The notes beneath the pieces were generated by a model. The model saw nothing but the letters and a program-made list of their open reading frames with translations, was not told the DNA's origin and made no database searches. From Promethearchaeota archaeon (GTDB lineage Archaea; Asgardarchaeota; Lokiarchaeia; Sigyniarchaeales; SOKP01): 29,203 nt of DNA. Below, piece by piece: positions 1-29,203 of the stretch. How positions within the stretch are numbered: the stretch's first letter is position 1; the number at the start of each line of letters is the position of its first letter. The stretch lies in contig JBHLPW010000057.1 in the NCBI GenBank assembly GCA_048939015.1, forward strand, positions 1 through 29,203, read 5' to 3'. Both the position numbers and the translations under genes were made by a program.

Positions 1-155
1 GTGTTAATTTTTCTTAATTCAAAATTTACAACAGTTTTATGATTAAAAAATACAAAAATAGAAAAATGCGCTGTTATAATGAACGAAGTGTCAAAAAATA
101 ATATTATAGGATTGATAACAGCTGAAAATTTAAGATAAATTATTATCACCATAAA

Positions 156-791
156 ATGAAAAGAAAGGATATCAAAAGGAGGTATGTAGAATTGATTATT
201 GCAATAATAAATCTTGTTATAATGTTATGTACTTTTTTCATTATGGGATATACTTACACTATTAGTATTCAACCTATGAAACGTTCAGAAAAATATGGTG
301 ACAAAGCATGGAAAGATTGTAAGAAATTCCGTTCTATTGGAGGATTAGCCGAATTTATATCTATTGGTAATTTATTTCTCTGGATTTGGTTTCCACTTCC
401 TGTAGTGGATGATTGGATCATTAGTTCAAATATCTGGATAGGGATAATAATAGGGCTCTGTATTTTAGTACCTGGTGCTTATCTTCTGGTAAGAGGAGCA
501 AAAGATGCAGGATCTGAAACTTTAAGCCCTTCTAAAGATACTGAGATGTATGGAGGAATATATAGCTATATTAGACATCCTCAAACTCTTGGCGAGTTTC
601 CAATGTTCCCTGCTCTAGCTTTTATGTTCAATTCTTGGTTTTTAGTTATAATCTCGTCAATTTTTATTATATTATATACCCCTATTATGATTCATTATGA
701 AGAAAAAGATTTAGTAAAAAGATTTGGAGAAAAATACATCGAATACAAAAAAAGAACCGGTGCGTTATTTCCAAAACTTAGAAAACCTTGA
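156..791 (+). CDS. Isoprenylcysteine carboxyl methyltransferase (ICMT/PEMT)-family membrane methyltransferase
   Basis: Multiple TM segments; motifs GGIYSYIRHPQTLG and EEKDLVKRFGEKYIEYKKRTG match the ICMT/PEMT GxYxxxRHP...EE..L...FG..Y..Y pattern. Confidence 0.85.
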   Translation: MKRKDIKRRYVELIIAIINLVIMLCTFFIMGYTYTISIQPMKRSEKYGDKAWKDCKKFRSIGGLAEFISIGNLFLWIWFPLPVVDDWIISSNIWIGIIIGLCILVPGAYLLVRGAKDAGSETLSPSKDTEMYGGIYSYIRHPQTLGEFPMFPALAFMFNSWFLVIISSIFIILYTPIMIHYEEKDLVKRFGEKYIEYKKRTGALFPKLRKP

Positions 792-1243
792 GATATATGT
801 TTAGAGTGGTTAATTTGAATAAAATTATTGATGAGAGTATTAAACAAAATAGGTATTTATTCATAGCAGGTATCTGCTTCTTGATATATTCAATCATAGA
901 AATAACAGATTGTATTTTCCTAATCTTAATCATCTTGAACCTTGCTCCAAATTTATACCTTAGTTTAGGAATCATAATCCCTGAAATTCAGCAAATTCTT
1001 GGAAATCAACCTATTTATTTCCTTCCATTCTTTTTAAGCTTTACTCTTATGAGAGCCTATGCAACAATAGGAATTCTTAAAAATATATTATGGGGTTTCT
1101 ATATTGGGGTTATAAGTCTAATACTTACAATGATTATGACAATATTATTTATGCCTTTTGGTTTTTTTGAATTATTTTGCTGCACTGTTATTTTACTATT
1201 TTTATTACTAGGTTACTTTGAAAAAAAACCAATAGTGAATTAG
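788..1243 (+). CDS. Hypothetical ~4-TM membrane protein, paralog of 4599-5021 (start uncertain)
   Basis: Hydrophobic ORF overlapping the upstream stop (TTGA). Shares YSIxExxD, LNLxPNLYL, FTLMR, LWGxYIG, FxPFG and GYFExKPI with 4599-5021. Confidence 0.75.
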   Translation: MRYMFRVVNLNKIIDESIKQNRYLFIAGICFLIYSIIEITDCIFLILIILNLAPNLYLSLGIIIPEIQQILGNQPIYFLPFFLSFTLMRAYATIGILKNILWGFYIGVISLILTMIMTILFMPFGFFELFCCTVILLFLLLGYFEKKPIVN

Positions 1244-1359
1244 GTGATCCATTGTTCTATAAAAAATCTGAAGAGATGCCCCATTTCTTTGGATGTTTAA
1301 ATCAAATCTAATAAAAATTAAGATTAAATAATAAATAACGTCTGTTCCTATGTCTAATT

Positions 1360-2031
1360 ATGTCTTATGTCTATATGAAATCTTTAGAGAATAAGGCTGA
1401 AAAGTATGATAAAGGGATTAATACTCTCACTTTAGGCAAATATCCTAAAATCAAACAGTATATCGCAGATAATTACTTAAATGAAGGGGAAGACCTTTTG
1501 GATATTGGGATGGGCACAGGTACATTTGCCATCTTAGCAGCCAATAAAGGTTTAAATGTTACAGGCATAGATTATTCTGAAAAAATGTTATTTGTTGCTA
1601 AAAGAAATATAAAAGAAAGAAATTTATCAGACCAAATTAACATTAAGAGAATGCCAATTATTAATTTAGATAAAGAATTCAAAAATAGTTCATTTGATAA
1701 AGTTACTGCTATGTTATTATTTAGCGAATTATATGAAAAGGAACAAGATTTTACTTTGGAACAAATATATCGAATTTTAAAAGAGACTGGTGAATTTATT
1801 CTAGTGGATGAAGTAAAACCTAAATTACTATGGAAAAAGATTCTTTATTTCATTATAAGGGGTCCTCTTGTATTTGTAACCTTCTTAAAATCTCAATTAT
1901 CTACAAAAGCGTTAAAAAATTTTGAAGAGAGATTAAAAAAACATAGATTTGAGATAATTAGCGAGAAGTACTACCTATTAGATACTTTAAAACTATTTAG
2001 AATAAAAAAGAGAGTTGTTAGAAAGGAATGA
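1360..2031 (+). CDS. cpaM: Class I SAM-dependent methyltransferase (UbiE-like; corrinoid protein-associated, CpaM-type)
   Basis: SAM motif LDIGMGTG, GIDYSEKML. N-terminus YVYMKSLE...YDKGI..LTLG resembles methyltransferases encoded beside HgcAB-like fusions. ATGA overlap with the next gene. The symbol is from recall of the family, not from a search. Confidence 0.7.
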   Translation: MSYVYMKSLENKAEKYDKGINTLTLGKYPKIKQYIADNYLNEGEDLLDIGMGTGTFAILAANKGLNVTGIDYSEKMLFVAKRNIKERNLSDQINIKRMPIINLDKEFKNSSFDKVTAMLLFSELYEKEQDFTLEQIYRILKETGEFILVDEVKPKLLWKKILYFIIRGPLVFVTFLKSQLSTKALKNFEERLKKHRFEIISEKYYLLDTLKLFRIKKRVVRKE

Positions 2032-3119
2032 ATTTAAAAAATGCGTTTAAATTATTTGGAGGATATTTTTTTAGATGGATTGGATTTTCTACAGAACCAG
2101 ATTTAATAAGAGTCGGAAATCCGAATAAAAGTAGCCCAGTTTTTCTAACTTGTAATTTTAATATAACCGTGAAAAGAGTGATAAAAGCACTCAAGGGAAT
2201 TGATTGTTATTTATTAGTCGCTCCATCAAAGGGGATAAATGTATGGTGTGGAGCATGTGGAGATGATTTTAATACAGATTCTGTAATTTCAATAATAAAA
2301 ACGAGTGGAATAAATGATATAGTAGACCACCGGAGATTAATTCTTCCACAACTAAGCGCTCCTGGAATTGATCCACTGATTATTAAAAAAGAATTAGGGT
2401 GGAATGTTGAATTCGGTCCTGTTTATGCAAAAGATATTCAAACTTATGTAAAGTCTGATTTTAATAAAATTGATCAAATGCGTGAAGTAAAATTCACGAT
2501 CTCAAAGAGAAGCGAAATGGCTAATATGTATTTCTTTACTGTGCTTATATTATTTACATTAATTTTTTGTATTTATGCAATAATTATAGCTAAATTCAAT
2601 ATTTTTCTCTTTTTAAATAGTGTAGTAATTATAGCAATAAACATTTATGGTGCCCTTATTATTTTACCGAGTATTAAAACAAAGACAGGAAGACCTAAAG
2701 TATTAATATTTGAAGCTTTCTTAGTTATTCTAATTGTTTTATTCAATATTATAGTTTTTCCCAACCTATTTTATTTAATTTGGAATATTGTTATAACTTT
2801 AGTTATCTCTCTTATCTTGATAGAGGATTTTCACGGATTAACTCCAATATATAAGAGTGAAATGGGTGAGAAAACTTGGGAAAAAGGAAAAAAAGAAATG
2901 AGATTTATGGGAATGAAAATAAAGTTACAACCTTATGGAGATATTAGACTAGAGCGGGAAAAATGCATTGGATGCAAGGTGTGTATTGATGTGTGCCCTA
3001 GAAATCTCTATGAATTTAAAATAAGTGATAAAAAAGTGGAGTTACATAATCCTGAGGATTGTATAAATTGTAATGCTTGCGTTAAACGATGTTTAGTGCA
3101 TTGTCTTGATATAAAATAA
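2028..3119 (+). CDS. HgcAB-like fusion: CFeSP/HgcA corrinoid-binding domain + ~4 TM helices + 2[4Fe-4S] ferredoxin
   Basis: GNPNKSSPVFLTCNF, GINVWCGACG (HgcA cap-helix N(V/I)WCA(A/G)GK-like), LILPQLSAPG, FGPVYAKDI; TM block; CIGCKVCIDVCP and CINCNACVKRC. Confidence 0.88.
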   Translation: MNLKNAFKLFGGYFFRWIGFSTEPDLIRVGNPNKSSPVFLTCNFNITVKRVIKALKGIDCYLLVAPSKGINVWCGACGDDFNTDSVISIIKTSGINDIVDHRRLILPQLSAPGIDPLIIKKELGWNVEFGPVYAKDIQTYVKSDFNKIDQMREVKFTISKRSEMANMYFFTVLILFTLIFCIYAIIIAKFNIFLFLNSVVIIAINIYGALIILPSIKTKTGRPKVLIFEAFLVILIVLFNIIVFPNLFYLIWNIVITLVISLILIEDFHGLTPIYKSEMGEKTWEKGKKEMRFMGMKIKLQPYGDIRLEREKCIGCKVCIDVCPRNLYEFKISDKKVELHNPEDCINCNACVKRCLVHCLDIK

Positions 3120-3323
3120 TTATTAAATTGTGATTATTAATAATTCTAATCAATCTGAGGGGATAATTACAGAATAGTTATTAAATAAAGTAATTGAGTT
3201 CGGTAATCCTAATTTTTTAAAAGATTTTTTTATGAATCAAAATCAGATTTAAAATGAAGGAATTTCCCTTTCTTTATTATAATTATGATAAAATTAGAAT
3301 TTCATTTTTGAAAACTCCTATAC

Positions 3324-4055
3324 TTACCAAATATGAGGAACCAAACGATAGCGAGTTCTCTTTGCATACTCTTCATATCCGGATAATTCATTCCGAAGAG
3401 TATTATCCTCTAAAGCAGTTCTTACAATAAATCCAAGAATCATTACGCCTATAGGAATATAACCCCACCAAGACCCAAGCATCATTGGCGTTGAAAAAAG
3501 CAATATTATTTCACTTGCATATCCAGGATGACGAATTATTTTATATGGTCCAGAATTAATAACGATATGATGTCTATCTTCTTGGATACGAACAGTTAAT
3601 TCAAAATACGGATTTGTCATCATTACCCATACCCCTAAAATAAAGCCAGGAAAAGAAATAAATATTCCGATAATAAGGAAATATTCTGGCATGAAAGACC
3701 ATCTAAAAACAACTGCATCCAATGCTATTATTGCCATACTGATAAGAATAATTGGCATTGTTAGAGTTACAAAAACTTTATCAAAAGTTTTTGTTCCTTC
3801 CTTAACAATTTTGCCACGCTCATTTAACATCCCTGGATTCTTCTTAATTGAAAGAAGTACATTAGCTGTTTGAGATATAACACTTATTCCTAAGTAGATC
3901 CAAGCATTTAACCAATTCCATTTACCAGAAATGAAAAGCAAAGCTAAGAATGAGATTATAATTAGAGAATACCATAAAAGAATTCCCTTAATTCCTTCTC
4001 GATTGAGTTTTTCTTCGTCCTTATTATTTTCATTATCAATTCTATTATTACTCAT
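3324..4055 (-). CDS. ICMT/Ste14-family membrane methyltransferase
   Basis: NPYFELTVRIQEDRHH.VINSGPYKIIRHPGY ... RTALEDNTL...LSGYEEYAKRTRYRLVP; TM-rich. Confidence 0.85.
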   Translation of the reverse strand: MSNNRIDNENNKDEEKLNREGIKGILLWYSLIIISFLALLFISGKWNWLNAWIYLGISVISQTANVLLSIKKNPGMLNERGKIVKEGTKTFDKVFVTLTMPIILISMAIIALDAVVFRWSFMPEYFLIIGIFISFPGFILGVWVMMTNPYFELTVRIQEDRHHIVINSGPYKIIRHPGYASEIILLFSTPMMLGSWWGYIPIGVMILGFIVRTALEDNTLRNELSGYEEYAKRTRYRLVPHIW

Positions 4056-4576
4056 CCTAATCTCTCTGAAGGGATCCTAACAGAATAACTCCCAACTTCA
4101 ATATTTTTTCTTAGTTTCATAAGGGAATATCCCAGTCCATAACAGAATAGTTTATTATTGGGAGAAATTTTTATAAATACTGCTTTTTGCTGCTTGGGAT
4201 TCAATTTTCTTGCTTGTTGAATATTCATTTTTAGAATCCTTGAACCGCAATCGAAAGAATTCTGAGCTCCTTTATTGGTAAAAGGAAGAATCTCGGCTGT
4301 TCCTTGAAATTGGATGCAAGAAGAAGGAACAAATCTGAGCAGATGGTGCGGGAAAGGAATAACAAATGATATTGAATTATTTTGTTTGATATTTTGTACT
4401 TTTTTATAATTATTCTCAGTTAAAATATATAATGTAAATTTAGCTTCTGGTGATGATACGCTGTAAATTATTCCAGTTGAATGAGATTTCCCGTTTTGGT
4501 CAATCGTACTTAATATTCCAAATGTTTTTTTTCTAATTTCTTGATCAACAAACTCAAAATCTAATTCTTTTTTCAA
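4052..4576 (-). CDS. Pyridoxamine 5'-phosphate oxidase-like (split-barrel flavin/F420-binding) protein
   Basis: FGILSTIDQNGKSHSTGI, T....KKVQNIKQNNSISF, IQFQGTAEI pattern. TTG start; ATGA overlap with the downstream gene. Confidence 0.8.
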   Translation of the reverse strand: MKKELDFEFVDQEIRKKTFGILSTIDQNGKSHSTGIIYSVSSPEAKFTLYILTENNYKKVQNIKQNNSISFVIPFPHHLLRFVPSSCIQFQGTAEILPFTNKGAQNSFDCGSRILKMNIQQARKLNPKQQKAVFIKISPNNKLFCYGLGYSLMKLRKNIEVGSYSVRIPSERLG

Positions 4577-4598
4577 TTATATCAATTCCATTTATTCT

Positions 4599-5021
4599 TT
4601 AATTATTTATGATTGGTTTATTCTCAAAATATCCAACCATTAGAAGGATAAGGATTATACTACATGCAAGAAGCTCATAACTTCCAAATGGTAGAAATAA
4701 AACCGTGAGAATCATTGTTAAGACAAGACTGATCATTCCAATATATAGACCCCATAATCGATTCTTAAAAATACCTATTGTGGAAATAACTCGCATTAAT
4801 GTAAATGCCCAGAAAATTGGTGCTAATGTTAGTGGTTGAGATTCTAATAATTGCTGTATTATAGGAACATTAAACTCAAAGACTAAGTATAGGTTTGGTA
4901 TTAAATTTAGAGCCATTAGGATGATTATAATGCTGTCTGATAATTCTAGAATAGAATAACACAACATGCAAATCGAAGCTGCAAATAGCCACTTATTTTT
5001 TTTTATCGCTAATTTTCTCAT
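4599..5021 (-). CDS. Hypothetical ~4-TM membrane protein, paralog of 788-1243
   Basis: Colinear similarity to 788-1243 over the whole length. Confidence 0.78.
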   Translation of the reverse strand: MRKLAIKKNKWLFAASICMLCYSILELSDSIIIILMALNLIPNLYLVFEFNVPIIQQLLESQPLTLAPIFWAFTLMRVISTIGIFKNRLWGLYIGMISLVLTMILTVLFLPFGSYELLACSIILILLMVGYFENKPIINN

Positions 5022-5060
5022 AATGATTTTTGATTATATAAAATGACGTAATTATATTAG

Positions 5061-5903
5061 TTATTCATGAGGTAGGAGCATTATTAAGTATACAATAAGA
5101 ATGATCCCTGCAATGAAAATTAATGTTTGAATCAGCGATTTTTTTAAATCTTTTTGATCTAATATTTCAGGCATAAGCTCGACACAAGCTAGATATAAAA
5201 ATCCACCTCCGGAAAAAGCTAATATAAAAAGGTTGAATGTTTCGAGTAAAGAAGTTACTAAAAGGGCAACAATACCACCTAAAATTGCGACTATACCACT
5301 TAAAAAGTTATAAATCAATGCTTTTTTTTTCGTGAATCCTCCGTATACGAGAATTCCAAAATCCCCAATCTCTTGCGGGAGTTCATGAAAAAATACAGCA
5401 AGAGTAATAATAATCCCCATCGGGATACCCTGCAAAAAAGAAACTAATATAACAACCCCATCTAAAAAATTGTGCATCCCATCACCTAACAAGTTCAAAT
5501 ATACAAAGGTCTTAATGTTTGGTTCTTTTTTAAGCAAGTTTTCTTTTCCTTCAGTCATATTCTCATAACAAACCATTTGGCTTTCATGTTCATGAGCATG
5601 TCCGTGGAACCAATAAATAAATCGTTCCAGAATAAAAAAAATCACAAAACCTAAGATTATATATATAAATACTAGACTTTCTTGTATAAACATCCCCTCA
5701 GCATTAAGTTCTTCTGCATGGTGAATTGATTCAGGGATTAAATCGAATAATGCAGTTGCAAGTATTGTTCCTGTAGCAAAAGCTACTAGTATAAATAATA
5801 TTTTGTCTAATGTTTTTTCCTTTAATGAGATCATGAATAATCCAACTAAACTAACTAAACTAATTAAAAAGATCATGAGAAATCCCAAGAATAAGCTCCA
5901 CAT
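5061..5903 (-). CDS. ZIP-family divalent metal (Zn/Fe/Mn) transporter
   Basis: DLIPES, His-rich loop HGHAHEH, GDGMHNFLDG, HELPQEIGDFG, GGFLYLA..ELMPE. Confidence 0.92.
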   Translation of the reverse strand: MWSLFLGFLMIFLISLVSLVGLFMISLKEKTLDKILFILVAFATGTILATALFDLIPESIHHAEELNAEGMFIQESLVFIYIILGFVIFFILERFIYWFHGHAHEHESQMVCYENMTEGKENLLKKEPNIKTFVYLNLLGDGMHNFLDGVVILVSFLQGIPMGIIITLAVFFHELPQEIGDFGILVYGGFTKKKALIYNFLSGIVAILGGIVALLVTSLLETFNLFILAFSGGGFLYLACVELMPEILDQKDLKKSLIQTLIFIAGIILIVYLIMLLPHE

Positions 5904-6015
5904 GTCAATTTCACTACTTTATTTTTTTCCTTTAATTTCTTAATTATTCTAAGTTATAATTACTTTTTTTAAATTTTTTATTATAAAAGATAAAGGGACA
6001 AAATTAGAATATATG

Positions 6016-6885
6016 TTACACTTTTCCAAGGATAAATTTAAAAAATTGCCCCCAGTTTTTCGGACGTACAAAAAAAGCTGGGACATTTTTTCTATATTCC
6101 TTATATGAATCTCCAAATCGATTAATCAATTCTTTTTCTTCTACAAAATGAATATGAACAAGCATTCCAAAGTAAAGTATAAAGAAAAACAAAATTGAAT
6201 AAAGCGTTAATTGGAGAATTGCACCTCCTAAACAAATAATAATAGCCCCCGCATAAGTGGGATGACGTAGTGAGGAATATATTTTATTATCTTGTAGTTC
6301 ACTTTCCTCAGGAAAGTATAGATATATTACAGTCATATAATCAAAACCAAATGTGAATAATGCCCTTAAGCACATTAATATTCCCAAAAATCCCAAGAAT
6401 AATCCACAAATCAAACGTAAATATTCAAAAAATAACATCACTAGGGGAATATATGAATTCAAGGCAGTTGCAAAAACAGAATAGGGAAATTGAGACCAGA
6501 ATCCAATATTCCATTTATAAAAACTAATGTAGGTATGAATTACTATACTAAATATGATAATAACACCCCCAAATCCTGCCAGAAATACTTTCTGGTAAGA
6601 TAATTGCCCATATTTCGCTCTCAATCGATCTCGATGTAACCACATTTGATATATTAAAAATATTGCAATTATTCCCATTAGTAGAACTCCAAAAACAGGA
6701 AACCATGGAAGAACAAAGCCTAATAATCCATTTGTAGGCAAAATAGTAGGTAAGATATCAATATAGATTTGAATTAATAAACTAACAATTAATAAAGAAA
6801 ATAAATAAAGTGGAAGAAAAATTATTTTCTTTCCAGAAAATCCAGGCAATTTTTCACGGAACTTTTCAATTCCCTTTAATTTCAA
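6016..6885 (-). CDS. ICMT/PEMT-family membrane methyltransferase
   Basis: IYSSLRHPTYAG ... VEEKELINRFGDSYKEYRKNVPAF. TTG start preceded by AGGTGA that overlaps the upstream TAG. Confidence 0.85.
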   Translation of the reverse strand: MKLKGIEKFREKLPGFSGKKIIFLPLYLFSLLIVSLLIQIYIDILPTILPTNGLLGFVLPWFPVFGVLLMGIIAIFLIYQMWLHRDRLRAKYGQLSYQKVFLAGFGGVIIIFSIVIHTYISFYKWNIGFWSQFPYSVFATALNSYIPLVMLFFEYLRLICGLFLGFLGILMCLRALFTFGFDYMTVIYLYFPEESELQDNKIYSSLRHPTYAGAIIICLGGAILQLTLYSILFFFILYFGMLVHIHFVEEKELINRFGDSYKEYRKNVPAFFVRPKNWGQFFKFILGKV

Positions 6886-6896
6886 TTTTTTTTCAC

Positions 6897-7580
6897 CTAA
6901 TTTTTTTTCAATTCAATTTTTAACCATATTGGTAAATTTGCTAAAGAAATTTTATTAATGGAGTAATGAGTATTAAATAGTGATTTACCTATAATTTCTC
7001 TTAATTTTTCTATTGGATAAGTCATTTTTAATTGCTTTTTCAAGAAATAAGGAACAATTTTTCTATTGAAAAAACTTTCATTTTGAAGATTTGATTTTAA
7101 TCCTTCTTTCAATTCTTTCTTATTATAATCTTTATCAGATTCAAAAAATAGACAACTCCTCCCAGGTTTTAATATTCGATGGATTTCATTTATAGAATCT
7201 ATAGGATTATTCCAAAGATAAAAGCTTCCTGTACATGTTACCATATCAAAAAAATCGTTTTTGAATGTTGTGTCTTTTATATTTCCTTGCTCTAAATTAA
7301 CATTAATATCTTTTAAGTTATCCTTTGCGATATTAATCATTTGTTCTGATATATCATAACCATACAATTCAATATTCGGATTAATTTTATGTATTTCTAA
7401 TAGTAACATCCCATGACCTGTCCCAATATCTAATAATCTTCCTTCATCTATATGATCTAATAAATCTTTAGCTATTTGATTTCTTTGATGTTTCAATGGA
7501 GTGAGTTGCATCATTTTATTGTACATTTTTGCTGCAAACTTAGGTAATTTAGAAAAACTTGTCTCTCCCCGATCTTTCAT
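6897..7580 (-). CDS. Class I SAM-dependent methyltransferase
   Basis: LLDIGTGHG, GYDISEQMI, FDMVTCTGS, EIHRILKPG. Confidence 0.88.
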   Translation of the reverse strand: MKDRGETSFSKLPKFAAKMYNKMMQLTPLKHQRNQIAKDLLDHIDEGRLLDIGTGHGMLLLEIHKINPNIELYGYDISEQMINIAKDNLKDINVNLEQGNIKDTTFKNDFFDMVTCTGSFYLWNNPIDSINEIHRILKPGRSCLFFESDKDYNKKELKEGLKSNLQNESFFNRKIVPYFLKKQLKMTYPIEKLREIIGKSLFNTHYSINKISLANLPIWLKIELKKN

Positions 7581-7738
7581 GAAATTAAACCGCTAATATT
7601 TCTCTTGTTTATATTTAAACATAAGCTTATTCACATAAGAAAATTATCAAACCATAGAAAATGAATATAAATCAAAAAGTATGATTCTATTAAAATCCTT
7701 GTCTTACAAAATTAAATGTAAATAATTAATATATTTCA

Positions 7739-8683
7739 TTAACATTCTAAATGTCCATAACCTTGATTGGAATCAATATACTGCTGATTATATGTATCAA
7801 AATTATATTGAATATAATGAGTCCTCCCATGTACCATCGTCTCTAAAAAGAAAAATCTTACCGAAAATAAGCCATTCTCCCTAATGAATATTGGTAAAAC
7901 TGTCCATTTTGCGTAATAATAATGTTTATTACAGAATTCAATCGCTTTTTTAAAAAATTTCATTTCTTCTGATTCTAGAATAGACTCATTTTTGTATATT
8001 ATTTTGGATGTTAAAAAGTGGGACTTTTTTTCAATACATAATGACAATCCCTCTTGAGTAATATGCTGTTCAAAAATAGTGAAATAAAATGGAAATACTC
8101 CTGGAAAGTATTTTTGATTGTCTTTAAGATGTAAATTTATCCAAATTTTTGAAGAAATTCTATATAAATAATAAAACAGATAAAAATATGTGTAAAAGTT
8201 AATAACACTAATAAATAGGGATATTTCTGCAGAGCTATGATACATTACAAGAAGTATTATTAGAAAAACCAATGAATTTATAAAAGTAAATGAGCTACCC
8301 GCTTTTTCGATGTAAAAACTATATTCTTTTTTAGAAAGGGGAAATAAGTATGGGATCTTAGTAGTAGTAAGGAGATCCATTGAAACGTGTAATCCATAAA
8401 ACACGGATCCTATAATCCAAGCTATAAGAAATGGTTTATTTCTAAAAATAGAGAAAAAGATGTTTAAAATAGCAGATATAATTATTCCTACTATATATGA
8501 ATGAGAGCCTCCACGATGATCTAGATAATTTGATTTAAAAATCCTTTTTAACGGGAATAAAAATATGTCTAAATCTGGTAGCACTGAGAAAAAAAGAGCT
8601 ATAGGGATATAATCGAATGTTATATCTTTAAAAAAGAGTATATACAATAAGCCTGCAACAACAGAATGAGTGAAGATATCCAT
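7739..8683 (-). CDS. Membrane-bound metal-dependent hydrolase (YdjM/YbcI-like)
   Basis: MDIFTH, LPDLD, HRGGSHS, HVSMDLLT motifs with TM segments. Confidence 0.85.
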   Translation of the reverse strand: MDIFTHSVVAGLLYILFFKDITFDYIPIALFFSVLPDLDIFLFPLKRIFKSNYLDHRGGSHSYIVGIIISAILNIFFSIFRNKPFLIAWIIGSVFYGLHVSMDLLTTTKIPYLFPLSKKEYSFYIEKAGSSFTFINSLVFLIILLVMYHSSAEISLFISVINFYTYFYLFYYLYRISSKIWINLHLKDNQKYFPGVFPFYFTIFEQHITQEGLSLCIEKKSHFLTSKIIYKNESILESEEMKFFKKAIEFCNKHYYYAKWTVLPIFIRENGLFSVRFFFLETMVHGRTHYIQYNFDTYNQQYIDSNQGYGHLEC

Positions 8684-8926
8684 AGTAATTATTTTTTGTA
8701 GTTATTAAATAATTAAAATAGTAAAAGAAAAATTTAACAGTTATTTTCTAAAACTTATTTGATAACTTAATTAATGTGAAAGAAGTCAATGAGTTTAGAG
8801 TAAAATATTTTTATCCAGAGCTTTTTAAACATGTCTTAATATTTAAAATTTTAAAAAGTTGCTATTAAAATTTAATTAAATAAGAATGAATAATTCTTCA
8901 AAAGAATTTTCATATGAGAATTCAAC

Positions 8927-9355
8927 TTGTTAAAAGCAATTTTAATATATCATACACGTTCAGGTAATACCAAATCCTTAGCTGAAAAAATTAAGAATCG
9001 ATTAGAATCTCTTAATATATTAGTTACAATTTATCAAGATTTAAATTTTAAAGAAAACGAATCTCTAAAAGAATATGATATCATAGGTCTAGGTACTCCA
9101 ACACATTATTTTCAGATAGCAAAAGAATTTAAGACTTTTCTACAAGACATTATAAACTTTAATTTCGAAGGGAAAAAACTTATTGTCTTTGGAACTGGTA
9201 CCAGCAAGACAGGTCCGCCAAAGACATGTAATGATATTATCAAAATAATGAAATCAACTGGTATTCAAACGATTGCGAAAATAGGATGCGTTAAAACACC
9301 AACAGACGAAACAGATACAGAGATTGAAAAAATTATCTCAAAAGATATCTTCTAA
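8927..9355 (+). CDS. Flavodoxin-domain protein
   Basis: FMN loop YHTRSGNTK; YDIIGLGTPTH; GKKLIVFGT. Confidence 0.85.
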   Translation: MLKAILIYHTRSGNTKSLAEKIKNRLESLNILVTIYQDLNFKENESLKEYDIIGLGTPTHYFQIAKEFKTFLQDIINFNFEGKKLIVFGTGTSKTGPPKTCNDIIKIMKSTGIQTIAKIGCVKTPTDETDTEIEKIISKDIF

Positions 9356-9425
9356 TTTTAAATTTCGGTTTAACTAATAATCAATTGAAAAAATGAATTT
9401 CTTAAAAAAATATATAAAACTGAAT

Positions 9426-11645
9426 TTAATCTTCTTTAGAAAACTTTCCTAAGTCTTTACTAAGCATTTTTAACACTTTTTCTTCTAATTCTTCCGGAAT
9501 ATGTCGAAAAGAAAATTCCTCTAACTCTGGTAAGATATTTTGCAAAGATATTCTGGTTAGATAATCTAATTGGTCACATAACGCACATAGTTGGAAATGA
9601 GTAGAATTTTCTATTAAAACTGCTCCTCTTCGAACTGTAAAATAATTAACTTGTTGTTGGATCATTGTTTTCCGCACACTATTCCAAAGATCATGAATGC
9701 CTACAAGATAAATAGTATCATTAGAAGTACCACTTTTTTCATTTCTTAAAATGATTTCCCACGCAGAATCTTGAGTTCCAATAAAAATGGAATAAATAAT
9801 GCTTCTTTTTTTTGCTTTTTTGTCTTCGGATTTTCTAAATGTCAATCGTTGGAACATTCTACGTAGCACAGAATCTGCTGATTTTTCAATAATTCCAGTA
9901 TTTAGCATTTCTAGGTTTTGGTTTATCTCTTTTTCTAAACCGGATAAATTATATTCTTGCGCAGTTCTTAGTGCTTCTTCAAAATATAATTTTGCCTGTG
10001 CTGTTAATTTACTTTCTGCTGCTAATAATCCTTTAAGTATAACTAATCTACAAAGATCTAAATAACTCTGATTTTCTAACGCTATTGTTTTAGCTAAGTC
10101 TAAATGATTATATGCATGATTCAAGTATTCAAGATTTCCAGTTTCTTGAAAATATTTAAAATAACCTTCACCAAGTCTAATTTCAATATCACTTGCATCT
10201 TCTACTGATTGGTTCTTAAACATGATTTCTCTTTCTTCTATCAAGTTTTCAATTAATTTTCGCCAGTCATTACGTAGTTCACCCGATATTGCTTCTAGAT
10301 CATGCATAAAAATATTCCCTACGGGAGACTCAAGAAATTCTGGGTCATTTGGTAGATTATTCCTTACAAAATCAATCAAATCTAGGGAATCAGTTTTACC
10401 AGCTATTCTTTTCAAAGTAGAAAGTATATCGAGTTTATAATAAGTAGGGATATTTTCTTCCAAAAGAAGATTTTTGCACGTTTTTTCTGATTCATCATAT
10501 CTTTCAGATATAAAAAGGGTTTCAGCTATAATACTCATTAAGGAGATCCTTATAAAAAATTCCTCTTTAACAATAGGTAATTCTAATATCGCTCTTTGGC
10601 GTTTTAAAGCTTGATCATATAATCCCTGTTTAGATTCAATGACTGACATGTTTGAAGATATAACTGCATTTGTTCTTTCATCACCCATTTCCTTACTAAC
10701 CTTTAGCACGATTTCAAAAATATTTAATGCTTTTTCTAGATCTCCACTGGATTGATTAACAGCAGCATAAAAGTTTCCTACAACCATTATGATTTCTCGG
10801 TTACCTAATAGCTGACCAAAGTTAAAAACAGGTTCTATTACTTCTAAAGCTTCATTGATTTTTCCGAGAAAGTATAATCTGAAACCATAATAACCTTGTA
10901 AAAGCATTAATCCTGTTTTTACTTCAATAGAAGTTTGGTCTACCCATTTTTCTTGACTATTCTTATATAATTCTTCTAAAAGTTCATAAGAACTTAAACG
11001 AAGATAAACTTCTGCTTTAGCAATGGCTGCCTCTAATTGAATAATTAATGGAGTAGACTCAAAATCAATCCTTTTGGCTATTAAAATTAGTTCTTGAGAG
11101 GGTGCAAACCTTGCCTGTAATCTTAAATATATTGGATAACTCCAAGACAGTGGTTCATATTTAAAATTTAGGAGCTCTTTCCCCTTGCCAATAATAAAAC
11201 CCCATTTTGTTGCTAGAAAAGTTATAAATTGATTACCAGGATATTTATCTCTTAGTTCTTTCAGACATTCATACCATTCTTGAGGGGATTTCTCAAATGG
11301 TTCTGCAAGTGAAGAAAAGATACTTTTATCTTCATATTGAGCTAGAGATAAGTATAATCGAAGTTCTAAAGGAATATAACGATGAAGTCTATTCCATACG
11401 TCTGGAGCACCTTTAACACTTACTTTTTCCTCATAGTAATCTTTATGAGCTCGATATTCTCCATTCTCATCGATTACAACTACATTTATATGTGATGATC
11501 CGGAATCTGTTTGATGACCTAATCTGATTGTGTAAAGTTTACCAATCATTAAGTTTCCAGATTCGGACTTATGTATATAAGTACCAGGATTATGTGGGTC
11601 AAAATTAATTCTTTTATTGCAGATTTTACAATTAATCTCAGTCAT
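9426..11645 (-). CDS. Large protein: N-terminal putative Zn-binding domain + TPR solenoid + C-terminal longin/roadblock-like domain
   Basis: CKIC...H...H.NVVVIDENGEYR at the N-terminus; TPR-like repeats (GKINEALEV, GDLEKALNIF, GLYDQALK, AKLYFEEALRTA); C-terminal IYSIFIG... with a longin-like strand/helix pattern. SD GAGGTG 5 nt before the ATG. Confidence 0.7.
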   Translation of the reverse strand: MTEINCKICNKRINFDPHNPGTYIHKSESGNLMIGKLYTIRLGHQTDSGSSHINVVVIDENGEYRAHKDYYEEKVSVKGAPDVWNRLHRYIPLELRLYLSLAQYEDKSIFSSLAEPFEKSPQEWYECLKELRDKYPGNQFITFLATKWGFIIGKGKELLNFKYEPLSWSYPIYLRLQARFAPSQELILIAKRIDFESTPLIIQLEAAIAKAEVYLRLSSYELLEELYKNSQEKWVDQTSIEVKTGLMLLQGYYGFRLYFLGKINEALEVIEPVFNFGQLLGNREIIMVVGNFYAAVNQSSGDLEKALNIFEIVLKVSKEMGDERTNAVISSNMSVIESKQGLYDQALKRQRAILELPIVKEEFFIRISLMSIIAETLFISERYDESEKTCKNLLLEENIPTYYKLDILSTLKRIAGKTDSLDLIDFVRNNLPNDPEFLESPVGNIFMHDLEAISGELRNDWRKLIENLIEEREIMFKNQSVEDASDIEIRLGEGYFKYFQETGNLEYLNHAYNHLDLAKTIALENQSYLDLCRLVILKGLLAAESKLTAQAKLYFEEALRTAQEYNLSGLEKEINQNLEMLNTGIIEKSADSVLRRMFQRLTFRKSEDKKAKKRSIIYSIFIGTQDSAWEIILRNEKSGTSNDTIYLVGIHDLWNSVRKTMIQQQVNYFTVRRGAVLIENSTHFQLCALCDQLDYLTRISLQNILPELEEFSFRHIPEELEEKVLKMLSKDLGKFSKED

Positions 11646-11709
11646 TTTAACACCTCATCTTTTGGTTTTTAAAGAAGATGAGAGTTTTTTTAACATTCCA
11701 AATAAATCC

Positions 11710-12324
11710 TTAATCGTAAATATTAAGGAGTTTTTTACCCATATAAACTATTTCTTCTAACATCAAATCAATACCTATGTAGGGTTCAATAGAACTTGTT
11801 TCTACATAGGAATGAAAGAATTTTCCGTCACCAACTAAAGTATTAACCAATGCATTTGATACATTTCTTTCCAAATCAATTTTATTTCCTACAAGAATAT
11901 ATCCAATATTATTATGTTTGAATTTAGATTCTAAATTCATTAGTCGCAGCCAATTATTCAGGTTTTCAAATGATTCATAGCGATCAATTGAAAAAACAAA
12001 GATGTAAATATCGATATATGCTAAAACCGATTCCTGTAATATATCCAATGGATGCGCACCAGGAGTTCTTTGTCCTGCTAAATCATAACATTGGAATACT
12101 AAATCTTTATATGTCCAAGATTCAATCTCCATAAATGGAGTTCGTGAAATCTTTTTATCTTCAACCACTTGATGGCCAGAATGATTATGATTATACTCTG
12201 TTGTTTTGCGCAACATAGCTTGTACTAACGTTGTTTTCCCGACTGCACCATCTCCAACAATGGTCATTCGAATTAAACGCTTTGCGTTCTTCAATTGAGT
12301 TAAGAAACTTGATATTTTTGCCAG
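11710..12324 (-). CDS. Ras-superfamily small GTPase with Arf-like features; proposed CTG start at 12324 (ORF track starts at TTG 12294)
   Basis: G1 GDGAVGKT, G3 DLAGQ, G4 NKID, G5 ETSS. The frame is open upstream to CTG (12324-12322), with AGGTG (12337-12333) 8 nt before it. Confidence 0.85.
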   Translation of the reverse strand: MAKISSFLTQLKNAKRLIRMTIVGDGAVGKTTLVQAMLRKTTEYNHNHSGHQVVEDKKISRTPFMEIESWTYKDLVFQCYDLAGQRTPGAHPLDILQESVLAYIDIYIFVFSIDRYESFENLNNWLRLMNLESKFKHNNIGYILVGNKIDLERNVSNALVNTLVGDGKFFHSYVETSSIEPYIGIDLMLEEIVYMGKKLLNIYD

Positions 12325-12765
12325 ATGGAATACACCTATTATTTAGATAAATTAATAATTATAGAGTGATAATAAATTGAGGACGTAGTCTATGTATCTA
12401 TCAATTAAATTAAGAATATAAGTCATAAAGTTACAGCTGGTTTTTCGTACTAGTAGTAGAAACAATATTTTAATCTAAAATTTCATAGGACAAAATGGAA
12501 ATTTTTGTCAAATAAAATTGAAATCTTTATTTCATTTCATATCAATGATAGGAAGTTTTTGTGAACCTTTTGGAATCAAATGAATTTCTCTGAAATATCT
12601 TCAACCAATGATTATATTATTAATTGAAATAGAATTTGTTTAATGTAATTATAAAACTATTATAATATTGATATATACATCATAAGGTTCATAACTAGAT
12701 TAATATAATTTTTAACAAAAATTTCAGATTAATTAAGAATTATAAGATATATAGTTGAAAATAAA

Positions 12766-13311
12766 ATGATCATCGAGAGTCCATTTAATGGTAAAATTCC
12801 AAAGATTCACCCAACAGCTTTTATTGCCCCGGATGTTGTTATAATTGGGGATGTTGAAATAGGTGCTTATACTAATATTTGGTTCGGTGCAAAACTACGC
12901 GGAGATTGGGGAAAAATTATTGTTGGTAATTATACCAGCATTCAAGACAATGCGGTTTTACATTCCAGACCTAACAAATCATGTAAAATAGGCAATAATG
13001 TCAGACTTGCACATTCATGCATGGTTCATGGTTCATGTGTTATAGGGGATTATTCATTGGTGGGAATTAGTGCATCTGTTCTTCATGGTGCTGAACTAGG
13101 AATCGGTAGTGTTTTAGCTGGGGGCTCTGTTCTACGTGATAAAGCTGGAGACTTTTGTTTATACGCGGGTATACCTGCAGTAAAAAAGAAAGAATATTCA
13201 AATAAGCGATTGGATGAATTTAGTACTAAACTTTATGCGGATAATGGTCAAAAATTTAAAAATGCAGGATATGGACAAAAAATCCCGAAAGAATATCTTA
13301 TAAAGGAATAA
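12766..13311 (+). CDS. Gamma carbonic anhydrase-family (left-handed beta-helix) protein
   Basis: PKIHPTAFIAP, IGDVEIG, LRGD, IQDNAVLH, AHSCMVHG (three His ligands present). Confidence 0.92.
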   Translation: MIIESPFNGKIPKIHPTAFIAPDVVIIGDVEIGAYTNIWFGAKLRGDWGKIIVGNYTSIQDNAVLHSRPNKSCKIGNNVRLAHSCMVHGSCVIGDYSLVGISASVLHGAELGIGSVLAGGSVLRDKAGDFCLYAGIPAVKKKEYSNKRLDEFSTKLYADNGQKFKNAGYGQKIPKEYLIKE

Positions 13312-13317
13312 CATGGA

Positions 13318-13902
13318 TTATAAGATTTTATCATAGTCTAATCCATGAGAATCAAGGATTTTTTCAGTCATTTCTTTGAAGGCATAGAGAATATTTATAT
13401 TTTCTTTTGAGGAAGTTTTAACATAATCTTTTTCATTGTGATTACTAAGAAATTGTTGTATAATTAATTCATCAACTTTTTGCTTTCCCTTATTACTTTG
13501 AATTAAATCAAGTTTAGTTCCAATTAGAATTTTCGGTCGATCATGAAGATTATGTGCTTTTATCTGATCATACCACCAATCCAATCGAGTTAATGTCTCC
13601 ATACTTACTAATTCAAAAACTAAAAATATACCATCTGCTCCATCAATATAATACTTAAACAACTTTTTGAATTGTTCCTGCCCGCCAAAGTCCCAGATCG
13701 TATGCCTTACAAACGTCTCCTCTCCAGATACTATGATTGGGATGTCGTGTGTGTAAAAATCTATTCCTATAGTCATTTGAGTATTTGCATCAAAAGTATC
13801 AAAACATAACCTTCGAGCAATACAAGTCTTTCCTACTCCACCAGATCCGATTAAAACAAGCTTAAAAATATAAGTTGGACTTTCTTCTTGATGGAATGTC
13901 AT
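13318..13902 (-). CDS. Rab-like small GTPase
   Basis: GSGGVGKT, TIGIDF, WDFGGQEQF, YYIDGA, GTKLD, TSSK. Confidence 0.92.
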   Translation of the reverse strand: MTFHQEESPTYIFKLVLIGSGGVGKTCIARRLCFDTFDANTQMTIGIDFYTHDIPIIVSGEETFVRHTIWDFGGQEQFKKLFKYYIDGADGIFLVFELVSMETLTRLDWWYDQIKAHNLHDRPKILIGTKLDLIQSNKGKQKVDELIIQQFLSNHNEKDYVKTSSKENINILYAFKEMTEKILDSHGLDYDKIL

Positions 13903-14038
13903 GATTATCCTATGTGTATATTTTTGATTAAATTTTTCTTGTAGCTTTTAGAATATTTATGAATATTTCTACTTAATACAATAAAAAAAAATCTATTATT
14001 TAATTTTAGTACAAAATATTAAAAATTTGAAAAGAATT

Positions 14039-14641
14039 CTAAAAAACTCTCCTTGTAAAAACTTCTTTATTTTCTTCAATATCAAATTCATGAAATACCA
14101 ATATTTCTTTGGCCATTTCTTTAAAAATATTTTGAATATTGATGTTATCTTTAGAGGAAGTTTTGGTATAACTTTTCACAGCATATCTTTCAATTGAATC
14201 ATTTATTAGTGATTCATCTAAAATAAAAGGATTATCCGTTTGATCTATTAAATCAAACTTAGACCCAACGAGAATTATCGGACGATCTGCAAAATTAAAT
14301 TCAACTAATTTATCATACCAAAAGTCTAAATTTACTAAACTCTCTATTTGTGTTAAATCAAATACTAAAAAGATCCCATTTGCACCATTTATATAGTAAC
14401 GGAAAAGTGGTTGAAAGCGTTCTTGACCGCCAAAATCCCAGATTGATAATCTAATCTTAGTATCTATACCATTAATTGTAAAGGGAAAATCATAAGTATA
14501 AAAATCAATCCCAACAGTAAGTTGAGTATTTAAACTAAAGGTATCAAAACACAGTCTTCGAACCATGCAAGTTTTCCCTACACCCCCGCTACCTATGAGA
14601 CAGACCTTAAAGATATATTTATACTCGTCTTCTTTCGTCAT
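14039..14641 (-). CDS. Rab-like small GTPase (tandem paralog)
   Basis: GSGGVGKT, TVGIDF, WDFGGQERF, YYINGA, GSKFD, TSSK. Confidence 0.92.
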   Translation of the reverse strand: MTKEDEYKYIFKVCLIGSGGVGKTCMVRRLCFDTFSLNTQLTVGIDFYTYDFPFTINGIDTKIRLSIWDFGGQERFQPLFRYYINGANGIFLVFDLTQIESLVNLDFWYDKLVEFNFADRPIILVGSKFDLIDQTDNPFILDESLINDSIERYAVKSYTKTSSKDNINIQNIFKEMAKEILVFHEFDIEENKEVFTRRVF

Positions 14642-14821
14642 AAAATATGCACACTTTTAAGTCGATTGACTTTTTTTACCTTTTAGAACAATTATAGGTT
14701 TAGAATATAAGAATAATTTTTATAACTTATAATCATAATCGATTTTACATTTATAATTTTATAGATTTAGAAATATTAATAATAAAAAAAACTCGATCTA
14801 GAGCGTCTATTTAAAAGTGAA

Positions 14822-15886
14822 TTACGTCTGAGACAATAATTCTATTAATGCTCTTGGTATCTCATTATAATCATTAACCGCATAAAATTTTCCACGTCCA
14901 GCCTTTGCAATTTCGCGACATGTATTTATGCCCTGATCAGCATCATTTTCAGAGGGCATCCCTATAACATGTAAAGTGGGAAATTTTTTTGCTAATGCGA
15001 CAGGGTTATCACCCCGATTATAATTGCCATCAGTTATTAATATCCCAAATCGACTTTTTCTTTTTTCTTTTATTTTACTTAACTCTTTTAATCCTTTTTC
15101 TAAACCAATATAAATATTTGTAAACCCAACTGCTTCAGAGTCTAAAATATCATCAATAATAGAAACGATTGGTCTTTTCTGCTCAATTTTTTTCATGACC
15201 ATTGCAGTTGAATTGAAGAGGACAATGGCAAAATCCTCCCTTTCCATATTATACGCTAAAACTGAGGCTGTAAGAGCGGCGTTAAGTAATAACCGTCCGT
15301 ACATACTACCACTTGTATCTAAAACCAATACTACTTTTCTTTTTTGACGTTTTCTTTCAATTCCATATATATCTTGATAATTAAGACTTTTTTCATAAAT
15401 TTTTAAGGGATTATGCTGGATTGTTTCATCCATACTAAACTCAGGCATTCCCATTTGATAATAGGGGACCGTTTTTTTGAACTGTCCCCTAATTCCCTTA
15501 CTAGTAATTTTCAAAGATAATTTTAAAATACTTTGACGAGCTAAACGTCGAAAAATAGACTTATATTTTTCAGAAATAGGACGTCTTATAAAAAAATAGA
15601 CCTCTGGCATAAAATCTCCCGTTTCAGCAGCTCTTTCTGAGAAGAATTGTACTCCTTCTTCTGTATCTAAAGCATCAACACTAGCGTAGATATTTGCTTT
15701 AAGTAATCCCATGAGGGCTTCAAGATTTTTATGTTTTATCGCAAGATATGTCAATTCTTTAATTTGTTTGTAATCTAGAGTATTAGCTAGGTGTTTATAA
15801 TAATCTGGTTTTTTTCTTTTTTTTCTGATAATTTCATATTCTAATATTTCCTTATCCGGACGGCTCTCTGTAAGCCTTACATGCAA
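14822..15886 (-). CDS. von Willebrand factor A domain protein (CoxE/ChlD C-terminal-like); frame open upstream to 15970, true start uncertain
   Basis: MIDAS LDTSGSM ... GFTNI ... ITDG; adjacent to a MoxR ATPase; no in-frame ATG near the 5' end. Confidence 0.88.
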   Translation of the reverse strand: MHVRLTESRPDKEILEYEIIRKKRKKPDYYKHLANTLDYKQIKELTYLAIKHKNLEALMGLLKANIYASVDALDTEEGVQFFSERAAETGDFMPEVYFFIRRPISEKYKSIFRRLARQSILKLSLKITSKGIRGQFKKTVPYYQMGMPEFSMDETIQHNPLKIYEKSLNYQDIYGIERKRQKRKVVLVLDTSGSMYGRLLLNAALTASVLAYNMEREDFAIVLFNSTAMVMKKIEQKRPIVSIIDDILDSEAVGFTNIYIGLEKGLKELSKIKEKRKSRFGILITDGNYNRGDNPVALAKKFPTLHVIGMPSENDADQGINTCREIAKAGRGKFYAVNDYNEIPRALIELLSQT

Positions 15887-15902
15887 TCTTTTCTCAATCT
15901 CT

Positions 15903-15955
15903 TCGGATTCTTCCTCAGAGAAATCATCGATTATTGAAAATCCGATTGATTTAAA
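15903..15955 (-). other. Candidate programmed -1 frameshift signal (slippery heptamers + stem-loop)
   Basis: U_UUA_AAU (15955-15949) and G_GAU_UUU (15943-15937) lie in the MoxR frame; inverted repeat TCGGATT/AATCCGA at 15903-15909 and 15939-15945. Confidence 0.5.
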
Positions 15956-16803
15956 ACAGCTAAAACAATATTAGTAATTACTTCTTTTTTGGATTGAGTT
16001 AATCCATCTTCTAATTCAATTTTGTTATATAATGCCATTACAGATGCTTCAATCCAATTTTTTGAACTATTATTGTTGTCATATTGATTAATCAATGTTG
16101 CTAGGTCTATGGCACCTCTGATTGAACTCCCTCTTCTAATGGATGTATTTTCCCGTGTTATTTGTATTATATTTTGAGAGATTTTTGCAATCTTATCTTG
16201 ATTTCCTTTATTCAAATTTGCTTCTTGTTTAATTATTAGGATCTCTTCATCAGGAGTTTGATAATCCAACTTAACCCAAATAAAACGATCCTTTAATGCT
16301 TCCCCAAGAACAGTTACTCCTACGTGTGCAGCTGGATTCTGAGTAGCCACAACAAAAAAATCTTTATGAGCATTTATTGTTTTCAATTTAGGGATTTTAA
16401 GAATTCCTTCATCTAATGATGTTAATAATGAATTTTGAGTACTTTCTGGCATTCTATTTATTTCATTTATGAATAAACATCCACCATTCATCATAGCTAA
16501 AGCTAATGGACCATATTTATATGAATCCTCTGTATACCCTTGTGAAATTACGAGAGGTGGTTCAAAATAACCGACAAGATTATGAGGTAATAATTCTTCG
16601 CTGCAATCTACTCGATAGAAATCAGAATCGAAAAAAGAAGCTATTGCTCTAGCCAAAGTTGTTTTCCCAACGCCAACTTCACCTTCGATTAATATATTCT
16701 TACCCACTGAATGAGCCAAAACAACTTGTCTTAATTCTTCGGTCCTACCTACTATTTTATATTTCTCTTGTATTTCTTTTACTTTTTCGGTTGTATCAAC
16801 CAT
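15931..16803 (-). CDS. moxR: MoxR-family AAA+ ATPase (CoxD-like)
   Basis: IVGR, Walker A GEVGVGKT, Walker B variant LFINEINR, TQNSLL, ATQNP, EALKDRF, SIRGAI. Confidence 0.9.
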   Translation of the reverse strand: MVDTTEKVKEIQEKYKIVGRTEELRQVVLAHSVGKNILIEGEVGVGKTTLARAIASFFDSDFYRVDCSEELLPHNLVGYFEPPLVISQGYTEDSYKYGPLALAMMNGGCLFINEINRMPESTQNSLLTSLDEGILKIPKLKTINAHKDFFVVATQNPAAHVGVTVLGEALKDRFIWVKLDYQTPDEEILIIKQEANLNKGNQDKIAKISQNIIQITRENTSIRRGSSIRGAIDLATLINQYDNNNSSKNWIEASVMALYNKIELEDGLTQSKKEVITNIVLAVLNQSDFQ

Positions 16804-16876
16804 ATATTTAGGAATTAACCATGTCTAAAATAATTTTAGATAATTTCTTTTAAAATTGAAAAAAAGAAAAAGGAGA

Positions 16877-17794
16877 TTAATCATTAGAAATATTAGGTTG
16901 TTCTTCCTTTAATTGCAGTATTATAACATTATCGCTTCGCTTCCATAATCTAAATGAAATTAAACCAATAGAGATTAGAAGGAGGGGGTATATTATTATT
17001 TCTAATAAAGAAGGATTCGCATTATATCCAAATAAAGCTTTTAATAGGGATCCTGTGACTTCAAGCCATTCTGGAGTTGCTAAATTGCCATCAGGAAAGG
17101 ATTCGGGAAGAATGTGTTTAATATTCCACAACTCTTGTATGATCGGATTTACAACTCCAGCTTCGATAAGTTCATGAATTCCATATGTAATGAGCCCAGT
17201 AGCAAACAAGATTAGAATCACATTTGTAATTTTAAAGAATTTTGAGATGTTAATTGCCCGAATTCCATAAAAAGTCAAAAAACCAATTATTATCGATAAT
17301 CCTAGGCCAATTAATGACCCCCATATAATTGTACTTTGGTTTATTGAACCTACTGAAGCAGAACCCGTTAATAGAAGAATTAATTCTATACCCTCACGGA
17401 TTATAATTATAAATGTTAGAATTGAAATTGAAAATACTTTTTGGGTGTTAATCGATCCCTCAACCTTTTCTTCTAGATATACCCTCATTTTTGGACCTTC
17501 TTTACTTACCCATAAGATCAAGGTTATTATAAAAATACCTGAGATTATAAATGTAAAACCTTCAAATAGTTGTTCTAAAAGCCCAGAAAACCCACCATAT
17601 ACTACAGAAAAAATAATAGCAAAGAATATACTTATGAGTATTGCGAGAATAGCGCCTATGTATACATATTTATTGTATTTTCTTTGATTAGTCTTTCTTA
17701 AATATAATAATATTATCACGACGACTAATGTTGCTTCCAACCCTTCTCTAAATGCTAAAAATGCTGGTGTTATTAAATCTATTAATGTTGCCAC
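16877..17794 (-). CDS. FTR1-family high-affinity iron permease
   Basis: Two RExLE-type motifs (REGLE, REGIE), HELIEAG, LFGY; GTG start. Confidence 0.92.
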   Translation of the reverse strand: MATLIDLITPAFLAFREGLEATLVVVIILLYLRKTNQRKYNKYVYIGAILAILISIFFAIIFSVVYGGFSGLLEQLFEGFTFIISGIFIITLILWVSKEGPKMRVYLEEKVEGSINTQKVFSISILTFIIIIREGIELILLLTGSASVGSINQSTIIWGSLIGLGLSIIIGFLTFYGIRAINISKFFKITNVILILFATGLITYGIHELIEAGVVNPIIQELWNIKHILPESFPDGNLATPEWLEVTGSLLKALFGYNANPSLLEIIIYPLLLISIGLISFRLWKRSDNVIILQLKEEQPNISND

Positions 17795-17883
17795 TTTGAA
17801 TACCTTAAGTATATTTTCTAATTGAACTAAAAATTAATCACATTTACATTTTATAGTTATAATTTAGAAAAAATTATTATTTT

Positions 17884-17897
17884 TTAGTTATACCTAA
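17884..17897. promoter_or_regulatory. Putative DtxR/IdeR-type iron operator upstream of the FTR1 gene
   Basis: TTAGTTATACCTAA resembles the TTAGG-N4-CCTAA core with one mismatch; about 90 nt upstream of the iron permease start. Confidence 0.45.
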
Positions 17898-17992
17898 TAA
17901 GAGATTTTTTTTCTATAAAATGTAGCCTAAAATAATGAAAGTGTTAAGATCTCGGATGAAGATTACTATTTTTTATCAAATAAACAATGAAT

Positions 17993-18559
17993 TTAGTCTT
18001 CTTTATTAACTAAGTAGAAAAGTTTACTCAATTCAGGAATAATTATATGTTGAATAGCGAGTGTTACTGCGTCTAGAGAACTTGGAAGCAATATTATGAC
18101 TTTCCCCTTTTTTTTAATTCGTAAAATACCCGCATTTGCTCTATATAACATAGCTGGAGTACCAATTTCATTATATGAAAGAGATCTAAACAGTTCTCCA
18201 AATCCCTCGATCACTTTTTCAAATCGAGGCACGATAGTTTCAAATGTAATCTCCTTTTCTGAGTATCCCATACCACCGCTAAAGATTATCGAATCAATTT
18301 TGTCATCTTTCATTAAATCTACTAACACTTTATTTATATGGTCCTCTGAGTCTGTTATAATTTGAGAAAAAGCTAATTTAATTGATTGATCATTAATAAG
18401 TAGCCTCTCTACTTTAGGGATAATTTTATCTGTACTTTTCTTTTTCGATTTCAACTCATGATATTGATTAGTGTTTACTACAATTAATGCTAAATTTATT
18501 TTAGGAGCCTTTTTTTTTTGATCGTTAGATATTTGTGATTTTTTTATCATTTTTATCAA
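17993..18559 (-). CDS. moaB: MoaB/MogA-family (molybdopterin adenylyltransferase fold) protein with degenerate motifs
   Basis: IEGFGELFRSLSYNEIG..AML.RA.AG is the MoaB signature. GGTG>GGMG, RDVT>KEIT, SRA>YRA, PGS>PSS. Confidence 0.8.
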   Translation of the reverse strand: MIKMIKKSQISNDQKKKAPKINLALIVVNTNQYHELKSKKKSTDKIIPKVERLLINDQSIKLAFSQIITDSEDHINKVLVDLMKDDKIDSIIFSGGMGYSEKEITFETIVPRFEKVIEGFGELFRSLSYNEIGTPAMLYRANAGILRIKKKGKVIILLPSSLDAVTLAIQHIIIPELSKLFYLVNKED

Positions 18560-18728
18560 ATAATTTTATGCTTAAAACTATATCATTTATTTTTAAAGAA
18601 ATTTTACGTGTCTAAGTTAGAAATGTTCAATTATAATTAATTAATTTTCAATAGACCATTTTTAATGAATTTATCATTATTGTCTAATTTTCTCATAAAG
18701 GTAGTTTTTGATTAGGAATTCATTCATT

Positions 18729-19007
18729 TTAACCTCCTGAAACTGGTAATAAGAAGGTTATGGTATCATTATGATTTAAGTTAATTAATGCGGGATTTTT
18801 CTCATGGATTGCTTGGTTATTTATTATAATCGATATTAAGTTATGTATTTTTTGATTTTTTTCATCCCAAATTAAATCCCTTAAATTGTACTTTTCAAAT
18901 AATATATTTAGTAATCCCTCTAAAGTGGACTCGACTAAATTAAATTCTTCTCTTTCTTTACCGGTTATTTCTTTAAATTCTGCGAAATATATAACATGTA
19001 TAATCAT
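18729..19007 (-). CDS. moaD: MoaD/ThiS/SAMP ubiquitin-like sulfur carrier
   Basis: VIYFAEFKEITG N-terminus; C-terminal LPVSGG. Confidence 0.88.
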   Translation of the reverse strand: MIIHVIYFAEFKEITGKEREEFNLVESTLEGLLNILFEKYNLRDLIWDEKNQKIHNLISIIINNQAIHEKNPALINLNHNDTITFLLPVSGG

Positions 19008-19034
19008 TTTTAAGAAAATTATAGGGTTGCCAAT

Positions 19035-20084
19035 TTAGTAAAAATAAAGCCATCTAATAAATGTTAATAAAAACCCTAAAATGACCGTTGCCATAAATAA
19101 ATAAAAAGAAGTTAAATTCCATTTATAATGCCATGTTTTTTTATTTTGGTCTCTCTTTCTTGATTTCTTAAAGCCTGTAATAGCACCAGGGATGATAAGC
19201 AACATTGAAATTAAAGCAGTGAGGCCATGAACAGTATAAAAAATGGCACCCCTGTTTAAGATTGTAGATATGACCCAATAGAAAAAAGTACCGAGAGAAG
19301 TGAGAAAGTATCCAACACCGACTGCAATGTGAAATTTTCGATTCATAAATTTGGGTAATTCACGATAAAATTCTGTGATTGGCGACCTTTTTAGCCCTGA
19401 CATAAGAGCAACACCACCTAAGATAAAAGAAATTGCCAATAATTCAGCATGTAAAAACCAATCTGTAAATGGTGTACGATAGGCATTATCACTCCAACCA
19501 CGACTCTCCCAATAACCTATATAGTCATAATTTACAATCTCTATCCTAACAACCCATTTCACCCATTTATAACCCAAATGGTCTGGAGCTACAACCCTCA
19601 CTGGAAACCCTTGTTCAATTGGTAAAGGCTCACCATTCATTTCATAAGCTAGTAGGATATTATCCACACTTGCTTCTTCAATAGTTAATGATGATGAATA
19701 ATCATCAGCAGCGTAAAACACAACATCTATAGCTCCAGGCTGTACTTTTGCTTGTTCTAATAATTCTTTAACAGGTACACCTTTCCATAAAGCAGTTCCA
19801 GAAGGTCCATCAACACATTGTAGTGTCGCAAGAACTTCTTTTGATGGTAGAGAAGTAAAGTTTGAATAAGAATAAGTTAGGCTATTGTTGATATGTCCCA
19901 CAATCTTCATATTCCAATTATTAACAGAGATAATAGGAGTCTCTCCCTTCGATACTACAAAGAACTCATCATTAGGAGTTATTACATATCTACTAAGAAA
20001 AATACCTAATATTCCAAATAGGGGGAGACATAATATGATCAAAATTCCAATGTATTTTAAATAGGTTTTTCTTTTTCTGTCCAT
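19035..20084 (-). CDS. Sulfite oxidase/MsrP-like molybdopterin oxidoreductase fused to a 4-TM cytochrome b561-like domain
   Basis: TPNDEFF, TLQCV (Mo-ligand Cys), WKGV, AYEMNGEPLP.EQGFPVR, GYKWVKW, GYWESRGW; then TM helices with four His (LHAEL, FHIAV, VHGLT, WHYKW). Confidence 0.88.
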   Translation of the reverse strand: MDRKRKTYLKYIGILIILCLPLFGILGIFLSRYVITPNDEFFVVSKGETPIISVNNWNMKIVGHINNSLTYSYSNFTSLPSKEVLATLQCVDGPSGTALWKGVPVKELLEQAKVQPGAIDVVFYAADDYSSSLTIEEASVDNILLAYEMNGEPLPIEQGFPVRVVAPDHLGYKWVKWVVRIEIVNYDYIGYWESRGWSDNAYRTPFTDWFLHAELLAISFILGGVALMSGLKRSPITEFYRELPKFMNRKFHIAVGVGYFLTSLGTFFYWVISTILNRGAIFYTVHGLTALISMLLIIPGAITGFKKSRKRDQNKKTWHYKWNLTSFYLFMATVILGFLLTFIRWLYFY

Positions 20085-20212
20085 GAGAATTATTTTTAAT
20101 ATAAAATCTGCTAAATTTTTTAAGTAAAAAAGGAAGAATGGTACCCGTTTTATTACATCATTTAGGATTTCATCATTTTAAAAGTTCCTTGCTATTAATT
20201 ATAAGAGACTAT

Positions 20213-21091
20213 TTAAAATATTGATAAAAATAAATGGTATAGTGAAGGTAGTTTAGGAATTGGGAGAATTTGAAATAGAAATATCAGTAAAAAAGAAAAT
20301 CCTAATAAGCATAAAATAATAAACACCCCATCAATAGACCTAAATTTTATAATCTTTAAATTGGTTCTTTTCTTATGAGCGCCAAAACAACGATTTTCCA
20401 TTGATATTGAAGTTATATGACCTTTTCTAAGGATTGAAATTAGAGTTGCCACTAATCTTTCAAAAATTAACCTATATGCTTTTTTTATAGAGTTTGCTTT
20501 TTCAAGTCCAAATCCTCTTGCTCTTTGAGCTAAAGCTATTGTTTTAGCTTCTTGTTCGATTAATGGAATGTATCTTATTCCCACCATCAATGAAAAACAG
20601 TACCTATATGGAATTTTTATTCTTATAAGTGAGTATAGAAAGTCCTTTGGGGATGTACTATTAGAAAAAATAATTGTAGAAGTAAACAATATAAGAACAA
20701 TTAATGACGCTTTAAGTGCATAATATAGAGCCAATCTTCTTACAGGTAGAAAAGGAGCATTAAAAATATAAAACAAAACTGTTTCTTGATTACTTGGAAT
20801 TGCATTAAAGAAGATATTCAAGATTACACTTATAATAAGGATAAATATGATGAATTTTAGTTTCCTTAATAAATCTCTAAGAGATATTTTACTAATTAAG
20901 GTCAATAAAATAATCAGGATAAATATTATAGTTAATAAAATTAAACTTCTAATCATAAAGATGGAAATTGTTAACAAAATTAAAAAAAAGATCTTAGAAA
21001 GAGGATTCAATTTGTGCATTAATGATTTTCCAGGTAAATAGGCAAATGTGTAAAATCTATGATCTAAAACCCTATTTTTATTTTTTCTCAT
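20213..21091 (-). CDS. ecfT: ECF transporter transmembrane component T
   Basis: S.MHKLNPLSK, RYIP, AQRARG and SMENRCF (two conserved Arg motifs). Confidence 0.92.
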   Translation of the reverse strand: MRKNKNRVLDHRFYTFAYLPGKSLMHKLNPLSKIFFLILLTISIFMIRSLILLTIIFILIILLTLISKISLRDLLRKLKFIIFILIISVILNIFFNAIPSNQETVLFYIFNAPFLPVRRLALYYALKASLIVLILFTSTIIFSNSTSPKDFLYSLIRIKIPYRYCFSLMVGIRYIPLIEQEAKTIALAQRARGFGLEKANSIKKAYRLIFERLVATLISILRKGHITSISMENRCFGAHKKRTNLKIIKFRSIDGVFIILCLLGFSFLLIFLFQILPIPKLPSLYHLFLSIF

Positions 21092-22898
21092 TATTTCCTA
21101 ATTCTAATTGATATTTAATTCTCTCTAATAAAATAATAGGACCCAAATTTCTATGTTTCTGAAAATAATTATGACTCATGTCATAATCTCGAAGAGTACC
21201 ATCTCTATTTAATTCAATAATTCTTTTGGTATATTTTAGGAGTAGATGATAATCATGTGAAGATATTATTATAGTCTTTCCTCTTTTGTTCTCAATATAA
21301 AGGGTCTCAATTAAGGAATCAATAGTCTTTTGGTCTTGACCTATAAAAGGTTCATCTAATAAAATAATCTCAGGATTATAAATGAATATAGAACTTAAGT
21401 TTAATCTACGTTTCTGCCCCCAACTAAGATGAAATGGATTTTTTTCTGGATCTTCTTTTCCAATTAAGTTTAATAATTTAGTGATATAAGAATCACTAAG
21501 TTCATTTTTTAAACCAAAATTTTTTGGTCCATATAATAATTCTTCTCTAAGAGTTGGTCTAAAAATCATATTCTCTGGGTTTTGAAAAATAAATCCTATC
21601 TTTTTGGCATATTCATACTGACTTATTTGACTTATATTCTTATTATTATAATAAATCTCTCCTGAAGTAGGTTCATATAAGTTTGCGAGTAGATACAATA
21701 GTGTTGTCTTTCCTGAACCATTAGGACCAACTAGTCCGATAAAATCTCCCTTGTGTATTTCCAAATTCAAGTTTTTCAATGCTATAATTCCACTATTTGG
21801 ATATTTAAATGTAAGATCTCTTGTTTCTAACACCCAATCATGTTTAACTGATTTAGCTATATCATCCCTTTCTTTCAATTCTTTTAGAGATTTTATATAA
21901 ACATCCTTGAATTCTATTAATTCTTCGAACTTTTCATATTTCTGCAATTCTATAGGTTTAATTTCCTTATCAATTACAATTTTATGTAATCTATTCAGTT
22001 CTTCTTTATTTAATTGACTAATAAAGTCTAATAATTCTTGAAAATCAGAGGGATAGTTGACTTTTTCTTTAGAATTTCTGAATTTTTGAAACCCATAAAA
22101 GATATCGATTATCCATGGAACCCGTATATTGTTTTTTCGCAAATCATCAAAATTTTGGGTAACTAGCTTTTTAATATCTCCGTTTATTGAGATATTTCCT
22201 AAATCATTTAAAATAACTAATTTATCTGCAATATCCATAACTCTAGATAATCTGTGTTCAATAATCACTAAAGTTATTGGAAAAGTTTTTGATTGAATAA
22301 GATATTTCAATCTATTTAATAAAAAGCTCTCTGATTGTTGATCTAAGAAAGCAATTGGTTCATCAAGGATTAATAACTTCGGATTCATAGCTAAAAAAGA
22401 GCTTAAAATAACGAGTTGCTTTTGCCCTCCACTTAGTTGATCGATATCTCGATTTAGTAGGTGATCAATGCCCATCAATTTAGAAACGCTATTTACTCTT
22501 TCCTTAATAATTTCAGATGATAAATTTAAATTTTCTAGACCAAAAGCAATCTCATCTTTTACATTGAAAGTTATTAACTGATCATTAGGATTCTGTTTGA
22601 CTAGTCCAACTAATTGAGATAATTCTGAAAAATTATAATCCCAAATGCTTTTACTAAATATTTTAACGTCTCCTTTTACTAATCCCTTCTGACGCCATGG
22701 AATAATCCCATTCATAGCATAAGACAGCGTTGACTTTCCACTTCCACTAGGACCAGCTAAGACTAAAACTTCTCCCTCATTTAATTTAAAAGTGATATCA
22801 GAAACCACAGGCTTTACATTTTTATTATCTCCATATATAAAAGAGAAATTTTCGAAAGCTAAGGCTATTTTATTATTAGAATTAAAGTACAACACCAC
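21078..22898 (-). CDS. ECF transporter fused duplicated ATPase (EcfA-A')
   Basis: Two ABC domains: GPSGSGKS/LSGGQKQ/ILDEP and GPNGSGKT/LSWGQKR/LLDEP; QNP motifs. Confidence 0.92.
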   Translation of the reverse strand: MVLYFNSNNKIALAFENFSFIYGDNKNVKPVVSDITFKLNEGEVLVLAGPSGSGKSTLSYAMNGIIPWRQKGLVKGDVKIFSKSIWDYNFSELSQLVGLVKQNPNDQLITFNVKDEIAFGLENLNLSSEIIKERVNSVSKLMGIDHLLNRDIDQLSGGQKQLVILSSFLAMNPKLLILDEPIAFLDQQSESFLLNRLKYLIQSKTFPITLVIIEHRLSRVMDIADKLVILNDLGNISINGDIKKLVTQNFDDLRKNNIRVPWIIDIFYGFQKFRNSKEKVNYPSDFQELLDFISQLNKEELNRLHKIVIDKEIKPIELQKYEKFEELIEFKDVYIKSLKELKERDDIAKSVKHDWVLETRDLTFKYPNSGIIALKNLNLEIHKGDFIGLVGPNGSGKTTLLYLLANLYEPTSGEIYYNNKNISQISQYEYAKKIGFIFQNPENMIFRPTLREELLYGPKNFGLKNELSDSYITKLLNLIGKEDPEKNPFHLSWGQKRRLNLSSIFIYNPEIILLDEPFIGQDQKTIDSLIETLYIENKRGKTIIISSHDYHLLLKYTKRIIELNRDGTLRDYDMSHNYFQKHRNLGPIILLERIKYQLELGNNEKK

Positions 22899-22899
22899 T

Positions 22900-23526
22900 C
22901 TAGAAGGTTGTTGGAACTCCAGCTTTAATTAAATAATTTTTAGTTGTCCGACCTAGTAAACCGGTGATCAATATTCCTGATATAAAAGCAAATATGAATG
23001 CTAAAACCCATAATACCCAATGTAAATACCATCGTTGATTAATAATCCAGAAAAAAGGAGCTTGAAAAAAGTTCCCAAATCCACCTGCAATACCCCATCC
23101 AAGTTTAGTTTCACCTTCCCCAATCCTTTCCATTAACATAAAACCAATTATTAAGAAGAAACCTTCCATTAAATTTACCAGAATGATTAGTAAACCCCAT
23201 GGATCACCAAGTAAAAACTCAAGTACTCCCTTAGTAATCATTGTTAACATTATAGTTGGCTTTTTCCGAGTTAGCCCATAAACAATAGTTGCCCAAATTA
23301 CATGGTGCCCACTCACTAACTGAGTACCACCAGTTAAAGGGTACCATATTTTTATTAGTAAAGAAAATGGGATTAAACTAGAGATGATTCCACCCATTAC
23401 TCCTATTATTGTTGAATACAGAAGATCAAGGAGAGTTAATCTTTTAGTTTTTTCCTGTAAATACCCTGATGGTTTAAATTCATCTTTAGAATCGGAATTT
23501 ATTTCATCAATATTTTCTAATTTCAT
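22900..23526 (-). CDS. ECF transporter substrate-specific S component (YkoE-like)
   Basis: ~6 TM; LTLLDLL, RKK......KGVLEFLLGDPWG...EG pattern; directly upstream of the ECF ATPase and T genes. Confidence 0.82.
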   Translation of the reverse strand: MKLENIDEINSDSKDEFKPSGYLQEKTKRLTLLDLLYSTIIGVMGGIISSLIPFSLLIKIWYPLTGGTQLVSGHHVIWATIVYGLTRKKPTIMLTMITKGVLEFLLGDPWGLLIILVNLMEGFFLIIGFMLMERIGEGETKLGWGIAGGFGNFFQAPFFWIINQRWYLHWVLWVLAFIFAFISGILITGLLGRTTKNYLIKAGVPTTF

Positions 23527-23539
23527 GTTTATTGATTTT

Positions 23540-24103
23540 TTATTGAATTATTATTGTTTTCAGATATTTTATAGCATAATGTGTATTTGCTTTATCAGGA
23601 ATTAATTCATGATCAACAATACTTCTGAGTGGTCCATCAAAATATATAGGATCTCCATCTTTTTCATAAGCAATGATTACTTGGTCTGAATTATTTTCTG
23701 CCATTGCCAAGGGAAGTGAAGTTTCAGCCCAATACCCATCTCCTCCTACAAAAAGAAAACTTGAGGCATCTTCATTCAAAATATTTTCTTCTTCAAGGAT
23801 ACTCCATAATGATGTACCAGAATATATTTCATCAAATTCTCTCCCAATTGCATTTAAAAAGTGAAAGTTTTTATCTAATATTTGATCATATTTATCAGAT
23901 TTAAGATCTGCCACAGATAATTGTAGTTCTCTATTAACATTTCCTTTAATAGTAAGAACTTTTGTATTTTCTCCCCCAAATGTGGTTTTAATGTGATAAA
24001 AGGGATCTATATCTAGTAAAATAAACGCATACAGACTTAACCAAAAGACTGATATCCCTATTAATATCCCTGAAACCATTATATAGAAATTTCTTTTTTC
24101 CAT
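23540..24103 (-). CDS. Membrane-anchored protein with an oxidoreductase molybdopterin-binding-like domain, no Cys
   Basis: N-terminal TM; LTIKGNV..ELQLSVADL, YSGTSLWSIL, F.GGDGY, IIAYEKDGDPI..DGPLR, IKYLKTIII align with the 19035 Moco domain. Confidence 0.75.
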   Translation of the reverse strand: MEKRNFYIMVSGILIGISVFWLSLYAFILLDIDPFYHIKTTFGGENTKVLTIKGNVNRELQLSVADLKSDKYDQILDKNFHFLNAIGREFDEIYSGTSLWSILEEENILNEDASSFLFVGGDGYWAETSLPLAMAENNSDQVIIAYEKDGDPIYFDGPLRSIVDHELIPDKANTHYAIKYLKTIIIQ

Positions 24104-24111
24104 TCTATTGG

Positions 24112-25011
24112 TTAACTTCTCTTTAATGTATATTCAATTTTAATACTCATAAGAATTAATGCAAATACTGAAAAAAACAAAATAATAAATATATCATAAG
24201 CAGGTACTACTGTAGAAGATTCAGGAAATTTTATTTCTAGTGCATGCGTCCAAGATATTAGGTGATCTTCGTGCTGTGCATCATTCATAATTCCCATATT
24301 AAATTTATAAATTCCAGATTGGTCAACTTGGATATCATAAGGATCATTTGTTGTTAATTCTCGTTTAATTTCAAGTGTGTATGAAACATTTGTCCTATAG
24401 GTATAAGCAATTTCTACATCTTCTGTTTCTAAATTTGGGTCATACCAACCATAAGTACCAAAACATTTATCCCGACAGTAGTATGATGAACCATTAATTG
24501 GAGATAATGATAAACATGACCAATCCCAACTATCAACATCACCGCCTCCCATATCCAGTGTACTCATTCCACTTGTAAAATATGCTGAAAAATTTGGAAC
24601 GTTAATATTCCAGCAAAAATATAGTCCATCATAGACACTAGCACCTAGATCTGGTCTTGTTGAATTATCAAACCACTTACATAATATAAAAAGATAAGTA
24701 TCTGTTATTACAAATGTTATATTTAGGTATATTACCTGAAAATTCGGACCATAAGATTCTGATGCTAATGGTATTATTAATGATCCATTTTCATTATCAC
24801 TTGTATGTTCTTTCCAAAAATTTTCATTTGGAAGACCATCCAAGTTGATAGACGCAGATCTTTCATAAAAAGGAATGATCTTTGTAACATTATGATAATC
24901 TTTACAATCTCCTTCAGGAGGAAAAGCATTAGCTGACGGAAATGTAATATTTATTATTACTAAGAGTGAAAAAGTAAGTGTAGATAATCTTAAGATGTTT
25001 CGATATTTCAT
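24112..25011 (-). CDS. Exported DOMON/ethylbenzene-dehydrogenase-gamma-like putative heme-binding protein with C-terminal anchor
   Basis: Signal peptide (SANA/F); INLDG...E.FW, LFILCKW.D, DGLYFCW, GM, VDSWDW, YTLEIKRELTTND..DIQ, H.IS; C-terminal VPAY + TM + basic tail. Confidence 0.65.
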   Translation of the reverse strand: MKYRNILRLSTLTFSLLVIINITFPSANAFPPEGDCKDYHNVTKIIPFYERSASINLDGLPNENFWKEHTSDNENGSLIIPLASESYGPNFQVIYLNITFVITDTYLFILCKWFDNSTRPDLGASVYDGLYFCWNINVPNFSAYFTSGMSTLDMGGGDVDSWDWSCLSLSPINGSSYYCRDKCFGTYGWYDPNLETEDVEIAYTYRTNVSYTLEIKRELTTNDPYDIQVDQSGIYKFNMGIMNDAQHEDHLISWTHALEIKFPESSTVVPAYDIFIILFFSVFALILMSIKIEYTLKRS

Positions 25012-25073
25012 TTTTATTCATTATTACTGATTTTTAGTTTAGTAAAATTTAAAAAAAAATAAATTGATTTTGT

Positions 25074-26291
25074 TTATAGGTAAAATCCTGATGGAATTGA
25101 GCCTGTATATGAAGTAATTTCTATACTTACGACATGTGATAGATAAGTATTTCTTGGCCTCCCTGGAATTAATATATAAAATGGTCCTCTATGATACCCG
25201 CATATACGTCTATATGGCCAAATTGGATCGGTAATTCCTTGTCCTGACTCGCCTAATTCTTGATCGGCATAGACTAAAGCCATCAAAAGATCAGATTCAG
25301 GCATTGGAACTAAAGTCTCATTAATTAAATCCGCAGTTGTATTTAGATAACCATTAGCCCATTGGGGATAAGGAGGTGTAATCCCTTTTTCTATGTCTGT
25401 ATTAGTATATCTAGGTTCTTTTTTCCCACCGAATGGCCATGGAGTAGCCCATTCATCAGCTGACCAAAATCTAACGGTGTAATTCAAACCAGCAGCTGAT
25501 GTATGAGAGATAATTTCCGAAATGTTTCTTGCCCAATAGTGTCTATGGAAATCCCACCAATCATCTCTGTCGTAATTATATTCATCATCATATTCATTTA
25601 ATTTCATATTTGTAGGATCAATGGTGTATTCTACAGTGCCATTTACAACTACCTCAACAGTCCAATTACTCATCACCTCAACTTGAGAGAGATCATATAT
25701 TGCTGATGGAAATTGTTTTCCAATGAATGAAAAATTACCCCAATTTGGACCTAATGGAGATTCCCCTAGCCATTTTTTATTTGCAGCAATAGCTACAATA
25801 ATTGGGTCTTCGTCCCCATGATACATTCTTGAAATAATGTCACCAGTTGTTAATTCTAATGTATGACCATAACTGGATGTAATAGTTAAATCCCAACCAA
25901 AATTAGTATCATATTTTTCTAAAATATCTAATAAGTCTACCCCAGTTATATAAAGTCCAGTTCCAGGATCAAGAAATGTGTAAGGATATATGATATCTTT
26001 ATACTCATTAATCTCTGGTCCTCCTGCTGCTTGTTCTTCTAAAGCCAAGGCAACCCCATCTAGTATATCTTTCAAAGTTACTTTTATAGATGCTCCAGTT
26101 TGATTGTAAAGCATAAAATAAGATGCATTTGGTGCAGTACTCCAGTCATCTGGAAGACCAAATAGATCTGTAGGTCCTTCTGAAGGTGGACCAAATATTT
26201 CAGGTCCAGCAATAAATAAATAACCTAGTCCACCTGATACACCAACAATACCTATTAATAAAACACCGATAATAATATCTTTTTTATCCAT
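25074..26291 (-). CDS. Membrane-anchored surface protein, probably two degenerate molybdopterin-binding-like domains
   Basis: N-terminal TM. Repeat 1: TGVDLLDIL...TSSYG...IIVAIAAN...GNF...LSQVEV. Repeat 2: YWARNISEII...FWSADEW...LVY...GPFYILIPG....YLSHVVSIEI. Confidence 0.6.
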   Translation of the reverse strand: MDKKDIIIGVLLIGIVGVSGGLGYLFIAGPEIFGPPSEGPTDLFGLPDDWSTAPNASYFMLYNQTGASIKVTLKDILDGVALALEEQAAGGPEINEYKDIIYPYTFLDPGTGLYITGVDLLDILEKYDTNFGWDLTITSSYGHTLELTTGDIISRMYHGDEDPIIVAIAANKKWLGESPLGPNWGNFSFIGKQFPSAIYDLSQVEVMSNWTVEVVVNGTVEYTIDPTNMKLNEYDDEYNYDRDDWWDFHRHYWARNISEIISHTSAAGLNYTVRFWSADEWATPWPFGGKKEPRYTNTDIEKGITPPYPQWANGYLNTTADLINETLVPMPESDLLMALVYADQELGESGQGITDPIWPYRRICGYHRGPFYILIPGRPRNTYLSHVVSIEITSYTGSIPSGFYL

Positions 26292-26337
26292 TTTTATCAG
26301 ATTTTCTATTTATTTCATCTTTTTTTTGGTTAAATGT

Positions 26338-26361
26338 CGATAGGTCTATATGAACATATCG
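26338..26361. promoter_or_regulatory. ModE-like 24-bp imperfect palindrome upstream of the Moco/ECF cluster
   Basis: CGATAGGT-CTATATGA-ACATATCG; same CG-to-CG length as CGnTATATA-N6-TATATAnCG. Candidate minus-strand TATA (TTTTTAAAA, 26394-26386) lies just upstream. Confidence 0.6.
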
Positions 26362-26479
26362 CAATAAAAATGAAAATACTAAGAATTTTAAAAAGTTTTT
26401 CATAAAAATATGAAGAAAAAGTGTTAAGAGCTATAAAAATTATTTTTATAGATTTAACCTGATATCAGTCAGCAGCAGT

Positions 26480-27259
26480 CTATCGTTTACTCCATTTCCA
26501 AGCGTAATCTATAACATCCTGTCGACAAGTAGAAACACAGCTACCACAGAGAATGCAATCGGGATCATACATATTACCTGATTGAACTAGCTCATTAACA
26601 TCCAGTCCCATTTCACATGCTTTTGAACATTGTTTACAGTTCGTACATTTTTCTACATCAGCTTCTAAGTGTAATGAAGGATATTTGAGAATATTCTTTA
26701 GTTTTGTTCCAAGAACTCCTAACACACCCATTGGGCATGCATAATTACAAAAGGATCTCTTTCCACCTATAATTGTAAATAAAATTACGACTGATCCGAG
26801 AATTCCAAGATAGAAAATCAGCAATCCAATCTCGAATTCGTTCCATGAAATAATTCCAGTTGGATCTTCAGGAGTTGGATAATATGGGTTAAATCCGTAT
26901 TGATATCCTAAATTTAATATTGGTCCTAATGCAACAAAGACAATCCAGATGATAAATACAATGTATTTGATCTTCCTTCTCTTCTGTTTTTTTGCTGGAT
27001 CTAATTTTTTAGGAATCACATCACCAAAAACTTCTTGAGCAGCACCCCATTGACAACCATAAGCACAGAAAGCTCTTCCGAAAAAGAGGGATGAAATGAA
27101 CCATACGGTAAAGATAACAAAACTCATGCTAATATACCCCTCAAAACCACCCATAATAATAAGAACGGGTGACATCCAATTAAAGGTTATGGGCAATAGA
27201 ATAACCCATAAAAACATTAAGAGTTTTCTGAATTTGAATAATTTTTTATATTGTCCCAT
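26480..27259 (-). CDS. NapH/MauN-like membrane polyferredoxin (4Fe-4S binding protein)
   Basis: GRAFCAYGCQWG, RSFCNYACPMG, CTNCKQCSKAC, CILCGSCVSTC; TM segments. Confidence 0.9.
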   Translation of the reverse strand: MGQYKKLFKFRKLLMFLWVILLPITFNWMSPVLIIMGGFEGYISMSFVIFTVWFISSLFFGRAFCAYGCQWGAAQEVFGDVIPKKLDPAKKQKRRKIKYIVFIIWIVFVALGPILNLGYQYGFNPYYPTPEDPTGIISWNEFEIGLLIFYLGILGSVVILFTIIGGKRSFCNYACPMGVLGVLGTKLKNILKYPSLHLEADVEKCTNCKQCSKACEMGLDVNELVQSGNMYDPDCILCGSCVSTCRQDVIDYAWKWSKR

Positions 27260-27272
27260 AAAAGATCCCTCT

Positions 27273-27767
27273 TCAATTATTTATTTTCTGAATTATCTCT
27301 TTTGCCCATTCTTTTGCTTTTTCTTTAGCGTTTTCAGGTGCATTCTGTTTTGGTTCTTGAAAGCGAATTTCCCCAACGATATTAGCATCTTTTAAAGCAT
27401 GCTTGAACCGGTCCATTGCTTTTACACCATTTCCTTGAGCACAAACCCAAAGAGCTATATTCTTATTAGAAAGATCATATTTCTTTAAGAATGAACGAAT
27501 GGGTGGAGAGAATGTCCAAGCCCATACAGGAGTTCCTAATATAACTAAATCATAGTCGAGAGGATTAATATCAAATTCTCCTAATTTGGGTTTTTTCTTC
27601 ATTGTAGCCTGAAAGCCACCCCAAAAATATTTCATCCCACTTTCAGCATCAAGCTCTTTCACAGGCTTCAACTCTAACACATCGGAATTAATTGCTTCAG
27701 CAATTGTTTCTGCAATCATTTTCGTGTTTCCTGTGAGAGAATAATAAACAAGTAAAACTTTTCCCAT
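27273..27767 (-). CDS. Flavodoxin
   Basis: YYSLTGNT, YDLVILGTPVWA..SPP; SD GAGGT upstream. Confidence 0.92.
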   Translation of the reverse strand: MGKVLLVYYSLTGNTKMIAETIAEAINSDVLELKPVKELDAESGMKYFWGGFQATMKKKPKLGEFDINPLDYDLVILGTPVWAWTFSPPIRSFLKKYDLSNKNIALWVCAQGNGVKAMDRFKHALKDANIVGEIRFQEPKQNAPENAKEKAKEWAKEIIQKINN

Positions 27768-27785
27768 TTTTTTATACCTCTTTCT

Positions 27786-28457
27786 TTAATTTTCCCTTGG
27801 ACTTAATCCTTCTCCAAGAATTTCAAATACAAAATCTACAACCTCATCTGAATTCAATCCAAGTCTGTCAATAAAATTCTTATTTTGCATTAAATCATTT
27901 ACTAGTCCATTTGTTAAGGTTGAAAGTACATATCCAATTAAGAAAGGATTCTTGTCTGATCGGATTGCTTTAATTTTTACAGCATCAGTAAGTATCTTAA
28001 TAAAAATATCTCTAAAACTATTACTTAAATCAAGATATTTCTTCTCAATTTCTGTTAATACTTCTTCAGGTTTGATTGAGATATCAGGTAATTTTAAGGC
28101 AATATCATGAAAAATATTGGCATAAAGAGGATGATCTTTGGTAAAGGCATAGTAAGCATAACCAACTGCCATAATTTGTTTCATACCCGGATCCTCTTTC
28201 TCTGTAAATTCTCTGGTGTATTTAATTATCAGTTCATATGCCTTGATCCCATTCGCAATATATAATTCATCCTTAGAGATAAAATATTTATATACTGTTC
28301 CTTTGCTAAATTCTGCTTCATTAGCTATTTCATCCATTGTCGTGGCTTCATATCCATCAGATAAAAACAATTTTTCTGCGGCTTCAAGGATGATCTGCTT
28401 TCGTAATTGTGTTTCTCTTTCCTTTCTAGTCATTTTTTCTTTTTTTTTACTTTCCAT
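27786..28457 (-). CDS. TetR/AcrR-family transcriptional regulator (start revised to ATG 28457)
   Basis: ILEAAEKLF..GYEATTMDEIA.EAEFSKGTVYKYF.SKDEL; AGGTG (28469-28465) 7 nt before the ATG of MESKKK. Confidence 0.92.
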   Translation of the reverse strand: MESKKKEKMTRKERETQLRKQIILEAAEKLFLSDGYEATTMDEIANEAEFSKGTVYKYFISKDELYIANGIKAYELIIKYTREFTEKEDPGMKQIMAVGYAYYAFTKDHPLYANIFHDIALKLPDISIKPEEVLTEIEKKYLDLSNSFRDIFIKILTDAVKIKAIRSDKNPFLIGYVLSTLTNGLVNDLMQNKNFIDRLGLNSDEVVDFVFEILGEGLSPREN

Positions 28458-28479
28458 TAATAAACACCTTATTCTTTGT

Positions 28480-28496
28480 AATGACTTGGAGTCATT
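28480..28496. promoter_or_regulatory. Putative TetR autoregulatory operator (perfect 7-3-7 palindrome)
   Basis: AATGACT-TGG-AGTCATT, 22 nt upstream of the revised start; degenerate copy AATGACT-ATT-GGTCGAA at 28560-28576. Confidence 0.65.
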
Positions 28497-28695
28497 TTTT
28501 ATACCAAGGGTTATTAATATATTAAAGATTATTTTCATATTTAAACTTTTTGTTCAAAAAATGACTATTGGTCGAATGCACTGTATAGACCCATAAAGCC
28601 CTATAAGTAGAATTGAATTAAATATAATTAGCTAGAATGATATTAAAAACATTCTAGCATAATTATATCATTTATGAATATTGGTTGAAGAATTG

Positions 28696-29091
28696 TTAAC
28701 AAGCATGAATCTTAGAACAATTTAAACTAGATTTGCAAATTAATGTTGAGACCGATAAATATAACTCTTGTAAATTAAATGGTTTTTTTTTAAAATCTAT
28801 CGCTCCTGCCGCTAGAGCTTTTTTTTTTATTGAGCAATCTCCACTAATTAGGAAAATTTTTACATTTCCATCAATTTTTAATATTTCTTTTGTTGCTTCA
28901 ATGCCATCTTTAATAGGCATATGATAATCCATTATAATTAAATCTGGTTTATTTTGAAATCTTAAGTATTTATTGACCGCTTCATTTCCATTTTGAGCAT
29001 AGTCTATAATGTTAAATCCCTTTAATTCTAAAAATTGTTTATATAATTTTATTATTGAAGTATCATCATCAACTATAAATATTCTATTCAT
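28696..29091 (-). CDS. Single-domain response regulator receiver (CheY-like)
   Basis: IVDDD, IMDYHMP.KDG (phospho-Asp), ISG, KPF. Confidence 0.92.
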   Translation of the reverse strand: MNRIFIVDDDTSIIKLYKQFLELKGFNIIDYAQNGNEAVNKYLRFQNKPDLIIMDYHMPIKDGIEATKEILKIDGNVKIFLISGDCSIKKKALAAGAIDFKKKPFNLQELYLSVSTLICKSSLNCSKIHAC

Positions 29092-29139
29092 CTAATTCAC
29101 CATTTTTTTATATAAAATTTTAAAAAAAGATAAAAAAAA

Positions 29140-29203
29140 TTATTCAATTTTAACTTCTATTAATAAGTCTTTCAAATTCTCTGCTAAACTTCCCAATTTT
29201 TGT
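29140..29203 (-). CDS. 3' end of a gene truncated by the window edge, possibly a methyl-accepting chemotaxis-type coiled coil
   Basis: Frame from 29202 reads QKLGSLAENLKDLLIEVKIE*; only 20 residues are visible. Confidence 0.3.
   Translation of the reverse strand, partial: QKLGSLAENLKDLLIEVKIE

Follow-up and report, generated by a model that had tools for sequence, protein, structure and literature searches.

Asgard archaea lack the machinery for prenylation and myristoylation, and how their small GTPases reach membranes is an open question (Dey et al. 2016, PMC4917890). The locus described here, in a 29,203-nucleotide stretch of DNA from a Promethearchaeota archaeon (the window), raises that question in a particular form: where does its small GTPase begin, to which class does it belong, and what might its N-terminus do? 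An earlier sequence-only reading had proposed that translation starts at a CTG codon and that the full-length protein is a hybrid Arf/Rab GTPase, whose Arf-like N-terminal helix binds membranes without a lipid and under the control of GTP. Its observation on the start and the motifs of the GTPase is confirmed by the comparisons below; the class and the function of the helix need to be considered separately.

Start codon of the GTPase gene

The following elements surround the start:

12345-12343, minus strand: in-frame TAA
12337-12333, minus strand: Shine-Dalgarno-like (SD) AGGTG, 8 nt ahead of the start codon
between AGGTG and CTG, minus strand: spacer tattccat, 8 nt
12324-12322, minus strand: predicted CTG start codon, in frame with the GTPase open reading frame
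12294-12292, minus strand: TTG (Leu11), the start in a mechanical list of open reading frames, not the real start
12267-12265, minus strand: ATG (Met20), the start in database gene models, inside strand beta1
11710-12324, minus strand: full coding sequence of the 204-residue small GTPase, with TAA stop

Initiation at CTG is permitted by NCBI translation table 11 and is rare in prokaryotes. Translation from the CTG gives (L/M)AKISSFLTQLKNAKRLIRMTIVGDGAVGKTT, and the corresponding position in orthologs also holds a start-type codon: among 14 from the same genus, the aligned codon is ATG in three, GTG in two, TTG in two and CTG in seven, and an additional partial ortholog also has CTG. GGTG or GGAG lies approximately 8 nt 5' of this site in all 14; a spacer of 8 nt, as between the SD and the CTG of the GTPase gene, is also the modal spacing of SD cores in this genome. 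A stop codon stands immediately 5' of the aligned start in four orthologs (L005, L006, L008, and L010). The near-identical P0003 has TTG in place of the CTG, and metagenomic contigs for the truncated models P0037 and P0097 show both the SD and the CTG.

The extension that follows the CTG is conserved across the 14 orthologs, with F7, L8, K12, L17, and R19 invariant, and residue 2 is small (A, S, T, V, or G) without exception in CTG and ATG lineages alike. Its variability per codon position (12.5/6.2/16.2) has the pattern of coding sequence, and in the CTG lineages pN/pS is 0.39 downstream from the CTG versus 1.04 in the 18 triplets just upstream of it. As far as sequence comparison can tell, coding selection starts exactly at the CTG, and we infer that translation of the GTPase initiates at this SD-led codon, read as initiator methionine.

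The two shorter products can be judged by the same evidence. Translation from TTG 12294 would use a canonical alternative start codon and yield a 194-residue protein (MKNAKR...). However, no SD precedes this codon, residues 3-10 upstream of it are conserved (including the invariant F7 and L8), and orthologs read CTA, ATA, TTA, or CTT in its place, on which ground it was rejected; they start at the upstream codon and not at the KNAKR position. We consider this reading scarcely credible. The same holds for the database model, in which ATG 12267 opens a protein of 185 residues and the 19 codons upstream form an untranslated leader. Only this ATG counts as a canonical strong start, Met20 is conserved, and gene callers pick it; however, it has no SD before it, Met20 falls within strand beta1 (residues 17-24 in the AF2 model), the 19 codons upstream show coding periodicity and the low pN/pS given above, and most family members have an ATG at the upstream site. 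An ATA at codon 4 was also considered as a start and rejected: K3 is conserved, only small residues occur at position 2, and orthologs carry their ATG, GTG, or TTG at codon 1.

Truncation, which the sequence-only reading had anticipated, is seen in the databases. Entry P0001 has 185 residues and begins MTIVGDG; the CTG start adds 19 residues that are absent from gene-caller models, namely a 13-residue cationic amphipathic helix and the first half of beta1. Ortholog TKJ23872.1 appears in the same truncated form, as class RasL, in the curated table of Vargova et al., and the helix is missing in 26 of the best 120 database entries (approximately one-fifth). It is missing from database entries and from the curated table because the start is CTG, which common gene callers do not consider.

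Motifs and class of the G domain

By its motifs, which include a catalytic Gln, the gene is predicted to encode a catalytically complete small GTPase of a narrow Lokiarchaeia lineage. The G domain has the following features:

12255-12232, minus strand: G1 P-loop GDGAVGKT (Ras/Rab type), invariant in 14 orthologs
12192-12145, minus strand: variable loop, residues 45-60, containing HNHSGH
12141-12070, minus strand: switch I Thr62, short beta2-beta3 interswitch, and G3 DLAGQ
12072-12043, minus strand: lineage-specific switch II QRxPGxHPLD
11886-11875, minus strand: G4 NKID
11802-11791, minus strand: G5 ETSS (Rab-like ETSx)

All motifs listed by the sequence-only reading were found (GDGAVGKT, HNHSGH at residues 46-51, RTPFMEIESWTYKDLVFQCYDLAGQ, QRTPGAHP, NKID, and ETSS), and G1 and G5 are Ras/Rab-like, as it had stated. 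DLAGQ is invariant across the 14 orthologs, and so are Q85, R86, P88, G89, H91, P92, L93, and D94 of switch II; thus, the switch that had been called atypical is also strongly conserved. The His-rich insert, on the other hand, is present in this GTPase but is not conserved in orthologs and is disordered in the AF2 model (residues 48-54 have pLDDT <50). A functional metal site at HNHSGH was ruled out, since the run is not conserved. No C-terminal Cys prenylation motif (CC, CxC, or CAAX) is present: the protein ends in KKLLNIYD, and some orthologs end in LNLCD.

The short, Arf-like interswitch was borne out. Its strands span residues 65-72 and 75-82 in the AF2 model, and Thr62 and Asp81 are 19 residues apart, which is the spacing in the GLDxxGKT/DxGGQ GTPases of this genome. 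Among the approximately 96 GTPases of the genome, this is the only one of the GDGxVGKT type with such Arf-type spacing; the other GDG-type GTPases have spacings of 23-27, at least four residues longer. In Arf proteins the interswitch shifts its register by two residues between the GDP and GTP forms, coupled to helix release; the devices tied to this toggle (the G1 signature G-L-D, the second of the two Gly in DxGGQ, and the Trp before G3) are absent here.

Searches with the protein point to the Ras/Rab side. Pfam scored Ras at 58 bits (cut-off 21.6), Roc at 52, and Arf at 34.6; NCBIfam returned only "small GTP-binding domain," below its cut-off. In a PDB profile search Rab28, Rab9, and Rab7 came on top, with no Arf among the best 60 matches, and VIA Z-scores of the model were 20.4 for Rbj, 20.1 for Rab9A, 18.8 for Arl2, and 16.9 for Arf6. 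In an IQ-TREE analysis under a site-heterogeneous model, in which the family was tested against the Arf-type paralogs of one genome only, the family formed a clade (support 99) set apart from the Arf-type clade (support 98), and an AU test rejected joining the family and the genome's Arf-type GTPases in one clade (p 0.018). The best tree has RasL as the sister of the family with a support of only 23; RasL is also the published tree-based label of TKJ23872.1 (Vargova et al.). A FastTree of one genome, with the window protein as a lone long branch, had placed it among short-interswitch non-RasL GTPases, a position that was lost with better sampling and the site-heterogeneous model.

Could the protein nevertheless belong to the Arf family proper (ArfR/AArf) and have drifted in its G motifs? 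Both the helix at the N-terminus and the Thr-to-Asp spacing would fit, the Pfam Arf model aligned from profile position 2, Arl2 superposed over model residues 1-200, and NCBI names some orthologs "ADP-ribosylation factor-like." However, GDGAVGKT and DLAGQ depart from the Arf hallmarks, G-L-D in G1 (GLDxxGKT) and DxGGQ in G3 (PMC11914678), and the Pfam ranking, the best 60 PDB profile matches, the AU test against the genome's own GLDxxGKT/DxGGQ GTPases, and the RasL label of the ortholog all speak against it. We regard Arf membership as highly improbable. Nor do the motifs of the family resemble those of ArfL: examples in the Vargova table, such as NVM27612.1, have a spacing of 19, no N-terminal extension, and a WDxGGQ G3.

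Judged from the alignments and trees, the G domain belongs to a distinct, well-supported clade outside the Arf clade that may sit beside Asgard RasL (Ras/Rab-like), and nothing in the protein is Arf-like except its helix and the interswitch spacing of 19 residues from Thr to Asp. The description of the protein as an Arf/Rab hybrid therefore holds for these two parts but not for G1 and G3, which lack Arf signatures, nor for its best matches, which are Rabs, nor for its place outside the Arf clade.

The comparison with known GTPases can be summarized from both sides. With Arf/Arl/Sar1 and Asgard ArfR/AArf (HodArfR1 and GerdArfR1; bioRxiv 10.1101/2024.02.28.582541; PMC11914678), the family shares an amphipathic helix that is similarly long and immediately precedes beta1, the 19-residue distance from the Thr of switch I to the Asp of G3, and, in most members, a Met-Gly N-terminus; the N-terminus of Arf1 aligns with the family consensus without gaps. 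Unlike Arf and ArfR, the family has Ras/Rab-type G1 and G3, no Trp before G3, and a G5 of ETSx, its helix is far more basic, and it falls outside the Arf-type clade. Asgard RasL and Rabs (Rab9A, Rab28, Rab32, and Rbj) are the best profile and structural matches and share the GDGxVGKT P-loop, DxAGQ, NKxD, and ETSx. They differ from the family in its short interswitch, its 19-residue N-terminal extension with a helix, and the lineage-specific QRxPGxHPLD, and Rabs differ also in the C-terminal Cys motif that the family lacks.

The N-terminal helix

The extension is predicted to form a helix:

12321-12283, minus strand: cationic amphipathic helix, residues 2-14 (AF2)

The AF2 model is confident in this region (pLDDT 83 for residues 1-10 and 94 for residues 11-20), and the family profile has a hydrophobic stripe at positions 4, 7, 8, and 11, K or R elsewhere, and a helical periodicity peak at 100-110 degrees. 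Model and periodicity together argue for the conserved amphipathic helix that the sequence-only reading had predicted. Its net charge is +4 to +8, and its hydrophobic face is narrow, consisting of four residues. The hydrophobic moment is 0.39-0.52, comparable with that of the Arf1 helix (0.42 on this scale), and is not significantly higher than in shuffled sequences (p 0.04-0.14).

Most family members begin with MGKLSxFLxxLKK. The absence of Gly2 that had been reported is true of this GTPase, which has Ala2, and of its CTG lineage, but not of the family, in which 54 of 69 members of standard length have a Met-Gly start. N-myristoyltransferase (PF01233) was not found in the genome, in a search made without a positive control. 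In more distant relatives, a comparable N-terminal helix occurs alongside long interswitches (25-27 residues); therefore, the helix and the short hairpin are not strictly coupled, which argues against an obligatory link between them.

Partner gene and flanking elements

Three further conserved elements flank the coding sequence:

12402-12359, minus strand: conserved upstream block, ATAGATxCATAGCTACTTCC..GGGATAACTTT in orthologs (MAFFT alignment of 170 nt upstream, 15 loci)
11684-11651, minus strand: conserved stem-loop, 3' arm over the partner's SD (RNA folds of the intergenic spacer)
9426-11645, minus strand: partner gene, 739 residues, directly downstream of the GTPase gene

The partner adjoins the GTPase gene downstream in all 14 loci, and across 41 genomes the presence and absence of the two match, bar three cases at contig ends. 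In the AF2 model the partner consists of an N-terminal Cys/His beta module, a TPR-like solenoid, and a C-terminal domain in which residues 617-731 have the order beta-beta-alpha-beta-beta-beta-alpha-alpha. This order is longin-like, and the candidate assignment of the C-terminus is made from secondary-structure order alone. Foldseek with the whole 739-residue model returned only generic TPR proteins, including LGN, NprR, and Rap, and a feature search with the C-terminus gave weak leads that do not count as evidence (best 0.85; a Fuz_longin_1 cluster at 0.81).

The folds of the stem-loop cover the 11 loci, out of 14, for which the start of the partner was located, and they show variable loops and some compensatory changes. 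The upstream block is probably a 5' leader or a promoter-proximal element. An Rfam scan of 11600-12800 returned only a sub-threshold chance match and nothing for the upstream block; a sigma-70 promoter/terminator scan, which is uninformative for an archaeon, showed no terminator between the GTPase and partner genes.

A small GTPase genetically coupled to a protein with a longin-like strand/helix order at its C-terminus recalls the pairings of small GTPases with roadblock or longin regulators, such as MglA-MglB, Rag-Ragulator, and the longin GEFs Mon1-Ccz1 and TRAPP. Unlike in those systems, the putative regulator here is a 739-residue fusion that also carries the Cys/His beta module and a TPR solenoid of approximately 500 residues, and its longin fold is a candidate.

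A possible role for the helix

The best explanation of the locus as a whole, to which we assign a probability of approximately 0.6, is that a CTG-started, non-Arf GTPase uses its N-terminal helix as a gated output together with the partner. The GTPase would act as a nucleotide-gated switch with the protein encoded downstream of it, and the helix would be the output element, which the G domain probably retains in one nucleotide state and lets go in the other. Once released, it could engage either an anionic membrane surface, in the lipid-free style of Arf and Sar1, or the TPR groove of the partner. The weak CTG start and the stem-loop over the partner's SD would probably tune the amount of each protein. 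The membrane version of helix release is plausible, if somewhat short of an even chance.

A reading of the helix that dispenses with the membrane deserves consideration alongside it. Short helices or peptides are the usual ligands of TPR solenoids, and the helix might act on the TPR/longin-like partner as a docking peptide or in an autoinhibitory role; the nucleotide state would then control formation of the complex, and any membrane contact would be made via other components. The strict adjacency of the gene pair and its joint presence or absence across genomes would agree with such a role, as would the peptide-binding TPR neighbors found by Foldseek (LGN, NprR, and Rap), the narrow hydrophobic stripe, which with the invariant K12 and R19 would suit a specific protein interface, and the retention of the helix in relatives with long interswitches. 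However, the very high positive charge of the helix, together with the Met-Gly with which most members begin, is reminiscent of membrane-binding helices. We rate docking as a serious rival, only slightly less likely than the membrane version, and keep the gated output with the partner as the preferred reading.

CTG starts across the genome and implications

The GTPase gene is one of four genes of this genome in which a CTG start was verified by orthology; in the three others, CTG alternates with TTG or GTG at the start. One of the four encodes an Arf-type GTPase, whose P-loop would be cut off without the CTG start. In an analysis anchored on open reading frame starts, in-frame CTG codons ahead of the ATG were enriched for an SD (22/299 versus a background of 3.9%, p 0.004). 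Crude genome-wide codon counts after GGTG or GGAG showed no signal, being swamped by coding periodicity. As in rare prokaryotic CTG (CUG) and in eukaryotic CUG initiation, a near-cognate NTG codon in a good context replaces ATG, GTG, or TTG; unlike there, it is conserved here over numerous species within a single Asgard genus, and it recurs in four or more genes of one genome. We found no report of CTG initiation in Asgard archaea in the literature searched.

To date, amphipathic helices at the N-terminus have been emphasized for ArfR/AArf, which are widespread mainly in Heimdallarchaeia lineages. The family described here would be a Lokiarchaeia GTPase of the Ras/Rab side with the same N-terminal device. 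The full combination, in which such a family outside the Arf clade has a lipid-free, gated membrane helix and a TPR/longin partner, and in which CTG is used regularly in the genus, is rather unlikely to hold in every part. If it does, Asgard archaea either invented or inherited helix-mediated membrane switching outside the Arf clade, and N-termini are systematically lost from current Asgard gene catalogues, curated GTPase sets among them. Surveys of such genomes for N-terminal helices, signal peptides, or domain architectures would be biased by missed CTG starts. The full-length definition of the GTPase supplies a concrete construct for biochemistry, with or without the helix and the partner.

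A conserved CTG start codon missed by gene models

The sequence shows the GTPase gene as follows:

TAA 12345-12343 to TAA 11712-11710, minus strand: open reading frame of the GTPase
12337-12333, minus strand: AGGTG (SD)
12324-12322, minus strand: in-frame CTG, 8 nt after AGGTG

Translation from the CTG gives 204 residues; the AGGTG, its 8-nt spacing and the CTG at 12324 were seen on the minus strand just as the sequence-only reading had described them, and every motif it had named is present in this product. The mechanical ORF list starts at TTG 12294 (194 aa) and public gene models at ATG 12267. The window's own database entry, P0001, is stored as 185 aa from MTIVGDG, which bears out the expectation that automated annotation would truncate the protein.

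An ortholog search over 40 related genomes turned up full-length orthologs in 14, all from the same genus (62-85% identity, with alignments beginning at query residue 1-3). The codon aligned to the window CTG is ATG in three orthologs (reading Met-Gly-Lys-Leu-Ser-Gln-Phe-Leu), GTG in two, TTG in two, and CTG in seven full-length orthologs and one partial one. Every ortholog has GGTG or GGAG ~8 nt 5' of the start codon, which at four loci (L005, L006, L008 and L010) is immediately preceded by an in-frame stop. Four-base SD cores in the window genome show a spacer peak 8 nt before the first ATG (5.5% of ORFs vs ~1% at internal ATGs); thus, the geometry seen here is the genome's own optimum. Orthologs do not begin at the KNAKR position, the outcome that had been named as counting against the longer protein, because the codon at TTG 12294 is CTA, ATA, TTA or CTT in them. 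The metagenomic contigs encoding the truncated database proteins P0037 (14 contigs) and P0097 show the same SD and CTG, and P0003, with a near-identical N-terminus, has TTG in exactly the CTG position. One sub-lineage (L003:1480-1503 and proteins P0007, P0011-P0013 and P0017) has an in-frame ATG that lies six codons 5' of the CTG and just ahead of the SD triplets, reading MTGVFQL-SKIPQFL...; it represents either a new start that compensates or an artefact of gene calling.

The ortholog alignment shows that the 19-residue N-terminal extension is real and translated: F7, L8, K12, L17 and R19 are invariant, and column variability per codon position is 12.5/6.2/16.2. When only the ten CTG-bearing sequences are compared, codons 2-19 have a pN/pS of 0.39 vs 1.04 for the 18 triplets just 5'. 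In the ATG and CTG lineages residue 2 is limited to G, A, S, T or V, the set that permits removal of the initiator Met. The observation as a whole is confirmed, and comparative sequence evidence gives good support to the CTG start, to the hidden helix and to the truncation in annotation.

Non-coding elements and other CTG starts

Conserved non-coding elements flank the gene:

11651-11684, minus strand: stem-loop in the 64 nt that separate the GTPase from its partner gene, the 3' arm overlapping the partner SD GAGGTG
12359-12402 and ~12446-12466, minus strand: blocks 5' of the GTPase

The stem-loop, with a variable loop and some compensatory changes, is found in 11 of 14 loci, i.e., where the partner start was located, and may tune partner translation. 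A conserved block ~35-75 nt 5' of the GTPase start and, in a subset of loci, a TATA-like element ~100 nt 5' of it suggest that the mRNA is leadered, consistent with an SD-dependent start at a non-AUG codon. The upstream blocks, which include the sequence ATAGATxCATAGCTACTTCC..TTAATTAGGGATAACTTT and, farther 5', an inverted-repeat-like TTGTGT..N..ACACG, had no Rfam match; they may be a leader or an operator, placed in the intergenic region from which the GTPase gene and the hexapeptide-transferase gene diverge.

Across the genome, 299 in-frame CTGs lie between an upstream stop and the first ATG, and 22 of them are preceded by an SD, vs a 3.9% background at non-start codons (p 0.004). We checked 3 of these 22 candidates against orthologs. 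A ferredoxin-domain protein (C115:155-1345, minus strand; L021) has CTG or TTG in the same codon among orthologs, an AN1-type zinc-finger protein (C105:56665-57615, minus strand; L022) has CTG, TTG or GTG, and an Arf-type GTPase (C91:13204-14166, plus strand; L052; GLDGAGKT, DLGGQ) has CTG where seven orthologs show TTG. A conventional model of the last would drop the P-loop, because the earliest GTG/TTG is 3' of this motif and the earliest ATG comes 110 codons downstream. Since these three further genes alternate CTG, TTG or GTG at orthologous starts, CTG is, on orthology, a recurrent start codon in the genus; we found no report of CTG starts in Asgard archaea in the literature searched. Further candidate CTG starts are C12:101379 (LKIVIIGAGS...) and C14:16349.

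Class of the GTPase

The 204-residue product scores 58 bits with Pfam Ras, 52 with Roc and 34.6 with Arf; the Arf match takes in the N-terminal extension, as it runs from profile position 2. A sequence-profile comparison puts Rab28, Rab9, Rab7, a Rho-like GTPase and M-Ras (E about 1e-10) first among solved relatives, with no Arf among the best 60 matches. Structural Z-scores rank Rbj (20.4), Rab9A (20.1) and Rab32 (20.0) ahead of Arl2 (18.8), Arf6 (16.9) and Sar1 (15.7), and Foldseek agrees; Arl2 is the sole Arf-family match among the few aligned from model residue 1. The Arf hallmarks, Leu-Asp in G1 and DxGGQ in G3 (Zhu et al., PMC11914678), are both missing from the sequence. Table S3 of Vargova et al. 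(bioRxiv 10.1101/2024.02.28.582541) gives an ortholog, TKJ23872.1 (Lokiarchaeales Loki_b32), as MTIMGDG... and as "RasL" by tree, without model correction or a predicted N-terminal helix.

Among ~96 small-GTPase ORFs of the genome, the window protein alone of the GDGxVGKT types has a switch I Thr-to-Asp spacing of 19, the value of the GLDxxGKT/DxGGQ types; all other GDG types have 23-27. In a 52-sequence tree (IQ-TREE, LG+C20+F+G4), the family including more distant clusters is a clade (SH-aLRT 99), the genome's Arf-type GTPases form a separate clade (98), and the sister of the family is RasL with weak support (23). A tree constrained to unite the family with the Arf-type GTPases is worse by 29 log-likelihood units (p-AU 0.018). 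The proposed hybrid Arf/Rab GTPase therefore stands as a description of features; Arf family membership is not supported, given the absent hallmarks and the p-AU, and what relates it to Arf is features that are convergent or retained. It is a small family, with only six clusters (50% identity) at E 1e-30 among 1.8 billion representatives; its nearest relatives share RTPF[ML]xIE in switch I, DLAGQR and a helix with "FLxxLKK" at the N-terminus. Some more distant relatives retain a similar helix, yet have interswitches of 25-27 residues. Two tandem RasL paralogs in the window (13318-13902 and 14039-14641, minus strand; GSGGVGKT, DFGGQ) are unusual in the length of their interswitch (Thr-to-Asp 27) and adjoin a MoxR-vWA pair.

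N-terminal helix and partner gene

An AlphaFold2 model built from a 104-sequence alignment (mean pLDDT 87.8) predicts these elements:

Residues 2-14: N-terminal helix (block pLDDT 83 and 94)
Residues 17-24: beta1
Residues 30-44: alpha1
Residues 45-60: disordered loop with the non-conserved HNHSGH
Residues 65-72 and 75-82: tight beta2-beta3 hairpin

In the family profile, positions 4, 7, 8 and 11 are hydrophobic, the remainder is Lys/Arg-rich, and periodicity peaks at 100-110 degrees. The helix has a net charge of +4 to +8 and a hydrophobic moment of 0.39-0.52 vs 0.42 for the Arf1 helix on the same scale, neither strongly above shuffles. Among the 120 best database homologs, 75 have 22-24 residues ahead of G1 and 26 are truncated to MT[IV]VGDG. 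The reported absence of Gly2 holds for the CTG lineages, where it is gone, but not family-wide: 54 of the 69 standard-length forms among these homologs begin Met-Gly.

The next gene encodes a dedicated partner, modelled with AlphaFold2 (pLDDT 85):

9426-11645, minus strand: partner gene, 739 aa, 64 nt downstream of the GTPase
N-terminal beta-rich module: invariant C6, C9, H44, H52 and H67
Residues 81-601: helical solenoid, with Pfam TPR_12 inside
Residues 617-731: C-terminal domain, beta-beta-alpha-beta-beta-beta-alpha-alpha

The predicted C-terminal domain has the longin element order and is putatively longin-like. The partner lies directly downstream of the GTPase in 14/14 orthologous loci (69-84% identity). 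Of 41 genomes, 14 carry both genes, and contig ends account for all three discordant ones; neither gene is present in eight further genomes of the genus, of which two are 100% complete, or in 16 from other genera. At L005, L009 and L010 the partner starts with TTG, not ATG (TTG ACC/ACT GAA GTT...). Some metagenomic contigs (L050:1-1149 and L051:601-1815) carry tandem GTPase copies, one of 204-210 aa followed by one annotated as 182 aa, with the TPR gene after the second copy in L050; this looks like a lineage-specific duplication.

Judged by its motifs, the GTPase has a complete nucleotide-binding and catalytic set, and the helix would be its nucleotide-controlled output. By analogy with Arf and Sar1, the helix may be held against the G domain in one nucleotide state and set free in the other. 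On a competing explanation, second in probability and tentative, it docks into the TPR groove of the partner, as favoured by the strict pairing of the two genes and by those relatives that keep the helix although their interswitches are long. The membrane and docking readings are close. N-myristoyltransferase (PF01233) was not found in the genome in a search that had no positive control. The membrane reading, to which we give a probability of about 0.4, offers a testable hypothesis: the released helix, carrying no lipid, would settle onto an anionic membrane.

Follow-up and report, generated by a model that had tools for sequence, protein, structure and literature searches.

Organization of the locus and protein family assignment

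The window, by which we mean the whole 29,203-nt stretch of Promethearchaeota archaeon DNA that was analyzed (contig JBHLPW010000057.1), encodes on its minus strand a MoxR-type ATPase overlapped at its 3′ end by a frame for a vWA protein. The moxR open reading frame (ORF; 15931..16803, zero frame) specifies 290 aa in the ORF list, and its 3′ end reads TCG GAT TTT CAA TAA, the stop lying at 15933-15931. Its Walker A motif, GEVGVGKT, is found at 16683-16660 and its Walker B motif, FINEINR, at 16473-16453, both on the minus strand. The vWA protein is encoded in the −1 frame relative to moxR. This frame is open from 15970, giving a 40-nt overlap with moxR, and two in-phase heptamers lie in the overlap on the minus strand: U_UUA_AAU (15949..15955) and G_GAU_UUU (15937..15943). 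A first-pass annotation had read this geometry identically and had proposed that a programmed −1 frameshift joins the ATPase to the vWA protein.

Decoded after a shift at the second heptamer, the vWA frame would occupy 14822..15937 (minus strand), with UCA 15937-15935 as its first new codon and a stop at 14824-14822, the −1 frame beyond the slip site reading UCA AUA AUC GAU GAU. The post-shift part is 371 residues long and is made up of an acidic linker, a helical domain, and a vWA domain, the last bearing the MIDAS motif DTSGS at 15319-15305 (minus strand). The acidic linker, which the first-pass annotation had pointed out and which precedes TTG 15886, translates as SIIDDFSEEESEEIEKR, and no ATG occurs in the vWA frame for 75 codons past the slip site. 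The predicted fusion computed from the sequence is 660 aa, agreeing with the ~660-aa product previously proposed alongside the 290-aa ATPase, and has the architecture AAA+, acidic linker, vWA(MIDAS), with the frameshift falling between the AAA+ and vWA parts. A slip at the second heptamer is expected to give the junction ...NQSDFSIIDDFSEEESEEIEK, the sequence ...NQSDFSIIDD, and the tryptic junction peptide EVITNIVLAVLNQSDFSIIDDFSEEESEEIEK; a slip at U_UUA_AAU would instead give ...AVFKSIGFSIIDD.

The moxR product matched Pfam AAA_3 at 76.9 bits (cut-off 27) and AAA_5 at 71.4 bits (cut-off 22), and its best single-domain match in the PDB is the MoxR-like protein 2r44, followed by NorQ and CbbQ. 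The two models over cut-off, the Walker A motif, and the adjoining vWA partner are the features by which a MoxR AAA+ protein is recognized. The canonical Walker B pattern hhhhDE is altered, Asn replacing Asp in FINEINR with the catalytic Glu kept, and this NExNR form is found in 95 of 102 distinct orthologs. The vWA part matched Pfam VWA at 38.5 bits as well as VWA_2; it gave no PDB sequence match, and its AlphaFold model (pLDDT 82.8) matches the vWA domains of BatB and NorD. Chelatase models scored below cut-off: 23.9 bits against 499.55 for TIGR02031 (BchD-ChlD) and 31.3 and 24.6 bits against 779.45 for TIGR02442. Pfam Mg_chelatase, at 28.3 bits, is nominally above its 20.3-bit cut-off with no single matched stretch passing alone, and is far exceeded by AAA_3 and AAA_5. 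Judged by these sequence scores, the gene is a member of the MoxR family and not a ChlI/ChlD chelatase.

Three other leads were rejected. Midasin (Rea1/Mdn1) was the top PDB hit only through summing: its 141.8 bits are the total over six AAA domains (seven matched stretches), the best stretch scoring 44.4 against 70.5 for MoxR 2r44. The paralogous vWA genes of this genome are not AAA fusions, encoding 760-830-aa proteins without an AAA domain. Conserved gene neighborhood was also dropped as a pointer to the client: the FTR1 and Ras-like neighbors persist only inside the family.

Conservation of the junction and of the slip site

We compared 101 distinct orthologous junctions from about 20 GTDB families across the Asgard phylum. 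The vWA frame is in −1 phase relative to the AAA+ frame in 95, in +1 phase in five, and in frame in one; the junction alignment suggested by the first-pass annotation recovered conserved phase and spacing in 95 of 101 with no conserved start, and each comparative test proposed there spoke for a frameshift. In 86 of the 95 −1-class junctions the AAA+ and vWA ORFs share 10-49 nt. Both are under purifying selection, with 74-97% amino acid identity among 30 same-genus loci and 30-50% across the phylum. Natural in-frame AAA_3/AAA_5+VWA proteins of 600-720 aa, also sought at the earlier suggestion, are present in Asgard MAGs. One of these, P0021, is an in-frame fusion of 647 aa found in two assemblies and is collinear with the window's pair: its ...RILADEESLYDGELEDDEESIEKRKVRL aligns gap-free across the junction with the window's ...AVLNQSDF + SIIDDFSEEESEEIEKRLHVRL. 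Taken together, the phase, the slip site, the lack of a usable start, the fused orthologs, the synonymous constraint, and the hairpin covariation make it very probable, as far as sequence comparison can tell, that moxR and the vWA ORF are one gene recoded by programmed −1 frameshifting, as had first been proposed.

Were the two instead separate proteins, as MoxR and its vWA partners are in most prokaryotes, the vWA protein would be started by termination-reinitiation or by noncanonical initiation at ATA 15934, ATC 15931, or TTG 15886, and the conserved block described below would be a coupling signal. The ATA/TAA overlap does resemble the common 4-nt ATGA overlap, and seven −1-class junctions carry TTG, GTG, or ATG over the stop (position −1), such that coupled reinitiation may operate in some lineages. 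However, in 79 of the 95 −1-class junctions the vWA frame lacks ATG, GTG, and TTG between −12 and +45 of the stop, and across the phylum no start or near-cognate codon is conserved at or near the stop, the overlapping codon varying among ATA, TTA, CTA, and GTA. TTG 15886 (15884..15886, minus strand), an internal Leu codon of the vWA frame, was rejected as a start: the codon is CTG in 36, TTG in seven, and others in nine of 52 same-family junctions, CTG being the rarest Leu codon (2.9%), and the vWA coding signature begins at least 31 nt upstream of it. The out-of-frame ATG 15927-15925 was likewise rejected: it is part of the two Asp codons GAT GAT, lies in the moxR frame, and meets a stop after 17 codons. 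What is conserved is an in-phase U-run, and the fused orthologs read through the junction without a gap. We consider separate initiation unlikely. The −1-phase, overlapping vWA ORF with no conserved start of its own has the properties expected under programmed frameshifting.

The U-run is the only element shared universally. T_TTT is in phase in 91 of the 95 −1-class junctions, three others having A_AAU_UUC and one A_AAC_CCU, so that 94 carry either T_TTT or A_AAU_UUC in phase. In 90 of the 91 T_TTT-bearing junctions the Phe codon lies 0-2 codons ahead of the stop, as the second-last sense codon in 78 and the last in nine. In most genomes the −1 frame is already closed 10-37 nt ahead of the stop, a limit that confines the shift to the U-run. 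Such a run could also be a site of transcriptional slippage, RNA polymerase stuttering on the T-run to add one U, or to remove one in the +1 lineages. A run that grows to 6-8 U in some lineages, all five +1-class junctions among them, would suit this explanation, as would the rise of frameshift efficiency with homopolymer length in chelatase cassettes (PMC3711429). Against it, the window's family has just 4 U in its run, and the A_AAU_UUC variants have just 3. Runs known for transcriptional slippage are far longer than these 3-4 U. The strict codon phase, the heptamer-like context, and a structure at fixed distance fit ribosomal frameshifting, and polymerase stuttering appears distinctly improbable.

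Within ribosomal frameshifting, the conserved site is the second heptamer, G_GAU_UUU, which the first-pass annotation had listed as one of two candidates. Its conserved core is the in-phase U_UUU with the Phe codon at 15939-15937, and the site is GGATTTT in 42 and AGATTTT in eight of the 52 same-family junctions; the last sense codon and zero-frame stop of moxR, CAA UAA (15931..15936, minus strand), follow as spacer. It is a slippery sequence, noncanonical relative to X_XXY_YYZ at the P site, and GGAUUUU has been demonstrated by experiment to act as a −1 site in Pea enation mosaic virus (PEMV) RNA2 (PMC4737148). Poor P-site re-pairing on G_GAU is a weak point of this heptamer. The annotation had instead favored a shift at U_UUA_AAU, stimulated by a stem UCGGAUU/AAUCCGA. 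That heptamer has the canonical form and the correct phase in the window, where the −1 frame is open upstream of it, but only 16 of 52 distinct same-family junctions retain it, and a −1-frame stop intervenes between the first and second heptamers in 41 of the 52. The stem shows no compensatory change (477-500 of 500 shuffles do as well), clashes with the covarying hairpin described below, and contains the conserved second site in its 5′ arm. Both parts of this version failed, and a shift at the first heptamer is very unlikely. In the window's own genome (29.8% GC), 22.0% of 2893 ORFs of at least 200 aa carry an in-phase X_XXY_YYZ within the final 14 codons, and in 7.0% a T_TTY Phe codon is in phase among the final three; the heptamers by themselves are not beyond chance in this genome.

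A single-base frame difference at a homopolymer is a classic signature of sequencing error, yet a pseudogene or an assembly indel in a single in-frame gene is excluded for practical purposes because the same arrangement and phase recur in about a hundred independently assembled genomes, with both ORFs under purifying selection.

Synonymous constraint and a candidate kink-turn downstream

Third-position entropy was scanned over the 2-kb locus in 49 sequences of the window's family. A 25-nt block at 15918..15942 on the minus strand, GATTTTCAATAATCGATGATTTCTC, is near-invariant at synonymous positions, the preceding position 15943 being G or A. Its third-position entropy, 0.085 bits against a mean of 1.057 (SD 0.200), is the lowest of 652 sliding windows. 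On the moxR side of the block, variability falls on third positions of the moxR frame; beyond the block it falls on those of the vWA frame, where it begins at +16 past the stop, 31 nt upstream of codon 15886.

Overlapping the block is a hairpin, UCUCU-GA-GGA-[AGAA]-UCC-GA-AGAGA (15898..15921, minus strand), with pairs 15921-15917/15902-15898 and 15914-15912/15907-15905. In 87 distinct family sequences, which are related and whose alignment was fitted to the model, pairing is kept in 93.6% of cells; under the same two limits, six of the eight pairs show compensatory changes, in 31 cells. None of 500 shuffles scored as high, and slid controls gave 32-76%. Thermodynamically, the window's version of the fold does not stand out (z = −0.52).

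A sequence pattern suggests that the hairpin is enclosed by a 39-nt stem-loop at 15892..15930 (minus strand) with a putative kink-turn fold. The candidate C-stem has only two Watson-Crick pairs in the window, U15930-A15892 and C15929-G15893, followed by a 3-nt bulge GAU (15928-15926), sheared pairs G15925·A15894 and A15924·G15895, U·U at 15923/15896 and 15922/15897, and then the hairpin. Among the 87 aligned family rows the C-G pair is kept in all and the U-A pair in 86, 86 or 87 rows keep the flanking GA...GA unchanged, and the U·U positions change to U-A, U·G, or C-G in other genera. The C and G that pair in the C-stem each fall at the third position of a minor codon, AUC (13%) and GAG (20%). 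Of 95 family sequences, 94 have the pattern UC|GAU|GA|UU...UU|GA|GA, compared with 1.6 in shuffles, covariation being uninformative for G·A pairs, and a mirror layout, GA-hairpin-NNN-GA, is found in 25 of 43 sequences of other lineages against 4.0 in shuffles. A stimulatory structure is expected 5-9 nt past a −1 heptamer; the covarying hairpin begins 15 nt past it, and the 6-nt spacing requires the 2-bp C-stem to form. A "reversed k-turn" register (C-stem UAAUC/GAUUG, GA at 15901-15900) was rejected, despite 95.7% of cells being paired in the genus, because changes of G15899 and A15900 in distant genera break that register and are compensated in the hairpin register.

A scan of 15800-16000 against Rfam returned chance-level matches only; on the relevant strand the highest-scoring was to the C/D-box sRNA family sR7, at 11.7 bits (gathering score 37, E = 1.7). 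Two L7Ae-family proteins are encoded in the genome, which is expected of any archaeon and provides no evidence of binding. That the kink-turn is genuine and is bound by L7Ae or an L7Ae-family protein, setting the frameshift rate and the ratio of ATPase to fusion, is a tentative proposal that we regard as possible rather than probable.

A model of recoding and its relation to known systems

Under programmed −1 frameshifting, most ribosomes would read GAU UUU CAA and stop at UAA 15933-15931, releasing the 290-aa MoxR-type AAA+ ATPase, and some would slip on G_GAU_UUU (15943-15937) and continue with UCA AUA AUC GAU GAU. The tRNA-Phe would re-pair from UUU to the overlapping UUU, re-pairing of tRNA-Asp on G_GAU being poor. 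The shifted 660-aa product would carry the ATPase, acidic linker, helical domain, and vWA(MIDAS) domain, and the conserved element at 15930-15892, starting 6 nt past the heptamer, is probably the stimulator. Both the ribosomal nature of the slippage and its efficiency are inferred. The slip rate would set the number of ATPase subunits with a tethered adaptor, a stoichiometry control suggested by analogy with frameshifted chlD (fs-chlD) genes and with MoxR hexamers binding a single vWA adaptor.

If correct, a recoding site retained by most of the Asgard phylum would rank among the most broadly conserved frameshifts of cellular archaeal genes, and would lie in the closest lineage to eukaryotes. 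Hundreds of "start-less" vWA genes would have their annotation corrected, the rule of "one gene, two subunits" would reach beyond chelatases to MoxR remodeling motors, and the way in which AAA+ hexamers fix their adaptor stoichiometry could be examined in a natural system. Should the kink-turn reading hold, protein-regulated frameshifting in archaea would be open to experiment, and the element would be the first kink-turn used as a recoding signal, in two mirror-image layouts across the Asgard phylum; if an L7Ae-family protein does bind it, it would be the first protein-dependent frameshift stimulator in archaea.

We found no published report of an Asgard MoxR-vWA frameshift. The closest design is that of the fs-chlD magnesium/cobalt-chelatase genes (Antonov et al. 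2013, PMC3711429; Kuznetsov et al. 2022, PMC9227772), in which the production of AAA-only and AAA-vWA proteins from one gene by frameshifting was verified with reporters for magnesium-chelatase genes (PMC3711429). There too, normal termination gives an AAA+-only subunit and −1 frameshifting an AAA+-acidic linker-vWA subunit, in-frame fused relatives and −1 and +1 versions exist, the genes are annotated as two adjacent genes, and archaeal members are known (Methanocaldococcus). The Asgard gene differs in family, being MoxR (AAA_3/AAA_5) with ChlD/cobaltochelatase models at 24-31 bits against cut-offs of 500-780, in having no evident chelatase partner, and in its phylum-wide distribution in Asgard archaea; the tested fs-chlD cassettes slip on poly-A of 7-11 A, whereas the Asgard site is N_NNU_UUY beside the stop. 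Given its MoxR membership, the comparison drawn in the first-pass annotation holds in the sense that the gene works like an fs-chlD but not in the sense that it is one. The Asgard moxR-vWA gene would be the frameshifted-chlD design in a MoxR family, and new in that family.

Known MoxR/vWA pairs include NorQ-NorD (PDB 9qh4-9qhg), CbbQ-CbbO (5c3c, 6l1q), and MoxR-BatA/BatB. The Asgard ATPase matches 2r44, NorQ, and CbbQ, and the modeled vWA part matches BatB and the NorD of NorQD complexes and has the MIDAS motif DxSxS. Those pairs are separate genes with their own starts, whereas the Asgard adaptor is start-less and putatively joined by recoding, and the Asgard Walker B differs from theirs, with Asn-Glu in 95 of 102 family members.

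In PEMV RNA2 p33/p94 the identical heptamer, GGAUUUU, lies one codon ahead of the zero-frame stop, slippage occurs mainly via A-site tRNA-Phe, and a downstream structure is required (PMC4737148). PEMV, in contrast to a cellular archaeal gene, is a plant virus that depends on eukaryotic 80S ribosomes and involves long-distance RNA interactions, and its stimulatory structure is unrelated to the archaeal one. Very few cellular archaeal genes have experimental support for programmed frameshifting: fucA1 of Sulfolobus and chelatase cassettes, the latter assayed in E. coli alone (PMC8211752). The α-L-fucosidase gene fucA1 of Sulfolobus solfataricus is, like moxR-vWA, a cellular archaeal gene of two ORFs in −1 phase, and is expressed by −1 frameshifting at A_AAA_AAU (PMC1616953, PMC8211752). 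Its one functional enzyme arises solely by shifting, and the gene is restricted to a few strains, whereas both products of the Asgard moxR-vWA gene are plausible subunits and its site is conserved across the phylum.

The moxR-vWA junction and its orthologs

The ATPase gene moxR (16803-15931, minus strand; 290 aa) has the 3′ end AAT CAA TCG GAT TTT CAA TAA, and its product is a MoxR: it matches the MoxR-type Pfam families AAA_3 and AAA_5, and its best single-domain Protein Data Bank matches are 2r44, NorQ, and CbbQ. Kinship with midasin was rejected, the high score being a sum over midasin's six AAA domains, matched as seven stretches. On the same strand lies the vWA ORF, in the −1 frame relative to moxR, whose open stretch begins at 15970. 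Its product comprises a helical region plus a vWA domain in which the MIDAS motif (DTSGS) is intact; the predicted structure of the vWA part (pLDDT 82.8) resembles BatB and NorD. This frame has no in-frame ATG over 75 codons, and TTG 15886 is the sole nearby canonical start. Past the moxR stop, the −1 frame reads SIIDDFSEEESEEIEKR, and the predicted frameshift product is 660 aa.

In whole-genome searches, 56 of 61 relatives carried the vWA ortholog, as did 256 of 400 genomes across the phylum; its open frame spans ∼360-400 aa among the matches listed. The −1 phase, for which the first-pass annotation had proposed an ortholog comparison, was borne out: across 101 distinct junctions drawn from ∼20 GTDB families, the vWA frame is −1 in 95, +1 in 5, and fused in frame in 1. 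In 79 of the 95 −1-class junctions, the vWA frame contains no ATG, GTG, or TTG between positions −12 and +45 relative to the stop, and the codon overlapping the stop is inconstant (ATA, TTA, CTA, or GTA).

In-frame fused orthologs, also anticipated by that annotation, were found. A search for longer MoxR relatives returned 30 proteins, mostly of 600-720 aa, which combine MoxR-type AAA domains with the matching vWA part, some carrying the names Njordarchaeales or Promethearchaeota. One fused protein, P0021 (647 aa, with identical coding in two assemblies), is collinear through the junction, aligning unbroken with MoxR through ...SDF and then with the −1 frame from SIIDDF.... We infer a need for both products, because the recoded form has long been kept beside rare in-frame fusions, together with a slip rate and a role in stoichiometry. 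Within a single GTDB genus, one locus (L083) is a +1 split and another (L084) a 732-aa in-frame fusion, both retaining TTTTTTCGT at the junction. The change from one form to the other, fused or recoded, is therefore evolutionarily recent in that genus.

Position and nature of the probable shift

Two heptamers, U_UUA_AAU (15955-15949) and G_GAU_UUU (15943-15937), had been accurately described as lying in phase before the moxR stop. By themselves they amount to no more than chance: in this genome (29.8% GC), 22.0% of 2893 ORFs of at least 200 aa contain an in-phase X_XXY_YYZ heptamer within the last 14 codons, and 7.0% contain an in-phase T_TTY Phe codon among the final three. With so high a background of heptamers, the case depends on comparison. 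The first heptamer, previously favored as the shift site, is retained in only 16 of 52 distinct junctions from the window's own family, and in 41 of the 52 only the final 16 nt of moxR are open in the −1 frame, so that a slip at the first heptamer would run into a stop. The comparison thus pins the predicted shift to the second heptamer's U-run; this heptamer reads GGATTTT in 42 and AGATTTT in 8. Across the phylum, a zero-frame TTT preceded by T is present in 91 of the 95 −1-class junctions; this Phe codon is the penultimate sense codon in 78 of them and the final one in 9. The other four −1-class junctions carry the canonical heptamers A_AAU_UUC (three) and A_AAC_CCU (one).

The best reading of these sequences is that the ribosome would slip −1 on G_GAU_UUU. 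In Pea enation mosaic virus, the same noncanonical heptamer, one codon before the stop, drives frameshifting that is mostly the work of the A-site tRNA-Phe (PMC4737148). Transcriptional slippage on the U-run is unlikely, the run being only four U, or three in some lineages.

The five +1 loci (L059, L066, L082, L083, and L085) belong to other Asgard families. In each of them, 6-8 consecutive T precede a CGN Arg codon (e.g., AAG TTT TTT CGG), and the stop comes 2-9 codons later. There, a hungry codon could plausibly drive a +1 shift, because CGG and CGC are rare in the window's own genome, which is of a different lineage.

RNA-level constraint at and beyond the probable slip site

In 49 own-family sequences aligned over 2 kb, the three-base period of variability follows the moxR frame up to the slip site and the vWA frame from +16 past the stop, a point 31 nt before codon 15886. 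The 25-nt block between these zones (15942-15918) is almost invariant, with the lowest entropy among 652 windows, each spanning seven third positions (0.085 vs. 1.057 ± 0.200 bits). Protein coding cannot account for this, since the third positions that stay fixed lie in minor codons (AUC, UUC, and GAG, respectively 13, 21, and 20% of their families). Codon 15886 is itself CTG in 36 and TTG in 7 of the 52 own-family junctions. CTG, at 15884-15886 in those 36, accounts for just 2.9% of the source genome's Leu codons, and its excess may reflect further RNA-level constraint or shared ancestry.

The stem proposed earlier (UCGGAUU/AAUCCGA) fell away, showing no covariation and scoring no better than shuffles. 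A different hairpin (15921-15898, minus strand), modeled with RNAalifold and a covariance model from the genus and then extended to an alignment of 87 distinct family sequences, has 93.6% of cells paired and compensatory changes in six of eight pairs (e.g., C15920-G15899 to U-A and U15919-A15900 to C-G), in an alignment fitted to the model and composed of related sequences. None of 500 shuffles reached its score, and slid registers drop to 32-76%. The window's own fold is thermodynamically ordinary (z = −0.52).

Outward from the hairpin lie two U·U pairs (replaced in other genera by U-A, U·G, or C-G), an invariant GA facing GA, a 3-nt bulge GAU, and the outermost pairs C15929-G15893 (87/87 sequences) and U15930-A15892 (86/87). 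At the level of sequence, this extension is the signature of a kink-turn, and the candidate would place structure 6 nt past the heptamer. A pattern script recovered the layout in 94 of 95 family junctions vs. 1.6 in shuffles, and a mirror layout (GA, hairpin, 3 nt, GA) in 25 of 43 from other families vs. 4.0. The candidate C-stem in the window comprises two pairs only. The sequence pattern is confirmed, and we put the odds that the element folds as a kink-turn at about even. The Rfam family sR7, an archaeal C/D-box sRNA, gives a chance-level match at 15869-15931 (minus strand; 11.7 bits against a gathering score of 37, E = 1.7), mentioned because C/D boxes form kink-turns and it overlaps this region.

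Family traits, neighbors, and known systems

The Walker B motif (16453-16473, minus strand) reads FINEINR, with Asn replacing the usual Asp; 95 of 102 distinct orthologs share NExNR, which makes the substitution a trait of the family rather than a lesion. The source genome also encodes two distant vWA paralogs, L002 (contig C82) and L003 (contig C20), at 23-25% identity. These proteins span 762-829 aa, have N-terminal regions that are long, helical-looking, and of low complexity, are not AAA fusions, and adjoin ORFs of 441 aa (L002) and 488 aa (L003). Downstream of the vWA gene are two tandem Ras/Roc-family small GTPases (13318-14641, minus strand), and upstream of moxR is an FTR1-family iron permease (16877-17794, minus strand). 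They are kept only within the window's own family (GTPase 53/83 and FTR1 25/83 loci, vs. 1/49 and 0/49 in other families) and so give no pointer to the client of the machine.

Neither an Asgard MoxR-vWA frameshift nor a kink-turn serving as a frameshift signal turned up in full-text literature searches, and a 2021 review of archaeal recoding is silent on both. The window contributes a family-specific signal layout, a covariation test of the downstream hairpin, and a demonstration that the first heptamer and the originally proposed stem are incidental. The parallel drawn with chlD holds in part. ChlD and cobaltochelatase models score far under their cut-offs on this locus, which therefore lies outside the chlD family, yet it appears to work as frameshifted chlD does (PMC3711429, PMC9227772).

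Follow-up and report, generated by a model that had tools for sequence, protein, structure and literature searches.

The window analyzed here is a stretch of 29,203 nucleotides from a Lokiarchaeia genome that is 94.9% complete. It contains nine co-oriented genes, all on the minus strand, preceded by a ModE-like operator palindrome of the CGWTATGT-N8-ACATAWCG type (26338-26361, no strand assigned) that lies 47 bp upstream of the first gene. The first six genes encode a predicted anchored, outward-facing protein of 405 aa with one N-terminal TM and no Pfam hit (25074-26291), a DOMON/EbdC-like surface protein (24112-25011), an anchored single-domain Cys-less sulfite-oxidase-fold protein (23540-24103, PF00174 E 2e-8), an ECF S component of the YkoE family (22900-23526, PF09819), a fused ECF ATPase A-A' (21078-22898, TIGR04520 and TIGR04521 above cut-off), and an ECF T component (CbiQ; 20213-21091, PF02361 E 2e-25). 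These are followed by a sulfite-oxidase-family enzyme with a 4-TM b561-like part (MsrP-b561; 19035-20084, PF00174 E 9e-41, Cys90), a MoaD/SAMP-like protein that ends in GG (18729-19007, TIGR01687), and a degenerate MoaB (17993-18559) in which GGTG is changed to GGMG. A comparison of 20 loci revealed that the conserved unit, hereafter the module, runs from 25074 to the T component (six genes), and that only in one genus is it followed by MsrP-b561, moaD, and moaB. An Rfam search of the locus gave no match and no TPP riboswitch, and a sigma-70 promoter scan performed no better than chance. An MK-D1 RNA run mapped to its locus gave flat depth over genes and spacers and was hence uninformative on expression.

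The group-I ECF gene set is complete: adjacent genes encode an S component, a T component, and both ATPase domains (PF09819, PF02361, TIGR04520/04521). The assignment as a group-I ECF transporter rests on this gene content, and ATP-driven micronutrient uptake is inferred from sequence alone, without transport data. The only PDB match of the S component is YkoE (5EDL, profile E 3.7e-20). In the profile alignment to 5EDL, the YkoE thiamine ligands Y46, W49, E77, Q95, and D131 correspond to Ser, His, Glu, Glu, and Phe, leaving one of five (the E77 position) intact, and the S component carries a new near-invariant His75 and a common Lys99. It belongs to the YkoE family (PF09819), and its pocket is, by sequence, remodelled. 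S homologues were linked or fused to a Moco fold everywhere examined (Asgard, Anaerolineae), with distant S components in other lineages fused to a Cys-less sulfite-oxidase fold; 23540 matches the domain fused to S elsewhere (hhalign, 98.4%). The predicted complex of S and 23540 scored 0.59, compared to 0.01 for the best control, with runs agreeing in at least 93% of contacts and a partner pLDDT of at least 86. Among reference pairs, 58 of 80 solved and 2 of 110 mismatched ones attained such a mark. It should be noted that scores of 0.60 or lower are wrong more often than right unless the pairing is likely beforehand, and we treat this model prediction as weak support only.

The fold of 23540 superimposes on SorA with a Z of 17.0 (rmsd 1.9 over 132 residues) and on PruR with a Z of 16. 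The protein contains no Cys residues, and its Asn84 is kept in 26 of 29 homologues. For 25074 (AF2 pLDDT 89.5; homologue present in 17 of 20 loci), residues 52-209 gave a Z of 13.7 to PruR, and the best Foldseek/VIA matches were PruR and sulfite dehydrogenases. The second domain (residues ~210-400) has only moderate support (hhalign 69.7%, E 4e-5) and was not folded alone. An ESM Atlas shape search with 25074 returned only matches with a TM of 0.40 or lower, all of them in PF00174 clusters. The sole Cys of 25074, Cys364, falls outside the conserved columns, and the Mo-ligating Cys is missing from both proteins. Based on sequence and predicted structure, and without binding data, we infer that 25074, in which one sulfite-oxidase/PruR-fold domain is confirmed and a second is probable, is a candidate cofactor receptor and that 23540 is a candidate receptor that would pass the cofactor to S. 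TM and charge predict that both are located outside the membrane. The protein encoded between them, 24112, has a homologue in 13 of 20 loci, conserved Met and His residues in the alignment, EB_dh neighbours in the Atlas, and Pfam DOMON/EB_dh matches below cut-off. It was not folded; from sequence alone, it likely binds heme b and has an accessory role.

MsrP-b561 retains Cys90, lacks an RR motif, and scores far below the NF003767 cut-off. It occurs in four same-genus loci only and is also found beside tupA in another genome (G048), and we infer that it is a cofactor client, accessory to rather than at the core of the transporter system. No TatC was found in the genome, which encodes two anchored sulfite-oxidase enzymes that have the Cys but no RR signal. 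The moaD gene shares 76-79% DNA identity with moaD inside the intact operons of relatives, and MoaB carries GGMG in 5/5 copies from pathway-less genomes and GGTG in 14/14 from intact operons. Between moaD and moaB, a moaE/moeA scar is supported by a suggestive ATG and a short likeness only, with no BLAST hit. We infer that moaD and the degenerate moaB are remnants of a deleted moa operon and not transporter parts.

An initial annotation, made from the sequence before these comparisons, can be assessed at this point. The gene order and orientation it gave held and were refined to the six-gene unit, and its ModE-like box held as the top genome-wide site (below). Its description of 23540 as a Cys-less Moco-fold protein held, and that of 25074 as a two-domain Moco-fold protein held in part, with the N-terminal domain confirmed and the second moderately supported; absence of the Moco-binding fold from these proteins would have refuted it, and structure comparison found the fold in both (in 25074, residues 52-209). 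The linkage of homologues to the Moco fold held wherever examined, in a survey without Firmicutes and methanogens. Its observation of MoaD and a degenerate MoaB in the gene row was correct, but their membership of the transporter system is rejected.

The operator connects the module to metal uptake. Using a matrix trained solely on 10 tupA upstream sites from relatives, the box at 26338-26361 ranked first of 4.86 million genome positions, and the second-best site lies before an AOR gene. The operator is upstream of the module in 21/21 loci, MK-D1 included, and one palindrome, which we take to resemble the E. coli ModE consensus, is common to the module and the Mo/W uptake genes (tupA) of relatives. 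A short ModE-like HTH protein was found in 5/5 genomes, scoring below the TIGR00637 cut-off.

The source genome encodes about twenty enzymes needing a W/Mo-pterin cofactor, among them 17 of the AOR family with mostly intact motifs. MoaA, MoaC, MoaE, and MoeA were not detected in it, also by tblastn with Lokiarchaeia queries, nor were TupA, ModA, or WtpA. Two weak PF13531 matches were considered as ModA/WtpA and rejected as a PstS-like and an unrelated binding protein. ThiC is present and unlinked to the module. Two closed genomes, those of the cultured Promethearchaeum syntrophicum MK-D1 and of Ca. Harpocratesius repetitus, contain the module together with 7 and 6 AORs, respectively, and none of moaA/C/E, moeA, or tupA. 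A survey of MobA gave only weak below-cut-off matches in both genome types and was uninformative on import of a nucleotide form.

The same pattern was observed across 151 Lokiarchaeia genomes, all with AOR (AOR content was established for this class only): 51 have S only, 71 synthesis only, 10 both, and 19 neither, 15 of the latter being less than 90% complete. Among the 61 genomes that are at least 95% complete, 25 have the transporter only, 33 MoeA only, 2 both, and 1 neither, and all keep AORs. TupA was found in 0/51 S-only Lokiarchaeia and was not found in 8/10 with both systems. Four weak S matches (G040, G091, G116, and G130; E 1e-14 to 1e-20, separated from the rest by a gap) were set aside. 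All four genomes have MoaC; counting them changes the overlap from 10/61 to 14/65 and leaves the picture unchanged. In 126 other Asgard genomes, 50 have the transporter S, 54 have MoaC, and none has both. Within the Anaerolineae, MoaC is missing in 8/13 S-positive genomes compared to 13/168 others, and MoeA is kept in 4/5 carriers tested. As a control, ThiC is absent from 8/61 S-positive and 11/90 other Lokiarchaeia, which shows no trend. It should be noted that the genomes are related by descent and Fisher p-values overstate the association. The same chromosomal flanks hold either tupABC-moaCADE-moeA-moaB-moeA or the module, and the two states interleave on the flanking-gene tree with 6 changes. 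The joint loss of tupABC and moa/moe counts as one event because the genes share one operon. No conserved candidate pathway genes accompany the module, other lineages have surface phosphatases of two unrelated folds within the operon, and an APH-like kinase tracks the module in one Asgard family.

Taken together, the parts, their folds, the loss of synthesis and tungstate uptake, the exchange at one locus, and the common operator are shown by the genomic data. Since synthesis is missing and an import pump occupies its slot, the finished cofactor is probably taken from neighbours, and the module is likely a dedicated importer of finished, metal-loaded W/Mo-pyranopterin cofactor, with binding and transport inferred. 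The anchored Cys-less folds, incapable of catalysis, would bind and shield cofactor from partner or lysed cells, and the 23540 domain would hand it to the S component. As in other ECFs, A-A'/T would topple S and release the cofactor inside, where it would allow AOR, formate-dehydrogenase-type, and sulfite-oxidase-family enzymes to run without endogenous synthesis. The ModE-like repressor would turn the operon off when metal or cofactor is abundant. More speculatively, the heme protein may adjust the redox state so that the cofactor can be extracted, and Tat-less surface Mo enzymes may also receive cofactor directly from the surface carriers. The initial annotation had proposed that Cys-less Moco-fold receptors and an ECF module move Moco/Wco or a precursor; this is supported at the genomic level, with import favoured over delivery, and homologues track the loss of moaC/moeA in Asgard and Anaerolineae as it had suggested they might.

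Several observations count against this reading. There are no binding or transport data. The closest precedent for a Cys-less fold of this type is PruR, whose ligands are small pterins and probably do not include Moco (PMC13259868). Moco is labile in its free form (PMC7849362), and the bis-pterin W centre required by AORs exceeds what a single sulfite-oxidase site can accommodate, which leaves the transported species undefined; a dephospho but metal-loaded species would be compatible with import of finished cofactor. The substrate may also differ by lineage, given the Anaerolineae carriers that keep MoeA.

Among the alternatives, the module could import tungstate/molybdate in place of TupABC, with the pterin made by an unrecognised non-homologous pathway. 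The module does occupy the tupABC position behind the same operator, and TupA is missing from most genomes with module and moa genes (8/10, above). However, this would require repeated replacement of four unrelated enzymes in both archaea and bacteria, the module is not accompanied by conserved candidate genes, and the receptors have a pterin-binding rather than an oxyanion-binding fold, making this very unlikely. We regard it as equally improbable that a precursor, such as molybdopterin without its metal or its phosphate, is imported and completed inside. The operon phosphatases, the APH-like kinase, the MoeA often kept by Anaerolineae carriers, and the MoaB retained in this genome favour it, but MoaE, MoeA, and TupA are missing too, so that metal insertion in the 51 carriers would proceed without a known enzyme, and MoaB is degenerate and missing from most carriers. 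Export of cofactor to Tat-less surface Mo enzymes is all but ruled out: it has a precedent in the Listeria ECF flavin exporter (EetB/FmnA, PMC9973259) and fits the lack of TatC and the two anchored Cys-bearing enzymes without RR signals, but a synthesis pathway that could feed export is missing from this genome, most carriers, including the MK-D1 locus, have no such enzyme beside the module, and the module is missing from most cofactor-synthesising genomes. A conventional ECF for thiamine/HMP (YkoEDC) or cobalt, located here by chance, with AORs as cofactor-less relics, would fit the YkoE family and the thiamin/HMP database names, but can be practically dismissed given the changes at Y46, W49, Q95, and D131 (thiamine binding would also have refuted the initial annotation), the lack of a TPP riboswitch, the presence of an unlinked ThiC, the intact AOR motifs, and a zero overlap in 126 other Asgard genomes that chance cannot attain.

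The pump itself is of a known kind, group-I ECF, while neither the substrate class nor the receptor architecture is described in the literature searched. YkoEDC, the Bacillus subtilis thiamine/HMP importer (YkoE 5EDL; PMC5037267), has the same S family, a fused A-A', and a dedicated T in one operon; in contrast, the module has sulfite-oxidase-fold receptors beside or fused to S, lies behind a ModE-like operator and not a TPP riboswitch, and tracks Moco rather than thiamine synthesis. PruR (7KP2, 7RKB; PMC13259868) likewise has a truncated sulfite-oxidase fold that lacks the Mo-ligating Cys and lies outside the membrane; it carries a Trp at the Cys site and signals via DcpA. Unlike PruR, 23540 has Asn84/Ala85 near the site, and the proteins here are membrane-anchored and neighbour ECF genes with no DcpA-type partner. 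EetB/FmnA likewise uses ECF parts to move a redox cofactor linked to surface enzymes, but moves flavin out of a cell that has it, whereas the module's cell lacks cofactor synthesis. TupABC/WtpABC/ModABC (PMC6147048) are represented at the same locus, with the same operator, by the tupABC of relatives; the module differs in being ECF and not classical ABC, in lacking an oxyanion-binding protein, and in replacing synthesis genes too. Caenorhabditis elegans and parasitic nematodes (PMC7849362, PMC9026282, PMC7619442) also use the finished cofactor of others, bypassing the whole pathway, but are animals in which the transporter is unknown and no ECF relation has been shown.

According to reviews, a cell that uses Moco must make it itself, apart from the known case of C. 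elegans (PMC9026282, PMC7849362), and a survey left unexplained about 300 prokaryotes that carry 'orphan' molybdoenzymes but lack the pathway (PMC6147048). The initial annotation knew of no characterised ECF system for molybdopterin, and we found no prokaryotic Moco importer, ECF or other, in the literature searched, which covered few subscription papers. For MK-D1, a molybdopterin-dependent FdhA is reported for syntrophic formate transfer, and the listed partner-supplied compounds are B12, biotin, lipoate, and TPP, with Moco not among them (PMC7015854). Import of finished cofactor would add one more partner dependency for MK-D1 and suggest a supplement that possibly aids Asgard cultivation. 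A bolder reading, toward which the balance tips only slightly, is that ~40% of sampled Asgard, MK-D1 included, and some Chloroflexota are neighbour-fed W/Mo-cofactor auxotrophs with a dedicated capture-trim-import machine, in which receptors would strip or catch the cofactor, a phosphatase or the heme protein would condition it, the ECF would import it, and the APH-like kinase would rephosphorylate it. If so, this would be the first Moco transporter identified in any organism and a new syntrophic exchange metabolite. A receptor or transporter that stabilises Moco would be of interest for work on Moco deficiency, and with six genes named, the question of Moco uptake can be put to a direct test in E. 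coli mutants as well as in a cultured archaeon.

The locus consists of nine genes, all on the minus strand, in the order described in the initial annotation. Downstream of a ModE-like operator palindrome (26338-26361) lie a 405-aa protein (25074-26291), a DOMON-like protein (24112-25011), a 187-aa protein (23540-24103), the S, A-A', and T components of an ECF transporter (22900-23526, 21078-22898, and 20213-21091), an MsrP-like/b561 fusion (19035-20084), MoaD (18729-19007), and MoaB (17993-18559). The locus is real and conserved. Its transporter core, a YkoE-family S with fused A-A' and T, meets every testable feature of group-I ECF transporters, and close S homologues carry Promethearchaeota/Lokiarchaeota labels. 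Some genomes encode a second, stand-alone S paralogue (loci L058, L059, L199, and L202; genomes G074, G086, and G138, and family f24). In Promethearchaeum syntrophicum MK-D1, a single 853-aa protein (locus L054:7036-9597) comprises both A-A' and T, and an ORF of similar size occurs in Ca. Harpocratesius repetitus (L055:6903).

Three predicted surface proteins are encoded upstream of the core. By structure comparison, the 187-aa protein, which has zero cysteines, matches PruR with Z 16.0 and the Moco domain of sulfite dehydrogenase with Z 17.0, at rmsd 1.9 over 132 residues for the latter. A Pfam search with the 405-aa protein gave no match; in its model (pLDDT 89.5), residues 52-209 match PruR and sulfite oxidases (Z 13.7; next unrelated fold, 5.7). 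The Moco-fold claim made from sequence alone thus held for these two regions, while the C-terminal half of the 405-aa protein is predicted to be a second copy of the fold, which is probable but not proven. The third protein is DOMON/EbdC-like by below-cut-off Pfam matches, with conserved Met and His. By analogy, the putative Cys-less receptors would act as PruR does, but they are distinct from it.

MoaC, MoaA, MoaE, and MoeA were not found in the window's genome by HMM or by tblastn with a relative's genes, nor were TupA, ModA/WtpA, or TatC found there. The same genome encodes 17 AOR-family genes, the majority with cluster and EYE motifs, several DMSO-reductase-family genes, and two Cys-bearing sulfite-oxidase-family enzymes (19035-20084 and, on contig G000:C46, L032:1126-2133), both anchored and without a twin-arginine signal. 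With no TatC found in the genome, these two may acquire their cofactor extracellularly. From the gene absences in this 94.9%-complete assembly, we infer that the organism is very likely unable to make W/Mo cofactor. The closed genomes of MK-D1 (G105) and Ca. Harpocratesius repetitus (G055) contain the module and AORs, and none of moaA, moaC, moaE, moeA, and tupA was found in them, which removes the objection of incompleteness.

In relatives, the same flanking genes enclose either tupABC-moaC-moaA-moaD-moaE-moeA-moaB-moeA or the six-gene module (20213-26291), and at intermediate loci the module immediately precedes moa genes, with or without tupABC. Genome G053 has the order TetR-flavodoxin-NapH, tup-moa, moxR-vWA-Ras, the window's own flanks; therefore, the window's moaD and moaB are remnants. 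The MoaB motif is GGMG in 5/5 copies from pathway-less genomes versus GGTG in 14/14 from intact operons. Using a matrix trained solely on tupA upstream regions, the window's box was the top-ranked site genome-wide, and a box was found upstream of the module in 21/21 loci. The second-best site (G000:C100:26441) is flanked by an AOR gene on one side and by a divergent 92-aa ORF on the other, and the genome encodes a short ModE-like HTH protein that scores below the TIGR00637 cut-off.

Two flanks are lineage-specific: on the upstream side (26480-28538), genes for TetR, flavodoxin, and a NapH-like ferredoxin, and on the downstream side (16877-17794), the FTR1 iron permease. The clustered small Ras-family GTPase genes (12766-14641) are typical of Asgard archaea. 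A MoxR AAA+/CoxE-like vWA pair (14822-16803, minus strand) lies downstream of the Mo/W locus in synthesis and import states alike across family f1. The pair resembles CoxD/CoxE and may be a cofactor-insertion chaperone or mere synteny.

AORs are present in 151/151 sampled Lokiarchaeia, in which S and MoaC/MoeA are nearly mutually exclusive (S only, 51; synthesis only, 71; both, 10; neither, 19, of which 15 are <90% complete). At ≥95% completeness the counts are 25, 33, 2, and 1. The p-values for this exclusion overstate its significance, as the genomes are related. However, the switch is not a single event, because genera g1, g2, g4, g6, and g14 each contain both states, and the states interleave on the tree of the flanking moxR-vWA genes (six changes, bootstrap 5-7, at least two forced). 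Across 126 genomes from Asgard families other than those of Lokiarchaeia, S occurs in 50, MoaC in 54, and both in 0; in Anaerolineae, MoaC is missing from 8/13 S carriers versus 13/168 non-carriers. The control, ThiC, is distributed independently of S. In Asgard family f10, 17/19 genomes lack both MoaC and a module-type S, and may either have no Mo/W enzymes or use another route.

While the parts, folds, gene loss, locus swap, and operator are shown, binding and transport are inferred without such data. We consider it very likely that the module is a W/Mo-cofactor salvage importer. The outward-facing folds would capture W/Mo-pyranopterin that originates in partners or dead cells, shield it, and hand it over to S for inward transport by the ECF motor. 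Since MoeA and tungstate uptake are also lost, the imported species should probably carry metal; its mono- or bis-pterin form, phosphate/nucleotide state, and release from donor proteins are undefined. Import of a precursor is less likely than that of finished cofactor, the absence of metal insertion (MoeA) and tungstate uptake arguing against it, and a pump for metal only is likewise doubtful. The initial annotation had allowed either import or delivery to the surface; the inward direction is favored, and export is improbable. Thiamine import is equally hard to support, as S, despite its YkoE membership, fails the thiamine tests for that importer.

The transporter kind is already known, but the proposed function is undescribed in the literature searched, where Moco uptake is reported for nematodes only, with the transporter unidentified (PMC7849362, PMC9026282, PMC7619442). 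Around 300 prokaryotes with orphan molybdoenzymes have been left unexplained (PMC6147048), and the MK-D1 paper names other partner-supplied cofactors (PMC7015854).

Most distant S relatives, in Anaerolineae and other Asgard classes, carry one or two Cys-less sulfite-oxidase domains in the same polypeptide, and hhalign pairs this extra domain with the 187-aa protein at 98.4%. A predicted complex of S with the 187-aa protein (0.59 versus 0.01 for the best control) gives only weak support. Operons elsewhere add an APH-like kinase, a surface phosphatase, or a CxxCH heme protein replacing DOMON. The APH/RIO-like kinase adjoins the module in three lineages (G000:C9:4657-5490, L200:4454-5236, and L174:11292-12113), occurs in 28/29 module carriers versus 0/12 MoaC genomes of Asgard family f12, and is a tentative candidate for a dephospho-molybdopterin kinase. 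The phosphatases, found outside Lokiarchaeia, have two unrelated folds, alkaline-phosphatase or calcineurin-like (L084:12476-13642, L193:7378-8928, and L176:13390-14409); one is fused to a sulfite-oxidase-like domain, and they might trim nucleotide or phosphate ahead of import. In an Anaerolineae operon (L077:6011-6940), CxxCH heme motifs are fused to a sulfite-oxidase-like domain, paralleling the window's DOMON protein. The ESM Atlas also contains SLH-anchored, multi-domain PF00174 surface proteins from Bacillota.
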